Shown: positions 1 through 64,000 of the stretch, in pieces
How the letters are laid out: each line of letters starts with the position of its first letter
Position numbering within the stretch: position 1 is the stretch's first letter
IMG/VR virus record: IMGVR_UViG_3300045988_168162
Coordinates: 82,781 to 146,780 of that record
Length of the DNA stretch: 64,000 bases
Reading direction: 5' to 3' (one strand)
Source of the DNA: a virus
The notes under the pieces: model-generated
Databases searched by the model: none
Told to the model about the DNA's origin: nothing
Seen by the model: only the letters and a program-made list of their open reading frames with translations
Position numbers and translations under genes: made by a program

Positions 1-465
1 CAAGAGATTGAAGCTATCTATCTTGAATTTTGTAAGCTATGCAAAGACTTGGCAGAGTTTGAGCGACAGTGCAAGAATTATGATAGATACCGCGAGATCC
101 TGGCAGAGCAGGGTGTGTCCCGTGAACAGGCGCGAGAATTTGAAACGAACTGGCAATATTATTACAGCGTATACCGCAATAGATGCCAGCTTCTCGTGCC
201 GGATCAGCATGAACTTGCCAATATCTGTGTTGAACTTTGCTACGGCAAATACCCAAGCCGGAACAAAAAGTTTATGTGGATGATGGCGGGGAAGGGCATT
301 GTAGAAAATATTAAACAGGTAAATATCTGCTTGCCATTGCAGTGCGATGATGGTGAGTATGAATACCTTGGCAAACGATACACACTGGCACCAATGGAGA
401 ATGATATCCAGGTAGAATATGTTGATGCTGAACTTATTCCCGGAGGTGATGCGGATGTATTATGA
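1..465 (+). CDS. Hypothetical protein, 5'-truncated by window edge
   Basis: Frame 1 is open from nt 1 and ends at TGA 463-465. No motif recognised. Confidence 0.5.
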   Translation, partial: QEIEAIYLEFCKLCKDLAEFERQCKNYDRYREILAEQGVSREQAREFETNWQYYYSVYRNRCQLLVPDQHELANICVELCYGKYPSRNKKFMWMMAGKGIVENIKQVNICLPLQCDDGEYEYLGKRYTLAPMENDIQVEYVDAELIPGGDADVL

Positions 466-1273
466 TTTTTTCTGCAATGAGAAGATGTTACTTGATCATT
501 ATGAGGATTATCATATGGGAAACCGGACTTTAAACCGGCTATTGGCCCAGAGTGGTATGCCACCGGATGTTTGTGCAGATACCTATCTGGCTAAAATGGA
601 CAACCATAAAGGGCTTACCTATGACAGATACGATCTGATACTTGATTATGAAAAAAGATGTACGAAAACCAGCAGACTTTTAGAAATTGATAAAATACAG
701 ATTTATAAGCAGGATATTGAGTTTATTAAGGATTGCGCCAGAAAATACCCGCTAAAGCAGCGTGAGCTGCTTGTGTTGTTTGGCGTGATAGTGATGTGCC
801 GGATCTGGCAGACCGACACGTTAGATCTGACAACAGAATTTAACTTAAAGCAATTTTGTAGTTGCTTTAATGGAAAAATCTGGAAAGTGCGGATCAAAAC
901 AGACAAATGGTATGATACATACCACGAGCCTGAAAATATGAAGAATCTATATAGTAAGTATAATATTTTACTACGGACACCGTGTGAACCAGGCCCCAAG
1001 AAAATTGGCTGTTATTATACTTACAGTAACTATGAATTGTACGATAGAGAAGTCGTTTATGAATATGTGATAACACCGCGGACCAATCGGCTGAACCTGT
1101 GTGAGGTATTTAAAGAGGTAGGACTTGAAAATATCCACTTTTGCCAGTGCTGTGGGGCGGAATATCACTTGAACAGTAAATCTACAAAATATTGCTCCAA
1201 ATGTGCCAAAGAAATGCGCCGCGAGAAAACACGGGTTCGGACACGAAAGTACCGTAGCCATGCGAAAATGTGA
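455..1273 (+). CDS. Hypothetical protein with C-terminal CxxC..CxxC zinc ribbon and basic tail
   Basis: ORF 419-1273. ATG 455 lies 7 nt after GGAGGTG. C-terminus reads CQCCG..(15)..CSKCAKEMRREKTRVRTRKYR. Confidence 0.6.
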   Translation: MYYDFFCNEKMLLDHYEDYHMGNRTLNRLLAQSGMPPDVCADTYLAKMDNHKGLTYDRYDLILDYEKRCTKTSRLLEIDKIQIYKQDIEFIKDCARKYPLKQRELLVLFGVIVMCRIWQTDTLDLTTEFNLKQFCSCFNGKIWKVRIKTDKWYDTYHEPENMKNLYSKYNILLRTPCEPGPKKIGCYYTYSNYELYDREVVYEYVITPRTNRLNLCEVFKEVGLENIHFCQCCGAEYHLNSKSTKYCSKCAKEMRREKTRVRTRKYRSHAKM

Positions 1274-1315
1274 CGCTTTCTGAGGAAAGAGTTTTATGTA
1301 GGATTGGGTATAGTT

Positions 1316-1347
1316 GCCCGCTTGGTTTTAAGCCTGGCGGGCTTTTT
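1316..1347 (+). terminator. Rho-independent terminator
   Basis: GCCCGCTTGG / CCTGGCGGGC stem followed by TTTTT. Confidence 0.6.
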
Positions 1348-1388
1348 GTATGCCCGGAATTATATTTTTAAAGGAGACTTGTTTTTTT

Positions 1389-1604
1389 ATGATTACTGTT
1401 ACTAAGGCTGAGGCCAAGATGATCCGCAAGATGTTCCCGAAAGCGCACATGAGCAAGACCGTACACCACATTATGGTGGACGAAGTAAAAGACATTTTGA
1501 ATGTCCTGCCCAATAATGTTGACGCGCAGGCTGCCCTTGCGGAGATGGAGCGCGATGAAAAGCGCCGTACTGCCCGCACTTTTGATGGCGAGGTGAGTGC
1601 ATGA
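1389..1604 (+). CDS. Hypothetical small protein
   Basis: ATG 1389 follows AAGGAG. The stop overlaps the next start (ATGA at 1601). Confidence 0.55.
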   Translation: MITVTKAEAKMIRKMFPKAHMSKTVHHIMVDEVKDILNVLPNNVDAQAALAEMERDEKRRTARTFDGEVSA

Positions 1605-2785
1605 ACAATTGGCCGATTTTTGAAGGAGAGACAGAGGACCATTACGTTTACCGCATTTGTTCCATGAAAGACCAGATTGGCACATGGCCTGATGTGGCGA
1701 ATGTTATCAATGAAACGCTGGGGCAGAATAAGGGCGAGTGCGCCTACCGCAAAACTTGGAAGGCTTTCCAGGACATGCAGGATGCTTGCGGCTATGACAC
1801 GACTGACTCGCAGGCGGTACTTGAAGAAATTAAGAATGAGCGGCGCGAGTTGGAAAAGGCCAAGGTCAAGTTCCGCGATGAGCGGAATGAGGTAAGCCGC
1901 CTGATGCGTGTACAAGCCCGCGGTGAATCCATGCGCGAGCTGATTGAACGCTGCATTGATGCCTATGACCCAGCTGAATATGAGCATGTGGATGTGATGC
2001 AGTGTGTGGGGCAGGGTGATTGCGACCTTGTGGTACACCTGACGGATCTGCATGCGGGTATCCATATTGACAATACCTTTAATAAGTTTAACCAGGAGAT
2101 CATGGCTTACCGGCTGCGGAAATACGCCGGAAAGATTACAGAGATCTGGCGGCGGCACAATGCCAAGAACTGCTACATAGTGCTTGGTGGCGACATGGTG
2201 AACGGTGCGATCCACGTAAACAGCCGCCTGGAAAACAACGAGCATGTTGTGGACCAGGTGATCACGGCCAGTGAAGCTGTGAGCTGGTTTGTGGCAGAGA
2301 TGGCCAAGCTGTTTGTAAATGTGGAAGTGTACAGCGTGCCGGGCAACCATAGCCGTGTATTCCCTAATAAGGAAGACAACCAGTATGGGGAATATCTGGA
2401 CAAGTTGGTGACGTATTTTGTTGGCGCGAAATGTGCCTGCATTAACAACATCCACATGCATGATAACAAAATTGACGATACCGTGGCGAATCTCACCGTG
2501 CGCGACCAGCTGATTTATGCTGTGCATGGAGATAAGGATGCGGCTGGCAGTGTTGTGCAGACCCTGACGATGATGACGGGTGCAAAACCGGCCATTGTAC
2601 TGATGGGGCACCGCCATACAAATGCCTTGACTACTGTTTACGATACCAAGGTTTACGAGAGCGGCTGCGTGAATGGCCCTGACGGGTATTGCATGGAAAA
2701 AAGACTTAGAAATAAACCGGAGCAGACCGTGCTTGTGGTAAATGACCAGGGCGTGGACTGCGCTTATGATATTAAGCTGGATTAA
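1601..2785 (+). CDS. Calcineurin-like metallophosphoesterase
   Basis: Ordered motifs: HLTDLHAG (DxH), LGGDMVNG (GD), PGNHS (GNH), VHGDKD, MGHRHT (GH). Confidence 0.8.
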   Translation: MNNWPIFEGETEDHYVYRICSMKDQIGTWPDVANVINETLGQNKGECAYRKTWKAFQDMQDACGYDTTDSQAVLEEIKNERRELEKAKVKFRDERNEVSRLMRVQARGESMRELIERCIDAYDPAEYEHVDVMQCVGQGDCDLVVHLTDLHAGIHIDNTFNKFNQEIMAYRLRKYAGKITEIWRRHNAKNCYIVLGGDMVNGAIHVNSRLENNEHVVDQVITASEAVSWFVAEMAKLFVNVEVYSVPGNHSRVFPNKEDNQYGEYLDKLVTYFVGAKCACINNIHMHDNKIDDTVANLTVRDQLIYAVHGDKDAAGSVVQTLTMMTGAKPAIVLMGHRHTNALTTVYDTKVYESGCVNGPDGYCMEKRLRNKPEQTVLVVNDQGVDCAYDIKLD

Positions 2786-2814
2786 GCCAGCGGGAATTTT
2801 GAGAGGGAAGGGGG

Positions 2815-3075
2815 ATGGTTTTTGTGGAAGACCATGAGAAGCAGCAGCCGGAATACTTTTGCAGCTATTCTGGACGGCTGACCAGTTTTTTGAAGGCTTT
2901 TGGACTGAGCTATAGCGAACGAGCAAAGAACCCGATTACCGGCGCAACGTTTTGTATTTTTGAGCGGAACCAGAAGCTGCTGGATATTGTGGAGTTTTGG
3001 TCTGAGTGCCGTAACAAATTTAAGGATTACGACGAGGCCGGAAACCGTATTGAGCATGAGGCGGGTGATGCATGA
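2815..3075 (+). CDS. Hypothetical small protein (possibly DUF5659-like)
   Basis: GGGAAGGGGG SD plus ATG. The family resemblance is weak. Confidence 0.45.
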   Translation: MVFVEDHEKQQPEYFCSYSGRLTSFLKAFGLSYSERAKNPITGATFCIFERNQKLLDIVEFWSECRNKFKDYDEAGNRIEHEAGDA

Positions 3076-4121
3076 TGCCAGGACGGCCGAAAGGATCAAA
3101 GAATAAAGCGACTATTTTGCGGGAACACGCCGAGGCCCAAGCGCGAGCACAGCGCCGGATGGAAGAAGACGAGGTCCCCGCTTATTTTGTTTGTGCGCAT
3201 TGCGGCAAGCGTTTTTTGAAACAGCAGGAAAATTTTTCGGTTTGCCAGAGTACGCTTTGGGCCGGGAATAATTATTACCTGCCGATTTGTAATAACTGCC
3301 TGAACAAGCTGTTTGACCATTACGTGGAGACATTGGGCAATGAGAACGATGCCTGCAAGCGTATTTGCATGAAGTTTGATATTTACTACAGCCAGTCGCT
3401 GCTTGACTCTACCGCGAAACATGCGCCAAATATCCCGCGCATGAAAGCCTGGCTGCGGCAAACCAATATGATCCAGCACAGAGGCAAGACATTTGATACA
3501 TACCTTGCCGAAGTGGAAGGACGTATCATCAATGAGCCGGAAGAAATCTTGGACGCTAAAGGCAAGGTTAGCCAGCGTATGCTGGAATTTTGGGGCCCAG
3601 GGTTTAAGGACCAGGATTATGTATTTTTAGATAAGGAATACAAGGACTGGATCAGCCGGTATGAGTGTAAGACCAAAGCGCAGGAGGTTTTGTTTAAAAA
3701 CATTGCTATTGCGCAGCTGAACGGCATGAAGGTTGCCAAGACGGGTGATCCAAAGGATATTAAGACTGCCAACGACAACCTGCAAAGCCTGTTGGGAAGT
3801 GCAAATATCAAACCCAACCAGACAAACGATAATGCGCTGACAGATGCCAATACATTTGGCACACTGATTGAAAAGTGGGAACGGACAAAACCGATCCCAG
3901 AGCCTGACCCTGCATGGAAAGATGTAGATGGTATTGGGCATTACTTTAGAGTCTGGGTGCTTGGTACTTTGTGCGAATTGTTTAATTTAAAAAATCCATA
4001 CAAGGCCGAATATGATGCCGAGATGGAGAAGTACACGGCGCATAAACCTGAGTACCATATGGACGAAGATGAGTCCAGCACCGCCGCAATCCGTAGCGCT
4101 GTTTTTGGCGAGGCAGAGTAA
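3072..4121 (+). CDS. Putative DNA-binding packaging protein (terminase small subunit by position) with N-terminal AT-hook and zinc-ribbon motif
   Basis: Lies immediately upstream of terL. N-terminus is MMPGRPKGSKNK (AT-hook core GRP). Also contains CAHCG..(30)..CNNC. Confidence 0.45.
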   Translation: MMPGRPKGSKNKATILREHAEAQARAQRRMEEDEVPAYFVCAHCGKRFLKQQENFSVCQSTLWAGNNYYLPICNNCLNKLFDHYVETLGNENDACKRICMKFDIYYSQSLLDSTAKHAPNIPRMKAWLRQTNMIQHRGKTFDTYLAEVEGRIINEPEEILDAKGKVSQRMLEFWGPGFKDQDYVFLDKEYKDWISRYECKTKAQEVLFKNIAIAQLNGMKVAKTGDPKDIKTANDNLQSLLGSANIKPNQTNDNALTDANTFGTLIEKWERTKPIPEPDPAWKDVDGIGHYFRVWVLGTLCELFNLKNPYKAEYDAEMEKYTAHKPEYHMDEDESSTAAIRSAVFGEAE

Positions 4122-4132
4122 GGCGGTGCATT

Positions 4133-5887
4133 ATGGCTCAGAAACGAATGAGTGCAAATGAAGTTGCGAATGACAAAGCCGACCGTGTGATGAATGCGGT
4201 GGCAATATGGTGCTCTTACTACAGGGCGAATCCGCACAGATTTTGCAAAGACTACCTTAATATAGACCTGCATCCGTTCCAGATGATCCTGATTTATATG
4301 ATGAATCTGGCAACGAATTTTTGCTTCACGGGCAGTCGAGGGTTAGGCAAGACTTACCTGACAGCGGTTTTTGTTGTTACGAGGGCAATCCTTTGGCCTA
4401 AGACGAAAATTTGTATAGCAGCAAAGACGCGCGGCCAAGGGATACAAGTTCTTGAAAAGATAACAAAAGAGTTGATGCCAAACTCTGGTCTGTTGCGAGG
4501 AGAAATTAAGGATGTAGTAATTAACCAAAGTAATGCGCAAATTACGTTCCGTAATGGAAGTTACATAGAAGTTGTTACCGCGAACGATAACTCCCGTGGC
4601 CACCGTGCCAATTTATTGGTATGCGACGAGTTCCGTATGATCAATAAAGATGTCATCGACCTTGTTTTGAAGAAGTTTTTGACAGTTGCAAGACAGCCTG
4701 GATATTTGAAGAAGCCGGAGTACAAACATCTGATTGAGAGACCAAAGGAAATGTATTTGAGCAGTTCGTGGTTTCAGAGCCATTGGTCATGGCAGCTATG
4801 CAAAGACTACTTTGTATCAATGCTTGACCCCAATAAAAAATATTTCTGTTTCCGGTTCCCATATCAGATGCCTGTTAAGGAAGGTATGTTGTCAATTGAG
4901 CAGGTAGAAGATGAGATGGCTGAATCCTCGTTCAGTGATATCAAGTTCCGTATGGAAATGGAAGCTATGTTTATTGGGGCTACAGATGGAGGATTGTTCA
5001 GTTTCGACGACATCAACAAAGTTCGCAATTTGAAGAAGCCGTTCTATGCACCCAATGTGATACTTGGCGGCAAAGATTTTGTACCGCCCGCAAAGAAGCC
5101 GGGGGAAAAGCGAATCTTGACGGCTGATATTGCTTTGATGAGCAGCAAGCACAACGACAATGATGCCACGAGTATTTTCCTGAACAGCCTAGTACCGGAT
5201 AGTTCTGGGCGTTGTACCAGCAATATGGTGTATACGGAAAACTGCGAGGGTATCATCACGCAGGATCTGGTGCTTAAACTGCGCCGGTATTTTAAGTGGT
5301 TTGACTGCGACTACATTGGCATTGATGCCAAGGGCCTTGGTGCCCCCATTATGGATTTGCTGATGCATGAGTGTTATGACCCGGAGACGGGGGAGACTTA
5401 TCCGCCGCTGAATTGTTGTAACAACCCGGACTTTCAGGAACGGTGCCCGGACAAAACTGCGCCAAAGGTGATTTGGGCTATCCTGGGCAGCGCACAGCTG
5501 AACAATGATGCTACGATTTCTTTGCGAAGTGGCATACAGCAGGGAAGAATCCGGTTTTTGGAATCGGAATACGACTGCGAGGACTTGCTGCGCAAGGAGA
5601 TAAAAGGTTACGACAAGATGACGCCGACAGAAAAGACGGCTTTGCAGCTACCTTTTATAAACACGGGGCTGATGGTAAACGAATTGGTGAACCTGGAATA
5701 TGAGGCCACTAATAACGTGATCAAAGTACATGAGAAGCCTGGTGCCCGCAAAGACCGCTACAGCTCGGTTAGTTATAACTACTACATCGCACAGCAAGTA
5801 GAACGAAGCATGGCGAAAAACTATGCTAAGAGCAAGAAAATTGAAATAAACTTTAGAGCGCCGAATCTGAGGAGGGGTAGCTTATGA
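4133..5887 (+). CDS. terL: Terminase large subunit
   Basis: Walker A-like GSRGLGKT, Walker B LLVCDEF, 584 aa, located upstream of the portal gene. Confidence 0.9.
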   Translation: MAQKRMSANEVANDKADRVMNAVAIWCSYYRANPHRFCKDYLNIDLHPFQMILIYMMNLATNFCFTGSRGLGKTYLTAVFVVTRAILWPKTKICIAAKTRGQGIQVLEKITKELMPNSGLLRGEIKDVVINQSNAQITFRNGSYIEVVTANDNSRGHRANLLVCDEFRMINKDVIDLVLKKFLTVARQPGYLKKPEYKHLIERPKEMYLSSSWFQSHWSWQLCKDYFVSMLDPNKKYFCFRFPYQMPVKEGMLSIEQVEDEMAESSFSDIKFRMEMEAMFIGATDGGLFSFDDINKVRNLKKPFYAPNVILGGKDFVPPAKKPGEKRILTADIALMSSKHNDNDATSIFLNSLVPDSSGRCTSNMVYTENCEGIITQDLVLKLRRYFKWFDCDYIGIDAKGLGAPIMDLLMHECYDPETGETYPPLNCCNNPDFQERCPDKTAPKVIWAILGSAQLNNDATISLRSGIQQGRIRFLESEYDCEDLLRKEIKGYDKMTPTEKTALQLPFINTGLMVNELVNLEYEATNNVIKVHEKPGARKDRYSSVSYNYYIAQQVERSMAKNYAKSKKIEINFRAPNLRRGSL

Positions 5888-7410
5888 CAGATAAGGAACA
5901 GCGTCAGGTTGCCGTGATTTCCCCAGACGGCAAGCGTAATTATGTGCCGGTCTCGGAATTTATGAGCAAGCTGCGCTATGCAAACTTGTCCAACATTAAA
6001 GTAAGAGACCTGGAAAACAACAAAGATTACAACCCCACATATCGCAAATACACGAAATCACAGATCGTGACCTACCTGAGCAACCCGGCCAGCTATGAAA
6101 CGCAGCTGCGCCAGATGAGCCAGTACCTTTTTAATATATCGAACTATTACCGGCGGCTGATCCAGTATTTTGCTAGTATGAGTATGTTCAGCTACATTGT
6201 GGTGCCGTATGGTGTTGACTACTCCAAGAGCGTGAACGTAAACAAGTTTAAAAAGGGATATTACGGTGTCATTAGCCAGTTGGAACGTATGAATATCCGG
6301 CACGAGTTCTCGAAGGTATTGATGGTTGCATTCCGGGATGATGTGTATTACGGATATGCCTGGGAGACCAATGACAGTTATGCTTTACAGCAGTTGGACC
6401 CGGATTATTGTAAGATTTCCAGCATTGAAGATGGTGTTTACAATTTTGCGTTCAACTTTAGCTATTTTGATGCTAACAGCGAGCGGCTGCCGAATTTCCC
6501 GCCGGAATTTACCACGATGTATAACGCTTACCAGAAAGACACCAACCTGAAATGGCAGGAGCTTTCCAGTGAGAATTCTGTTTGCATTAAGATCAATGAG
6601 CAAACCTATGTGCCGATCCCGCCCTTTGTGAGTCTGTTTAGTGCATTGGCGGACATTGAAGACTACCGCGCTATCAGCAAAAATGCCAGCGAAGTGAACA
6701 ACTACAAAGCATTGGCGCTGGAAATCCCGGTTGATGATGAAGGTACTTTTTTGATCGACTATGATTTGTGCAAGGACTTCTACGATATGCTGTGCAACGT
6801 GTTGCCGGAAAATATCGGAGCCTTTATGAGCCCGATGAAAGTATCCAGCTGGGATTTTGAAAAGAGCGGTGCCGTGAGCGGTAGTGATGATGTTGAGAAG
6901 GCTGAAGCGTCCATGTGGACGCAAGCTGGCGTAAACAGCATCCTGTTTGGCGGCGGAGATAAGGACTCGGCCACCTCGGTCAAATGGTCCACCATCAACG
7001 ACCAGATGATCGTGTTTACTGTGATGCGGCAAATTGAACGCTGGATCAACCGCAAATTGAAGAGTGTTTCTACGGCATATAAGTTTAAGGTAAATATCTT
7101 AGATGTTACATATTTTAACCGTGACGAGATGCATGACCGCTATATTAAGGACGGCCAGTATGGATTGCCTGTCCGCGCTGCTATTATGGCGACCGGCGGC
7201 TATACGCCCAGTGATGTAGAAAACCTGATGTATTTGGAAAACACGATTTTGGACTTGAGTTCCAAGGAAGTGCCGCTGAAAAGCTCCAATACGCAGACTG
7301 TAGATAACGGTGACGGCGGACGGCCTACCAATGAGAGCCAGGGGAAAGACCTGAGCGATGCGGGGGCTGTCACACAGAAGAATGACTCCAACGCGAACTC
7401 GGAGGGCTAA
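5884..7410 (+). CDS. Portal protein
   Basis: 508 aa, start overlaps the terL stop. N-terminal YTKSQIVTYLSNP..LRQMSQYLFNISNYYRRLIQY is portal-like. Confidence 0.75.
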   Translation: MTDKEQRQVAVISPDGKRNYVPVSEFMSKLRYANLSNIKVRDLENNKDYNPTYRKYTKSQIVTYLSNPASYETQLRQMSQYLFNISNYYRRLIQYFASMSMFSYIVVPYGVDYSKSVNVNKFKKGYYGVISQLERMNIRHEFSKVLMVAFRDDVYYGYAWETNDSYALQQLDPDYCKISSIEDGVYNFAFNFSYFDANSERLPNFPPEFTTMYNAYQKDTNLKWQELSSENSVCIKINEQTYVPIPPFVSLFSALADIEDYRAISKNASEVNNYKALALEIPVDDEGTFLIDYDLCKDFYDMLCNVLPENIGAFMSPMKVSSWDFEKSGAVSGSDDVEKAEASMWTQAGVNSILFGGGDKDSATSVKWSTINDQMIVFTVMRQIERWINRKLKSVSTAYKFKVNILDVTYFNRDEMHDRYIKDGQYGLPVRAAIMATGGYTPSDVENLMYLENTILDLSSKEVPLKSSNTQTVDNGDGGRPTNESQGKDLSDAGAVTQKNDSNANSEG

Positions 7411-7416
7411 TGCTTT

Positions 7417-7602
7417 ATGGTAAAAGAAGTAAAGGTCCGAGGACGAGCGATTGCGCTGCACCTGATTTTGGGCGGTGCGGCTTTAGTGCGTGAAGAAAAA
7501 GACGAGGCAGGGCATAAGATTTATGTGTTTGTTTTGGAAGATTGGCGCATTGAAGAGCTAAAAGAATATGTGAAAGAACAACAGGATAGAAACTACTTTT
7601 GA
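7417..7602 (+). CDS. Hypothetical small protein
   Basis: 61-aa ORF after the portal gene, followed by a GC hairpin plus T-run around 7600-7640. Confidence 0.4.
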   Translation: MVKEVKVRGRAIALHLILGGAALVREEKDEAGHKIYVFVLEDWRIEELKEYVKEQQDRNYF

Positions 7603-7658
7603 CCGGCGGCCGGGCTTATACCCGACTGGCGGCCTTTTTGATTTGTGGGGGTATAACG

Positions 7659-9320
7659 GTGGATAAGAGACTTAACCGCTTGCCCGTCACCTTTGAGAAA
7701 ACGGGAGAAGTTGCCGGTAAAGATGTGCGTTTTATCAACGTAACGATTGATGTGATGCACACCGGCGACAACTTGAACGGCTCCACTTTCTCGAAAGAGG
7801 TGGTGGAACAAGCTTTGGACAGTATCAAGAATACACCGATCCTTGGTTATATTGAGCAGAACAAAGATGGCGACCTTGATTTTAAGGGCCATGAACATGA
7901 GCTGCAGGTAGACGAGGACGGTATTAAATATGTGTACGCGGGCAGTGCTTACGGAGTGATCCCGGAAAGCTGCAATGCCCGTTGGGTGACACGCGACGAT
8001 GGAACGGGAACCGAGCGGGAGTACCTGCGCGTGGATGGTTTGCTGTGGACCAAATTTGATGATTCCTGTGATATTTTTACGCGGGATGGTGTGAAAGCGC
8101 AGAGCATGGAACTGACCGAAATGGATGGCCGGGTAGATAAACGCGGTTATTACATTGTGGACAAGTTTGCCTTTGATGGCTGCTGTGTGCTTTCGACCAC
8201 TGACCCGCGCATTAAGCCAGCTATGACGGGCAGCGAGGTTGTGGCGAATTTTAGCGCCGGGACGATTGCTGGCCAGATCAAGGATATGCTGGCTGAATAC
8301 ACAGCTTTACAAGGATCTCAATCCTCCAAGGAGGCTGAGATAGATAATTTTGCGAAAGGAGAAGATGTTTTGGAGAAGAAGAATGAAATTCTTGCATCCT
8401 ACGGCATCGATGCTTCTAAGCTGGATTTCTCTTTGGAGGATATTACCATTGAGGAACTGGAAGAGAAGTGCAAAGCCATGACGGCAGAGCCTGCTCAGGA
8501 ACCGGAAGCTGAACCTGCTGCTGAAATGACGGCGGAAGAGCCGGAGCAGGAACCTGTCCAGGAGCCTGCTGCGCAGATGAGTGCCGAGCCTGAATCTGTT
8601 GAGCCTGCGGCCGAGCCGAAAGAGTTTAGCCTGACGGTAAACCAGCAGATGAACGAGCTGCGTAGTGCTATTGCTCAGGTTACTTTTGTTGACCGTTGGG
8701 GCGATGAAGGCGTCCGCTACTGGATGCAGGATGTACAGGACAACCGTGCCATTGTTTGCGATATGCAGGACTGGAAAACTTACGCAATTCCGTTTGCCAT
8801 GGACGGCGACAATGTTGTTGTTGACTGGGACGGTAAGAAGCGCGTGAAGGTACAGTATGTGGACTGGGAGGACGGCGCTGCCGAGCCTGAGCTGCCTGTG
8901 CTGTATGAAGAGCTGGCTGGCCGCATTGATGCTGCTAAGAAAGCGATCTCTGATTATGCAGAGGTAAAGGCACAGCTGAATGAGATCCAGCCGAAGTACG
9001 ATGCCTATGTGGCTGCAGAAGCCGCCGCGAAACAGGCTGCTGATGAGGCGAAACGCGCACAGCTGTTTGAACTGATGGACAAAAAGCTGGAGGGTGTTGC
9101 AGAATATGCTGCCCTGCGCGAAAACAAGGATATGGAATTTAGTGCCCTTGAGGACGAGTGCTATAAGCTGCTTGGCAAGAAGGCCGCTGAATTCAGCTAC
9201 ATGCCGCCCAAAAATGCTAAGGGCGAAGTGAAGAATGCACGCTTTGGCGTGGACGGGGTCCAGATGCAGCCTGCTGAGGGCAAATACGGTGACCTGTTTG
9301 AACGCTATCACGTTCGATAA
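7659..9320 (+). CDS. Putative prohead protease/scaffolding fusion protein
   Basis: GTG 7659 lies 7 nt after GGGGG. The N-terminal domain (MHTGDNLNGSTFSKE..PILGYIEQ..AQSMEL) is followed by an acidic PE-rich linker and a coiled-coil C-terminus. Sits between portal and capsid genes. Confidence 0.55.
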   Translation: MDKRLNRLPVTFEKTGEVAGKDVRFINVTIDVMHTGDNLNGSTFSKEVVEQALDSIKNTPILGYIEQNKDGDLDFKGHEHELQVDEDGIKYVYAGSAYGVIPESCNARWVTRDDGTGTEREYLRVDGLLWTKFDDSCDIFTRDGVKAQSMELTEMDGRVDKRGYYIVDKFAFDGCCVLSTTDPRIKPAMTGSEVVANFSAGTIAGQIKDMLAEYTALQGSQSSKEAEIDNFAKGEDVLEKKNEILASYGIDASKLDFSLEDITIEELEEKCKAMTAEPAQEPEAEPAAEMTAEEPEQEPVQEPAAQMSAEPESVEPAAEPKEFSLTVNQQMNELRSAIAQVTFVDRWGDEGVRYWMQDVQDNRAIVCDMQDWKTYAIPFAMDGDNVVVDWDGKKRVKVQYVDWEDGAAEPELPVLYEELAGRIDAAKKAISDYAEVKAQLNEIQPKYDAYVAAEAAAKQAADEAKRAQLFELMDKKLEGVAEYAALRENKDMEFSALEDECYKLLGKKAAEFSYMPPKNAKGEVKNARFGVDGVQMQPAEGKYGDLFERYHVR

Positions 9321-9354
9321 ATTAAAAAAACATACCATATGGAGGTAATTTACT

Positions 9355-9864
9355 ATGGCTGAAAAGCATGCTGTTGTGCGTCTGGACAATATGTCCGGCA
9401 CCAAAGATGGCTCTCTGCTGAAGAGTGTCAAGGTTTATAAGAGCGATGCCGCTGTTGCGATTGATAACGCACAGCTGGTTGTCCTGGGTGACCGCGAGGG
9501 TCGTGAAGTTTATAAGGCTACCGCTCCTGTCGCCGCTTCTAAGGTTTCTGACCTGGTGCTGATTGCCAGCGAGGAGCTGTTCTATGATGAGACCCGCACC
9601 CACTACCTGACCGAGTGGGAGAACGAGGCCGGTTCTATCTGCCGTGGCTATAAGCTGCACAACGGCGACATTTTTAGTGCCACCGCCGAGGCATTTAACG
9701 AGGCCCCCGCTGTTGGCAAGTTTGTTGGCTTTGCTGCTGATGACACCAAGATCCAGGTCCAGGCCGCTGCCGACGATAAGACCTTTGGTAAGATTGCCAG
9801 CTCTGAGAAGGTTGGCTTTGGCGACGGCGCTTACGAGTATTTCGAGATCGACGTTGCTCTGTAA
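9355..9864 (+). CDS. Capsid-associated protein (decoration or auxiliary scaffold candidate)
   Basis: Strong GGAGGT SD, strongly biased codon use, own terminator, located directly upstream of the major capsid gene. Confidence 0.45.
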   Translation: MAEKHAVVRLDNMSGTKDGSLLKSVKVYKSDAAVAIDNAQLVVLGDREGREVYKATAPVAASKVSDLVLIASEELFYDETRTHYLTEWENEAGSICRGYKLHNGDIFSATAEAFNEAPAVGKFVGFAADDTKIQVQAAADDKTFGKIASSEKVGFGDGAYEYFEIDVAL

Positions 9865-9904
9865 TTGACGGTTAGCTAAAACTAATTAAATGTTGAAATT
9901 ATCT

Positions 9905-9935
9905 GCGCTGCCCTGAAATATGGGCGGCGCTTTTT
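9905..9935 (+). terminator. Rho-independent terminator
   Basis: GCGCTGCCC / GGGCGGCGC stem followed by TTTTT. Confidence 0.75.
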
Positions 9936-9955
9936 CTATTTAGGAGGAAAATACT

Positions 9956-10948
9956 ATGATCGATGAGAAGCTGATTAAGCTTGCCGTTGACGGCTACCAT
10001 GGTCGACTGGGCAATGAATATAGCGTTGCTGACAGCCAGGAAGTGCTGCGCCAGGCGCTGATTGAGGCTAATAATGGCAGCACCAAGCTGGATTACAAGG
10101 CCGTTCGTGATGGTAAATGCCAGAATCTGTTCGCTATTGCCGAAGTCCTGGTCGAGAAGGTCAGCGAGGAAGGTCTGAAGGGCGACGAGTTCTTTACCAA
10201 CTTTATTGAGGACCGCAACAAGGCGCTGGGCGACGAGGATGTTTTCCATATCACCAAGGATTGCCTGTTTGCCATTGCTGACATTGCCGAGGGCACCCAG
10301 GGCATTCGTCGTCAGCGCATTGAGGCTGGCCAGGACATTACCCTGCACACCAAGCTGCAGGCTGTCAAGGTTTACGAGGAGCTGAACCGCGTTCTGGCTG
10401 GTCGTGTTGACTTTAACCACATGGTTGAGTTGGTTGGCCGCAGCTTTACCCAGAATGATCTGGACGCTGCCTATGCCGCTTTCAATGGCCTGGTTGGCAG
10501 CCTGAGTGCCCCCTACATGCAGACCGGCACCTTTGACGAGGATAAGATGCTGGACCTGATTGCCCATGTTGAGGCTTCTACCGGCGAGACCGCTACCATT
10601 GTTGGCACCAAGAAGGCTCTGCGTAAGATCACTACTGCTGTTATGGCTGATGAGGCCAAGAGCGACATTTACGCAATGGGCTACATGGGCAAACTGGCAG
10701 GTACTAACCTGATCTCCATGAAGCAGCGCCACCAGATTGGCTCTACCAACTTTATCCTGCCTGACGACGTGCTGTATGTTATTGCTGGCGACACCAAGCC
10801 CGTGAAGCGCGTTACCGAGGGCAGTGTTACTATGCTGATGGGCGACCCCATGAACAATGCTGATTTGAGCCAGGATTACCTGATGATGAAGCGCACCGGC
10901 ATTGGCCTGATCATGGACCGTGATTTTGGTGTTTACAAGCTGTCCTGA
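9956..10948 (+). CDS. Major capsid protein
   Basis: 330 aa, AGGAGG SD, strongly biased codon use, position after the scaffold gene, flanked by terminators. Confidence 0.8.
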   Translation: MIDEKLIKLAVDGYHGRLGNEYSVADSQEVLRQALIEANNGSTKLDYKAVRDGKCQNLFAIAEVLVEKVSEEGLKGDEFFTNFIEDRNKALGDEDVFHITKDCLFAIADIAEGTQGIRRQRIEAGQDITLHTKLQAVKVYEELNRVLAGRVDFNHMVELVGRSFTQNDLDAAYAAFNGLVGSLSAPYMQTGTFDEDKMLDLIAHVEASTGETATIVGTKKALRKITTAVMADEAKSDIYAMGYMGKLAGTNLISMKQRHQIGSTNFILPDDVLYVIAGDTKPVKRVTEGSVTMLMGDPMNNADLSQDYLMMKRTGIGLIMDRDFGVYKLS

Positions 10949-10966
10949 TAGATAGCGTAACAATAT

Positions 10967-10996
10967 CCCTGGGCGGGTGACCGCCTGGGGCTTTTT
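10967..10996 (+). terminator. Rho-independent terminator
   Basis: 10-bp stem CCCTGGGCGG / CCGCCTGGGG with GTGA loop, then C TTTTT. Confidence 0.75.
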
Positions 10997-11023
10997 ATTT
11001 GAGTATTTTTGGAGGTACTTATT

Positions 11024-11542
11024 TTGGCAGCAACAAGAAAAATCACGAACGACACCATGGTGGAATGTAAAAACGGCACCCATGGCCCACTGATTTACAA
11101 GAGTAGCCGCAATGCCGGTTATGTTGTGGAGTGGGAGAACTTTGGCGAGGTGCAGGAGATCGACTATGGTGAGCTTTTGAATATGCGAGCCAGCCAGCAG
11201 CGCTTTTTCCGCGATAACTGGATCTTGATTGAAGATGCAGAGGTACTGAGAAAGCTTGGTATGGACCGTTATTACAAAAACGCTCTGACTACGGAGAATT
11301 TTGACGAGGTGTTCCACTGGGCACCCGCCGACATCCGCAGCAAAGTAGCAGCTATGAGCAACGGTATGAAGGACTCTATCCGTATCCGTGCCAAGGAGCT
11401 GGTGAAAACCGGAGAACTGGACAGCCGCGGCGTGATCAAAGCACTGAACGAGGTGCTGCACTGCGACCTGGAAGAAGATATTGAGCTGGAAACCAAGAAG
11501 CCCAAAGCCAAGAAAGCCATTGAGACTTTTACCATTGAATAA
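11024..11542 (+). CDS. Hypothetical head/neck module protein
   Basis: TTG 11024 lies 7 nt after GGAGGT. ORF runs to 11542. Confidence 0.5.
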   Translation: MAATRKITNDTMVECKNGTHGPLIYKSSRNAGYVVEWENFGEVQEIDYGELLNMRASQQRFFRDNWILIEDAEVLRKLGMDRYYKNALTTENFDEVFHWAPADIRSKVAAMSNGMKDSIRIRAKELVKTGELDSRGVIKALNEVLHCDLEEDIELETKKPKAKKAIETFTIE

Positions 11543-11556
11543 TGGAGGTGTGAGCC

Positions 11557-11991
11557 ATGGGCACTAAATACGAGGAAGTCTATGAGCGTTATCGTGCCCG
11601 AGTTCGCAACTACGAATTTCTGGACTACGATGCATTGACACGCGGGACATATCAGCTGGATCTTTTACATTTGGCTATTAGTGATTTTGAGGAGATCTGC
11701 AAGCAGGATTTAAACGATAGGGAAGACGATATCCTGCGCTTTAACATTACTTTGACCAACCGGGAGAAGGATATTTTGGCGCTGGGAATGGTACTTCATT
11801 TCGTGGAGCCATATGTGTACAACACGGATGCTTTGCAGAATGCCTTGAACACAAAGGACTTTACGCTATACAGCCCAGCCAATCTGCTGGAAAAGATGAC
11901 AGACTTGATGAACATTACCAGCAAGCGGCTGAAAGGGGAGATCAACCTGTATTCCTTTAGGAATGGAGAGATTTCCAGCCTGACCGAGTGA
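11557..11991 (+). CDS. Putative head-tail connector protein
   Basis: GGAGGTG SD. Called on position and size (144 aa) only. Confidence 0.4.
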   Translation: MGTKYEEVYERYRARVRNYEFLDYDALTRGTYQLDLLHLAISDFEEICKQDLNDREDDILRFNITLTNREKDILALGMVLHFVEPYVYNTDALQNALNTKDFTLYSPANLLEKMTDLMNITSKRLKGEINLYSFRNGEISSLTE

Positions 11992-12003
11992 GGTGATGTC
12001 CCC

Positions 12004-13008
12004 ATGAACTATGAGATGTATGCCGCTATGCTTGGCGGGGCAGGAAGCAGCCGCCGAAGCCGCATTATTGCGAAATCTGCCCATGATACAAACCACATGG
12101 GGCCTGATTCGCCCGCCTATAAACAGGTGGAGATCGAGGGTGTGCCGCACCACATGATGATTATTTCCAGCACGGTCACGAACCAGAAGATCATACGCAC
12201 TTTACCTGGCGATGATTTTGAGATCGGCAAGATCATGCTGTGGAGTAAGAGCCATTGGTTGATCACGGAGCGTGATGCTGACGATGAAATTACGGTGCGC
12301 GGCAAGATCGAGCTGTGTAACCGCAATATCCAATGGCAGGATGACGAGACCGGCGAGATCATTACCCGCTGGGCCGTTGTGGACAAGCCTTATTTCTCGA
12401 ACCTTTCGGAAAACAAGCTGATGACGCTTTCGAGCCGCGAATTCCAGATAAAAATACCGTATGACGAAGAATCCAGTTTACTGGACATTGGCAAACGATT
12501 GATGCTGGAAGAGATCAATGGCCAGGCCAAAACCTACCGCATTACCTGTGTGGATGGTATGACCGAGCGCTATGACCGCGACGATGAGCAGACCGGTTTT
12601 TTGGTGTTGAACCTTGAGCAGGATCAGCTTGACCCGAGCACGGATAGCAAGGCCGAGATGATTTGCGATTATAAGGAAGCGAAGAAGGTGCCGGAAGTTG
12701 GCAACGTAGCGATCAAGTACAGCGGCGAAGCCAAAGTACGTATTTGCGGCCGTGGCAAAGTATTGACTGCTACCCGTGACGGCAAAGAATACAATGACTG
12801 CATCTGGCATATTGAGCCGGATGATGAGCTGCTTCGTGAACAGGTGTATTTTGCGGAATCGGCAAATTGGGACCATTTTGTGGGAGGCAAGTGCCGGATT
12901 GCTGCGGCGGATAATCCAAAATTGAACGGGCATAGTGTTACGGTTACGGTACTATCCCCGGACGAAAAGAGCCGAGACAGTGTTGTGATAAAGGTGGTGG
13001 ATGCATGA
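12004..13008 (+). CDS. Putative neck/head-tail joining protein
   Basis: GAGGTGATG SD, 334 aa. Called on position only. Confidence 0.45.
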   Translation: MNYEMYAAMLGGAGSSRRSRIIAKSAHDTNHMGPDSPAYKQVEIEGVPHHMMIISSTVTNQKIIRTLPGDDFEIGKIMLWSKSHWLITERDADDEITVRGKIELCNRNIQWQDDETGEIITRWAVVDKPYFSNLSENKLMTLSSREFQIKIPYDEESSLLDIGKRLMLEEINGQAKTYRITCVDGMTERYDRDDEQTGFLVLNLEQDQLDPSTDSKAEMICDYKEAKKVPEVGNVAIKYSGEAKVRICGRGKVLTATRDGKEYNDCIWHIEPDDELLREQVYFAESANWDHFVGGKCRIAAADNPKLNGHSVTVTVLSPDEKSRDSVVIKVVDA

Positions 13009-13508
13009 ACCTGAGCGAACTTGGCGCGTACAAGCACAAGGTGGCCGGGTTGTTTGCAAGTGACCCCGATATTATTGACTTGATGCTTGGCCCTGTTGAT
13101 GACGATGCGGATACTGATGAAATGCTGCTGGGAGACGACAAAGACTCCTGCGGGCATATTTACGAGTTTGAGTATACGCCGGACATTAACGAAACAACAG
13201 ATACTTACCTTTGTATGGAGACTGTTGTGGCAAAAGCACCGACTGATACAGCGTACCGCGTGTATTTGTATGTGTTTGCATATTGCCACAAGAAGATCAT
13301 GCAGAATTATAAAAAAGAAGGGCGGCTTGGCACCAGGGCAGATATACTGGCCGAGGATGTTGACCGCCTTTTGAATGGCAACCCGGATTTTGGAATTGGA
13401 CTTGTGCGCCTTGTAAATAACGAGGTGTATAAACCTGTGAACAACTATTACGGGCGCTGCCTTTGCTATGAGATACAGTCGTTTAACAGAAAGCGTGGCA
13501 CGAAATGA
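13005..13508 (+). CDS. Hypothetical neck/tail protein
   Basis: Start is coupled to the upstream gene by an ATGA overlap. Confidence 0.45.
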   Translation: MNLSELGAYKHKVAGLFASDPDIIDLMLGPVDDDADTDEMLLGDDKDSCGHIYEFEYTPDINETTDTYLCMETVVAKAPTDTAYRVYLYVFAYCHKKIMQNYKKEGRLGTRADILAEDVDRLLNGNPDFGIGLVRLVNNEVYKPVNNYYGRCLCYEIQSFNRKRGTK

Positions 13509-14293
13509 AAGTGCCTTATTTTGAACTACTGAATCCGATTGGTTTTATGGTAGATGGGATTGGACGAGTACATTCGCCAAAATTGCGTACCATTTGCAAA
13601 CGCGGCTATAAAAATTACCAGTATGCGTTGACGCTTTTGCTTATGACCCCGCATGATTTTTTTGCGGGGATTGCTGCGGCACTACATGAGGAAAAGAACC
13701 CCTATGATGAATTACCGCAAGAGCAGAAGGACGCGCTGCATATCTTTGATTTACTTACTGCAGACGAACAGACCCAGGGCGAGATAGTAACCGCCTTGGG
13801 CTTTTTTATTGATGGTACGATCACATTTGAGCCGAGCCACCGCTGCTTTTTAGTAAATGCGGTGCAGGACGAAACAGGGGCACTAGCAGTGGACGGCATG
13901 ATCAATGCAGAGAATTGGACGTTGGTGTGCGATGTATGCCTGCAATGTGCCTATTTAGACCCGCCCAAAGATAAACAGGCGCACAAATACCGGGATGAAA
14001 AGACACGCAAAAAGTTTGAAGAGTTCTACCGCAAGAAAGCGGAGTACGAGAAAAACAAACGCGGCGGGAAAAAGGCCGACCCTGATTATGAATTGGCCAA
14101 CATCATCTCGGCACTGGCTACCTACCATGACAGCCTGAACATGGCAAATATCTGGAACCTGACGGTGTACCAAGTACATGACACCTTCAACCGCCAGAGA
14201 ATGAAACAACAGATAGATATTACTGACTTTAACTACTCGGTTTGGGGCGGAAAAGACCACCAGGCCGATTTGTGGTTTAAAAAACTGACTTAA
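13505..14293 (+). CDS. Hypothetical neck/tail protein
   Basis: Start is coupled to the upstream gene by an ATGA overlap. 262 aa. Confidence 0.45.
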   Translation: MKVPYFELLNPIGFMVDGIGRVHSPKLRTICKRGYKNYQYALTLLLMTPHDFFAGIAAALHEEKNPYDELPQEQKDALHIFDLLTADEQTQGEIVTALGFFIDGTITFEPSHRCFLVNAVQDETGALAVDGMINAENWTLVCDVCLQCAYLDPPKDKQAHKYRDEKTRKKFEEFYRKKAEYEKNKRGGKKADPDYELANIISALATYHDSLNMANIWNLTVYQVHDTFNRQRMKQQIDITDFNYSVWGGKDHQADLWFKKLT

Positions 14294-14314
14294 CAACATA
14301 AAGGAGATTGCACT

Positions 14315-15049
14315 ATGGCTATGAATCCTAATATGGCTAACCGTGAGGTTATGAACCTGGTTCTGCTGGACTACAAGACCAAGGTCCCTTACATGAACAT
14401 TGACTTTGCTAATGTTTCTACCACCAACTTTACCGCCAACCGTGTGTACGCCAAGGGCGGCTGGGGTGCCCCTAACCGCGTTGGCTTTGACGGCGAGCGT
14501 ACCGGCACCCTGCAGATCGACACCCAGATCATGCCTGCCAAGCTGTTTGCGCTGCTTTCCGGCAAGGATATTGCCAAGACCGCCAAGGTCCTGAAGCGTG
14601 AGGAGCTGGCTGCCGGTGCTGACGGTCTGGAGCTGACCGAGGAGCCCAAGACCGGTACTGTCCAGGTGTTTGCTGCGTCTGACGATTGCGGCACCCCCAT
14701 TTCTGGCGTTACCGCTACCGGCAAGAAGGTTACTGCTACCGGCATTACCGAGAACCAGAACTACATTGTTTACTACTACCTGGACAAGACCACCGGTGTG
14801 CAGAGCATTAAGTTTGACGCAGACACCTTCCCGAAGGCTTTTGAGATCCGCGGCGAGATGCCCTTTAAGACCGAGGACGAAGAGGATGTTATGTGCGACC
14901 TGACCTACTACAAGGCTCAGCCGCAGGCCACCTTTAACCTGGCTTTCCAGAACACCGGTGATCCGACCACTGTGTCCATCACCTTTGACTGCTACGCCAA
15001 CCAGGATGGCGATATTTACGAGATGACTTTTGAGGACGGCACTGTCTGA
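14315..15049 (+). CDS. Major tail (tube) protein
   Basis: AAAGGAG SD, strongly biased codon use like the capsid gene, 244 aa, own terminator. No sheath gene is present. Confidence 0.65.
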   Translation: MAMNPNMANREVMNLVLLDYKTKVPYMNIDFANVSTTNFTANRVYAKGGWGAPNRVGFDGERTGTLQIDTQIMPAKLFALLSGKDIAKTAKVLKREELAAGADGLELTEEPKTGTVQVFAASDDCGTPISGVTATGKKVTATGITENQNYIVYYYLDKTTGVQSIKFDADTFPKAFEIRGEMPFKTEDEEDVMCDLTYYKAQPQATFNLAFQNTGDPTTVSITFDCYANQDGDIYEMTFEDGTV

Positions 15050-15075
15050 TCCTTGATTGACTGAACCTAGAAACA

Positions 15076-15100
15076 GGGGAGCTACGGCTCCCTTGTTTTT
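15076..15100 (+). terminator. Rho-independent terminator
   Basis: GGGGAGC-TACG-GCTCCCT hairpin followed by TGTTTTT. Confidence 0.7.
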
Positions 15101-15121
15101 AGATTTTAAGGAGATGAAAAC

Positions 15122-15424
15122 ATGGAAGAGATTAAGTTTGTGGAGACTACAGCAGCGGAACTGCCTGCCGCGCAGGTAAAGAAGCCGCGCAAGAAGGCGA
15201 AGCCGCAGGCTGAAGAGGTTGTTATGGAGACTATGCCGGAGACGCAAGTGCCGCCGATGCAGCAGGGGATTGTTGTTTACCGCAATGAGGCTACCGATGT
15301 ACTGGGTTTTGAGTGCGATGGCCATGGCTACCAGGTGCCAGGCGCAAAAGAACTGGGGTATAAGCTTGGCGACAATGTCGATTTTATGGTAGTTGATGGA
15401 AAGATCGTGTTTGGCATTGCGTAA
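15122..15424 (+). CDS. Hypothetical protein
   Basis: AAGGAG SD, 100 aa. Confidence 0.5.
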   Translation: MEEIKFVETTAAELPAAQVKKPRKKAKPQAEEVVMETMPETQVPPMQQGIVVYRNEATDVLGFECDGHGYQVPGAKELGYKLGDNVDFMVVDGKIVFGIA

Positions 15425-15815
15425 TAAGTACAAAGTTTCGGCAAAAGAGGACCGCACCTATGATGGGATTGTGTTTGACTCTAAGGCCGAGATGAAATAC
15501 TACCGGGATGTTGTGCTGCCCGGCGTTGCCAACGGGACGATTGTGGATTATCAGTTACAAAAGCCGTATGAGCTGCAGCCGAAATTTAAACATGACGGCA
15601 AAACCGTGCGAGCTATAACTTATGTATGTGATTTTTACCTGGTGTATGCAGATGGGCATACTGAGGTAATTGATATAAAAGGTATGGCGACTACGGAAGC
15701 ATTGCTGAAGCGAAAGCTGTTTATGTACAGATACCCGGATGAAAACTGTATATGGCTGGTGGAACGCAAGGCCGGTTGGATACGATATGAAGATTGCAAA
15801 AAGCGTAAAAAATAG
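15396..15815 (+). CDS. DUF1064-family PD-(D/E)XK-like nuclease
   Basis: KYKVSAKE..YDGIVFDSKAEMKYYRDV..ELQPKF..RAITYVCDF..VIDIKGMATTEALLKRKLF matches the DUF1064 pattern known from staphylococcal phages. Confidence 0.85.
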   Translation: MERSCLALRNKYKVSAKEDRTYDGIVFDSKAEMKYYRDVVLPGVANGTIVDYQLQKPYELQPKFKHDGKTVRAITYVCDFYLVYADGHTEVIDIKGMATTEALLKRKLFMYRYPDENCIWLVERKAGWIRYEDCKKRKK

Positions 15816-15825
15816 GGAGGCTTTT

Positions 15826-15864
15826 ATGACCAATAAAATTTTGCGGGGGGGGGTACTCCCTTAA
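15826..15864 (+). promoter_or_regulatory. Leader ORF L1 with G9 tract (15845-15853)
   Basis: GGGAGG SD 5 nt upstream. As sequenced it encodes MTNKILRGGVLP and stops at TAA 15862. Confidence 0.6.
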
Positions 15865-15906
15865 TGTAGTACCCGAAATGCACCTTACGAAAGTGGGGTG
15901 TTGGGT

Positions 15907-16239
15907 ATGAGTGTTGCGCTGATGAGTGCAGGCGGCGGTAGCGGAAGTATTACAAGAGTAGAGCTTGTAGATTTGTCATTTTCACGATATAGTGGTAGTT
16001 TTACTAAAACGGCAGATGTTTCTTCGTATAAAGGATACAAAAAATTCACTAATGATAATTTTGTTGTTATGACGACATCTGTATATATGGGTGATAGCGA
16101 CGCTTATGCAGGCAGCAGTTACAGTGTGTCTTACAATCAAGATACTGGAATTGTTACTTTTACTGTGAAGATAAATACGAACGCAAATGGCGGGTATCAT
16201 CAACATTCTGCTTCTGCCAAAGGATATTTATTTTACTAA
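15907..16239 (+). CDS. MSVALMG-family paralog P1
   Basis: N-terminus MSVALMSAGGGSGS. 110 aa. AT-rich relative to its flanks. Confidence 0.65.
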   Translation: MSVALMSAGGGSGSITRVELVDLSFSRYSGSFTKTADVSSYKGYKKFTNDNFVVMTTSVYMGDSDAYAGSSYSVSYNQDTGIVTFTVKINTNANGGYHQHSASAKGYLFY

Positions 16240-16258
16240 TTAAAACAAGGAGTTATTT

Positions 16259-16300
16259 ATGAATTACATGAATTTTGTCCGGGGGGGGGGTACTGTGTAA
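16259..16300 (+). promoter_or_regulatory. Leader ORF L2 with G10 tract (16281-16290)
   Basis: AAGGAG SD 6 nt upstream. As sequenced it encodes MNYMNFVRGGGTV and stops at TAA 16298. Confidence 0.6.
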
Positions 16301-16348
16301 ACCATAGTATCTCCGAAGCATCTCGTTTAGAAAGCGAGGTGCTGTGAT

Positions 16349-16792
16349 ATGGCATTAGCTTTGATGGGGCCTGGCGGTGGCGGAAGTAATAAAGAAATAT
16401 CAAAAATGAAGTCTACAAGACTATGGACGAACGCAAACTCTTTTAAGAATTTTGACGGAAACGGTATCAAAGGAGGCCCTGGCTCCACACCAAATATTCC
16501 ACTTTCAAATTTAACTGATTATGATGTACTCGCTATTGCGTGTAAATTATACACTAACAGTTCTAATGACAATCCATTTATTAACTATATTGGAGTAAAA
16601 GAACAAATTTTGAATGGGAAAAATGGTGGATTATTTATATTGTGTGGAGGAACTGGCGGATCTGCTGGCGTTTTTAGAAACGCGCGTCTTCTCTCTACTG
16701 GCCTTTGTGTTACGTGGGACACAGGATCACTGGACGGGGAACATGTATCTAATGATGGAGCAATTCCATTGTATGTAGATGGATTAAAGTAA
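16349..16792 (+). CDS. MSVALMG-family paralog P2
   Basis: N-terminus MALALMGPGGGGSN. The LWTNAN motif is shared with P4. Confidence 0.65.
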   Translation: MALALMGPGGGGSNKEISKMKSTRLWTNANSFKNFDGNGIKGGPGSTPNIPLSNLTDYDVLAIACKLYTNSSNDNPFINYIGVKEQILNGKNGGLFILCGGTGGSAGVFRNARLLSTGLCVTWDTGSLDGEHVSNDGAIPLYVDGLK

Positions 16793-16801
16793 GAGGTAAA
16801 T

Positions 16802-17221
16802 ATGAAAATCTATGATGAGATCACTAAAGAGGAGCTGACGGCTCCTGATGAAAGTAAAGGTTATCTGTATGATAGCCAGATTAAAACTGGCATGACTAAG
16901 GACGCCTATGAAGTTATGGTAGGAACTGTTACTGAGGATTGTCCGAATGGCTTGCGCCGTTTGATCCCCGGCCATGCTGTTTTTGAGGCTTGCCAGTTCT
17001 ACCATACATATACCGACGAGGAAATCAAGCGCATGGAAGAGCAGGCTGCTGCGGAGCAGGCTGCAAAAGACCGTGAGGCCAAGATTGCGATGATTGACTC
17101 GATTGATGCGCAGGTGACTTATACTGCCATGATGACGGATACGCTGATGGAAGAGACTGATAGCGGTGAAGGCTCCGGCAGTGATGGCGCGGCTGATTCT
17201 ACTGATAGCAAGGAGGCTTAA
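16802..17221 (+). CDS. Hypothetical protein occupying the XkdW position upstream of an XkdX-like gene
   Basis: AAGAGGT SD, MKIYDEITKEELTAPDESKGYLYD N-terminus, coiled acidic C-terminus. Confidence 0.4.
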   Translation: MKIYDEITKEELTAPDESKGYLYDSQIKTGMTKDAYEVMVGTVTEDCPNGLRRLIPGHAVFEACQFYHTYTDEEIKRMEEQAAAEQAAKDREAKIAMIDSIDAQVTYTAMMTDTLMEETDSGEGSGSDGAADSTDSKEA

Positions 17222-17223
17222 TT

Positions 17224-17352
17224 ATGTTTGAGAAAATTAAGCGTTGGTATCCGAAACTGTGGAACAAAACCATGGTGAAGAATGCTGTAAAGAAGGGTGT
17301 TATTACTCCTGAACAGTACAAGGAAATTGTTGGAGAGGAGTATAAAGCATGA
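17224..17352 (+). CDS. xkdX: XkdX-family small protein
   Basis: 42 aa, MFEKIKRWYPKLWNKTMVKNAVKKGVITPEQYKEIVGEEYKA. Not in the ORF track. Its TGA overlaps the ATG of P3. Confidence 0.7.
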   Translation: MFEKIKRWYPKLWNKTMVKNAVKKGVITPEQYKEIVGEEYKA

Positions 17353-17864
17353 GTGTTGCAATGATGGGGGCTGGCGGTATCGTAAACAATCGCGCTTCTC
17401 TAGTGCCTGCTATGACATCTAACAGTCAAAATGGTTATACAGTTTCTGCAAGTAATTACTATAATAATGATAGTAGCCTTTACCCAATTTGGCACGCTTT
17501 TGATGGCAACACCATTCGTGGTGGGTGGGCTGAACAAGCAAATGGTTCTACGCTATACGTCGGTGCCAGTAATAGAAACGTAGATGTTGATATTACATTT
17601 CCAAAAGAAGTATCCGTGCATGCTGTAAAAGTTATTGCATCAACCTATGAAGCTGGTGGTGTTCGACAGCCTGCAAGTGCCTCACTTTCCTATTGCAATA
17701 AATCCGGTTCATATATTTCAGTTAATATTAACCAAATAGCTGCCGGTAAATCTGGCACGACAGACGACTGTAATGGAGTCGAATATCCTAAAAGTAAAAA
17801 ATGGCGTGTCACTTTAGTAAGATTGGGTGAATATATTGGGTTAAATCAGATTCTTTTATTTTAA
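17349..17864 (+). CDS. MSVALMG-family paralog P3 with discoidin/galactose-binding-like domain
   Basis: N-terminus MSVAMMGAGG. The body reads SASNYYNNDSSLYPIWHAFDGNTIRGGW..VDVDITFPKEVSVHAVKV..KKWRVTLVR..IGLNQILLF, an F5/8-type-C-like pattern. Confidence 0.6.
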   Translation: MSVAMMGAGGIVNNRASLVPAMTSNSQNGYTVSASNYYNNDSSLYPIWHAFDGNTIRGGWAEQANGSTLYVGASNRNVDVDITFPKEVSVHAVKVIASTYEAGGVRQPASASLSYCNKSGSYISVNINQIAAGKSGTTDDCNGVEYPKSKKWRVTLVRLGEYIGLNQILLF

Positions 17865-17899
17865 ATGTTTATTATCGAATTTAATTGGAGGTATATTTT

Positions 17900-17992
17900 A
17901 TGATTAAGAATATTCTGCGGGGGGGGGGGTATAGTAATCTAAACTATACCTCTGATATGGATACTTGTGCCGGAAAGGCGGTGCGAGTATGA
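17900..17992 (+). promoter_or_regulatory. Leader ORF L3 with G11 tract (17919-17929)
   Basis: GGAGG SD 8 nt upstream. Encodes 30 aa, MIKNILRGGGYSNLNYTSDMDTCAGKAVRV. Its TGA overlaps ATG 17989 of P4. Confidence 0.6.
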
Positions 17993-18393
17993 GTGTTGCG
18001 TTGATGGGACCTGGTGGCGGCGACTCGAATTTTAAAAAGATGTTTAAAGATTTGTCGTTTTCAAGTGCCGAAAGGGTTCTGCTCTGGACAAATAGCAATC
18101 ACACAAATAATAACACAGGCAGTGTTACTGCCGATACTGGCTCTCAGCTTTATGCTGCTTATTGTATAACTGTAAAAGGGCACTCTTCTCTTAGTCCACA
18201 ATATGTAGCTGAATTTATTGCTATTCGTGGTGCATCTCATAATGCCGTTGGTGGAATTGATAGAAGCATTTGGCGTGGTGTTAAAATTGATGGTTCAAAC
18301 ATTACAATAGGAACACCATATGCTGGTGAAACAACGCACTGGGAGAGTACCATTGTGTACCAGATTTATGGCATCAAAGGAACAGAACTTTAA
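17989..18393 (+). CDS. MSVALMG-family paralog P4
   Basis: N-terminus MSVALMGPGGGDSN. Contains the LLWTNSN motif. 134 aa. Confidence 0.65.
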   Translation: MSVALMGPGGGDSNFKKMFKDLSFSSAERVLLWTNSNHTNNNTGSVTADTGSQLYAAYCITVKGHSSLSPQYVAEFIAIRGASHNAVGGIDRSIWRGVKIDGSNITIGTPYAGETTHWESTIVYQIYGIKGTEL

Positions 18394-18409
18394 TTAAATT
18401 ATGTTATAG

Positions 18410-18446
18410 CCTCGCACCTTGGATAGGTGCGGGGCGATTTTTTATT
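18410..18446 (+). terminator. Rho-independent terminator
   Basis: CCTCGCACC / GGTGCGGGG stem followed by CGATTTTTTATTTT. Confidence 0.7.
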
Positions 18447-18463
18447 TTAAAGGAGAATTTTGT

Positions 18464-18961
18464 ATGGAAATTAAGAAAAATATTACCGTGCAGGAGCGCG
18501 TGGATTTTGTGAATTTTGTTGTGGATACTTGCACGGTGGATAGCCGCTATGTACCGGCACTGTTTGATTTTGCCTGGCGTGCGGGCGTGGTGAAGTTTTT
18601 TGCACCGGAGGTTTGGGAGCACCTGGGCGGCCAGGATGATATTTGCGATTTTGTGTACAGCCGTGACGGCATTGAAATTGTAGAACACCCGGATATTGCC
18701 GAGGTCACCGCTGGCCTGTATGAAGCCTGCCAGGAAGAGATTAAGAACCGGCGCGAGGAATATATGGTGGTTTACCAGAGCGTGGCACACCCTGACCCGA
18801 TGGACCGTATTGCGGATGCCTTTGAAGAGATTGCAGGAGCCATGAAGGGGCTGAATGACCCGGACATGCTGGTGGAGATTGCCAAGAAGGCCGGGCTGGT
18901 AGGGAAGAAGGCTGCACCGGCTGGTAAGGCTGTACCGCTGGAGCTTGCTAAGAAGGAGTAA
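18464..18961 (+). CDS. Putative tail assembly chaperone
   Basis: AAAGGAG SD, acidic 165-aa protein upstream of the tape measure gene. Confidence 0.5.
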   Translation: MEIKKNITVQERVDFVNFVVDTCTVDSRYVPALFDFAWRAGVVKFFAPEVWEHLGGQDDICDFVYSRDGIEIVEHPDIAEVTAGLYEACQEEIKNRREEYMVVYQSVAHPDPMDRIADAFEEIAGAMKGLNDPDMLVEIAKKAGLVGKKAAPAGKAVPLELAKKE

Positions 18962-18964
18962 GAC

Positions 18965-19438
18965 ATGGCTACGGTAACAACGCTGAAAGGTTTAGAGCTT
19001 GAAATGCAGCGGCGCATTAACCGTGCCCTACGTGGAGAAGTTGCGAACGAAGTAGAGAAATGCGTGCAGAAACATGTGCAGCAGGATGTTTTAAGCAAAT
19101 ATGAGCCTGTTGCATATGAACGGCGTGGCGGTGGCGGCCTGGAAGGTGAGGCCAATATCAAAAGCGCTGTACGAGACAAAACTTTGACGGTTAAGGATGT
19201 GGCACAAATAGAGGGGCCAAGACTCCCTGGTTACTCGGCCAGTCATGCTTCTGACACTGAATTTTCCAAACTGATTGAAGGATATGGAAAAGGCGTTGCG
19301 AACCCGTGGGGTGGCAGGAATGGTGCGTGGACAAAACCGCGCCCATTTATGACAAATGCAAAAAAAGAGATTGTCCGTGAAAATAGTCAGGTTCATGGGC
19401 GGATTGTAAAAGCTATAAAAAAGCAATTTCCTGAATAA
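18965..19438 (+). CDS. Hypothetical tail-module protein
   Basis: AAGGAG SD, 157 aa. Weak resemblance to HK97 gp10-type proteins. Confidence 0.4.
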   Translation: MATVTTLKGLELEMQRRINRALRGEVANEVEKCVQKHVQQDVLSKYEPVAYERRGGGGLEGEANIKSAVRDKTLTVKDVAQIEGPRLPGYSASHASDTEFSKLIEGYGKGVANPWGGRNGAWTKPRPFMTNAKKEIVRENSQVHGRIVKAIKKQFPE

Positions 19439-19526
19439 ACGGCAGAGGCTTCGGCCTTTGTCTTGAGTGGTTAGTGATAAATAACCGTTGAAGAGAAAGG
19501 CCGAAAGCCATAAGGAGGATAAAATT

Positions 19527-22500
19527 ATGGCAGAAGATTTAAATATTAAGGTAAAGGTAACACCTGATACCAGTGGGGTACAGGGAGAGCTAAATGGACA
19601 GGCTGGTAGGTTTAATTTGCCAGTAAAAGTGTCACTGCAGAATGTTGCGGATATACAAACTCAAATTCAAAATATCGGCAAAAACATTGATGTTAAAGTT
19701 AATCTTACTATGGCACAGAACGGTGTAAAAAATCAACTAAATAGTTTAAAGAATCAAAAGGTTGATATGCAACTGTTCGACACCACGAAACTTACGCAGG
19801 AATTAAATAAAGTAAGCAGTGCTATTGAAAAAGCTGTCTCAAAGATTCAGATCGCTTTGTCTACAAAGATAGATTCTACAATGAAGGCAACTGCGAGCAA
19901 TGTCGAAAACCTCGGAAAATCTTTTGGCACTATTCAGACAAGAATAGATTCTATTAAAAATACTGGCGACAAGGCTAAAATGCAGGCCGGCCTCGATACT
20001 GCCAAGAAGAACTATAACAATCTTATTCAGCTTGGCACATTGACAACAGAACAATTTAGTGGGATGGCTACTCAGCTTGCTATGGTGAATCGCCAAGTTC
20101 TTGACATTGTTGCGTCTGAAAAGAAATTAGAAAATCAAGCAGCAAGAGTCGCCAAGATCAATATGCGTGGCGATGAACTTATTGATTCTTACAATCGTGG
20201 TAATGCAGATTTGAAAGATGTGTATGATGCGTCTGCTAAGAAATATAGAACAAAAGACGACAGAAACGCAAAACGCAGATTGGATCGACAGCAAAATAGG
20301 ATTAGCGGTCTCATTCAAAATTTCCAGAACAATCCTACGACAGAAAACTTTGATCTTCTATCTCATGAAATTACGATGTATGAGCGAAACAGCAATGATT
20401 TGCAGAGTACATTAAGAGCCGAAAAGAAAGAATGGGAAGATAACGAAAAAGCAAAACAGAATGCTGCAAAAGCTACTGCTGCCGTGGCAAAGAAGACGCA
20501 GGAAGCGCAACAAAAAGCAGAAGATGCACGAAAAAAGACTGCATCGAATTTGAATCAGCAATTTGCAAATTCTGATTTTTCTGATTCGCAAATTAAATAT
20601 TTCGCAGCAAAAAACAACGGTTATAGCACTGCAGATATGAAGCGGTACTTCGCAAGTACAGACAAATGGAACATTAAGCTCAAATCCGCGATTTCCGCAT
20701 TTAATAATGATCCTACTGAACAGAATCTTAAAAAGCTGACTACTACCTATAATGGATATATTACCGCCAAGAAAAAGTTGGATACTTCCTTGACTGAAGA
20801 AAAATCCAAATGGGAAAAGACAGCAGCCGGTATTAAAAAATCCGGGGAAGACCTTGGCAAAACATATTCGGCGCTTGAACAGAAAAAGGCAAAACTTGAT
20901 TCTACTTACACCAAAAAAGTAGAAGGAACACAATTTACAAATCAGGCCATTGAAGATCTTGCAAAAGGGCAAAATGGCACGACCAGTATTGCTACATTGT
21001 TTACTGATGCAGAGACCGCGAAAAAAGATTTTGAAAAAAATATGGACAGCGGTTCTCTTGCACGATATAAAGCTGCAATAGAAGCTTTGACGCAGGCGCT
21101 TGCCAAAATGGACGCAGAGCTTACTGTAGCCGCAAAAAGCTCTGACCAGTTCAATAGTCAAATGCGGGCAAAACAGAACAAATACTCCAGTGAGATGACC
21201 CGGCTTAGTCAGTCCGGCACTGATTTACAGGATCTTGCAATAAGAACTGGCCATGGAAACATGGTTAATAGCAACACGGCGGAAGGCGTACTTTGGGGAG
21301 AAGTTTCTGACGCCAGCAAAGAAGCAAGAACCGCAATGGCGGAGTTCGATCAAAAGCTTGACACAAACAGCCTTTTGAAGTACGAGCAGGCATTGCAGCA
21401 CCTAAAAGAGTTGCTATCTCAGTTCCGTGATGAACTGACGAAAACTATTACTGCTACTAATAAGATGGGCGATATTAAAGATACAAACGCCGCCCAAATG
21501 AGTGAATATCAGAAGAGTTTGCAGGAGCTTACCGCAAGATATAATACCGCTGTTGCAAGTAAACAGGCCAACGGTAAGGATATGGGCGGTTTGCTTGTCG
21601 GAACGGATTTAACTGCTATCAATGACGCTTACACTAAAGCAGATCAAGCCAAAGCGAATTTTGAGCGCGATATGAATCAGACTTCGCTGGCTGCCTACAA
21701 AACGGCCATGGCTGCTTTGGCGCAGGAAATTCGCAATCTGACTTCTGCTTTGGACTCTGCTGATAATTCTGCGGAGAAGGCATTTAGTTCGTTGCCAACA
21801 CAGATGAATGCTGTCGAAGGCACCCTCAAGACGTTAAATGATACATATCGTGCGCAGCAAAACCGCGGTAAAAGTGATGCTGGCGTAGAAAGCACAATTC
21901 AGCTTTATACTGATGTGCTTAAAGAGATGCGGCAGATAGAAGCTTCTGGCAGTAATGACTATTCTCAATTCACGGAAATGTTCAAGAAGTTTGATTCGCA
22001 ATTGCAAGCATCTGGCATTAACATCAATAACTTTACAGACTTCATGCGAGCCATGAATTCCGTGGCTACTCAGGCAAAAGTTTCTATTGGTGATCTTGGC
22101 AACGAATTCAAACAGCAACAGAGCATTGAGTCTTTGAATAAGCGCTTGAACAATCTACTGTATACCATGGAGCGCTATGTTGAGATCAATAAAAAGATCC
22201 AGGGCAATTCTGACGTAATGAACCAGTACAATAGTGTGAAATCTGATATTCAGAGTGCCTTGCGGAGTACAGATGGCGCATTTAAAGAAAGTACATTGTC
22301 TAAGGCTGCTGAAGGATTTTCGGCACTGAAAAAACAGGCGCAGGATCTTGAGCTTGAGGGTAAGACACTGAGCCAAGTATTCCAGAATCTGTTTGGCCAG
22401 CATTTTAGTACGATGGTCGCCATGGGTGCGCTGCATTTGATGCAGAATAGCTTACAGCAGGTTTATCAGAATGTCGTGGATATTGATACGGCTATGACGG

Positions 22501-23579
22501 AACTGAAGAAGGTTACGGATGAGACGAGCTCGACTTATTCTAAGTTTTTGAGTGACGCCGGTAACCAGGCCAAGGAGTTGGGCGCCAGTGTTAGCGATGT
22601 GGTTAGCGCGACTGCCGACTTTGCCCGGCTTGGATATAACTTACAGGATGCCAATGAGATTGCCGAGTCTGCCATTATGTTTAACCGTGTTGGCGACGGC
22701 GTTTCTGATGTTAATGAGGCCAGCGAAGATATTATTTCGGCTATGAAGGCTTTTAATATCGAGGCCGAAAACAGTCAGCAAATCGTTGACAAATACAACG
22801 AGGTAGGTAATAATTATGCCATCAGTTCGGCAGGTGTCGCGGACGCCTTGACTAGATCGGCCGCTGCACTGCATGCCGCCGGAAACGATATTAACCAATC
22901 TATTGGTATGATCGTAGCAGCCAATGATGTCGCCCAATCGCCCGAGCAGGTAGGAAATGCCTTAAAGGTACTTTCTTTACGTATTCGTGGAGCGACTACT
23001 GAACTTGAGGCCATGGGCGAAGATGCCGACGGAGCCGCGACCAGCACAGCAAAACTACAGGCTGAAATTAAGGCTTTGTCTGGCGTTAATATCATGAAGG
23101 ATCGGGATACATTCAAATCTACATACGAAATCTTGGATGAATTGGCTGATAAGTGGGATAGTCTAACTGACGTCTCCAAGGCCAGCATCCTGGAGGACCT
23201 TGCTGGCAAAAACCGCGCCAGTGTTGTAGCCGGTATGTTGGAAAACTGGGATGATGCCAAGAAAGCCATGGAGACAGCACAGAAAAGTGCAGGCAGCGCA
23301 GAAGCGGAGTTGGAGACAGCATTGGATTCCGTGCAGGGCAAGCTCTCTCAGTTCCAAGCTACTTTTCAATCTTTTTCCGAGACCGTCCTCGATTCTGATT
23401 TAGTTAAAGGTATTATTGATTTTGGTACAAGCGCACTAGATGCTGCAGATGGATTTACCAAATGGGCCGGAGTAATCCCGACCTTGACCGCAGCATTAAG
23501 TGCCTTTTTGTCGTTGTCTGGTACGAAGACTCAGGGCAGTATTCAGATGCTCGCTTACGCAGTAGGAATAGCTGCGTAG
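19527..23579 (+). CDS. Tape measure protein, N-terminal part with TP901-family core region
   Basis: AAGGAGG SD plus ATG 19527. Coiled-coil repeats are followed by the core ..AMTELKKVTDE..GASVSDVVSATADFARLGY..NEVGNNYAISSAGVADALTRSAAAL... It ends at TAG just as a hydrophobic segment begins. Confidence 0.85.
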   Translation: MAEDLNIKVKVTPDTSGVQGELNGQAGRFNLPVKVSLQNVADIQTQIQNIGKNIDVKVNLTMAQNGVKNQLNSLKNQKVDMQLFDTTKLTQELNKVSSAIEKAVSKIQIALSTKIDSTMKATASNVENLGKSFGTIQTRIDSIKNTGDKAKMQAGLDTAKKNYNNLIQLGTLTTEQFSGMATQLAMVNRQVLDIVASEKKLENQAARVAKINMRGDELIDSYNRGNADLKDVYDASAKKYRTKDDRNAKRRLDRQQNRISGLIQNFQNNPTTENFDLLSHEITMYERNSNDLQSTLRAEKKEWEDNEKAKQNAAKATAAVAKKTQEAQQKAEDARKKTASNLNQQFANSDFSDSQIKYFAAKNNGYSTADMKRYFASTDKWNIKLKSAISAFNNDPTEQNLKKLTTTYNGYITAKKKLDTSLTEEKSKWEKTAAGIKKSGEDLGKTYSALEQKKAKLDSTYTKKVEGTQFTNQAIEDLAKGQNGTTSIATLFTDAETAKKDFEKNMDSGSLARYKAAIEALTQALAKMDAELTVAAKSSDQFNSQMRAKQNKYSSEMTRLSQSGTDLQDLAIRTGHGNMVNSNTAEGVLWGEVSDASKEARTAMAEFDQKLDTNSLLKYEQALQHLKELLSQFRDELTKTITATNKMGDIKDTNAAQMSEYQKSLQELTARYNTAVASKQANGKDMGGLLVGTDLTAINDAYTKADQAKANFERDMNQTSLAAYKTAMAALAQEIRNLTSALDSADNSAEKAFSSLPTQMNAVEGTLKTLNDTYRAQQNRGKSDAGVESTIQLYTDVLKEMRQIEASGSNDYSQFTEMFKKFDSQLQASGININNFTDFMRAMNSVATQAKVSIGDLGNEFKQQQSIESLNKRLNNLLYTMERYVEINKKIQGNSDVMNQYNSVKSDIQSALRSTDGAFKESTLSKAAEGFSALKKQAQDLELEGKTLSQVFQNLFGQHFSTMVAMGALHLMQNSLQQVYQNVVDIDTAMTELKKVTDETSSTYSKFLSDAGNQAKELGASVSDVVSATADFARLGYNLQDANEIAESAIMFNRVGDGVSDVNEASEDIISAMKAFNIEAENSQQIVDKYNEVGNNYAISSAGVADALTRSAAALHAAGNDINQSIGMIVAANDVAQSPEQVGNALKVLSLRIRGATTELEAMGEDADGAATSTAKLQAEIKALSGVNIMKDRDTFKSTYEILDELADKWDSLTDVSKASILEDLAGKNRASVVAGMLENWDDAKKAMETAQKSAGSAEAELETALDSVQGKLSQFQATFQSFSETVLDSDLVKGIIDFGTSALDAADGFTKWAGVIPTLTAALSAFLSLSGTKTQGSIQMLAYAVGIAA

Positions 23580-23815
23580 GATGCAACCTGAGTCCTATTA
23601 TAAATACCCAAACTGCTGGGAAAAGCTAAGAGCCGTGTGACCACAATAGGGGAATGATCCGCTATGACGGTGCCGAAAGGCAGAAACAACAACACGGATG
23701 CGATAAGCTGAGATAAAAGCTGCTATCGCGTAAGTTGACATAAGATATTAAAACTACGGGGCTTCGTGTAGTGCCAAGAACGAGGCGGTGATTGATTTGG
23801 AGGTGGAGGTGTGGT

Positions 23816-24076
23816 ATGATTAAAGAAATAGCTCATAAGATGTGGAATAAAATACTTGTAAAACGAAATATATGGTGGTTGAACAAATACGGTGATGAGC
23901 TAAACAAAAAGTACAATGGTAAAATGCTTTTGATTGTGGATTGCGAAGTAGTTGCAGTTGGCTCATTTTTAAGTGACATGCCGCATAACAATGAACCTGG
24001 GGCACTGTACTGCCAAACAAAGATTGTTGATCCGTATAGGTATTTTGATTTTAGTAAGAAAACTTCTAAACCATAA
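23816..24076 (+). CDS. Small protein, DUF5678-like
   Basis: GGAGGTG SD. KYNGKMLLIVDCEVVAVG resembles the GKWVAIvdGeVV signature. Confidence 0.45.
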   Translation: MIKEIAHKMWNKILVKRNIWWLNKYGDELNKKYNGKMLLIVDCEVVAVGSFLSDMPHNNEPGALYCQTKIVDPYRYFDFSKKTSKP

Positions 24077-24090
24077 AGGAGTAAATAAAA

Positions 24091-24519
24091 ATGGCTGCAT
24101 ATACATTTGACGGAATTCCAGCAGGGGCGCTTACAATTGGTATTCTTGTGGATGTGTATGCAAATTTTGCACGAAAATGTGTTACTGGAATTATAGATAC
24201 TGGGTGCTCAAATACATGTATTTCTGAGGAATTGGCAGGGATAATGGAGTTGCATCCTTGTGGCCATACAGAATATACTGTTGTTGGCGGAGATAGGGTT
24301 TCCGTCAATAAATACATGGTTAATATAATGATTGATGACACAATACCGTGCGGAGACATCGAAGCAGGTTCTTACCATAAAGGCTCGGAATTTTACGATG
24401 TGATTATTGGCATGGATATACTTAGTAAGTGCGATTTTGCAGTTACAAGCGCAAATGGCCACATGAAGCTAACTATGGAGTATCCTTCTAAACGAGACCT
24501 CGATTTTACAAAAGAATAA
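24091..24519 (+). CDS. Retropepsin-like (clan AA) aspartic protease
   Basis: IIDTGCSNTCIS (DTG motif) and VIIGMDILSKCDF (ILGMDFL-like flap/dimer motif). Confidence 0.7.
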   Translation: MAAYTFDGIPAGALTIGILVDVYANFARKCVTGIIDTGCSNTCISEELAGIMELHPCGHTEYTVVGGDRVSVNKYMVNIMIDDTIPCGDIEAGSYHKGSEFYDVIIGMDILSKCDFAVTSANGHMKLTMEYPSKRDLDFTKE

Positions 24520-24780
24520 CCGCAGGGTGGCACCTACGGCTATACATTTAATATTTTATGTCAGCTTACGCGGAGGCAGTGCTAAGTCGCGTAAACAATG
24601 TTTAATCAGCAGCCGGAGACCCGTGCAGTTTACTGCACAGATGGAGGGTGTGACCTCTGGGTTTCTGGTTCATCGACTGTATGGGTAGCCCTATTCTATG
24701 GCCTTTGCCGGATGGGAGGAAAGACAGTCAGAACATCATGGGAAAGCCATGAGAAGGTTATAATTTTACAACCATGGGTA

Positions 24781-24809
24781 TTGACATACAACTAAAGGTG
24801 TGGTATTAT
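24781..24809 (+). promoter_or_regulatory. Sigma-70-type promoter
   Basis: TTGACA, 17-nt spacer, TATTAT. Confidence 0.5.
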
Positions 24810-24815
24810 AATTGC

Positions 24816-24950
24816 GCCGAAAAGTTAGGAATGTTGCAGCCACAGAATTAAAGCCACCTTTTCTTTAAACTGTAGGTCATTTATCTCCAATTCCTTGTCA
24901 GTACCCTTTCCGGTATAGTCGCTGGGTTTGTCCGCCTGGCGGCTTTTTTG
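24816..24950 (+). ncRNA. Candidate small RNA (about 135 nt)
   Basis: Bounded by the promoter at 24781 and the terminator at 24917-24950 (AGTCGCTGGG / CCTGGCGGCT plus T6). No SD-led ORF. Pyrimidine-rich CCACCTTTTC and ATCTCC motifs are present. Confidence 0.3.
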
Positions 24951-24993
24951 TTTATAGGTATAATTTTGAGTTATCGGATTGTAAATATTTTTC

Positions 24994-25045
24994 TTGACAT
25001 GAGGTTCAATTGAACTTATAATATAGAAAAGAGTTCAGATGAACT
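24994..25045 (+). promoter_or_regulatory. Consensus promoter with two palindromic operators
   Basis: TTGACA (24994), 17-nt spacer, TATAAT (25017). GTTCAATTGAAC (25004-25015) sits in the spacer and AGTTCAGATGAACT (25032-25045) lies downstream. Confidence 0.7.
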
Positions 25046-25064
25046 TATAAGGAGATATTTTGCA

Positions 25065-25397
25065 ATGGAAGAATTGAGCCTTGACGGATTCACTTTGGTA
25101 AACCTTACGTCCGCTTCGACTTTACATCAAAAAAGGCTTGTGTTGGAGCTTACACAGCAACAAGTGGCTGACCGTGCGAACATAGACTTGCAGCAGTACC
25201 GTAAATTTGAATCCGGTGCAAGAGATGTACGCAGAGCCTCTTTTGATGTTGCTTGCCGTGTGATTAAAGCGCTGGAGATGGATGTTGGGAAATTTTTTGA
25301 TGGTGATTATAGTTTTGGAGAAGAAATTTACAGCGAAAACGGCGAACTGAAATACAAAAAGACTGGCAGATCAACAAGCGATAATATTGACCAGTAA
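25065..25397 (+). CDS. XRE-family helix-turn-helix transcriptional regulator
   Basis: LTQQQVADRANIDLQQYRKFESG HTH. AAGGAGA SD. Confidence 0.85.
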   Translation: MEELSLDGFTLVNLTSASTLHQKRLVLELTQQQVADRANIDLQQYRKFESGARDVRRASFDVACRVIKALEMDVGKFFDGDYSFGEEIYSENGELKYKKTGRSTSDNIDQ

Positions 25398-25421
25398 TAA
25401 ATACTTGATATAAAAGTAAGA

Positions 25422-25448
25422 CCGCCCCTGCGAAGGGACGGCCTTTTA
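25422..25448. terminator. Bidirectional terminator hairpin
   Basis: CCGCCCCT-GCGA-AGGGACGG hairpin with T-runs on both strands. Confidence 0.55.
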
Positions 25449-25468
25449 TTGTTTATGAGGAGGTTTTT

Positions 25469-25627
25469 ATGACTTTACAGATTACAGGAGACGCAAAAGA
25501 AATAGCCGAATTGATTGAGATGTTACAAAAGCAGTGCACTAAAGATGCCAAATTGAGAAATTATGTTTGCGGTTGCATCGAGAATAATAGTGGATCAATC
25601 AAATTGTCAAGACAAAATCTCGGGTGA
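25469..25627 (+). CDS. Hypothetical 52-aa protein
   Basis: GAGGAGG SD plus ATG. MTLQITGDAKEIAELIEMLQKQ... Its 3' end overlaps the convergent gene by 21 nt. Not in the ORF track. Confidence 0.35.
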   Translation: MTLQITGDAKEIAELIEMLQKQCTKDAKLRNYVCGCIENNSGSIKLSRQNLG

Positions 25628-26266
25628 TTCAATCCATTGGGCATGTGTTTCATCAATTACTAGAACATCACAGCTCTCGCTAATTGATTGCAACCAGCCG
25701 TTATAATATTGCAATTTGGATGCTGTAGCGTTTATAAAACGCAGGTAATTTACACCTTCTTGAAGTGAAAATAAAAGACAATTAGAATTTATTTGCTGTT
25801 GTGACATAAGCTCAAGTGCTATTTTATTATCTCCTATTGCACTTATGCATATCCCATTTTCGTTTGTAATTTCTTCTATTTTATCGTCTACCAGCGTTGT
25901 TTGAAACACTTCACATATACCATTTTTTACTGCTGCACCGATCATAATTATATTTTGGCTTGTTGCATGTATTTTCAATTCAGTTTTCAAAGCACTTAGT
26001 TCTTCTTGAATAGAAATAGACGAGGCTGAAAGGCTAAGAAGAAATTTCTTTATTATAGCAGATATTGGTGAACCGTCATCAGCTATAAGATTCCCTGTGT
26101 ATGCTATTCCGTGTCCACTTTTAGTTGTAAACACTTTTTGTTGGTAATTCAAAGATGAATAAAGAAGTGCTTGTCCATCTGGCGTTGGTTTTGGATTTAG
26201 CGTAAGCCGCTTGTCTGCTGTCATTACAATTCCATATTGGTTTGCTAATACAAGTACAAGAGACAT
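25607..26266 (-). CDS. Proteasome beta/HslV-like Ntn-hydrolase candidate
   Basis: N-terminus M-SLVLVLANQYGIVMTADKRLT fits the T-T-x-(x)8-G-V-V-x-A-x-D-x-R pattern, with Ser in place of the Thr1 nucleophile and Asp at mature position 17. Later GIAYTGNLIADDG and SAIGDN motifs follow. Confidence 0.45.
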   Translation of the reverse strand: MSLVLVLANQYGIVMTADKRLTLNPKPTPDGQALLYSSLNYQQKVFTTKSGHGIAYTGNLIADDGSPISAIIKKFLLSLSASSISIQEELSALKTELKIHATSQNIIMIGAAVKNGICEVFQTTLVDDKIEEITNENGICISAIGDNKIALELMSQQQINSNCLLFSLQEGVNYLRFINATASKLQYYNGWLQSISESCDVLVIDETHAQWIESPEILS

Positions 26267-26287
26267 ATAGTATTCATCCCTTTTTAA

Positions 26288-26830
26288 TTACCATTCATAC
26301 CCACAATGGTTGCAGTGGAACTGATGCTTGATCTTCTGGCTAAAGATACCCAGCATCAGGAAATTGCCAGCCTTTTGAGTGACCGTAATTGGTTTGATGT
26401 CTGTGCTATGACATGTAGGGCAACGTGGACGAGTAGCTTCGCGTTCTGTACGTTCACGCTCGCGGCGGGCTTGGGATTCTTGCTGTGTATTCTGTTGTTG
26501 CTTTTCTTTTAATTGTCTTGTTCTAACATCAAACAATCCTTTGTTGAAGTCGGAACTATTATACACATAAATATTTCTTAGATACTCATCAATAATTGGA
26601 CTCTCTGTTTCGTTGTCTATGTTCGCAATTGTATACTCTCTTTTGGAGATTTCTTTAAGTATCTGGTTTTCGCTTTTTGATAGAATTTCACAGAACTGTT
26701 GTTGTGTTAATAATTTTATTTTTGGATTATGACAAAACCAACATTCATGTTTTTCATCCTGATCCATTGCAGTAACATCCCCACAGATTGTACATATAGA
26801 CATTTGGAGAGAGTTAAGATAATCGTCCAT
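26288..26830 (-). CDS. Double zinc-ribbon protein
   Basis: CTICG..(15)..CWFCH at the N-terminus, a Q/E/R-rich linker, and CPTCHS..(33)..CNHCGYEW at the C-terminus. AAGGAG SD. Confidence 0.7.
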   Translation of the reverse strand: MDDYLNSLQMSICTICGDVTAMDQDEKHECWFCHNPKIKLLTQQQFCEILSKSENQILKEISKREYTIANIDNETESPIIDEYLRNIYVYNSSDFNKGLFDVRTRQLKEKQQQNTQQESQARRERERTEREATRPRCPTCHSTDIKPITVTQKAGNFLMLGIFSQKIKHQFHCNHCGYEW

Positions 26831-26848
26831 TTTATTCTCCTTTTATAC

Positions 26849-27280
26849 TTAATGCGTTATTATGAATAAACCGCCAACAAGCAGAATCAGAATGCCGACG
26901 CCACTATCGGCAGCAGACATCGAACCCGTAAGCAACGCTAAAATTAAATAAGGAATCCCGATGATTGCCAAAATCATTATCAACCAAGTAAGGCAGCCAA
27001 TAAAGTCCTTGCCGATATCAGATCTAATGTCGTCTTGTTCTCCCTTGTTTGGCGGATTGTATTGGGAATGCTGCGGCCTGTTTGTGGCTTTTGGACACTG
27101 AACCGGATTTTGTGATGTCTGAGTTTTAGGCTGTGGCATAGGAGTGTTTGTCGATGATGCATGAGTTGCATTGCTGTTTGGTTCGTTCTCCGAAAAGTTC
27201 CGATCAAATGCCTGCTTATAATGAACATACCCATCAATGCCCTTGCCAAAGTAGCCGTAATCATCCTGTTTGCCTGCCAT
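26849..27280 (-). CDS. Membrane protein with 2 C-terminal TM segments
   Basis: GGAGGG SD. Soluble N-terminus DDYGYFGKGIDGYVHYKQAF, a P/Q/N-rich linker, then WLIMILAIIGIPYLILALL and VGILILLVGGLFII. Confidence 0.7.
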   Translation of the reverse strand: MAGKQDDYGYFGKGIDGYVHYKQAFDRNFSENEPNSNATHASSTNTPMPQPKTQTSQNPVQCPKATNRPQHSQYNPPNKGEQDDIRSDIGKDFIGCLTWLIMILAIIGIPYLILALLTGSMSAADSGVGILILLVGGLFIITH

Positions 27281-27322
27281 GATAATCCCTCCGTCCCAAA
27301 CACAAATTATAACCTTACAACG

Positions 27323-27351
27323 ATTATATCACACTACTATCGTTGGAACAA
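27323..27351 (-). promoter_or_regulatory. Putative extended -10 promoter of the minus-strand operon
   Basis: On the minus strand: TTGTTC, 17-nt spacer, TGATATAAT. It overlaps the first codons of the 27343 ORF. Confidence 0.35.
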
Positions 27352-30300
27352 GTGATCTTGAATCTTTTGAATATGTTTGGTACTGGTAAGAATGTCAACA
27401 CTGGCAATACATATATGACATTCTTGGGTAAGGAAGCATTGACTGCTCGTGATGATGTTAAAGCCGTCATTAACGAAGTCGAAAAGCTAAAGAATGCTGC
27501 CGGCCAAAGTATCTCTATTAACGATACTGCTGGAATTTGGGGCGCGTTTTTGCTTGGAAAGAACAATCAGAATTATGACTTTTCAAAAAGCTTAGGCAAC
27601 GACATAATTGCTCTACGGGCATACCTGGATGACGTAACGAATAAGGGGATGTCTGCGGCGGATGCCTTAAATGATGTACAGGTATCTGTATCTGGTACAA
27701 CGGTTGAATTTGAAGATTTTGCTAAGAGTATAGACACTACAGGCATGCATTTTGACCAAGCGGCCTCTATTTATATTCCTGCATTTATAAAGCAACTGAC
27801 CAGTGCCGTCACAATTACAACGGTAATGAAGGGCGTCCTCAAAGGGCTTGTTGGCATTATTGGAAATCTTGCCGTTGCTGCCGTTGCATCTTTGGCTATG
27901 GGTGCATTGATAAAAGCTGCAGAAAAGGCTGGCGAAGTTCTTCATAATTTCAAAGATAATACTTTCGGAAAATCTCTTGAAGAACAAAAAGAGCAGATTG
28001 ACGAAATGGGGCAGGCACTGGACAATACGGCCAGCTCTATTGATTCCTACAAATCAAAAATTACAGACCTGAAAGATTCTATCGACAGTGGCACACTCAG
28101 TGAGCAGGAAGCTTATCAGGCACGCAAGGATCTGCTAGAAATACAGGATGAGCTGATTCAAAAATATCCTGAAGAAGCGTCTGGTATTGATCTGCTAAAT
28201 GGCAGTCTGGAAACACAACTCGACTTGTTAAATGGTATTACTGAGGCAAAAGCTCGTGCTTATCTCTCTGAAAATAATGATATAATTCAGAAATCTTATG
28301 AGGAGATGACAAAGCAGCGCACCTATAAATCTACCGGCTTTGATAATTATCTTGAAGCTGATAGCAATGACATGTCTGAAATCGAAAAGATTGCTCAGAA
28401 ATATGCGGACAAAGGACTGGCATTTGCTCAATATGGTTCTGAAAAGAATGGTAAGGCGCGTTACGATATTGAAGTGACTGCGGATGTTTCGCAGGCCAAA
28501 GATGCTATTGATGATTTTTATAACGACGTACAAAAAAGTAATCTTATAAGTGACGATGCAAAAGAAGCCTTATCTTCTCGTTTGTCGCAGTGGAGCAATG
28601 AAGCAAAAGGCATAGTTGACGAGTATGGTGATTACGCAAAACAAGCGGCCAAGTATGAAATTCAACTGAATGACACTTGGTCCAAGACTTACTCCGACCT
28701 TGAAGAAGCCCAGGAAACCTACAATGATGCCGTTGCCAAGAATGACGATAAGGCCATTGCGGCGGCACTGAAAAAGGTCAAGGCCGCTCAGGACGAATTT
28801 GCCAATACTGATATTGACAATAGCTTTGTGCAGCAGTATATGCAGGCGCAGGCGGATCAGTTGGACAGTGCTACGAAACTACAGGCTGTTCAGGCCGGAC
28901 TTTCTGAAACCTTTAAGGGTACCACCTCCAACTACAAGTCTCTGAATGATTATCTTGATGTTACAGATCACAAAGCTGAACAGCTTACCGACAGTATCAC
29001 TTATAATCTGAATGAACTTAAAGGTCTGGATGATATTGATATCCTTAACATTGGCAGCCTCGAAAAAGCAGGATCTGCATCTAAAAATTATACAGACGAA
29101 CAAATTGCCTCGTATAATCGTTTAAAAGGCGTAGCAGATCAGCTTGGCGTTTCCATGGATGACCTAATTGATATTTTTGTCAAGATTGGTCTCGTAACTA
29201 GCGACAATATCAAGTATACCAACGAGTTTACCAGCTCCGCGTTGACCATGGCAACTGCAGCTAGCAAGGCTATATCCAGTGTTACTTCTATCCTGAATTC
29301 GCAGGGAACTGGCGTTAATGTTGATGCCGATTCTTACAGCGAACTGATCAAGGATAATGCTGAATACGCGGCCGCACTGCAATACAGCAACGGCACCATG
29401 CAGCTGAACCGCGAGATGGCACAGCAGCTTACCGAAGCAAAAGTAAAAGAGTCTGAGGCTTATATCAAGGTGGCTTACAGCCAGAACCAGGTCAAGTATG
29501 AGAAGGTTAAGAATGACCTATCCTATTACACAGATGAAGTTCGTAAATCCATAGAAGCTGACGCAGACAAGTTGAAGCAGTTTGACGAAGAAAAGGCTGC
29601 ACTGGAAAGCCAGAGCCAAGCACTTCGTGACAATTGCCGTAGTTTGCAGATGCAGTACTCGGCTTTGATGCAGGCGAGTAGTGCCTACCAGGATTGGTTG
29701 AACGCACAGAATGCTACTGAATCCGGCGACATGTACGACAGCGCCATTGAAGCAAAGAAAGCTTTGGCCGAAGGACTGAAGAACGGCAAAATTGGCACGG
29801 TCAAGTGGCAGGCTGCTTCCGAGTTTTTGATCCCGGATGACTACGAGGGGACAGCTGCTGAATACATCAAGAAATTGAATCGCTACTTTAAGCAGGCCAG
29901 CGATGGTTCTGATGATGGTTCCGGCATCAACAACTTTATCACGGATAGCCTGAAGGCCGGGCTGATGAAGCAAGAGAGTGATGGCTCTATTAAGATCCTG
30001 GCAGACAAGACCACGGAAGATTTTGCAAAAGAGCTGAAACTTTCGCCAGATGCTGTGCAATCTATCTTTGGTGAGATGCAGGAGTATGGCTGGACCTTTG
30101 ACTGGGGCAGCATGCTTGGCGACCCAATCACTAACTATAAAATGCAGCTGGACGACATTAAAGACCAGATGGCAGACCTTGAGCCGGATAGTGAAGCGTG
30201 GCAGGTTCTGGATGCCAGGGCAGAAGAGTTAGAGAGTGCTCTGGATGGGCTGTACCAGCGCAGCGGACTTGACCAGCTTGCCGATACGGTACAGCAAGCG

Positions 30301-33138
30301 AAAGACAATGGCGTTGAGCTAAGCGAAAGCGCCCAGCAGGCAGCCGATGCACTTGATTCTGCGGGTCGTGTGCAGAATGAGCTGGATATCTATGACAAAC
30401 AGCAAGAGATCAATGAACAGCAGCAGAATCTGACCAATACTTCTGATTTTGAAAATCTGGCAAAGCTTAACCAGGAAATGACTGAACTTTTACAAAAGCG
30501 TCAGCAAATGGGTGAGCCTACAGATACTGAAATTGAACTGTATTTGAACCAGCACGCGGATGCCAACGGCGATATACCCAGTGATGTCGTTGAAAAGATG
30601 AAAAATGCTGGTGTTATCAAAGTTGATACAGAAGCTGATAAGTCGCAACTTGAACAGGCTTCTGATGAACTAGATGCTTTAAATGGTAAGGCAAAAACTC
30701 CTGTTAAGGTAACTGTCAATTCTTCTGATGCTATGACGAAGATTAGCAATCTTGGTACAGCTATAGCCAATCTTATCAAAGACTACACTATCAATATCAA
30801 GGTAAATCAGAGCAGTTCTAATTCTGGCTCTAGCGGAAAGAACCAAAAATCGACTCCGTATGTAGCGCAATATCACGGCATCAATGGTGCTTATGGTGGT
30901 GCCTTTGCCGGTGGCCGTACACTGGTTGGTGAACTTGGTAACGAGTTAGTTGTGAACCCGCATAGCGGCAAATGGTATACTGTTGGTGATAATGGCGCTG
31001 AGTTTGTAGACCTGCCTAAAGATGCTATTGTATTTGACCATAGCAAAACGAAGAAGTTGCTCGATCAGGGCTTTATTGGCGGACGCGGTGTTGCGCTGGC
31101 TTCTGGTACGGCCATGGATTCCGGCAGTCCGGGTAGGGGCAGTTATGTCGGCGGCAATGGTTACAAGGTTGGCCAAGACCCGCGGGTCAAGAGTACATAC
31201 AAAGCAACTACTGCATCTACCAAGGCGACCAAGGACAATACCACCGCACTGGAAGAAAACAAAAAGGCACTTGAAAAGCAAAAAACGGCGCTTGAAAAGC
31301 AGAAGGATGCCCTTGAAAAGGAATCCAACAAGCTGAAAATCTATGGCCAAGCAGCCATTAACGAAATCGAAAAGCGTATTACTGCCCTTAATAAAGAAAA
31401 GGATGCGCAGGACAAGGTCTACGAAAGCCAGATCAAAGAACTTGAAAAGCGCAAAGAGGCGTTGCAGAAAGCCAATGACGAGGAAGACCGCGCTATTAAG
31501 CTGGCCGAGTTGCAGGATGCTTTGGAAAAAGCCAAGGCCAACCGCACTGTACGTATCTACAATAAAAACGAAGGTTTTGTATGGCGTGCAGACCAACAGG
31601 CTGTAAGTGATGCACAGAATGACCTGGATGATCAGAAGCGACAGTGGAAAAATGATGATATTCTGCAGGCTGTTGATGATGAAATTGAGCGCATTAACAA
31701 TCTGAAAGATGCTTATGACGAGTCTATCGAAGCCCAAATCGACGACCTTGATAACATGAAGGAGAAGTGGGACGAGGTTATCAGCCTGATTGGCACAAGT
31801 TGGGAGTATTATCAGGCACAGCTTGCCGCGGCGGCTGAGTTTAATGGTATGAGCCTTGATGGAATGGCCGGTGCGTTGGACGGCTACAAGGACGATGTTA
31901 TTGCCAACATGAAAGCAATTGGTGATACGTCTGCGGAGATTGACCGTGTGACCGAGGCCATTGACGCCTTTGAGGAAGCATCCAGTAAGAGCGGCGGCTC
32001 TGGTAGCGGCGGTAGCGATGCGCCGGAAAGTTTTGGCATTGACGATGGCAGCACCATTGGCGATGGTCTGTTTGATGGGCTTAGTGACAGTGCAAAAGCA
32101 GCCAAAGAGGAACTGGACAAACTGCTGGAGAGATACGAAGATCTTGGCGACCGCAATGAAGGGCTATCTGAAAGCCAGCTTGCTCTTGTAGACTCTATCT
32201 CCCAAATGACCGTCGGTACGAAAGAGTACAGCATGGCCAACATGGAGTTGAGTGATATACAGAGCATTGTTGGCGATAGATATACCGAGATGGGCGATCT
32301 GGCTGAGCAGTACCGTGAGTCTGTACTTACTAACAACGAGTTGACGTGGGAGCAGAAGGATGCGCTGCTGAGCAGTTTCGATGAGATTGTGGCGTCTTAC
32401 AGCACGGGCTATGACACCATCGGCGGCCTGATGCAGAACTACATGGACACACTTGTCAGCAACACGGAGTTGTCCACTGCTGACTATCAGGCGCAGATGG
32501 ATGCCCTTGTGGCTTTTGCCGACCAGCATGGTGTCAGCTACGATTCCATAATTCAATACCTGTATAACACAGAGGCAGAATTGCGGAATACTGGTGCTAC
32601 CACGGAAGAAATTAGTAGCGCTATGTCGTCTGCGGTTTCTGCTGCGTGTTCGGCTATGAATGCAAGCTACGATAGCGTGATTGCGAAACTTGTTGAACTG
32701 AAAAAGCAACAGGCAGCCATGAACGCTGTTAAGGGTGCTGCTGGTGGAATCAATGCGAATACTGTTGCTCGTTATGCCACTGGCGTTATCGGCGCAGCCA
32801 CTACCCATATTGCCATTACTGACGAGCAAGGCCCTGAAATTAAGTTGCGCAAACCGGCTGCTGGCAACTACAGTCTTGTCGAGCGTGGCACTAGCATTAT
32901 TCCGGCAGAACCGAGTGCGAATATCTGGAAAATGGGACTTGACCCGGAGCAGTTTATCAGCCAGCACATGCCGCAGCGCAGCATTAAGAGCGTAGAGATT
33001 ACGCAGCCGGATGCAAGCGGTGTGAGTGTAAGCGTTGGCGATATCCAGATGTATGGTGTGAACGATGTTGAGAGCTTTGGCCGCGTGATTCATGAGCGTG
33101 TTGGTACGATTTTTGCCCAGGAGTTTAGCCGACGCTAA
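27343..33138 (+). CDS. Tape measure protein, C-terminal part
   Basis: Hydrophobic segments (VLKGLVGIIGNLAVAAVASLAMGALI), long coiled coils, and two TMP C-terminal hallmarks (LVGELGNELVV.. and ITDEQGPEIKL..GTSIIP). I could find no SD before TTG 27343 or ATG 27373. Confidence 0.75.
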   Translation: MEQVILNLLNMFGTGKNVNTGNTYMTFLGKEALTARDDVKAVINEVEKLKNAAGQSISINDTAGIWGAFLLGKNNQNYDFSKSLGNDIIALRAYLDDVTNKGMSAADALNDVQVSVSGTTVEFEDFAKSIDTTGMHFDQAASIYIPAFIKQLTSAVTITTVMKGVLKGLVGIIGNLAVAAVASLAMGALIKAAEKAGEVLHNFKDNTFGKSLEEQKEQIDEMGQALDNTASSIDSYKSKITDLKDSIDSGTLSEQEAYQARKDLLEIQDELIQKYPEEASGIDLLNGSLETQLDLLNGITEAKARAYLSENNDIIQKSYEEMTKQRTYKSTGFDNYLEADSNDMSEIEKIAQKYADKGLAFAQYGSEKNGKARYDIEVTADVSQAKDAIDDFYNDVQKSNLISDDAKEALSSRLSQWSNEAKGIVDEYGDYAKQAAKYEIQLNDTWSKTYSDLEEAQETYNDAVAKNDDKAIAAALKKVKAAQDEFANTDIDNSFVQQYMQAQADQLDSATKLQAVQAGLSETFKGTTSNYKSLNDYLDVTDHKAEQLTDSITYNLNELKGLDDIDILNIGSLEKAGSASKNYTDEQIASYNRLKGVADQLGVSMDDLIDIFVKIGLVTSDNIKYTNEFTSSALTMATAASKAISSVTSILNSQGTGVNVDADSYSELIKDNAEYAAALQYSNGTMQLNREMAQQLTEAKVKESEAYIKVAYSQNQVKYEKVKNDLSYYTDEVRKSIEADADKLKQFDEEKAALESQSQALRDNCRSLQMQYSALMQASSAYQDWLNAQNATESGDMYDSAIEAKKALAEGLKNGKIGTVKWQAASEFLIPDDYEGTAAEYIKKLNRYFKQASDGSDDGSGINNFITDSLKAGLMKQESDGSIKILADKTTEDFAKELKLSPDAVQSIFGEMQEYGWTFDWGSMLGDPITNYKMQLDDIKDQMADLEPDSEAWQVLDARAEELESALDGLYQRSGLDQLADTVQQAKDNGVELSESAQQAADALDSAGRVQNELDIYDKQQEINEQQQNLTNTSDFENLAKLNQEMTELLQKRQQMGEPTDTEIELYLNQHADANGDIPSDVVEKMKNAGVIKVDTEADKSQLEQASDELDALNGKAKTPVKVTVNSSDAMTKISNLGTAIANLIKDYTINIKVNQSSSNSGSSGKNQKSTPYVAQYHGINGAYGGAFAGGRTLVGELGNELVVNPHSGKWYTVGDNGAEFVDLPKDAIVFDHSKTKKLLDQGFIGGRGVALASGTAMDSGSPGRGSYVGGNGYKVGQDPRVKSTYKATTASTKATKDNTTALEENKKALEKQKTALEKQKDALEKESNKLKIYGQAAINEIEKRITALNKEKDAQDKVYESQIKELEKRKEALQKANDEEDRAIKLAELQDALEKAKANRTVRIYNKNEGFVWRADQQAVSDAQNDLDDQKRQWKNDDILQAVDDEIERINNLKDAYDESIEAQIDDLDNMKEKWDEVISLIGTSWEYYQAQLAAAAEFNGMSLDGMAGALDGYKDDVIANMKAIGDTSAEIDRVTEAIDAFEEASSKSGGSGSGGSDAPESFGIDDGSTIGDGLFDGLSDSAKAAKEELDKLLERYEDLGDRNEGLSESQLALVDSISQMTVGTKEYSMANMELSDIQSIVGDRYTEMGDLAEQYRESVLTNNELTWEQKDALLSSFDEIVASYSTGYDTIGGLMQNYMDTLVSNTELSTADYQAQMDALVAFADQHGVSYDSIIQYLYNTEAELRNTGATTEEISSAMSSAVSAACSAMNASYDSVIAKLVELKKQQAAMNAVKGAAGGINANTVARYATGVIGAATTHIAITDEQGPEIKLRKPAAGNYSLVERGTSIIPAEPSANIWKMGLDPEQFISQHMPQRSIKSVEITQPDASGVSVSVGDIQMYGVNDVESFGRVIHERVGTIFAQEFSRR

Positions 33139-33223
33139 GTTATAAGGTGTTTTGAAAGGTAAGGAACGGTGATTTCGCCGTTGGGTGTGATGAACACCGG
33201 GTTAGAGGTGGGTATAAAATAGT

Positions 33224-33260
33224 GCCCTAGGGATCGTGTTTCTGGGGCTTTTTGTTTTTT
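33224..33260 (+). terminator. Rho-independent terminator
   Basis: GCCCTAG / CTGGGGC stem followed by TTTTTGTTTTTTT. Confidence 0.6.
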
Positions 33261-33275
33261 TATGGAGAAGAACCC

Positions 33276-33539
33276 ATGAATAGTGTTGATGTAGAAGCGC
33301 TGCGGGAATTGGCAGCGCAGATCAAGCGGCACTGTGAGCGGCTGATGATGCGGGCAAGTTTTGACCGAACATCGGTTGGGCAGGTGACTGCAGTAGGGGA
33401 GGATGGTACTTATACGGTAGCAGCCTTTGGCGGCAGTTATGTTTTGCCATACAAGGAAAAACTGACTGTTGGTGCCGTTGTGCGTGTGAAGGTGCCCCAA
33501 AATAACTGGAAAGAAATTTACATTGAGTCGGTTGCATAA
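33276..33539 (+). CDS. Hypothetical small tail-module protein
   Basis: ATG 33276 follows GGAGAAG. 87 aa. Confidence 0.5.
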   Translation: MNSVDVEALRELAAQIKRHCERLMMRASFDRTSVGQVTAVGEDGTYTVAAFGGSYVLPYKEKLTVGAVVRVKVPQNNWKEIYIESVA

Positions 33540-33578
33540 AAAAATACGCAGCTGTGATAAACACTGGCCGCGTTACTA

Positions 33579-33607
33579 TTGACAATACTTGAATTTGATT
33601 TTATAAT
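33579..33607 (+). promoter_or_regulatory. Consensus promoter of the antitoxin-like sRNA
   Basis: TTGACA, 17-nt spacer, TATAAT. Confidence 0.75.
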
Positions 33608-33613
33608 AATAAT

Positions 33614-33723
33614 AGAGCTAAGGAGCCGAGACATAGACGGCCACCTCAGTTCGATATGTACATAATGGCTATACCATCATAGCACAAGACCGTTCTGGTT
33701 GCGACAGGGCGGTCTTACTTTTT
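33614..33723 (+). ncRNA. Candidate type I antitoxin sRNA
   Basis: Runs from the promoter to a 12-bp terminator (AAGACCGTTCTG / CAGGGCGGTCTT plus T-run). No coding potential. Antisense to the 3' end of the toxin gene. Confidence 0.55.
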
Positions 33724-33819
33724 ATCACGAAAAAACGCGATAACGGCTATGATAGTTCCAATGCCGGAGAAAAGACAACCAAGGATAGAAGTCCAATCAG
33801 AGACAGAAAGATCTTTCAT
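33715..33819 (-). CDS. Type I toxin-like 34-aa hydrophobic peptide
   Basis: MKDLSVSDWTSILGCLFSGIGTIIAVIAFFRDKK. AGGAGGTGA SD. About 158-nt 5' UTR. Not in the ORF track. Confidence 0.65.
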   Translation of the reverse strand: MKDLSVSDWTSILGCLFSGIGTIIAVIAFFRDKK

Positions 33820-33983
33820 TGCACATCACCTCCTGATAAATAAATTTACCGGAAGGCAAAAGTAGTGCTGGCTCCACATTTACCTTACTGGTATATGGGA
33901 GATGACCGCCTATACGTCTATGGAGGACGGGAATGATCGATGAAGTTCCCAGGTTCGACGCTCGGCTCCTTAACTCTGTTATT

Positions 33984-34012
33984 ATTATAGTATCTATGTA
34001 AAATATTGTCAA
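33984..34012 (-). promoter_or_regulatory. Consensus promoter of the toxin mRNA
   Basis: On the minus strand: TTGACA, 17-nt spacer, TATAAT. Confidence 0.75.
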
Positions 34013-34029
34013 TTGAATACTGACTTTAT

Positions 34030-34070
34030 GCCGCTTAGTCCTGCTGTGGGACTGGGCGGCTTTTTGTTTT
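34030..34070 (+). terminator. Rho-independent terminator
   Basis: 12-bp stem GCCGCTTAGTCC / GGACTGGGCGGC followed by TTTTTGTTTTTTTT. Confidence 0.7.
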
Positions 34071-34095
34071 TTTTATAAGAAAGAGGTGATGGAAA

Positions 34096-35244
34096 GTGGC
34101 ACAACCGGTGCTTTATACAATCCCATCGTTTGACGCCGCTGTTGGCGCAGACATTCCATTTGCCTATGATGGCGAGCAGGTATTTGGCAATGAGCTTGTA
34201 ATCATGGACAACTCAACAGGTGCGCAGGTTTACAGTAAAAAGACAGACTGGATGAAACTGGTGCATACGGTAGCCGGTGGCAGCGGCCTGCAAAATGGCA
34301 AATATTATGCCTGCAAGGTGCGTGTTTACAACAAGGCCGGAGAGGCCAGTAGCTGGTCGAGCTTGCGGAGCTTTTATTGTTTTACGACCCCGGTTTTTAG
34401 TTTTACCAATATGGTAAATGACCAGATCCTGGAGAACAGTGAATACACCCTGCAGATGAGCTACACCCAGAAAGAGAACGAACCGCTAAATACTTATAAT
34501 GTCATTCTTTACAATTCCAGCCGTGTGCAGCTGAGTAAGAGTGCGACTATGTACGGTACTTCGACGCTGGAATACGGACTGCATGACCTGGCAGATGCGA
34601 CCCAGTATTATGTGCGCTGCCTTGGCGAGACCTTAAATGGCATGGTGGCTGATACAGGGTATATCCCGTTCAGCGTAAAATATATCGTGCCTACGTATTG
34701 GACCTATGTTGATTTAACAAATAACAAAGATGACGGCACTGTGCGCATATCCTCGAACATACGAACGATCGAGGGCAAATTTACCGGCAGCGGCGACCCT
34801 ACTTATATCGACAATGCCAAGGTTGACCTGCGCAAGAATGGAGACCGCGTGATTTTCCATGAGGGCTTTGCTTTGCAGGGAAACTTTACCGTGAAGATGC
34901 TTGGCAGCGATTTTGGGCAGAGCGAAACGATCCTTGAAATGGTGGACGGTAATGATACGACATTGACTGTGAAATATATAAAAGGCTGGTTTGCCGAGGG
35001 CAGCTATATGGCGAAGGGGCAAAGTGCAACTAATTCACTGTTGGGAATACAAGTACCGTATCTTGATTTGCGTTGTGCTGTAAAGGGGGATGTAATTGCT
35101 TATGCGATGCAATCTGAGCCAATGGGAGAACCAGGAAGTGGGCAGGAATACCTGATTAAGGTACAAAAGAACGGTGATGTGTTTAATATTACTACGCAGG
35201 TGGTAAATACTGCGGACTATGTAACAACAGCAGAGGAGGTGTGA
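34096..35244 (+). CDS. Putative distal tail protein with FN3-like domains
   Basis: GTG start after AGAGGTGATGG. First gene after the tape measure. 382 aa. Confidence 0.5.
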   Translation: MAQPVLYTIPSFDAAVGADIPFAYDGEQVFGNELVIMDNSTGAQVYSKKTDWMKLVHTVAGGSGLQNGKYYACKVRVYNKAGEASSWSSLRSFYCFTTPVFSFTNMVNDQILENSEYTLQMSYTQKENEPLNTYNVILYNSSRVQLSKSATMYGTSTLEYGLHDLADATQYYVRCLGETLNGMVADTGYIPFSVKYIVPTYWTYVDLTNNKDDGTVRISSNIRTIEGKFTGSGDPTYIDNAKVDLRKNGDRVIFHEGFALQGNFTVKMLGSDFGQSETILEMVDGNDTTLTVKYIKGWFAEGSYMAKGQSATNSLLGIQVPYLDLRCAVKGDVIAYAMQSEPMGEPGSGQEYLIKVQKNGDVFNITTQVVNTADYVTTAEEV

Positions 35245-35248
35245 TGAC

Positions 35249-36142
35249 ATGTTTTTTATGGGCAAATGTATTGCAGGTTATAAGCACAGCCTGGATAACA
35301 CCAGCGTGACGACCGATATTGTTGAGAACGTATCGATTGGCGGCGGCATTTTTGACCGGCTGTTTATCACACGCGCTGTTGCAGACCAGCCGACAGAGTT
35401 CCCCGGTTGGGACTACGATACGGTTATGGACGCACAGTTTAACGGTGACTTGATGGGCGGCAACATTGTTTACCAGATCGAGCAGATCTCGGCCGTGAGA
35501 ATCAAGCGCCGCAGAGCCGGCAAGCATGAATGGCTGACCTTGTTTGAGATCCCGGTGAAAAAAGAGGACGACCTGAAATTTGAAAAATACGATAAATACG
35601 CTGCCAGCGGTGTGAAATATGATTATGCCCTTGTGCCTGTGATTGATAATGTGGAAGGCTATATTAACCAGAACAGTATTACACCGAGTTTTAGCGGATG
35701 TTTCATTTTTGAGAAAGAAGACGGTTGTTCCTCTGACCTGGATATTACGAAGGGGACGATTACAAGAACAAGGCCGTCCAATGTGGTGACAACGCTGAGC
35801 GGCAAATACCCGTATGTGGTGAGCAACGCCAACACTGACTATGAGAGCGGACAGTTCAGCATGATGTTTATGCCGAAAGACTCTGACGGAGAATATACAA
35901 CTGAGAATGATTATATTTACCGTGAAGATATAAAAGCATTTTTGAATGATGGCAAGCCAAAGATCATGAAACTGAGTGATGGCCGTATCTGGATGATTGC
36001 TACCACGGATGGGCTGACTGAGGACAACGGTGAAGTTGAGCATTACGTACACCACAGCTTTAACTGGGTTGAGATCGGCGACCCGGAAAGTTCCAGCGAT
36101 TTGTACAACAATAACTTTATTGATGTGAATCTGGAGGGGTGA
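35249..36142 (+). CDS. Tail/baseplate structural protein
   Basis: GAGGAGGTG SD. Called on position. Confidence 0.5.
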   Translation: MFFMGKCIAGYKHSLDNTSVTTDIVENVSIGGGIFDRLFITRAVADQPTEFPGWDYDTVMDAQFNGDLMGGNIVYQIEQISAVRIKRRRAGKHEWLTLFEIPVKKEDDLKFEKYDKYAASGVKYDYALVPVIDNVEGYINQNSITPSFSGCFIFEKEDGCSSDLDITKGTITRTRPSNVVTTLSGKYPYVVSNANTDYESGQFSMMFMPKDSDGEYTTENDYIYREDIKAFLNDGKPKIMKLSDGRIWMIATTDGLTEDNGEVEHYVHHSFNWVEIGDPESSSDLYNNNFIDVNLEG

Positions 36143-36148
36143 TGTGCC

Positions 36149-37720
36149 ATGTATGATATACAGCAAACGGACATTGACCTTTTGCAGCAGCGTGTAAAAA
36201 CGATTTACACCAAGATCCAACTGCTGAACAACCAGATGACTGTTATTGACGAGATAGACGGTGCTTTTATTGACGGCAGTGTATCGATTGATTCCGGAAG
36301 TGATATACGGCGGACTTTTGATGGGACAATCCTTGTAAAGGATGAAAGTTATATGACGGCCGAGACTTCCCGCGTATGGCTGGACAAAAAGATCCGGGTA
36401 TATATTGGCTTTTTACATCAGCGCAGCGGCGAAGTATGCTGGTACACGCTGGGCGTTTATAACTTTTGTGACAACTCTTTTACCTATAATGCAACTACAC
36501 AAACACTGAAAATCAGTTGCCTGGATTTAATGAGCGGCCTGAATGGTGAGTTGGGAGGGACATTGATTGGTTCTGAGACACAGATACCGAAGGGCAGTGA
36601 TATACGCGATGCAATGGTAAAAACTGTGACGCAACTTGGTGGAGTGGGTAAATATAGGATTGGGTATCAGACAAGTGAAGTACCCTATGATATGAGTTGG
36701 GATACAGGCACAACGGTATGGGAGATACTGGAAGAATTGCGAGACCTGTATTACAGCTACGAAATGTTTTTTGATGAAGATACTTTTGTGTGCCAGCGTG
36801 TGCCCATGAACAACGAAGAGCCGCTTGTACTGACGGATGATGTTTTTGGAAAATTTGTTATCTCGGAAAGTTTGACGAACTCCTTTAGTGAAGTGAAGAA
36901 TGTGATTGAGGTTTGGGGGGAAACTACCAAAAGTAATTATTATTCTGACAGCTGCACATTTGAAAACGGCATTTACACTTTTAAGGTGACGGGCGCACAA
37001 ATCAAAGACAACAAGAAGTTCAGTTTTTTGGCGCCGGAGACAAATCCGGGTGAGTGCCAGATAAAGATCATAAATGTAGAGACTGATGCCAAGACTGGCA
37101 AAAAAAATGAAAAAGAATATGGCCCTTATAAGCTGTACCGTAGCGCCGTAGATGATACCGGTGAAGATGTTTTGCTGGAAGCCAAGACTATGGAGGCCAA
37201 GAAATACTATGTGGTAAAGCTGAAAAAAGAAAAGATGTATTTTGTTGGACAGACACAGGTGCATGCTATGGTGCGGTTGGTAAATGCCTTGCCTAGCGCG
37301 GAACAGGCCAAGAAGGATAAGGAAAATTTTGCCTGTGACAACCTTGGCTATGTGGTGAACCCGGAAAGCCCATTTACTATTGACAAAATAGGGGAGAGAA
37401 TCAAGGTTTGCAGCAGCGGTGACTATGAAAAGATTTACACGGATGAACTGGCTTTGCAGCGTGCGGAATATGAACTATATGTTGGCAGCCGCCTGACGGA
37501 TAGCATTAGCGTGGAGTGTATTTTGATACCATGGTTGGATGTAAACCAGAAGATTAGTTATAAGCCGCATATGACTACCTACAAAGAGCCGAACCAGTAC
37601 ATGATAAGCAGTTTGAGCTTTGACCTTACCAGTGGGACTATGACTGTAAAAATGGCCCACTTTTACCCGTATTACCCGAACACGGTACAGTTGGTGCCGA
37701 CGGTGACAGTGACAAGTTGA
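36149..37720 (+). CDS. Tail/baseplate structural protein (Tal-position)
   Basis: 523 aa. Called on position. Confidence 0.5.
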   Translation: MYDIQQTDIDLLQQRVKTIYTKIQLLNNQMTVIDEIDGAFIDGSVSIDSGSDIRRTFDGTILVKDESYMTAETSRVWLDKKIRVYIGFLHQRSGEVCWYTLGVYNFCDNSFTYNATTQTLKISCLDLMSGLNGELGGTLIGSETQIPKGSDIRDAMVKTVTQLGGVGKYRIGYQTSEVPYDMSWDTGTTVWEILEELRDLYYSYEMFFDEDTFVCQRVPMNNEEPLVLTDDVFGKFVISESLTNSFSEVKNVIEVWGETTKSNYYSDSCTFENGIYTFKVTGAQIKDNKKFSFLAPETNPGECQIKIINVETDAKTGKKNEKEYGPYKLYRSAVDDTGEDVLLEAKTMEAKKYYVVKLKKEKMYFVGQTQVHAMVRLVNALPSAEQAKKDKENFACDNLGYVVNPESPFTIDKIGERIKVCSSGDYEKIYTDELALQRAEYELYVGSRLTDSISVECILIPWLDVNQKISYKPHMTTYKEPNQYMISSLSFDLTSGTMTVKMAHFYPYYPNTVQLVPTVTVTS

Positions 37721-37733
37721 GAGGTGAGTACCT

Positions 37734-38051
37734 TTGAGCAAAACATATACAGACCTGCAAAACAATTTCCCGGACAGTGTGGATACGCTTGACAAGATGC
37801 AGGATTTGAATACAAGTACAAAAACAATGGCTGACCGCTATTATTCCATGGTGGAGGCCAACAATATTACAGGCGCTAACGAGTATCTGGTGCAGAACCC
37901 CTCGTTGGCACTTTCTGTTTTTAATGCCGACAAATACAATAAACTGCGAGATGCGATCGTATCTGTGGAGCGCTTTTTCTATGATGAGGTGAAGCTATAT
38001 ATTGGCGATAAGCATGAGCAGTACGAGTCCATTGACGGCGGGGCTTATTGA
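37734..38051 (+). CDS. Hypothetical tail protein
   Basis: TTG start after GAGAGGTGAG. Confidence 0.45.
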   Translation: MSKTYTDLQNNFPDSVDTLDKMQDLNTSTKTMADRYYSMVEANNITGANEYLVQNPSLALSVFNADKYNKLRDAIVSVERFFYDEVKLYIGDKHEQYESIDGGAY

Positions 38052-38066
38052 TAGGGGAGAAGCGTT

Positions 38067-38597
38067 ATGGGAATTAAATTTAAAAGACAAGGTGGCGGCT
38101 CGACCAACTATAACTCAGCCAAAGCGCCTACAAGTTTGAATTATGGCGAGCCTGCCGTTGACAGTGAAGGCCGCATTTATGTTGGCAATGGACAGCGCCA
38201 GGTAGTGAGCCGCGTAAAAATTGCCGACAGCTGTACCAATGCGACCAGTGCTACGACTGCGGTGCGAGCCACGAATGCCAGTAATGCCGACCGGGCAAAA
38301 TTCGATTTGCCGCTGTACCATGCTTATCTTTCGGCGTCCAGCTGGAGCAATTATGGGAGTTATTATACACAGTCTCCCAGTTGTTACGCAGAGAGCGGCG
38401 GTCCTAGTATGACATCCGACATGCAGTTGAGCCCGCCTATGACGCAGGGCACAGGGGTGCAATCCACAGACGAATCGCTAATGGAAACGCTAAACATTAT
38501 CAATGCGGGAACGACTACGCCCGGTTACGGAAGAATTACCGTAAAGGTTTGGGAAAAACCGGAGACAGACATTACTGTGTATTATTACGCACGATAA
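38067..38597 (+). CDS. Short fibre-like protein
   Basis: The C-terminal roughly 90 aa are paralogous to the C-terminus of the 51869 gene (..LNIINAG..VYYYAR). Confidence 0.5.
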   Translation: MGIKFKRQGGGSTNYNSAKAPTSLNYGEPAVDSEGRIYVGNGQRQVVSRVKIADSCTNATSATTAVRATNASNADRAKFDLPLYHAYLSASSWSNYGSYYTQSPSCYAESGGPSMTSDMQLSPPMTQGTGVQSTDESLMETLNIINAGTTTPGYGRITVKVWEKPETDITVYYYAR

Positions 38598-38624
38598 ACT
38601 GACAAAATAGGAGGTGAAGCTAAA

Positions 38625-41600
38625 TTGGCAATATCCTTTGAAGAATCCAGAAAGAAATTTGAGAGCGCAATAGCGAACGAAGCTGCCGAACCGGCAATGC
38701 TTGCCTCCTTTGAGGAAGTAGAAGCAGTGGCAGCGGAACCTGTTATGCAGGCCGTTGTTGGAGACGATTTCACCCGCAGCGACAAATATAAATGGTATGA
38801 CCAGTATGAGGACAGTGCATACTCGACCATTGATAAGCTGAAAAACATCAAGATGGACGACAACCAGATCAACCTGACACAGGAAGATAACAGCCAGTTT
38901 ATCCCGTTTGAGATGCCGCGCTACTATGATGGCGTTGACCTGATGCAGATGCTGATCCAGGTACATTATGTTAACAAGGAAAACCAGGACGGCATTGCCA
39001 CGCCGGTAAATGTTACATACAGTGTGGACAAGATCCACTTTAACTGGTTGGTCGACAAGAACGTGACCAATGTTGAGGGTGAAGTCGATTTTGAAATCAC
39101 GGCTACCGGTTCTAACGAAAAGAACGAATCTTATCTGTGGAAGAGCCGCCCGAATGGCAAGCTGAATATTTTGAAGTCCTTGGCCGGCAATGGTGTGATT
39201 AAGCCGAGCGACGACTGGTACACCGGTTTTGTGCAGCTAATGGACGAGAAGGTTTCGGAAGCTACCAAACAGGCACAGGCTGCTGCCCAGAGTGCCACCG
39301 AGGCCAAGACGGCTGTTGCAAATGTGGACAGCAAGATTTCCAGCGCTGCTGCCGGTATCAAGCATGAGCTGCAGGCCGACCTGGATGCGAACTATGCCAA
39401 GAAAACAGAGCTTGACACGCTGAAAAACAAGGTGGATAACCTGAATGGCCTGGCCGATTTTGATGTGACCTTTAACAATGACACGAAGGAAATGACTTTC
39501 CTGAATGGCAGTGAGGAAATTAAAAAGGTCGCGATCGACACCAGCCCTTCCGCTGAATGGGTGACTGCTTACGGCAAGACAGTAGACAGCAAAGTTTCTG
39601 CCGCCGTTACGCCTGTGCAGACGGAGTTGACCGAGTACAAGACCGCCAATGACAAGGCTGTAAAGGATTTGCAGGACAGTGTTGGCAATCTGCCGGAGAC
39701 GCTGAAAACTTCTTATTATAATAAGGAAGCCACTGATAAGCTGCTGAAGGAAAAGGCGGATGCCTCTGTTATTGACGGTATTCGCAACGATGTTACGCAG
39801 GCAAAGAATAATGTAGCTGATATGCAGGGCACGGTGGACAGCCTGAATACTGCTGTTGGCGAAATTCAGGGCAAGCTGGATGACATTGGCAAGAATGCCG
39901 GGCATGAGTATGACATTACCTACGAGGACAGTAAACTGACACTTATGGAGGATGGCACGCCGAAGACGCAGGTGACGATTGTTGGCGGTGGTGGCGGTGG
40001 CCCTGCTGCGGGCAGCACGATTACGATCGAGCGTATCGGCGAGTCTGCAATTACGGCTGTTGCCGGTGACCCTGTTGTGGTCAAGTTCCGGTTCACGAGT
40101 GTGGACAGTGCGGGCGATGATACAGGCAATGCGACAGGCACATGGTATGTTGGCAATACAAAGGTTGCTACCCAGACCATTATGCAGGGCGAAAACAGCT
40201 TTGACATCACGAAGTATCTGCACAGCGGTGAGAACCAGATCCGTTTGACAGTTGTAGACAGCATGGATACGACAGGTTCCAAGAAGTGGAGTGCCAATGT
40301 CGTTGATTTCTATCTGGAATCCACCTTTGATGACAGCCTTTTCTATAGTGGCGAGGTCACGGTGCGCTATACACCGTATGGCAGCGTTGAGAAGAAGATT
40401 GATTTTGCGCTGGACGGTAAGTCGATTGGTGGCACGACTACCAGTGTGACTGGCCGACAGATGACCTATTCTATTCCTGTGCAGAAGCACGGCAGTCACC
40501 TGTTGGAAATCAGCATGACGGCGGAGATCAACAGCAAGACCGTTAAGTCCAATGTCATCAAGAAGGACATTATGTGGGTGGCTGAGGGCGAGACTGCACC
40601 CATTATCAGCTGTGCTGTGAGAGATTACGAGACGAAACAGTACAACAAGGTGTCCATTGAGTACACCGTATACGACCCTGCGTCCAGCACGAGCACTGTA
40701 AAGCTGGCTGTGGACGGCGTGACCGAGTCTACCCTGACTGTTGGGCGCACAAAGCAGATCTGGAGCTTTAAGAGCGCGAACAAGGGCAAGCATACGCTGA
40801 CGATCACTTGCGGCGAGACCGTAAAGACGATCAGTGTGAATGTGGTTGACCTTGGCGTTGTAATCGAGCCTGTTACTACGAACCTAGCCTTTGATTTTAA
40901 CCCAAGCGGTAAGACCAACGCCAGTGCAGACCGGCTTTGGACCGATGGCCAGACTAGCCTGAGTGTAAGCGATAACTTTGACTGGAGCAATGGCGGCTAC
41001 CAGATCGACAGTGACGGCGATACCTATTTCTGCGTAAAAGCGGGCACCAAAGCCACGATCGATTATAAGCTTTTTGCCGATGACGCGAAGAAACTTGGCA
41101 AGAACTTTAAGATGATTTTTAAGACCACCAACGTGCGGGACTATAATGCTACGGCGCTGACTTGCCTGAACGGTGGTATTGGCCTGAATGTGCAGGCCCA
41201 GAAAGTTGCACTGACCAGTGAGCAGAACAGTATTGAACTGCCCACATGCGAAGACGACTTTATGGAATTTGAGCTGAATATTCTGCCGGATAGCCAGTAC
41301 CGCGAGATGGTGCTGTGGCTGGATGGCATCCCATGCCGTGTACAGCTGTATGAATCCAGTGACAGCTTTACGCAGGCAAACCCGGTTGGCATCACGATTG
41401 GTTCTGACGATTGCGATGTGTTGATATATCGCATGAAGAGCTATATGATGAACCTGACTGACGATGAGATCCTGGACAACTTTATTGCAGACGCCAAGAA
41501 CGCTGACGAGATGATCGAGCGGTACAACCGCAACAACATCACGGATGCAAGCGGTGAGCTGAACCCGGACATTCTGGCGGAGCGCTGCCCCGACCTGCGT

Positions 41601-44600
41601 GTTATCAAGATCAGTGCTCCTACCTTTACTACCGGTAAGAAAAACGAAGTTGCAAACACTGTTATCCAGCAGATCTACAAGAACGGACGCGCCGTTGAGG
41701 ACAACTGGACGGCCAACGGTTCCCACAAGGGACAGGGCACAAGCTCTGACCACTATGGCGAATCTGCGCGTAACATCGACATTAACTGTAAGGGCGGCTT
41801 TACCTTTGGCGATGAAAGCACCGGCTCTGTGTATGCGCTGACGGAAAACAGTGTGGCGGAGAATTACTTTAACATTAAGGTCAATGTTGCATCGTCTGAA
41901 AATGCAAACAACGCACTGCTGGCAGATGATTTCAACGAGTTTAACCCGTACATTCGACAGGCACGCAAGGATAACCCGAAGGTGCGCGACACGATGGCTT
42001 TCTACCCGTGTGTTGTTTTTGTGCAGGAGACGGATATTGAGAACAGCACCGTGTTCCATGACGGTAAGTGGCATTTCTATGCCTGCGGTGACATCGGCAA
42101 TTCTAAGAAAAACAGCAATACAATGGGTATGGACCCGGATAATCATAAGGAAGTTATCATCGAGATTGACAACAATACCGATGAGCAGACTCGATTCCTG
42201 AGCGGCGATTTCTCGCAGGAGACTTGGGACGGTGACCACAGCTTTGAGTTCCGCTACATCAATAAGGCTTGCACCGAAGAGGAAGTACAGGCTGCGAAGG
42301 ATGCGTGGATTCGCGTGCAGAACTGGGTCGTGAATGCGAGTGACGAGGAGTTTAAGGCGCACTTTGAGGACTATTTTGTCATGGACTCTGCGCTGTATCA
42401 CTACTTGTTTACAGAGCGCCACACCATGGTCGATAACCGTGCAAAGAATGTGTTCCCGCATACGAGTGACCTTATCCATTGGGATTTCTGCTTTGACTAC
42501 GACAACGATACCGCGCAGGGCAACGACAACGAGGGCGGACTGACCTTGAGTTACGGCTACGAGGATACGGACACCATCGGCACTAAGAGCGTGTTCAATG
42601 CCAGCGATTCCAAGCTGTGGTGTAAGATCCGCGACTTGTTCCCTGACAAGCTGGCGGCTATGTTCCGTGACCGTGAAAACGCATTGGCATGGAGTGCATC
42701 CCGTATCCTGAAGAAATTTGAGGATTATCAGAATGTAAAGCCGGAGCGCCTGTGGGTCATGGATATGCGGCGCAAATATTTCCGCACTTACGAGGAAAAT
42801 GGTACGACCAGCTATCTGCCCATGATGCACGGCAACAAGCGCCATCAGCGCCGTCAGTTCCAGAAGTATCAGGAAAAGTATATGGCCTCCAAGTACAGCG
42901 GCAGTGCTGCAACCAGCGATGATATGACGATTCGCGGTTATACGCCTGTGAACTGGACCGGTGTGAAGCCTGACGGTACATTCCATATCGTGCCGTATGC
43001 CGATACTTATGTGAGTGTGTTGTATGGCTCTAACCCTGTGAAGGTGCGCGGCAAACGTGGCCAGACCTATGAGATCAAGTGCCCGATTGCAGCCATGAAC
43101 GATACCGAGGTCTATGTTTATAATGCAAGCCTGATCCGCAGCATTGGTGATATTTCCGGTTTCTACCCCGGCTATGTTGACTTTAGCCATGGAGTGAAGC
43201 TAACTGACCTGCAGATTGGCTCCGGCGTGGAAGGCTACAGCAATACGAACTTGACCGACTTTGCAGTTGGTAACAATACGCTGCTGGAGCACCTGAACCT
43301 GCAGAATGTGCCGAAGCTGCAAAAATCTATCAGCCTGGCGGGTTGTACGAATCTGACCGAGTTCCTGGCAGATGGCAGCGGTATCACCGGCGTTGTGTTT
43401 GCTATGGGCGGCAAGATTAAGAAAGCTACGCTGCCCGGCATTGCAAGCCTGACGGCCAAGAACCTGAATTACCTTACGGATTTGACGATCAGTGACTACA
43501 GCAAGATCACAACTTTGGTGGCCGAGAACTGCCCGACCATTGACCTGGTAGAGATGCTGGGTAAATGCACCGGCCTGAACCGTGTGCGCATTACCGGCGT
43601 GGATTGGCACCTGGAGAATACCAGCCTGCTGAATAAGTTGCTGGCTATGACCGGCCTGGATGAGAACGGCTACAATGCTGAACATTCTGTACTGGCCGGT
43701 AAGATCAATGTGCCTGTGCTGCGTGAAAAGGAACTGGAGATCTTTAACGAGCAGTGGCCTGACCTAAAGCTGACCTATAACACGCTGATCAATACTTTTG
43801 CATGGACTTTTGTGAACAAGGACGGTAAGGTTCTGGATGTCCAGTACGTGGACAAGGGCGGCAAAGCTGTTGACCCTGTGACCCGTGCGGACAATCCTAT
43901 CCCGACACCTACCTTGGAAAGCACCATCAGCACTGATTTTACTTTTAGCGGCTGGGATACTGAGTTTACGCCTGCCTTTAGCAATATGACCGTTACGGCT
44001 GTGTATACCGAGAGCGTGCGCAAGTACACTGTGCGTTACATGAACCGTGGCATTGTGATGCAGAGCACTGTGGCCCCGTATGGCACGACCGTGCTGTATA
44101 CCGGCGAGACACCGACCTATACCGGTGAGGAAAGCGCTTATAAATTCTACTTTTTCAGCGGCTGGGATAAAGGCGGCTATGTGACCGGCGACAAGGACAT
44201 CAATGCCGTATATGACAGTTTTGAATACACGAGCGGATGCTTTGACGGCAAGGAAATTGGCGACATGAAGCCTGTGGAGATCTATGCTATGACGAAAGTT
44301 GGTGTAGAATCCAGCGTTGTTACGGATAAAGACCAGGTACAGATCACCTTTGGCTCTGACTTTAGCTACGACGACATCAAGGAAAATGTGCTTGTGAAGA
44401 GTCCGATTGAGTTTACGGGCAAGAATTACCTGGATACTGGTGTGAAGCTGCTGGATGAAGACCGGGATTTTGTGCTGGCAATAGATTATATGATGGCGGC
44501 TACTACTACAGCGAACTCTGTACTGGCACAGTGCTACCAGCAGAATGGCATGAATGGTTTCCGGCTGTGGTACAACAATGGTGTTAAAGCAGCCTGGGGC

Positions 44601-45458
44601 ACCAGTTCCAGCAAAGAAAGCGCTGCCAGCACAGGAGCGCGTGAAATGCTTGTTATCCGCCATGTGAAGGGCGACAACAATTTGTACATATACACCTCTA
44701 ATATTAGCGGTGTTGATATAGGTTACGAAAACCTGCAGAGAGACCGCACTACAAAGACGGATGCCACACTGGTATTTGGATGCAGTAAGGCTGATGACGG
44801 AGCGTTCGAGAACCATGCTGTAGGCAGTGTGTACTGGTCAAAGATCTGGTTTGCAGACCTTGGCGATGCTGCATGCCGTGAACTGGCCAGCTGGACGCAT
44901 GAAACACGTACTTATGAGGTGGCTGGCTTTAAACGGTATTACCTGAGCGACAATACATCGAAGCGCTGCTCTATCACATTGCTTGATACTGTTTTGTTGG
45001 GCGGAAAAATGCAGATGGACAAAGACTACAACAACAATGGAGGCTGGGCGAAACCCACCACATTGAACACCTATTTGAATAGCCGCTTATACAAGGCACT
45101 GCCGATTGGCTGGAGACAGCTGATCAAGAAGGTGCAGATCCCCGGCAGCATTGGTGGTGGAAAAACTGACATTGCAACATCGGACTGCTATTTTGCTGTG
45201 CCGAGTATTATTGAGGTTTATCCGACACAGAACTATGAGCCTTACATTTACGAAGGCACCGGTATCAGCTTTATGACGACTAATGAAAGCCGTAAATGCA
45301 AAGACCAGAATGGTGTATATCAGATGTATTGGACAAGATCTCCGTTTGTGTATAACAACTATTCGAGCTATTATATTGCAATCAATGCTGACGGTGATAT
45401 GTCTAATTACGAGACACCGAATACGTCTTACAGTGTCCGCGATATGTTCAGCATTTAA
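38625..45458 (+). CDS. Giant mosaic tail fibre/receptor-binding protein (2277 aa)
   Basis: TTG start after AGGAGGTGA. BppU_N-like N-terminus (FEMPRYYDGVDL..), coiled coil, Ig-like region, CotH-like region, LRR, Listeria-Bacteroides repeat, LamG-like and DUF6273-like end. Confidence 0.75.
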   Translation: MAISFEESRKKFESAIANEAAEPAMLASFEEVEAVAAEPVMQAVVGDDFTRSDKYKWYDQYEDSAYSTIDKLKNIKMDDNQINLTQEDNSQFIPFEMPRYYDGVDLMQMLIQVHYVNKENQDGIATPVNVTYSVDKIHFNWLVDKNVTNVEGEVDFEITATGSNEKNESYLWKSRPNGKLNILKSLAGNGVIKPSDDWYTGFVQLMDEKVSEATKQAQAAAQSATEAKTAVANVDSKISSAAAGIKHELQADLDANYAKKTELDTLKNKVDNLNGLADFDVTFNNDTKEMTFLNGSEEIKKVAIDTSPSAEWVTAYGKTVDSKVSAAVTPVQTELTEYKTANDKAVKDLQDSVGNLPETLKTSYYNKEATDKLLKEKADASVIDGIRNDVTQAKNNVADMQGTVDSLNTAVGEIQGKLDDIGKNAGHEYDITYEDSKLTLMEDGTPKTQVTIVGGGGGGPAAGSTITIERIGESAITAVAGDPVVVKFRFTSVDSAGDDTGNATGTWYVGNTKVATQTIMQGENSFDITKYLHSGENQIRLTVVDSMDTTGSKKWSANVVDFYLESTFDDSLFYSGEVTVRYTPYGSVEKKIDFALDGKSIGGTTTSVTGRQMTYSIPVQKHGSHLLEISMTAEINSKTVKSNVIKKDIMWVAEGETAPIISCAVRDYETKQYNKVSIEYTVYDPASSTSTVKLAVDGVTESTLTVGRTKQIWSFKSANKGKHTLTITCGETVKTISVNVVDLGVVIEPVTTNLAFDFNPSGKTNASADRLWTDGQTSLSVSDNFDWSNGGYQIDSDGDTYFCVKAGTKATIDYKLFADDAKKLGKNFKMIFKTTNVRDYNATALTCLNGGIGLNVQAQKVALTSEQNSIELPTCEDDFMEFELNILPDSQYREMVLWLDGIPCRVQLYESSDSFTQANPVGITIGSDDCDVLIYRMKSYMMNLTDDEILDNFIADAKNADEMIERYNRNNITDASGELNPDILAERCPDLRVIKISAPTFTTGKKNEVANTVIQQIYKNGRAVEDNWTANGSHKGQGTSSDHYGESARNIDINCKGGFTFGDESTGSVYALTENSVAENYFNIKVNVASSENANNALLADDFNEFNPYIRQARKDNPKVRDTMAFYPCVVFVQETDIENSTVFHDGKWHFYACGDIGNSKKNSNTMGMDPDNHKEVIIEIDNNTDEQTRFLSGDFSQETWDGDHSFEFRYINKACTEEEVQAAKDAWIRVQNWVVNASDEEFKAHFEDYFVMDSALYHYLFTERHTMVDNRAKNVFPHTSDLIHWDFCFDYDNDTAQGNDNEGGLTLSYGYEDTDTIGTKSVFNASDSKLWCKIRDLFPDKLAAMFRDRENALAWSASRILKKFEDYQNVKPERLWVMDMRRKYFRTYEENGTTSYLPMMHGNKRHQRRQFQKYQEKYMASKYSGSAATSDDMTIRGYTPVNWTGVKPDGTFHIVPYADTYVSVLYGSNPVKVRGKRGQTYEIKCPIAAMNDTEVYVYNASLIRSIGDISGFYPGYVDFSHGVKLTDLQIGSGVEGYSNTNLTDFAVGNNTLLEHLNLQNVPKLQKSISLAGCTNLTEFLADGSGITGVVFAMGGKIKKATLPGIASLTAKNLNYLTDLTISDYSKITTLVAENCPTIDLVEMLGKCTGLNRVRITGVDWHLENTSLLNKLLAMTGLDENGYNAEHSVLAGKINVPVLREKELEIFNEQWPDLKLTYNTLINTFAWTFVNKDGKVLDVQYVDKGGKAVDPVTRADNPIPTPTLESTISTDFTFSGWDTEFTPAFSNMTVTAVYTESVRKYTVRYMNRGIVMQSTVAPYGTTVLYTGETPTYTGEESAYKFYFFSGWDKGGYVTGDKDINAVYDSFEYTSGCFDGKEIGDMKPVEIYAMTKVGVESSVVTDKDQVQITFGSDFSYDDIKENVLVKSPIEFTGKNYLDTGVKLLDEDRDFVLAIDYMMAATTTANSVLAQCYQQNGMNGFRLWYNNGVKAAWGTSSSKESAASTGAREMLVIRHVKGDNNLYIYTSNISGVDIGYENLQRDRTTKTDATLVFGCSKADDGAFENHAVGSVYWSKIWFADLGDAACRELASWTHETRTYEVAGFKRYYLSDNTSKRCSITLLDTVLLGGKMQMDKDYNNNGGWAKPTTLNTYLNSRLYKALPIGWRQLIKKVQIPGSIGGGKTDIATSDCYFAVPSIIEVYPTQNYEPYIYEGTGISFMTTNESRKCKDQNGVYQMYWTRSPFVYNNYSSYYIAINADGDMSNYETPNTSYSVRDMFSI

Positions 45459-45471
45459 GGGTGGTGATTGA

Positions 45472-45786
45472 GTGTTTTACAAAGTTATGTATAATGGCCG
45501 CGTGATTGATGTGCTCGATCACTTGACCTATGTAAAGTATCAGCCAAAACATAAAGTAATGGTCCTGTGCGCCGTAGATGATGCACAGGGCTTTATTTCT
45601 TCTGACGGAAATACCATCTGGCACACACAGGATTTGTACAAGATTCCTGTGGACGGTTTTGACACCGTGGAACTGATACCAATTGATACCTATGAGTATC
45701 AGCAGTTGAAGGCACTGGGCGGCAAGACGCCGGAAGAAATTATAGATGCTTACACTTTGACCTTGCTGGAAGGGGGCGTGCTGTGA
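45472..45786 (+). CDS. Hypothetical protein in the XkdW position
   Basis: GTG start after GGTGGTGA. Lies directly upstream of an XkdX-like gene. Confidence 0.4.
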   Translation: MFYKVMYNGRVIDVLDHLTYVKYQPKHKVMVLCAVDDAQGFISSDGNTIWHTQDLYKIPVDGFDTVELIPIDTYEYQQLKALGGKTPEEIIDAYTLTLLEGGVL

Positions 45787-45929
45787 TGGAAGTGACCCCG
45801 TTTGTGGCGAGTTTAAGCCGCCTGTATAAGGGTGGCCGCATTGGCACTGCCACCATTCTGGCACTGAAAGAGGCTGGGAAAATTAGTGAGGATGAGTACC
45901 GGCTGATTATTAAAACGAAAGGAGTGTGA
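45786..45929 (+). CDS. xkdX: XkdX-family small protein, second copy
   Basis: 47 aa, MEVTPFVASLSRLYKGGRIGTATILALKEAGKISEDEYRLIIKTKGV. Not in the ORF track. Confidence 0.6.
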   Translation: MEVTPFVASLSRLYKGGRIGTATILALKEAGKISEDEYRLIIKTKGV

Positions 45930-46576
45930 GCATTTTGTATACCTTTTTGATTGGTGAAGATAATACGTTGACTGCTACTGTGGTGGAACGCATCATGGAG
46001 CGGAGCAAGCTGGTGGACAGTTTGCACTTTTTGGCAGAGCCTACATATAAAGACGTAGATATGTCTGATTTTGTGGTGATGCTTGAGTATGTACTGCCGA
46101 TTAGTAAGAAATATAAAACCGAGATTTTAGAGTTGTCCGATGAGCGCTACAAAGACATGCTGGAGTACAAGCTGCCTTTTGATACGGCGCTGACCAGCGA
46201 ACCCGGTGACATTGAGATCCAGCTGACCTTTGCAAAGGTGGAGCTGAGTGCTGACGGCGAGGGAACGCAGTATGTACGTAAGGTTGGCCCCGGCAGCATT
46301 AAGATCGTGCCGATCTCTGCCTGGAGCGATATTGTGCCGGATGAGGCATTGAGTGCTATTGACCAGAGACTGCTGGCAGCACAGGCCATGATCAAGTCCC
46401 TGAATGAGCAGAATAACACGATTATGAAGTCTAAGGCAGACAGCCTACGCTATAAAGACAGCATTTTGCAGCTGACCGCACAGGGAAACCCGATTGGCGC
46501 AGCTGTAAAGATTGAGTCCGGCAGTGGCGGCGGTACTGATCCCAATGACGGAAGTATCCGTGTGGTTGAGTTTTAA
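45926..46576 (+). CDS. BppU_N-like tail fibre/baseplate protein
   Basis: GTG 45926 overlaps the xkdX stop. Contains DMSDFVVMLEYVLP.. then a coiled coil. Confidence 0.45.
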   Translation: MSILYTFLIGEDNTLTATVVERIMERSKLVDSLHFLAEPTYKDVDMSDFVVMLEYVLPISKKYKTEILELSDERYKDMLEYKLPFDTALTSEPGDIEIQLTFAKVELSADGEGTQYVRKVGPGSIKIVPISAWSDIVPDEALSAIDQRLLAAQAMIKSLNEQNNTIMKSKADSLRYKDSILQLTAQGNPIGAAVKIESGSGGGTDPNDGSIRVVEF

Positions 46577-46624
46577 CGACTTGGCCGCACGGCTTTTTAT
46601 TTTGTGAGAGAGGAGGAACCAATT

Positions 46625-46981
46625 ATGGCTACTTATTCCAAGCTTGGTTACGGTAATGCAGCGAACCTGGATACCGCAATCACGAACGGCAAGATCGACG
46701 GCAAGGACATTGTTATCACCAAGGACACTAGCGAGTTCTACTACATCCGTGATGACAAGACCAAGCAGGCGATTCGTCCGCGCCCGGCAATGTACAACTC
46801 TGTGAGCGCAGCCGAGAGCGACCTTGCAAAGAACAGCGATACATTTGCCGGTCAGACTGTTATGATCCGCGCCGAAGATGGTAAATATGCGCCCTACATT
46901 GTGCAGGACAAAGCAGAAGGCGGCTACCAGGTGGAAGCCCTGGGCGGGACCGGCGGCGGTTTTGTCTGGCAGGAATTTTAA
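46625..46981 (+). CDS. Hypothetical structural protein
   Basis: GAGAGGAGGA SD, biased codon use. Confidence 0.45.
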   Translation: MATYSKLGYGNAANLDTAITNGKIDGKDIVITKDTSEFYYIRDDKTKQAIRPRPAMYNSVSAAESDLAKNSDTFAGQTVMIRAEDGKYAPYIVQDKAEGGYQVEALGGTGGGFVWQEF

Positions 46982-47013
46982 CTTTTTGAGAAATAACGAT
47001 AAGGAGAAATATT

Positions 47014-48099
47014 ATGGCCAATATTAGTTTTGCTTGTGGTCCTAAGTCTAATTACGATAAATTGCAGGTCAAGAATAACGATACCCTGTATTTTCTGACT
47101 GATACCATGCAGATCTTTAAGGGTGCCAGTGAGTACACCAAGAGCTGCAAGCTGGTTTCTACGCTGCCTGAGAGCGGCCAGGTTCAGGGCATTATCTATG
47201 TCCGTACCAGCGACTTTACCCTGCATGTTTACAATGGCACCAGCTATGTGCAGCTGAACAAGGCTGTTGCTACCACTATCCCGGCTTCTAACGCCAGCGA
47301 TGACAACATTCCTACCACCAAGGCTGTTGCTGATTACGTCAATGCCAAGATCGAGGGTGTTGTCGGCGGCAAGGGTGTGTTTGTTACCGATGTCTCTTAC
47401 AAGTCTGGTGTGCTGAGTGTTGCCAAGGGCGATGCCCCCGTTACCACCACCCTGACCGGTGTTGTGCATGACGCCACCTATGATGCCGAGACCCGCACTA
47501 TCTCCCTGCCTGTGTTTGGCGGCGACGCACTGACCATCAATCTGGGCAAAGATCTGGTTGTGACCAGCGGTAAGTATGATGCCAAGACCAAGGAGATCCA
47601 GCTGACTATCACCAGCGGCGATGTTATCAAGATCCCTGTCGGCAGCCTGATTGATATCTACACCGGCCTGGCTACTTCTACTGCTGAGGTCACTGTCTCT
47701 GACGAGAACAAGATTTCTGTGAGAGTCAAGGTTTCTGCCAAGGCTAACAACTCCATCACTATTGAGGAAGATGGCCTGTATGTTGCTGTGCCCGATGCCT
47801 ACACTAAGGCTGAGACCGACCAGAAGGTTAAGACCGTACAGGATGCGCTGACTGGTCATATCGGTGATGCTGTTGCCCATGTTACCGCCGAGGAGCGCAA
47901 GACCTGGGACGGCAAGGTTTCCACCGACCAGCTGGCTACTGCTAAGAGCGAGGCCATTGCTGCCGCTGCTACCGATGCTACCACCAAGGCGGACAAGGCA
48001 CTGAAAGATGCCAAGACCTATGCGGATGGCCTGAACACCGCTATGGATGGCCGTGTGAAAGAGACCGAGAAGGCTCTGGCCTGGCAGACTATTGCCTAA
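47014..48099 (+). CDS. Tail fibre protein
   Basis: AAGGAGA SD, strongly biased codon use, IPTTKAVADYVNAKI fibre motif, coiled C-terminus. Confidence 0.6.
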   Translation: MANISFACGPKSNYDKLQVKNNDTLYFLTDTMQIFKGASEYTKSCKLVSTLPESGQVQGIIYVRTSDFTLHVYNGTSYVQLNKAVATTIPASNASDDNIPTTKAVADYVNAKIEGVVGGKGVFVTDVSYKSGVLSVAKGDAPVTTTLTGVVHDATYDAETRTISLPVFGGDALTINLGKDLVVTSGKYDAKTKEIQLTITSGDVIKIPVGSLIDIYTGLATSTAEVTVSDENKISVRVKVSAKANNSITIEEDGLYVAVPDAYTKAETDQKVKTVQDALTGHIGDAVAHVTAEERKTWDGKVSTDQLATAKSEAIAAAATDATTKADKALKDAKTYADGLNTAMDGRVKETEKALAWQTIA

Positions 48100-48132
48100 T
48101 GGTTTGACCGATTTTTAAGATGTGATAGGGTC

Positions 48133-48171
48133 GCCCTACTGCTGGACTGCGGTGGGGCGGCTTTATTTTTT
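48133..48171 (+). terminator. Rho-independent terminator
   Basis: GCCCTACTGC / GCGGTGGGGC stem followed by a T-run. Confidence 0.7.
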
Positions 48172-48194
48172 GATTTTTTCGATAGGAGATAGTA

Positions 48195-48497
48195 ATGGCG
48201 AAATTATCTTTGTGCGAGATCAATCAATCTCAGCTGAATGATACTCCTGTCGTAGATGGGCAGCTTGTCTGCTGCCTGGACACGGGAAACACCTACCGCG
48301 ACACGGCGAGTGGGCGAATCCAGATCGGGCATGACATCGAGTTTGTAAGCGAGCTGCCTTTGGCCCCGATCAACGGGAAGATTTATTGTGTCGGTTACGG
48401 TGAGCTATGGCTTTATAACGGCGATTGGATGCGGCTGAATAAGGCCCCAGAGCGAATTACGAATACCGAAATCGATAACTTATTCAAAGACGAATAG
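48195..48497 (+). CDS. Short fibre-related protein
   Basis: 100 aa. The C-terminal ITNTEIDNLF motif recurs at the end of the next gene. Confidence 0.45.
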   Translation: MAKLSLCEINQSQLNDTPVVDGQLVCCLDTGNTYRDTASGRIQIGHDIEFVSELPLAPINGKIYCVGYGELWLYNGDWMRLNKAPERITNTEIDNLFKDE

Positions 48498-48508
48498 GAG
48501 GAAACACT

Positions 48509-49801
48509 ATGGCATGGCTTGATTATGATGGCCTTTTGTATTTTTGGCAGAAAATCAAGAGCAAGCTGGACGGCAAGGTCGATAAGGTGACAGGCAAGGG
48601 ACTGTCTACCAACGACTATACCACTGGCGAAAAGAATAAGCTGGCCGGGCTGAGTAATTATACCCACCCGACCTCAAGCGGCAACAAACATATCCCGGCA
48701 GGCGGCAGCGCAGGCCAGTTTTTGAAATGGAGCGCGGACGGTACTGCTGTTTGGGCGAATGATAACAACACGACCTATACCACTATGACCGGTGCTACGG
48801 CAAATGCAGATGGTAAGGAGGGTCTGGCTCCGAAGCCTGCAAAGGGTCAGCAGGGTCTGTACCTGCGCGGTGACGGCACCTGGGCTACACCCACGAACAC
48901 TACCTATGGCGATGCTACACAGAGCGCACATGGTTTGATGACCGCTGCCGATAAAACCAAACTGGACGGCATTGCTGCAGGCGCAAACAACTATGTACAC
49001 CCGACTACTGCTGGCAATAAACATGTGCCTGCTGGCGGTGCTGCCGGGCAGATCCTGGGTTGGAGTGCAGATGGCACGGCCAAGTGGGTCAACGAAAAGG
49101 ATACCACTTACGGCACCTTTAAGGGCGCAACTTCCAGCGCTGATGGTGGCAATGGTCTGGTTCCTGGCCCGAAGATGGCGAATAAGGATCAGTATCTGAA
49201 GGGCGACGGCACCTGGGGCACGCCTACTAATACAACTTATAACGATGCTACACAGTCTACACACGGCCTGATGACAGCTGCGGATAAGAAAAAGCTAGAT
49301 GGTGTTGCTGCCGGTGCTAACAACTATGTGCATCCGAGTTACACTGCCAAGGATTCCGGCCTGTACAAGGTGACTGTAGATGCAAGCGGTCATGTGAGTG
49401 CTGCGACTGCGGTTGTCAAGGCTGACATTACTGCCCTGGGTATCCCGGCCACGAACACGACTTACTCTAAGTCTACCACCAGCGCGGACGGCCTGATGAG
49501 CAAAGAGGACAAGACAAAGCTGGATGGTTTTGCGCAAGCAAGTACCTACGCAAGCAAGACTTATGTTGGCCAGCAGATTTCTGCAGCCGGACATATTAAA
49601 AAGAGCATTGTGGAAACACTGCCTGAAGCTAAGGATGCCAAGGATAACATTATTTACATGGTGAAGAAGGTTACGCCGGACGGCACAAACCTGTACGACG
49701 AATACATGCTGATCAGCGGCGCGATGGAGAAGATTGGTGACACGAAGACTGTCATTGAGGCTATCACGAATACCGAGATTGATACCATCCTTGCAAGCTG
49801 A
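48509..49801 (+). CDS. Tail fibre protein with GNKH(I/V)PAGG repeats
   Basis: Two copies of HPTxxGNKHxPAGGxxGQxLxWSADGTAxW and two or three of ATQSxHGLMTAADKxKLDG. Confidence 0.65.
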   Translation: MAWLDYDGLLYFWQKIKSKLDGKVDKVTGKGLSTNDYTTGEKNKLAGLSNYTHPTSSGNKHIPAGGSAGQFLKWSADGTAVWANDNNTTYTTMTGATANADGKEGLAPKPAKGQQGLYLRGDGTWATPTNTTYGDATQSAHGLMTAADKTKLDGIAAGANNYVHPTTAGNKHVPAGGAAGQILGWSADGTAKWVNEKDTTYGTFKGATSSADGGNGLVPGPKMANKDQYLKGDGTWGTPTNTTYNDATQSTHGLMTAADKKKLDGVAAGANNYVHPSYTAKDSGLYKVTVDASGHVSAATAVVKADITALGIPATNTTYSKSTTSADGLMSKEDKTKLDGFAQASTYASKTYVGQQISAAGHIKKSIVETLPEAKDAKDNIIYMVKKVTPDGTNLYDEYMLISGAMEKIGDTKTVIEAITNTEIDTILAS

Positions 49802-49828
49802 TCTTTGACCTTAAAGGAGGTTTGAGAT

Positions 49829-50602
49829 ATGGCTTTATTGGATGAAAGCGGGCTGAAATATCTTTGGAGCCAGCTGAAAACAAAGTTTGCAATGGCTAGT
49901 CATACGCATGATGCTGCTACCAAAAGCACAGCAGGCATGATGAGTGCTGCAGATAAAACTAAACTAGACGGTATTGCGGAAAAAGCTAACAATTACAGCC
50001 ATCCGACAAGCGCTGGCAACAAGCACATTCCGGCTGGCGGTAGTGCCGGCAAGATTTTGGGCTGGGCCAGCGATGGTACTGCGCAGTGGATAGACGATAA
50101 AAATACAACTTATAGCAACTTCAAGGGAGCCACCAGTTCTGCAGCCGGTGGCTCTGGTCTTGTACCGGCTCCTGCGGCTGGTGGACAGGGCACACAGTAC
50201 CTGAGAGCTGATGGCGTTTGGGCTGTGCCGCCGAATACGACTTATGCCAATGCTACACAGGGTGCCGCTGGCCTGATGAGTGGTGGAGACAAAACCAAAC
50301 TTGATGGTGTTGCAGTGAACGCCAATAATTATGTGCATCCCACCACCAGCGGAAACAAGCACATCCCAGCCGGTGGTGCGAGTGGGCAGGTTTTGCGTTG
50401 GAGTGCAGACGGTACGGCTACCTGGGGTGCGGACAAGGATACAACTTATACGAATTTTGTTGGCGCTACAGCAAATGCCAGCGGTAAGGCAGGACTTGTG
50501 CCTGCGCCTAGTACGGGTGCAATAAACCTGTTTTTGAGAAGCGACGGTACGTGGGGAAGCGTTGCCGGAGCACAAACCAGTATTACGATTGTTAGGTGGT
50601 GA
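49829..50602 (+). CDS. Tail fibre protein with GNKH(I/V)PAGG repeats
   Basis: Same repeat family as the 48509 gene. Confidence 0.65.
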   Translation: MALLDESGLKYLWSQLKTKFAMASHTHDAATKSTAGMMSAADKTKLDGIAEKANNYSHPTSAGNKHIPAGGSAGKILGWASDGTAQWIDDKNTTYSNFKGATSSAAGGSGLVPAPAAGGQGTQYLRADGVWAVPPNTTYANATQGAAGLMSGGDKTKLDGVAVNANNYVHPTTSGNKHIPAGGASGQVLRWSADGTATWGADKDTTYTNFVGATANASGKAGLVPAPSTGAINLFLRSDGTWGSVAGAQTSITIVRW

Positions 50603-50608
50603 TTTTTA

Positions 50609-51223
50609 ATGCCTGTTTATTTAGGAGGCCAGAAAGTTAGTATTTTTGGCGCGGCTGGTGGTGAAGCCATCAAGACGCAAGCAAAGACCGTGACACCGAG
50701 CGAAAGCCAGCAGACAGTATCACCTGATAGTGGTTACATTGGCTTGAGCAGCGTTACGGTGAACGCAATTTCTAAGACCCATGTTGGCAGCGGTGTAACA
50801 AAAAAATCTGCTGCTACTTATACGCCTGGCACGAGTAACCAGACGATTGGAGCGAATCAGTACCTGAGCGGTGCTCAGACGATCAAGGGAGATAGTAACC
50901 TGGTCGCTGGGAATATCCGCTCAGGTGTTTCTATTTTTGGGGTAACCGGCACTGTGGTGGCGGCATCCTCGCCAAGACTGCAGACTAAGACTGTTACACC
51001 AAGGACTTCAAGCCAGACCGTAAAGCCTGACAGCGGCTACGACGGCCTGAGCCAGGTGACTGTGAGTGGCGATTATAATCTGGTGAGCGGAAACATTATC
51101 AGCGGCAAGACTATTTTCGGTGTGCCTGGTTCCGTGGTGATCCAGAAGTATTACACCGGCAGCTCCGCACCAAGTTCTTCAACCGGCAGTAATGGCGATT
51201 TGTATTTGCAGACTGGGGGCTAA
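50609..51223 (+). CDS. Fibre-associated repeat protein
   Basis: Two copies of KTVTPxxSxQTVxPDSGYxGLSxVTV..SGxxIFGVxG. Confidence 0.5.
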   Translation: MPVYLGGQKVSIFGAAGGEAIKTQAKTVTPSESQQTVSPDSGYIGLSSVTVNAISKTHVGSGVTKKSAATYTPGTSNQTIGANQYLSGAQTIKGDSNLVAGNIRSGVSIFGVTGTVVAASSPRLQTKTVTPRTSSQTVKPDSGYDGLSQVTVSGDYNLVSGNIISGKTIFGVPGSVVIQKYYTGSSAPSSSTGSNGDLYLQTGG

Positions 51224-51226
51224 TGT

Positions 51227-51862
51227 ATGGCAAGTGTAACATTGGTTCCTGCAGGATATGATGGTCAGCGCTCATCGTATAGTTCTGTAGATACGTCTTA
51301 TCCGCTTTCAAATGGCCTTACCAGTTCAAGCAGTGACACCTTTACGGTGCTAAACCTGAACAAAGGTGGCGGCGCGGTTTCTAAACTGGCAATCAAATTC
51401 GATATGTCAAAGATTCCAACCGACGCCAAGATCAATTCTATCTCTTGTAAGATAAAGGCCAAAATCTCGAACGCATATTCGTACATATTGCAAGGTGTTG
51501 CGCAGCTGTATTGCGGCACATCCGGGTTGAGCGGCGAAATTGAGTTGGGAACATCCGAAGTAGCTCAGACTTTTAGTGATACAGGCTATTGGGATCGTGA
51601 GAGCCTGGACGAGCTTGTCTTGCTGATTACCTGTACACGCGGTTCGCTATCCGCGAACAACAGCCAGACTTTGCGTTTTTATGGCGCTGATCTGACTGTA
51701 GACTACACTAGCGGCGGTTCGACTGGCCCTGTGCTGAGCACTAAGGTAAATGGCAGCTGGGTGAACGTATCCAAGGTTTACAAAAAGATAAACGGCAATT
51801 GGGTAGAGCAGAGCGACCTTGCGAGCCTGTTTAATACGAACACTAACTATGTAAAGGGGTGA
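51227..51862 (+). CDS. Hypothetical fibre-module protein
   Basis: 211-aa ORF with a weak GGGGG SD. Confidence 0.45.
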   Translation: MASVTLVPAGYDGQRSSYSSVDTSYPLSNGLTSSSSDTFTVLNLNKGGGAVSKLAIKFDMSKIPTDAKINSISCKIKAKISNAYSYILQGVAQLYCGTSGLSGEIELGTSEVAQTFSDTGYWDRESLDELVLLITCTRGSLSANNSQTLRFYGADLTVDYTSGGSTGPVLSTKVNGSWVNVSKVYKKINGNWVEQSDLASLFNTNTNYVKG

Positions 51863-51868
51863 TGAGAT

Positions 51869-52891
51869 ATGGCAAAAACCGCTACGAATGTTAGCAATTT
51901 TCAGATCAACGTACTGACCGAAGCGCAGTATATTGAGGCAATGGGTAACGGCGAGATCGATGAAAATGCGCTGTATCTTACGCCTGAAAAGAAACTGATT
52001 AAGTCTGTTACGCAGGCTGAGTATGATGCTTTGAAAAAAGCCGGTACACTGGATAATGACATCTTGTACGTGACACCCGCTGTGGAAATTGGCGATGCTA
52101 CACAACGTGAGCATGGCTATATGAGTGCCGCCGACAAAATCAAGTTGGATGGCATTGCCGCTGGGGCAAATAAGTACAGCCACCCTGGGTATACATCCAA
52201 GAGCAACGGCTTTTATAAGGTGACTGTGGATGGGACAGGCCATGTGAGCGCGACTACTGCTGTGACCAAGTCGGACATTACCGGGCTTGGTATCCCTGCA
52301 CAGGATACTACATACTCTGCGGCAACTTCTTCGACGCTGGGCCTTGTGAGGGTCGGCAGCAATATATCGAACAGTTATGGCACGATCAGCTTGACAAAGG
52401 CCAATGTGACGAACGCACTTGGGTATACGCCGCCGACACATGATACCACCTATGGGTTAGCCACGACTAGCTCTAATGGCCTGATGAGTTACAGCGACAA
52501 GAGCAAACTGAATGGTCTGTCAAACATTACGGTTGACACGGAACTTTCTGCGTCCAGCACGAACCCGGTGCAGAACAAGGTTGTGTATGCCAATAATTTG
52601 TGGCTGTATCGCGCTTATTTCTCTGTGGACAGCTGGACTGCCAGTGGTAGCCAGTATTATCAGGGTGCATATGTGTATGCACAGGATGGTGGGCCTACGC
52701 TTTCCGCAGGTGCTACGCTGAGCACGCCTATGACTGCACAGAACAGTAATCTGTCCACGAATGAAACGCTGCAGGCGACGCTGAATATCATCAATGCCGG
52801 GTACGCAACGGTTAGCAGATCCGGCTATGTGACAGTGTATGTTTCGGAGAAGCCGACATCTGATATTTATGTGTATTGGTATGCGCGGTAA
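51869..52891 (+). CDS. Tail fibre protein
   Basis: One ATQxxHGYMSAADKIKLDG repeat. The C-terminal domain is paralogous to the 38067 gene. Confidence 0.6.
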   Translation: MAKTATNVSNFQINVLTEAQYIEAMGNGEIDENALYLTPEKKLIKSVTQAEYDALKKAGTLDNDILYVTPAVEIGDATQREHGYMSAADKIKLDGIAAGANKYSHPGYTSKSNGFYKVTVDGTGHVSATTAVTKSDITGLGIPAQDTTYSAATSSTLGLVRVGSNISNSYGTISLTKANVTNALGYTPPTHDTTYGLATTSSNGLMSYSDKSKLNGLSNITVDTELSASSTNPVQNKVVYANNLWLYRAYFSVDSWTASGSQYYQGAYVYAQDGGPTLSAGATLSTPMTAQNSNLSTNETLQATLNIINAGYATVSRSGYVTVYVSEKPTSDIYVYWYAR

Positions 52892-52962
52892 ATAAAAACG
52901 GCCATGACATGCTGACGAATCAGACAAGCCATGACTGCATGAATGTTGGCATTGAATAATAA

Positions 52963-53003
52963 GGGGTGTTGTTGCCTACGGGTGATGGCACCCTCTTTTT
53001 TTT
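52963..53003 (+). terminator. Rho-independent terminator
   Basis: Long wobble-rich stem around a TACG loop, followed by T8. Confidence 0.55.
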
Positions 53004-53022
53004 ATTTTGGAGGGAAAGTTTT

Positions 53023-54408
53023 ATGAGATTAAAAAACGGGGAGGTATGCCTAGATTGGCCTTTGGCTAATCATATCCTGACGCAAGGCTGGTTTTATAAC
53101 GATGGCAGCATGCACCAGGCAATTGATATGCGGGCGATGGTTGGAACACCTGTGCTGGCTGCAGAAGATGGCACCGTTGAGATTGTGTACCACTGGAACG
53201 GCAAACGCACCCAGGGCGATACAAATAGCTATGGCAATATGGTGAAGATCCGACATGCGAATTGGAATAGCGGTACAGTACATACGCTGTACGCACACTT
53301 GAACTCTATTACGGTAAAACAAGGACAAACTGTAAAAACCGGCGAGATCATTGGCTACTCTGGCAATACCGGAAACAGTTTTGGTGCCCATCTGCATTTT
53401 GAAGTCCGTTGGAAGAATAAGCGCACAAATCCGCTGGTTTGGCTGGATGACAACTTTACCAAGGCAACCGATAAGGTTTTTACCTTTAGAACAGGAGAGC
53501 ACAGTGTTGACCGCAGTGTTGGAGAAGCGGACAAGCCCGCCGGGAGTAATACACAGCCCGCTGACAAGGCTGAGACTGAACTGTGGGGCATTGATGTATC
53601 AAGGTACCAGTGCAATATCAACTGGCGCAAGGTTGCGGCCGCCGGGGTGAAGTTTGCTATGCTGCGTGTAGTTTCTACTGATAAGAATGGCATTTATGTG
53701 GACCCGACATTTGAGCAGAACTACAAGGGCGCCAAAGAAAATGGTATCCCTGTGGGAGTATACTTTTTTACTTATGCCCAGGATGAGGAGACACAGAACA
53801 AGGAAATGACCATGATGTTTAATGCCTTGAAAGGGAAGACATTGGAGTATCCTGTGGCACTGGACATTGAGGATAAAAATACCGCGTCTATTGGTAAGGC
53901 TAAACTAACCGCACTGGTAAAGCGTGGCCTGGACATCATTGACCAGAAGGGCTACAAGCCTATGCTGTACACCTATACCAATTACAAGGCCAGTTATCTG
54001 GATATGGGACAGCTTGCCGCCTATGACCTGTGGCTGGCTGATTACCGCAGCAGCTACAATGGCAAGGGCAAGAGCGCCATGTGGCAGTACAGTAGCAAGG
54101 GGAATGTGGCTGGCATTAACGGCAACTGCGATGTGAACTACTGCTACAAGAAGTACAGTGGCGAGAGCAGCGGCAAGCCGAATACCCCTGCACAGCCTGC
54201 CGCACCACAGAAAGCAATCATCTTTAAGCCTGGCCGCTGGAATGTGCGCAAAGGCCCCGGCATGGACTATGCCAGTGTAGGTGTGATCCAAAGCCCCGAT
54301 TCCAAGACCGGCAAGGTTGTAACGATTGGTTATGACGCTATCGTGAATGGTTGGTTTAAGACGGTGTACGGTTATATTGGCCCTGGCGCTGTAGCAAGCC
54401 ATACATGA
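53023..54408 (+). CDS. Endolysin: M23 peptidase + GH25 muramidase + SH3b
   Basis: HQAIDM..GNTGNSFGAHLHFEV (M23), WGIDVSRYQCNINW..GVYFFTYA..DIED (GH25), C-terminal SH3b-like domain. Confidence 0.85.
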   Translation: MRLKNGEVCLDWPLANHILTQGWFYNDGSMHQAIDMRAMVGTPVLAAEDGTVEIVYHWNGKRTQGDTNSYGNMVKIRHANWNSGTVHTLYAHLNSITVKQGQTVKTGEIIGYSGNTGNSFGAHLHFEVRWKNKRTNPLVWLDDNFTKATDKVFTFRTGEHSVDRSVGEADKPAGSNTQPADKAETELWGIDVSRYQCNINWRKVAAAGVKFAMLRVVSTDKNGIYVDPTFEQNYKGAKENGIPVGVYFFTYAQDEETQNKEMTMMFNALKGKTLEYPVALDIEDKNTASIGKAKLTALVKRGLDIIDQKGYKPMLYTYTNYKASYLDMGQLAAYDLWLADYRSSYNGKGKSAMWQYSSKGNVAGINGNCDVNYCYKKYSGESSGKPNTPAQPAAPQKAIIFKPGRWNVRKGPGMDYASVGVIQSPDSKTGKVVTIGYDAIVNGWFKTVYGYIGPGAVASHT

Positions 54409-54424
54409 GAAAGTCGGTGATTTT

Positions 54425-54748
54425 ATGAAGGAATCTTTTAATCTGATGAGGTTTTCCAAGAAAGTCATTATTTTTACGTTGGGTGCGACACTGCTGTATG
54501 CCGTTGTGTACATGGTGCTGTGTTTCTCGATTGGGCAGCTGCCGGATTACAGCTTTAATGTTGGCTTGTTTGCCGCGCTGAGTGCTGAGAATTTGTGCAA
54601 TGCCTGGATCAAGATTTGCGAGCATAAGTACAAGAGCAATGGTGACTCTGATTCGTCCGGGCTGCTGCTTGGCGATGAGGAAGATGGTGTGCCGAATCAT
54701 CCCAACGATATGACCGGTGAGAACGTTGAAGACAACGTAGGAGAGTAA
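54425..54748 (+). CDS. Holin-like membrane protein
   Basis: Two predicted TM segments and an acidic tail, adjacent to the lysin. Confidence 0.5.
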   Translation: MKESFNLMRFSKKVIIFTLGATLLYAVVYMVLCFSIGQLPDYSFNVGLFAALSAENLCNAWIKICEHKYKSNGDSDSSGLLLGDEEDGVPNHPNDMTGENVEDNVGE

Positions 54749-54750
54749 TT

Positions 54751-55110
54751 ATGGAACAGGGGATTTTTTATATTGCTGTTGGCGTGGCAATTATTCTTGG
54801 CACACTGGTTGGCCGCTATGTATTCCCGAATATCAGCGAGACTGTAAGCTCGGCACTAAACCTGTTGAGTGCTTACCCGATGCTGATGAAATGGGGCACT
54901 GCCGCCTGCCAATACATAAAGCAATATTTAGATAGTATGTCTGGTGAGGACAAAAACAAGAAAGCCGCTGAAATGATCATGGAGCTGGCAAAGCAGGTTG
55001 GCCTGGAAATTACCGAAGAACAGGCACGCAGCATTGCCCAGGCTGCTTATGAGGCTATGAAAAAAGAGGCGGAGAATTCTAAACCTGCGAAAGAGCAGGT
55101 GAGCGAGTAA
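54751..55110 (+). CDS. LL-H-type holin-like protein
   Basis: N-terminal TM segment followed by the KKAAEMIMELAKQVGLEITEEQARSIAQAAYEAM pattern. Confidence 0.55.
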   Translation: MEQGIFYIAVGVAIILGTLVGRYVFPNISETVSSALNLLSAYPMLMKWGTAACQYIKQYLDSMSGEDKNKKAAEMIMELAKQVGLEITEEQARSIAQAAYEAMKKEAENSKPAKEQVSE

Positions 55111-55517
55111 TGCCGAATCCGGAATTTCATTTTACATTAAGCCAGATGTTTGTATGGATTGTATCTGTGTGCGGCGGCATTACCGGTATTGCTGCTGCGA
55201 TTGCTGTGATGGTAAAGTTCAATACCTTTTTGAAGAAACCGAACCACGACCAGGATGTTAAGATTGAAGAACTGACCACACGGGTGGCAAAGCTGGAAGG
55301 TAAGGTTGAAGGGCTTGAAGATGATTTTAAAAAGCAGAATCTCCATCATAAGGAACTGTTTGAAAGAGACAAGGAGCGTTTAGATGCCCAGGAGAATAGC
55401 ATGAACATGTTGCTGCGGGCAAACTTTGCGTTGCTTGGACATGCTTTGAACGGGAACAATGTAGAGCAGATGCAGAGTGCATTTAACGATATTCAGGAGT
55501 ATCTGTTTAATCGGTAA
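55110..55517 (+). CDS. Membrane-anchored coiled-coil protein (lysis module)
   Basis: N-terminal TM segment followed by a coiled coil. Confidence 0.45.
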   Translation: MPNPEFHFTLSQMFVWIVSVCGGITGIAAAIAVMVKFNTFLKKPNHDQDVKIEELTTRVAKLEGKVEGLEDDFKKQNLHHKELFERDKERLDAQENSMNMLLRANFALLGHALNGNNVEQMQSAFNDIQEYLFNR

Positions 55518-55640
55518 TGCACATGGCGTCGAAACAGCGGACTGGTTCGGGATCAGCCGATTGTGGAGCCAGACCAAAGGTTAAGCGGAAACCATGAACC
55601 GAATAGGGCAGGAGACTGTCTGAAAGAAAACGCAAAAGTA

Positions 55641-55677
55641 ATAGGGGTGACCTTTTGATGGGTCATCCCTATTTTTT
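55641..55677 (+). terminator. Rho-independent terminator closing the late operon
   Basis: 12-bp stem ATAGGGGTGACC / GGTCATCCCTAT followed by TTTTTT. Confidence 0.75.
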
Positions 55678-55778
55678 AGCTGATTATTTAGTTTTCGTAG
55701 TCCATGTCTTTTCACCAATTACTCATGCATCTCGTCTTCTCATTCATCTTGTCTTTAGTTTAACTACATTTTTAAAAG

Positions 55779-55819
55779 CTAAAAAAGACGGAGCACCTGG
55801 TGTAGCAGATGTCCGTCTT
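55779..55819 (-). terminator. Terminator downstream of int
   Basis: AAGACGGA / TCCGTCTT stem with a T-run on the minus strand. Confidence 0.5.
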
Positions 55820-55857
55820 AGTTTGTTTTTGTCATATCTTAGGCTCTTTTTTGAAAA

Positions 55858-56151
55858 TGGTGTAAATGTGGTGTAAATTAGAGATTAGAGAACTTTTAAG
55901 TACAAATAGTACATCGTCATATCGTTTATTATTTGTTGCAGATATATTTTTCGTCAAGAAGCTGCGCGGTTTGTGACGAAAGTTGTATTTTGGCCAGAAA
56001 AATCGAGTGCCGTGCGAACTATATGATGTTGTATCGTTTATTTTCTATTCACACAGATTTGATCAGTGGTTTTAATTTCAACAACTTCTTTTTGTAAGTT
56101 CTCAAAATTTCTTATAGTTTACCGGATAAATGGTGTAAAAAATGGTGTAAA
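55858..56151. repeat. attP-like region with four direct TGGTGTAAA arm-type repeats
   Basis: Copies at 55858, 55869, 56131 and 56143. ATCGTTTATT is repeated at 55921 and 56033. The region is non-coding, AT-rich and adjacent to int. Confidence 0.45.
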
Positions 56152-56164
56152 ACAGGCTTGTTTA

Positions 56165-57319
56165 TTATGTCGCAATAGCCCGCATATTAGCCGCGACATT
56201 TTCGTAAGAAGCATGTGCGTATACGTTTAGCGTCATTTTCACTGAAGCATGTCCCATCAAATACTGTAGACTCTTTATATCCATACCTGCATTTACCATG
56301 TTGGTACAGAATGTGTGCCGTAACACATGTGGAGTCAACATCTTTATTGGCACAGCTGGGTTTGTGTCGTTATACGCTTTTTTCAGCCGTGTAAATATGT
56401 GGTCAATTTCACAGCGCTCCATAATTCTGCCGTTTGACTTTAAAGCAATAAAGCCGTGACAGCCATCAACAATATTAACAATATTGCTTTTCTGACTTTT
56501 TTCAATAAGCTTTTTCAGGCTATTCGACACTTGTGTTGTCATTGGAATATATCGTACACCATATGCTGTTTTTGTAGTCTTAATATGCGGCTTCTTATCC
56601 GAGCCACGTACCAGTTGCTTATTTATAAAAATACGATTATTATTGAAGTCTATGTCGTTGATTGTAAGACCCAAAAATTCACTTATTCGCATGCCTGTTC
56701 CAAGTAAAACATTGATAAGATCATAATGTTTATACCATGGTGCGGTGTTTCTTATAAAAGCCAGAAGTCCATTTTGTTGCACAAGCGTTAATGGTTCTCG
56801 TACTGTGGAATCATTTTGCAAAAAGTCTGATATTCTAAAAGAAAATGGATACCTACGGATAATGTCTTCATTATAGGCCATCATAAATGCGGGCTTTACA
56901 ATTGTTAAAACAGATTGTATGCTACCATACTTTAAACCACTGTTACAAAGTTCACTAATCCATTTTTGAGCATCTGATGCTTTTACATCGACTATTTTCA
57001 TATACGCAAAATCAAATTTAGACAACCTATTTGTGCTCACCTTATATGTTTCAGCTGTGCTTTCCTGTATATTTTTCTTTAAACTAAGGTATCTATAAAC
57101 AAGCTCCAACACGGTGATTTTGCCCGCCGCATAGTCGATTCCGTCATCCAAATTTTTATGAATAACCTTTTCTTTTTCTCTCAGTTCTTTTAAATCGCTT
57201 GCATATACACTTTGACGTTTTCCACGAGTATCGGTGTACCGATACATGTAGGTTCCGTCTTTGCGTTGGCTCTCTCCCACTTTAAGGACGCGGCCTTTCG
57301 AGTCCTTACGGTTTGCCAT
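56165..57319 (-). CDS. int: Tyrosine integrase (Tn916-Int-like, with N-terminal arm-binding domain)
   Basis: HVLRHTFCT..LMGHASVKMTLNVYAH catalytic region. N-terminus KDSKGRVLKVGESQRKDGTYMYRY. Confidence 0.9.
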   Translation of the reverse strand: MANRKDSKGRVLKVGESQRKDGTYMYRYTDTRGKRQSVYASDLKELREKEKVIHKNLDDGIDYAAGKITVLELVYRYLSLKKNIQESTAETYKVSTNRLSKFDFAYMKIVDVKASDAQKWISELCNSGLKYGSIQSVLTIVKPAFMMAYNEDIIRRYPFSFRISDFLQNDSTVREPLTLVQQNGLLAFIRNTAPWYKHYDLINVLLGTGMRISEFLGLTINDIDFNNNRIFINKQLVRGSDKKPHIKTTKTAYGVRYIPMTTQVSNSLKKLIEKSQKSNIVNIVDGCHGFIALKSNGRIMERCEIDHIFTRLKKAYNDTNPAVPIKMLTPHVLRHTFCTNMVNAGMDIKSLQYLMGHASVKMTLNVYAHASYENVAANMRAIAT

Positions 57320-57425
57320 GATAACTCTCCTTTCTGTCAGTTAAAAAGAAGAGAGCCTAAAATATGACACTTATATTATATCATATCTAAGCCCTCTTCT
57401 TCACGAACTCCCTATTAACAAATGT

Positions 57426-57620
57426 TTAAATTGAATAACATTCGTCTATGTATTTATCAAATTTTTGCCTTTTAATAAGACGTCTGCTGCCAACCCATAG
57501 TACAAATTTACAGTCTCTAGCATCTGTCAACTGTCTAAGTTTGTTTTTGCCTATGTTCGAGTAGGCGGCGGCCTCTTCGATGGTTAGGTTTTGCTTTTCC
57601 CAAATTGGGACTTCTTTCAA
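57426..57620 (-). CDS. xis: Excisionase (HTH_17/MerR-like)
   Basis: 64 aa, LTIEEAAAYSNIGKNKLRQL, located directly upstream of int. Confidence 0.75.
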   Translation of the reverse strand: MKEVPIWEKQNLTIEEAAAYSNIGKNKLRQLTDARDCKFVLWVGSRRLIKRQKFDKYIDECYSI

Positions 57621-57626
57621 ACAGAA

Positions 57627-57884
57627 TCACTCCTTGTAGGCATAGTCCAGCTCGTGGTAGCCCTGGCAGACATTGATCACTTTGCATTCATCGGTGCGGT
57701 AGCCGAACACAATAGTGTTGCCAGAGGCAAGAATAAACGCCGTGTAGTCGTCAGGGGTTTCGCGCTCTTGCTTTTTAAGCCACTTCTTGACGCGCTGGAC
57801 ATCGCTGTTAATATCGGCCTCATCACGGACCTTAGAATCTGGTCCGCCATAATAGTCAAAATCATCGGGGAATTTCTTACTCAT
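57627..57884 (-). CDS. Hypothetical protein
   Basis: ATG 57884 follows GGAGG. Confidence 0.5.
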   Translation of the reverse strand: MSKKFPDDFDYYGGPDSKVRDEADINSDVQRVKKWLKKQERETPDDYTAFILASGNTIVFGYRTDECKVINVCQGYHELDYAYKE

Positions 57885-58401
57885 TCGGGGCCTCCATATA
57901 AATCTCAAAGAAATCGGCCAGTGTCATATTGTTCAGCCGGGCAAGGCCATGGCACACAGCGTCTACATTCTTAGGAGTTGATGTGCCGATTTCTCGCACG
58001 CAGTATTCCAGCGGGTTCAGGTAGTTATAGTCGCGCTCTTCCATGAATTGCTGACCGTCATCGTCTTCCTCGATATAGAAAGGCTCGATATTGGAATTAG
58101 CCCAGGCGCGTAGTGGTTTGCCATGAAACTTGAACTCATGCTCGAAATAATCCGGGTCGTCCTTGATGTTGGTGTCCTCAGAATAGCGCCACCACTGGCC
58201 TGGAAATTTCTCCTGCCACTCATCCTCGGTAAAAGCGTCGTTCAGTTTGTTGAATTCAGATTCAGTGAATTCCCATACAGCAAACGGGTCTGGCCAATAG
58301 CTATCCTTAGATGGTGTATAGATATAAGTACAGCGGGCATAGTTAAGGCCAAGTGCATTGACAACGGCTGTAAATCCCCAGCTTGTTATAATTTCAATCA
58401 T
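57877..58401 (-). CDS. Hypothetical protein
   Basis: ATG 58401 follows GGAGG. Confidence 0.5.
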   Translation of the reverse strand: MIEIITSWGFTAVVNALGLNYARCTYIYTPSKDSYWPDPFAVWEFTESEFNKLNDAFTEDEWQEKFPGQWWRYSEDTNIKDDPDYFEHEFKFHGKPLRAWANSNIEPFYIEEDDDGQQFMEERDYNYLNPLEYCVREIGTSTPKNVDAVCHGLARLNNMTLADFFEIYMEAPNE

Positions 58402-58624
58402 TCGTAGATGCCTCCGCCACTTTATTTCCAAAAGGATCGGGGTTCAGAAATGTCTTTAGCGACTGACTTGCATCGGCTGTATTAACGCTAATTTTTTTCC
58501 ACCAGTCAGAATCGGAGCCGGGTCCTGTCCAGGAGATCTTACCGGCATCGTTCGTTTCTGTAATCGTGGTCTTTTCGACCAGCTTGCCTTCGGCGTTGTA
58601 TTTTTCAATTACGGTAGTCTTCAT
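58394..58624 (-). CDS. Hypothetical protein
   Basis: ATG 58624 overlaps the upstream stop (ATGA). Confidence 0.5.
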   Translation of the reverse strand: MKTTVIEKYNAEGKLVEKTTITETNDAGKISWTGPGSDSDWWKKISVNTADASQSLKTFLNPDPFGNKVAEASTND

Positions 58625-59199
58625 ACTTCGGTCACTCTCCAAACTTCACTTTTATCCCATTCAATCAGCTGGTTGATGGTTTTTGGCGTGTAATCATGCA
58701 GCATACAGCCTGCATTGATAATGTTGCCGCGGTTATTCGCCAGGCTGAGTGCGTTATCGCGCAGTTCGCCCTTCCACTCATTCAGCCATGTGTTTTCGCG
58801 TGTGTTATGTACGTGGCCGCAGAGCATCCAGCAATTGGGGCTGTAGCTGTGGTTGTAGAACATGATAGGGTAGTGGCACAGGATCAGATGGTTGCCGTCA
58901 TCATTGATCTCGGCATAGCCGCTGATGGATGCGAAGTAGTGCATCATGTCTGAGGTGATTTTGTCGTGATTGCCCTTGATAAGATGGATCTTGCCATGGA
59001 GCTGTTCGAGGATCATGGGAGCCTCGTCCGTATTCCAAAACATATCGCCGAGGACATAAACATCATCACGGTCGGTAACGACATCGTTCCAACGCTTGAT
59101 GAGGTCATTATTCATCTGTTCAATGGTCTGATATGGACGCTTATCGAACTGGATAATGTTCCGATGAGAGAAATGCAGGTCTGCGATGTAGTAGTTCAC
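58621..59199 (-). CDS. Metallophosphoesterase
   Basis: IADLHFSH, VLGDMF, KGNHD, LCHYP, CGHVHN motifs. Confidence 0.8.
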   Translation of the reverse strand: MNYYIADLHFSHRNIIQFDKRPYQTIEQMNNDLIKRWNDVVTDRDDVYVLGDMFWNTDEAPMILEQLHGKIHLIKGNHDKITSDMMHYFASISGYAEINDDGNHLILCHYPIMFYNHSYSPNCWMLCGHVHNTRENTWLNEWKGELRDNALSLANNRGNIINAGCMLHDYTPKTINQLIEWDKSEVWRVTEV

Positions 59200-59600
59200 T
59201 TGGATTCCTCCTTTTTATCTGCAAAGAAAGTTTTATAATCAAACCAGCGGTCGCTGACAATATTGCCGATGATTTTAATCGTGCTGCCCCAGCCCTTACT
59301 GGCGACGCGAATATATTTGCCCTGCATGTCCTCCAGACGCGACACGCCAACTACATCCATGATGCGCATGATGGCCTCCATACCGGCGGCAGAGCCTTCG
59401 TAGGTGTCTTTCTCATAGCTGTTGGGATAAATTTTACCAAGGCTATATCCACCGTATACGCAGCCCCAGGCGTCACCCTTGAGTCCAATATTAAGACAAA
59501 GGGAGCAATAATCTGCTGACGACAGAGAAACACTTGTGATAAGCGCATTCTCAAGCGTATAACCTTCGTTGACGAGTTCTTTTGCGGTGTATTTTTTCAT
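59196..59600 (-). CDS. Hypothetical protein
   Basis: 134-aa ORF in the early operon. Confidence 0.55.
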   Translation of the reverse strand: MKKYTAKELVNEGYTLENALITSVSLSSADYCSLCLNIGLKGDAWGCVYGGYSLGKIYPNSYEKDTYEGSAAGMEAIMRIMDVVGVSRLEDMQGKYIRVASKGWGSTIKIIGNIVSDRWFDYKTFFADKKEESK

Positions 59601-59615
59601 GAATATTCTCCTTGT

Positions 59616-60896
59616 TTACATCTCTTGTGCAAGTGCGGCGATACGGGAACGGTAGATATTTTGCAGCTTGACCTCGCCGTAAAAGTCGTTGCCGCGGAAT
59701 ACTTCGCTGAGGCGGCGCATACCATTGTTCTCCCCGGCATAAGCATCCATATCGACCTGGGCTTCATAGTCGCCGTCAATGATAGCGATACAGTCCTCGC
59801 CAATACGCTGCAGGGCCAGGCGCATCATCTCGATATCAAGGTTCTGAGCCTCGGTAATATAGACAGCGCAGTTCATGCCGGTGGTATCAAAGCCGCGTAG
59901 GTCAGAGAATGGGAGAAGCTGAATCTTATTTTCGTTGAGCAGGCGTTCCAACATCAGCTTATCACCGAGTTTGGCGCCGAGCATATTGCCGATTTGGCTG
60001 TCCAGCAGCTTTTCATCACGGGTGCCTGGGTAGAAGCCAAGCTTGGCAGCGCCTGTGGTGGCGCATGGGTTAGTGAATACAATGATTTTGTCGATCTTAT
60101 GAGATTCCAGCAGCTTGAACATATAGGCCAGTGCCAGATAACTTTTGCCTGTCCCGGCGGGGCCATGGAGCATGGTGATCTTATTGCGGGAGAGACTATC
60201 AAGGGCCAGTTTCTGATAGGCATCGCCATTCTTGGCCTTGACGGTATCGAACATGAGCGTTTTGAAAGACTTATACTCGACCGGGACATGCTTATCGCCA
60301 TCCCAACAGAATATATCGGTCACATTGCCATCCTTATCACGCAGGATCAGATACTGGTTTGTCAGCAGGCAGAAGATATCCGAGGTTGGGTCATTATACA
60401 GTTCTGCATGTTCTTGCTCAGTAGGCACGACCTCTTTGTAGCCGGTATATGTATCTGTTGGCAGGATGTCGGAAGTGCTGCACACATCCAGGTGAAAAAT
60501 ATCGTGGGCGATGAGTTTGCAGCAGATATCATCCGTGCAGAATGTGATGGTTGTTGTGCCATTAAACGTATCGGCCACATGCTTTGCTGCGGCGCAAATC
60601 TTGGAGTCGGTAGTATCCGGTGCAATGGGTCCGCTGACTGTAATGGCAGGATCAACAGGCCATGCTGGTCCTACATGGACTTCATCGCGCTCATACTCGA
60701 CCGAGTAGATGCCAGACTCACGGTATTCGTCCAGCAGTTTGGTCATACGACGGGCACGATAGCGAATACTTTCATCTTTGGTGCGACTGGTTTTGATTGA
60801 TTCCAGCTCGCTGAGGGTGTATGCTGAGATAAAGAAATCTTCATCAAAGGCCGATTCGCCCATATTGAGCAGGGCGCAAGTATCATAAAAGTACAA
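59616..60896 (-). CDS. PIN-domain PhoH-like ATPase
   Basis: TTG start after GAGGTGAT. N-terminal PIN-like FYDTCALL. LHGPAGTGKSYLA Walker A. Confidence 0.85.
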   Translation of the reverse strand: MYFYDTCALLNMGESAFDEDFFISAYTLSELESIKTSRTKDESIRYRARRMTKLLDEYRESGIYSVEYERDEVHVGPAWPVDPAITVSGPIAPDTTDSKICAAAKHVADTFNGTTTITFCTDDICCKLIAHDIFHLDVCSTSDILPTDTYTGYKEVVPTEQEHAELYNDPTSDIFCLLTNQYLILRDKDGNVTDIFCWDGDKHVPVEYKSFKTLMFDTVKAKNGDAYQKLALDSLSRNKITMLHGPAGTGKSYLALAYMFKLLESHKIDKIIVFTNPCATTGAAKLGFYPGTRDEKLLDSQIGNMLGAKLGDKLMLERLLNENKIQLLPFSDLRGFDTTGMNCAVYITEAQNLDIEMMRLALQRIGEDCIAIIDGDYEAQVDMDAYAGENNGMRRLSEVFRGNDFYGEVKLQNIYRSRIAALAQEM

Positions 60897-60926
60897 GAGA
60901 ATAGATCACCTCATTTGAATTTCATA

Positions 60927-60955
60927 TTGCAGTTTATTTAACGGTGTGATATAGT
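60927..60955 (+). promoter_or_regulatory. Putative extended -10 promoter
   Basis: TTGCAG, 17-nt spacer including TGA, then TATAGT. Confidence 0.4.
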
Positions 60956-60985
60956 TAAATCAAAATTATTGAAGGAGGAACACCC

Positions 60986-61336
60986 ATGCCGAGAACTAAA
61001 GGTAGCAAGAACAAACCTAAGACCGCCGCTGTTGATTACGCAGCACAGATTGCCGAAGAACAGGCCGCTAAAGACGCAGCGATTGCTGAATTAGCCGATG
61101 CCGAAACTGCCGTAGAAGATTTGATGGCACAATTGGCTGATTTGAAAGAGGCAGTAAAAGCCAAAAAGGCAGATATCAAAATCATTGATAAGGCTATTGC
61201 AAAGCTGGAAGCCAAAAAAGCTAAAGCAGATGCTGCCGCCGAGGCAGAAGCTAAGAAAACCGAAGCCCAGGAAATGGTGAGTAAGCTGCTGGCTGAAGGC
61301 ATGAGCGTTGACGAGATCCTTGAAAAATTGAAGTAA
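60986..61336 (+). CDS. Ala/Lys/Glu-rich coiled-coil protein with basic N-terminus
   Basis: AAGGAGG SD. N-terminus MPRTKGSKNKPKT. The only + strand gene in the early region. Confidence 0.6.
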   Translation: MPRTKGSKNKPKTAAVDYAAQIAEEQAAKDAAIAELADAETAVEDLMAQLADLKEAVKAKKADIKIIDKAIAKLEAKKAKADAAAEAEAKKTEAQEMVSKLLAEGMSVDEILEKLK

Positions 61337-61342
61337 CTTATG

Positions 61343-61373
61343 GGCCGTGCAGGGTGACTTGCGCGGCCTTTTT
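61343..61373. terminator. Terminator hairpin
   Basis: GGCCGTGCA / TGCGCGGCC stem followed by TTTTT. Confidence 0.6.
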
Positions 61374-61524
61374 ATTCGTCGATGCAAAGGTAAACGGTGT
61401 TGTCGCCGACATATTGAGAATCCACAGCGGCAATATTGTAATCGCCGCTGTTTGTCTCGATAACGACATGCGTATCCAGTTCGCCCTTATCGAGCAGTTC
61501 ATGGATTAATTCGCGTATTGTCAT
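61372..61524 (-). CDS. Hypothetical 50-aa protein
   Basis: ATG overlaps the upstream stop (ATGA). MTIRELIHELLDKGELDTHVV... Not in the ORF track. Confidence 0.4.
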   Translation of the reverse strand: MTIRELIHELLDKGELDTHVVIETNSGDYNIAAVDSQYVGDNTVYLCIDE

Positions 61525-62042
61525 AACTGATTATGGCCCCTCATTTCATAGTGCTGGATAAATGAACAAGACTTTAGTGTGTTAGTGTTTACAGCAAATC
61601 CAATCGGAATATAGCCGTATTCACATAAGATAGCGGCATCTTCTAATCTAAGAGGCTCATCAACAAGGACGACTTTTGATGGTGTAAATTCCTTACGTCC
61701 ACGCAGAAATTGAATAGCTCTCATTGTAACGACATCGACTTCGCTAAAGCCGTATCTTTTACTGTCCTGTCTTAGTTGTTCGGCACGGCTTTCGATATTT
61801 ACAACAACAGGCAAATTGTACTCACTGGCCAGTTTCAGGACCAGATAACTTTTGCCAAAACCTCGGCCGCCAAATAGCGTATTTGGCATACAATAAATAC
61901 AAGACTTTTTGTCTTTGATGTTTTTATGCAGGATTTTCTCGAAGATTTTTTGCTCAACACGTTGGCTGTAAGTAAGCAGCTCCATTAAGTGTTTATTAGC
62001 CAGAACGTAATCTTCTGCATTACGGATTTTATCTATATTCAT
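61521..62042 (-). CDS. Hypothetical P-loop-like protein
   Basis: GGRGFGKS motif and VVLVDEP. Confidence 0.5.
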   Translation of the reverse strand: MNIDKIRNAEDYVLANKHLMELLTYSQRVEQKIFEKILHKNIKDKKSCIYCMPNTLFGGRGFGKSYLVLKLASEYNLPVVVNIESRAEQLRQDSKRYGFSEVDVVTMRAIQFLRGRKEFTPSKVVLVDEPLRLEDAAILCEYGYIPIGFAVNTNTLKSCSFIQHYEMRGHNQL

Positions 62043-62093
62043 ATGTTTAACAACCCCATACCCACCCGCGCTGCTGCGCTGACCTTATGTAGT

Positions 62094-62435
62094 TTAGTCT
62101 ACTGCCACCATCGTATAGATCGTGTTCAGGGTTTTAAAACGGAACTGGGTTTTGCCATCTTCTACGACCTCGGGAAGCTCGATCTCGACCAGCGGACTGG
62201 TGGTGACATAACCAGTTTTATTGCGGCCCATGAAGTCTTTAAGATAAGGCATGATGACGCTGCGGCCAATGCCTACGAAGGACAAGCACGTGTATGTACT
62301 GCCGATACGGATAGGATAGCGGCCATCGGTGCGGGTCTCGCCAGCCTTATAGTCAGGACCATCATTGGCGTACTGGGCGTTGGTCAGTTTCCAGTTGCGG
62401 GAAATATCATTGATAATCTTTGTACAATCAGTCAT
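62094..62435 (-). CDS. Hypothetical protein
   Basis: 113-aa ORF. Confidence 0.55.
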   Translation of the reverse strand: MTDCTKIINDISRNWKLTNAQYANDGPDYKAGETRTDGRYPIRIGSTYTCLSFVGIGRSVIMPYLKDFMGRNKTGYVTTSPLVEIELPEVVEDGKTQFRFKTLNTIYTMVAVD

Positions 62436-62450
62436 GAAGTAAATAAAGCC

Positions 62451-62906
62451 TCACTTTTTTAAAAATAGTCGTAAAACATCTTCGTCCATAGCGACGCCAA
62501 TAGTCTCTCGCAAGAAGATGACGAGATTGTCGTAGGATAGATTCTCCTTGTAAAAATCGAATCCATATTTACTGGGAGAACATTCAGTGTAAGAGACTTT
62601 TATTTGAACAGGCGTTTTGAAGTTTTTTTCGTCAAAATCCCAGCTGGCATGTAGCCCATAGATTAAGACGTGTGGACCTTTAACTTTGCCAAAAAATGTG
62701 TGTGTTGTTCTTGTGTAGCTGAAAAAGCAAGACGTATAACTGTACAGGTCTTTGAGTTCTCTTATAACGCCAAAAAGGTCCCAAAATGTTTCGCAGTTAT
62801 AAGTGCCTGGATGTACGTCATTTTCTGTAAACAAGTACCTATCTGCGATATCTTCTTGTTCTTTGCCGTAAATAAGCGTGTACTTGACATAGTAAAGTTT
62901 GTGCAT
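62451..62906 (-). CDS. Hypothetical protein, tandem paralog A
   Basis: Shares MHK(L/I)Y..Y(T/E)ECSPK.YGFDFYK..LS.D with the adjacent gene. Confidence 0.6.
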   Translation of the reverse strand: MHKLYYVKYTLIYGKEQEDIADRYLFTENDVHPGTYNCETFWDLFGVIRELKDLYSYTSCFFSYTRTTHTFFGKVKGPHVLIYGLHASWDFDEKNFKTPVQIKVSYTECSPSKYGFDFYKENLSYDNLVIFLRETIGVAMDEDVLRLFLKK

Positions 62907-63334
62907 TATGATCTCCCTGTATTATCCATCGCCATGGCAAGCGCCTCGCTCCCGTAACGCTCCTGCATAAAACACATAAAATCATCCGAAGAAAGCTTTT
63001 GCTTATAGAAGTCAAAGCCATAATATTTTGGCGAACATTCATAACACTCGACGCGAATTGATGTCGGATCTGTAAAATTGCGCTTAGTGATTATGTGGGA
63101 AAGGCGGTAACCGTCAATGCGGATATATGGCTCATGCCTAATTACAGTTTTGCCGTAGTCAATCATAACTGGCAGTTTATTTGACACCGCAGCATCATAA
63201 AAATCATCAAAAGAATGATAAGTATAATCTTTAACAGGTGGAAGTTCTTCTTCTGTAAATAAGAAATTCTGCCAAAAACCATCGACCCGATCTCCGTCGT
63301 TTAGCGTATAAGATATACTGTAAATCTTGTGCAT
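62906..63334 (-). CDS. Hypothetical protein, tandem paralog B
   Basis: See paralog A. Confidence 0.6.
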   Translation of the reverse strand: MHKIYSISYTLNDGDRVDGFWQNFLFTEEELPPVKDYTYHSFDDFYDAAVSNKLPVMIDYGKTVIRHEPYIRIDGYRLSHIITKRNFTDPTSIRVECYECSPKYYGFDFYKQKLSSDDFMCFMQERYGSEALAMAMDNTGRS

Positions 63335-63336
63335 TG

Positions 63337-63960
63337 TTATTTCCCCGTAGATCCAAAGCCAGCCGATCCACGCTCGGTTTCATCAAGTTCTTCTACCTCC
63401 ACAGGCGTACACAGAGAAATGGGCTGGATGACGAGCTGGGCGATGCGCTCACCGACATCGATGACCTGATTCTTGTCGCTATAGTTATGAAGAGCCACCT
63501 TGACCTCTCCGCGATAGTCAGAGTCCACAATGCCTACGCAGTTGGCGGGAGCAAGGCTCTTCTTGGAGGCCAAGCCGCTGCGTGCATAAATGCAACCCAT
63601 ATAACCAGTAGGGACTGCAATTGCAATACCGGTGGAAATCATTTTTGTTTCATGAGGCATGATTACAATTTTAGATTTGAAATAATCATCCCATTCGGAG
63701 TCAGTTAATTTGCCAGCAATGTCGATTGCGGCTTTTTGCTCTTCACTAAGAAACGTGTCGCCAAAAATGCCAGTGCCGCCGAAAAGGTCAAAGAATTTCG
63801 CATATGTAACATTCTGATCAACAACAGATTTGTACGCTTTCTTTTCCTCGTCCGTATACTCGACAGGCAGCGCGTACAGATCCATACCGGCGTCAGTGTC
63901 GTGAGCGCGGGTAGGAACATGAGCATCGGGGTGGAGCTTTTTGATTTTCAAAACTTCCAT
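63337..63960 (-). CDS. dut: Trimeric dUTPase with a large insertion after motif I
   Basis: AGMDL, ARSGLA, GIVDSDYRGE, RIAQLVI and RGSAGFGSTG motifs. 207 aa, against roughly 150 typical. Confidence 0.85.
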   Translation of the reverse strand: MEVLKIKKLHPDAHVPTRAHDTDAGMDLYALPVEYTDEEKKAYKSVVDQNVTYAKFFDLFGGTGIFGDTFLSEEQKAAIDIAGKLTDSEWDDYFKSKIVIMPHETKMISTGIAIAVPTGYMGCIYARSGLASKKSLAPANCVGIVDSDYRGEVKVALHNYSDKNQVIDVGERIAQLVIQPISLCTPVEVEELDETERGSAGFGSTGK

Positions 63961-63961
63961 T

Positions 63962-64000
63962 TTATTCTCCTTTAAGAGTGGCTTTGGTGGTGTCGGATGC
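63962..64000 (-). CDS. 3' end of an upstream early gene, truncated by the window edge
   Basis: Open frame ending at TAA one nt before the dut ATG. Confidence 0.3.
   Translation of the reverse strand, partial: ASDTTKATLKGE

Follow-up and report, generated by a model that had tools for sequence, protein, structure and literature searches.

Toxin–antitoxin (TA) systems of type I are badly under-annotated, because both of their genes are tiny. Among those carried by phages or related elements, bsrG/SR4 and yonT/SR6 of the Bacillus subtilis prophage SPbeta and txpA/RatA of the skin element encode small toxins with a single transmembrane (TM) segment and a basic C-terminus. In the par system of Enterococcus faecalis pAD1 (Fst, RNA I/RNA II), convergent transcripts meet at a shared terminator hairpin, and a 5' structure sequesters the toxin RNA end. 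The hok/sok system of plasmid R1 represents a Gram-negative family; its toxin mRNA is closed by 5'-3' pairing with the Shine-Dalgarno sequence (SD) sequestered, the 5' leader is the site where Sok pairs, and coupling to mok governs translation.

For systems of the bsrG/SR4 type, a convergent antisense RNA with a 3' overlap of about 100 nt has been described, acting through RNase III decay and translational inhibition (PMC3834814, PMC5848175). In bsrG/SR4 itself, the 3' overlap is combined with SD occlusion, and the antitoxin both promotes decay and reinforces this occlusion (PMC3834814). Convergent type I systems with toxins of 34–47 aa, CD0977.1-RCd11 among them, are carried by phiCD630-1 and phiCD630-2 and stabilise C. 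difficile prophages (PMC7699646).

The phage cassette analyzed here displays, at the sequence level, the generic features of such systems, i.e., a small membrane-type peptide gene with a GGAGG SD and an antisense RNA encoded in cis, driven by a promoter of its own and provided with a terminator that overlaps the toxin stop codon. In a preliminary description of this DNA, the peptide was called Fst/Ldr-like. The likeness holds as a general architecture but not as family membership: Fst fails in both profile and repeat geometry, and Ldr has no Pfam, NCBIfam or Rfam match. No match to Fst/par was obtained in Pfam at E ≤ 1 or in Rfam; none to Ldr/Rdl, Hok/Sok, TisB or Ibs/Sib was obtained in Pfam, NCBIfam or Rfam; and for BsrG/SR4, TxpA/RatA and YonT/SR6 no family match was found, the profile search returning only the cassette family's own members. 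Sub-threshold Rfam matches (trpB, ctRNA_pT181, RsaF and others) were rejected, as all of them were far below the gathering score. Judged by sequence, the family belongs to no described family. With a probability of roughly two in three, we regard the cassette as a mobile, moron-like unit of a new type I TA family of the 3'-overlapping (bsrG/SR4-like) kind, carried by probably temperate phages of gut Firmicutes.

Genomic setting, promoters and peptide gene

The window, that is, the whole stretch of 64,000 nucleotides that was analyzed, forms the right-hand part (64 kb) of an IMG/VR virus record that is complete, measures 146,780 bp and carries direct terminal repeats. The whole phage genome has a G+C content of 47% and encodes two tyrosine recombinases, which makes lysogeny plausible. 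Among cultured phages, the closest are those infecting Enterocloster bolteae (baseplate hub protein, ~32% identity), and the consensus sigma-A promoters and GGAGG ribosome-binding sites fit a Firmicutes host. The carriers are large phages, probably temperate and of gut Firmicutes. No second copy of the cassette was found in the same genome, and the phage GenBank collection gave no DNA match. A match in an Anaerolineaceae metagenome-assembled genome, lying antisense inside a 182-aa ORF and covering only residues 7–25, was rejected as spurious, so no host was obtained from prophage copies.

The cassette, an exchangeable segment of about 0.5 kb, extends from approximately 33538 to 34025 between two tail genes. 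It had been placed between the tape-measure and distal tail genes; the tail-gene setting is correct, but the tape-measure gene is not the direct neighbor, as a 95-aa ORF (33252-33539) lies between it and the cassette. On the other side, the cassette is followed by a tail protein gene (34096-35244), which served as the query for fetching relatives. Its right boundary is formed by an intergenic + strand terminator at 34030-34070 (14-bp stem 34030-34060, −24 kcal/mol) ahead of this tail gene. This terminator had been proposed to insulate the module. It is indeed present on the + strand, but it is native rather than cassette-specific, being found also in cassette-free relatives, and homologous terminators were observed in the relatives L007–L010 whatever the cargo. 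Strong + strand terminators at 33224-33248 and 34030-34060 separate consecutive genes of the tail region (tape-measure gene, 95-aa ORF, tail gene), so the late operon must use antitermination read-through or re-initiation.

Two perfect promoters facing each other, as reported previously, match TTGACA-17-TATAAT at 12 of 12 positions: that of the small RNA (sRNA), the putative antitoxin, at 33579-33607 on the + strand, and that of the putative toxin at 33984-34012 on the − strand. Across both strands of the 146,780 bp, only three perfect promoters of this type occur, and two of them are the cassette pair, convergent and 434 bp apart; chance can thus be excluded for this pair. The features reported previously were all present at the positions given, and to a degree that chance would not produce. 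The third was located at 24994 (+), with a near-perfect one at 24781, both inside an accessory island interrupting the tape-measure gene (window 24781-25030). Among the relatives described below, the −35 and −10 elements of the sRNA promoter were invariant in 34/34 variants, and the toxin promoter retained its −35 element with a −10 element of either TATAAT or TACAAT. The antitoxin promoter of a TA system is usually stronger than the toxin promoter; that the two are equally perfect in the window counts against the TA reading.

The promoters and 5' ends form an inverted repeat, previously given as 27/29 with near-identical 5' ends of the two RNAs. The repeat and the near-identity stand, and its extent was corrected: the longer repeat comprises 53 nt at 83% (33578-33630 / 33961-34013). 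The exact 12-mer TAAGGAGCCGAG is contained in both arms. The predicted toxin mRNA begins with the box AGAGUUAAGGAGCCGAG (33961-33977, − strand), which has the same sense as the 5' box of the sRNA (33614-33630).

The 34-aa single-TM peptide on the − strand was found where it had been described. Its 34-codon ORF, MKDLSVSDWTSILGCLFSGIGTIIAVIAFFRDKK, occupies 33715-33819 (−) and is the putative toxin gene, intact with the same start in 33/34 variants. In the peptide, the N-terminus is acidic and is followed by some 21 hydrophobic residues, corresponding to one TM helix, and by a basic RDKK tail. No family match to it was obtained in Pfam, PADLOC or NCBIfam, and a literature search for its motifs returned no match. 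The NCBIfam model "CCC motif membrane protein" reached 17.8 bits, the cut-off being 65, and was discarded as a generic TM match.

Predicted RNAs, their ends and the occlusion of the SD

The sRNA was predicted from promoter, fold and terminator to be about 111 nt long (33614-33724, + strand). This agrees with the non-coding RNA of about 110 nt proposed previously, and no conserved ORF is present in it; an 8-codon ORF (ATG at 33655) was rejected, having no SD and not being conserved in clade 3. The sRNA comprises a 5' stem-loop (SL1), formed between the 5' box GAGCUAAGGAGCCG and CGGCCACCUCAGUU; a small hairpin in the middle; and, at 33686-33716, the terminator hairpin followed by a U-tract. Its minimum free energy was −37 kcal/mol (z = −4.4), and in the consensus fold of 21 distinct variants all 28 pairs were kept, three of them with compensatory changes. 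A CACCUC motif, considered able to pair with the toxin SD, is present at 33642-33647 (+). Only its CCUC part is conserved, and it is paired inside SL1 in 21/21 variants. Because CCUC is thus buried in the sRNA's own conserved 5' stem-loop, an attack in trans on the toxin SD appears doubtful.

The 12-bp + strand terminator reported to overlap the toxin stop codon corresponds to the central hairpin at 33686-33716. This hairpin can form on both strands, being a strong terminator for the sRNA (−18.0 kcal/mol on the + strand) and a weak one for the toxin strand (−11.1 kcal/mol on the − strand). It is weaker on the toxin strand because two conserved G.U pairs turn into C.A mismatches. It also has no proper U-tract on that strand, the tail reading GUGCUAUGAUGG.

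A distal terminator for the toxin strand, missed in the preliminary description, was located at 33538-33573 (−), where the hairpin ACGCGGC..GCUGCGU (33546-33573) is followed by U7 (33538-33544); it marks the left edge of the cassette. The hairpin folds at −13.3 kcal/mol, has a U-tract on the − strand only, and its U-run overlaps the stop codon of the 95-aa ORF. The terminator is absent from two phages in which the site is empty (L005 and L006). Compensatory changes between clades were observed in it (413:440, AU<->GC; 416:437, CG<->UA), and clade 3 carries an unrelated, longer hairpin (−24.4 kcal/mol) with a U-run at the same position. Since the central hairpin is weak on the − strand and a dedicated distal terminator is conserved in position, a substantial share of toxin transcription probably reads through to the latter, which would yield an mRNA of about 440 nt. 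The complementarity of the two RNAs at their 3' ends, suggested earlier, was also predicted here, with an extent that depends on this read-through: about 39 nt without it, and the full 111-nt sRNA if the toxin mRNA reads through.

The leader of the toxin mRNA is 158 nt long, in agreement with the earlier estimate. The SD of the peptide ORF, GGAGGTGA (GGAGGUGA), lies at 33826-33833 (−) and is predicted to be paired. The sequence GGAGGUGAUG was identical in 33/34 variants, the exception (L039) carrying the weakened form GGGGGUG. Whether the short transcript, the long one or the sRNA-bound form was modelled, the SD was predicted to be paired (P > 0.97). The probability of its being unpaired was 0.002. 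Among 42 other genes of the same phage with a GGAGG SD, the median was 0.22, and only 7% had values of 0.03 or below.

The partner of the SD differs from that originally proposed, an anti-SD at 33898-33905 (−), written UCAUCUCC (TCATCTCC on the − strand). That sequence is present, but it is a minor alternative partner (~20%); the main predicted partner is the local anti-SD UUGCCUUC at 33852-33859 (−), with pairing of about 75–85% (pair probabilities 0.5–0.9). Helix 4 of the consensus structure was 99.6% paired across the 34 variants. In the long transcript, UCAUCUCC pairs with the 3' UTR via helices 2 and 3, which were 97–99% paired over the 34 variants.

In the model of the long mRNA, the inverted repeat forms a 5'-3' helix (z = −6.9). 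This helix 1, between the 5' box and the 3' UTR, comprises 12 pairs, three of which are changed on both sides, and was 99.5% paired in the 34-sequence consensus; the box reads GAGYUAAGGAGCC in clades 1–2 and GAACUAAGGCACC in clade 3. A second helix between leader and 3' UTR, formed from the leader block AUAGGCGGUCA..CUC, was also present in this consensus. Leader position 10 is G or A in two clades, uncompensated. The covariation in helix 1 stems from a single clade split and is suggestive, not decisive, since a need of each RNA for an identical 5' box in a stem-loop of its own would explain it equally well; the covariation evidence overall rests on three clades.

We tentatively propose that the inverted repeat works at the RNA level, with the leader and the antitoxin competing for the same 3' UTR segment of the ~440-nt toxin mRNA. 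Two sequence blocks are common to leader and antitoxin, and in the 3' UTR the leader would pair with their antisense copy. Such competing folds might possibly amount to a hok-like fold-back lock fused to a 3' overlap of the bsrG/SR4 kind. To our knowledge, no type I system of phages or Gram-positive bacteria has been reported to combine fold-back and 3' overlap. If true, it would represent a new regulatory layout for type I systems and a compact, portable RNA switch.

Relatives of the cassette and its exchangeable slots

When the peptide and the architecture were searched for elsewhere, 34 distinct module variants were obtained, falling into three clades and two insertion sites. All 34 sequences were aligned for the conservation counts. 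Peptide-based scans yielded 11 metagenome loci, and the profile search of 1.84 billion representative proteins returned only three true members, including one at the same site (P0002, locus L030) and one in a different gene context (P0003, locus L031). Two further proteins, P0004 and P0005, were rejected as partial matches inside 395- and 995-aa proteins. A search with the conserved leader motif revealed 39 IMG/VR contigs, which form the third clade with the 35-aa peptide MPDLSFVDTIVIIGVVFTGVQTVVAVITFFRGNKK. In at least 37 IMG/VR contigs, the clade-3 cassette occupies a second cargo slot, homologous to 48102-48195 of the window, which lies between two fibre-region genes and is empty here, holding a terminator only. 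The orientation is the same at both insertion sites, with the sRNA running along the structural genes and the peptide gene against them. With one exception, the 34 variants retained an intact ORF of 34–35 codons preceded by a strong SD, together with the sRNA and the two promoters.

The relatives fetched with the downstream tail protein were compared at the same intergenic site, and six states were observed. The same module was present in L004 with 98% identity, and L010 carried the module at 80% together with an extra promoter/RNA unit. In L005 and L006, whose tail protein is 99% identical, the site is empty, comprising 68 bp with the terminator only. Only a remnant of the sRNA promoter was found in L009. 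Of the module, L007 contains the sRNA alone. Behind it lie a promoter, a structured RNA and an ORF of 163 aa (L007:3433-3924) that matches the CptIN type III toxin model at 4e-15, below the curated cut-off. L008 contains, at L008:3210-3925, a complete type III system with promoter, RNA, terminator and a 162-aa ToxN/AbiQ protein (Pfam 5.8e-43, PADLOC 1.3e-31). Because the same site is either empty or filled with other TA systems in relatives, the segment from 33538 to about 34025 is exchangeable cargo. A type III TA system (endoribonuclease toxin with repeat RNA) was sought as well; the window's cassette contains no such ORF, and at this site one occurs only in L007 and L008. In both L007 and L008, the RNA upstream of the toxin was free of repeats according to Tandem Repeats Finder.

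The orphan sRNA of L007 has lost its U-tract and shows one stem mismatch, which is consistent with decay after the loss of the peptide gene. The RNA at L007:3259-3376 (+), located between a consensus promoter and the CptIN-like ORF, matched Rfam RF02920, "Fusobacteriales-1 RNA"; its 94 bits exceed the gathering score of 52. A literature search under that name returned no paper, and the motif may represent the antitoxin RNA of CptIN-type systems. The extra unit of L010 (L010:3745-3950) adjoins the cassette and consists of an RNA of about 130 nt, which has a terminator of its own, and of a short hydrophobic ORF (MNKDHFIFMRWFFVYISNF...). Its promoter (TTGACAttnGCGGC..ATCGCATATAAT) is of the type seen in the L007 and L008 type III loci, and the unit may be either a remnant or a further small-toxin unit.

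The peptide could be a non-toxic small membrane protein made from the prophage, engaged, for example, in superinfection exclusion or in modulation of a host membrane protein, whose level is tuned by the sRNA, the whole being an antisense-regulated moron. The conserved ORF, SD and sRNA would fit this explanation equally well, no toxin family was matched, and variants with altered C-termini persist. Nevertheless, we consider it unlikely. Extreme sequestration of the SD, an antisense RNA driven by a consensus promoter, and flanking terminators are the usual hallmarks of harmful products, and bona fide TA systems occupy the same slot in sister phages. The decaying orphan sRNA of L007 points in the same direction, as expected if the sRNA is needed only beside the peptide gene.

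A holin-like or antiholin-like factor related to lysis, with its expression timed by the antisense RNA and late read-through transcription, would agree with a single-TM peptide bearing a charged C-terminus, and with a gene that runs antisense to the late structural operon at both sites, so that late transcription could modulate it. This explanation is very improbable, as the cassette is dispensable, close relatives having an empty site, and is interchangeable with Abi-type TA systems; moreover, no lysis module lies nearby, and host-type consensus promoters are typical of morons expressed in the lysogen.

The conservation of the ORF itself was evaluated across the 34 variants. Although these are 50–80% diverged, the start, frame and stop were kept in 33/34 of them, with an encoded length of 34–35 codons; in the exceptional variant, 1 nt is missing close to the stop, which lengthens the ORF to 47 codons. 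The peptide substitutions were conservative (I/V/L/F, A/G, S/T), with hydrophobicity preserved. Second codon positions varied least, accounting for 3/24 variable sites in clades 1–2 and for 13 overall, compared to 21 and 19 for the other two positions. The dN/dS ratio was 0.13–0.14 within clades and only 0.4–0.7 between clades, both coming from a very short ORF (102 nt). The coding part was no more conserved than the RNA parts of the cassette. Together with the between-clade ratio, the altered C-termini noted below and the lack of a toxin-family match, this weighs against the TA reading.

It is hardly credible that the cassette is an RNA-only element, in which two convergent non-coding RNAs insulate or regulate the tail operon and the ORF is incidental: RNA parts as conserved as the ORF and a strong RNA structure with covariation would suit it, but a strong SD is retained together with start, frame and stop in 33/34 of these diverged variants, and the ORF shows only hydrophobicity-preserving changes and a between-clade indel of 3 nt, in frame, whereas the non-coding parts contain many 1–2-nt indels.

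Variation was also noted at the end of the ORF. The A-run before the stop (AAUAAAAAGUAA) was off by one base in L031, P0010, P0011 and P0015, producing a C-terminal extension (…SKTALSQPERF…) that reads across the terminator hairpin; other C-termini were truncated. These shifts could reflect a slippage-prone sequence, inactivated copies or an assembly error.

Proposed mechanism and comparison with known systems

The reading as a type I TA-like module, put forward in the preliminary description, is supported by the conserved ORF, the conserved convergent sRNA, the sequestered SD and the swappable slot. Under this reading, a consensus sigma-A promoter would drive the − strand mRNA for a 34-residue, single-pass putative toxin, with the SD locked in a local hairpin, and a second consensus promoter would drive the convergent putative antitoxin sRNA of about 111 nt, ending at the hairpin over the toxin stop codon. 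The weak central hairpin on the toxin strand would allow much of the transcription to pass the whole sRNA gene and reach the distal terminator, giving the ~440-nt mRNA. Duplex formation, with decay of the RNase III type as in bsrG/SR4, would likely target the 3' UTR of this mRNA, which is fully complementary to the sRNA. Pairing of the sRNA with the 3' region of the toxin mRNA would cover 111 nt with read-through and about 39 nt otherwise, and would perhaps reinforce the occlusion of the SD. Through the inverted repeat, the 3' UTR of the toxin mRNA could in turn pair with its own 5' end, a fold-back that would keep the mRNA silent and make it more stable.

In a lysogen, both host-type promoters would be expected to fire, with the SD hairpin keeping the toxin mRNA translationally inert. 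Should the element be lost, or an invading phage shut off transcription, the toxin mRNA, as the more stable of the two RNAs, would outlast the sRNA. The biological role is likely to be prophage retention and/or defence of the abortive-infection type, and the company of ToxN/AbiQ and CptIN-like systems at the same site suggests that a role in defence is equally possible.

The family is found in no database, yet it is present in dozens of large gut-phage genomes. The exchangeable slots in the tail region point to phage-borne hot spots for TA and defence cargo. Such hot spots probably influence how prophages are retained and how phages compete with one another in the gut.

When the cassette is compared with the systems described above, its likeness to bsrG/SR4, yonT/SR6 and txpA/RatA consists in being phage-borne, in a small single-TM peptide with a basic C-terminus, in a convergent antisense RNA, and in an occluded SD. 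In contrast, it shares no sequence, Pfam or Rfam similarity with them. Its predicted toxin 3' UTR spans the entire antitoxin gene including the promoter, its two RNAs share a 5' box through the inverted repeat, and it owns a separate distal terminator, all of which set it apart from the bsrG/SR4 group.

The systems of phiCD630-1 and phiCD630-2 resemble it in peptide size, hydrophobic segment, basic C-terminus, convergent layout and occurrence in genomes of gut Firmicutes phages. However, no homology to them was detectable by the profile search of the 1.84 billion representative proteins. The polarity of the cassette peptide also differs, with the acidic N-terminus first and the TM helix second, and inverted-repeat 5' boxes are not described in those systems.

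With par, the cassette has in common the convergent layout, the central terminator hairpin, a 5' structure sequestering the toxin RNA end, and a peptide of about 33 aa beginning MKDL. The repeats are arranged differently, since the direct repeats of par give complementary 5' ends, whereas the inverted repeat of the cassette gives identical ones. As in hok/sok, 5'-3' pairing is predicted to close the full-length toxin mRNA, with the SD sequestered; unlike in hok/sok, the peptides being unrelated, the 3' partner of the predicted fold-back is an antisense copy of the antitoxin's own 5' end.
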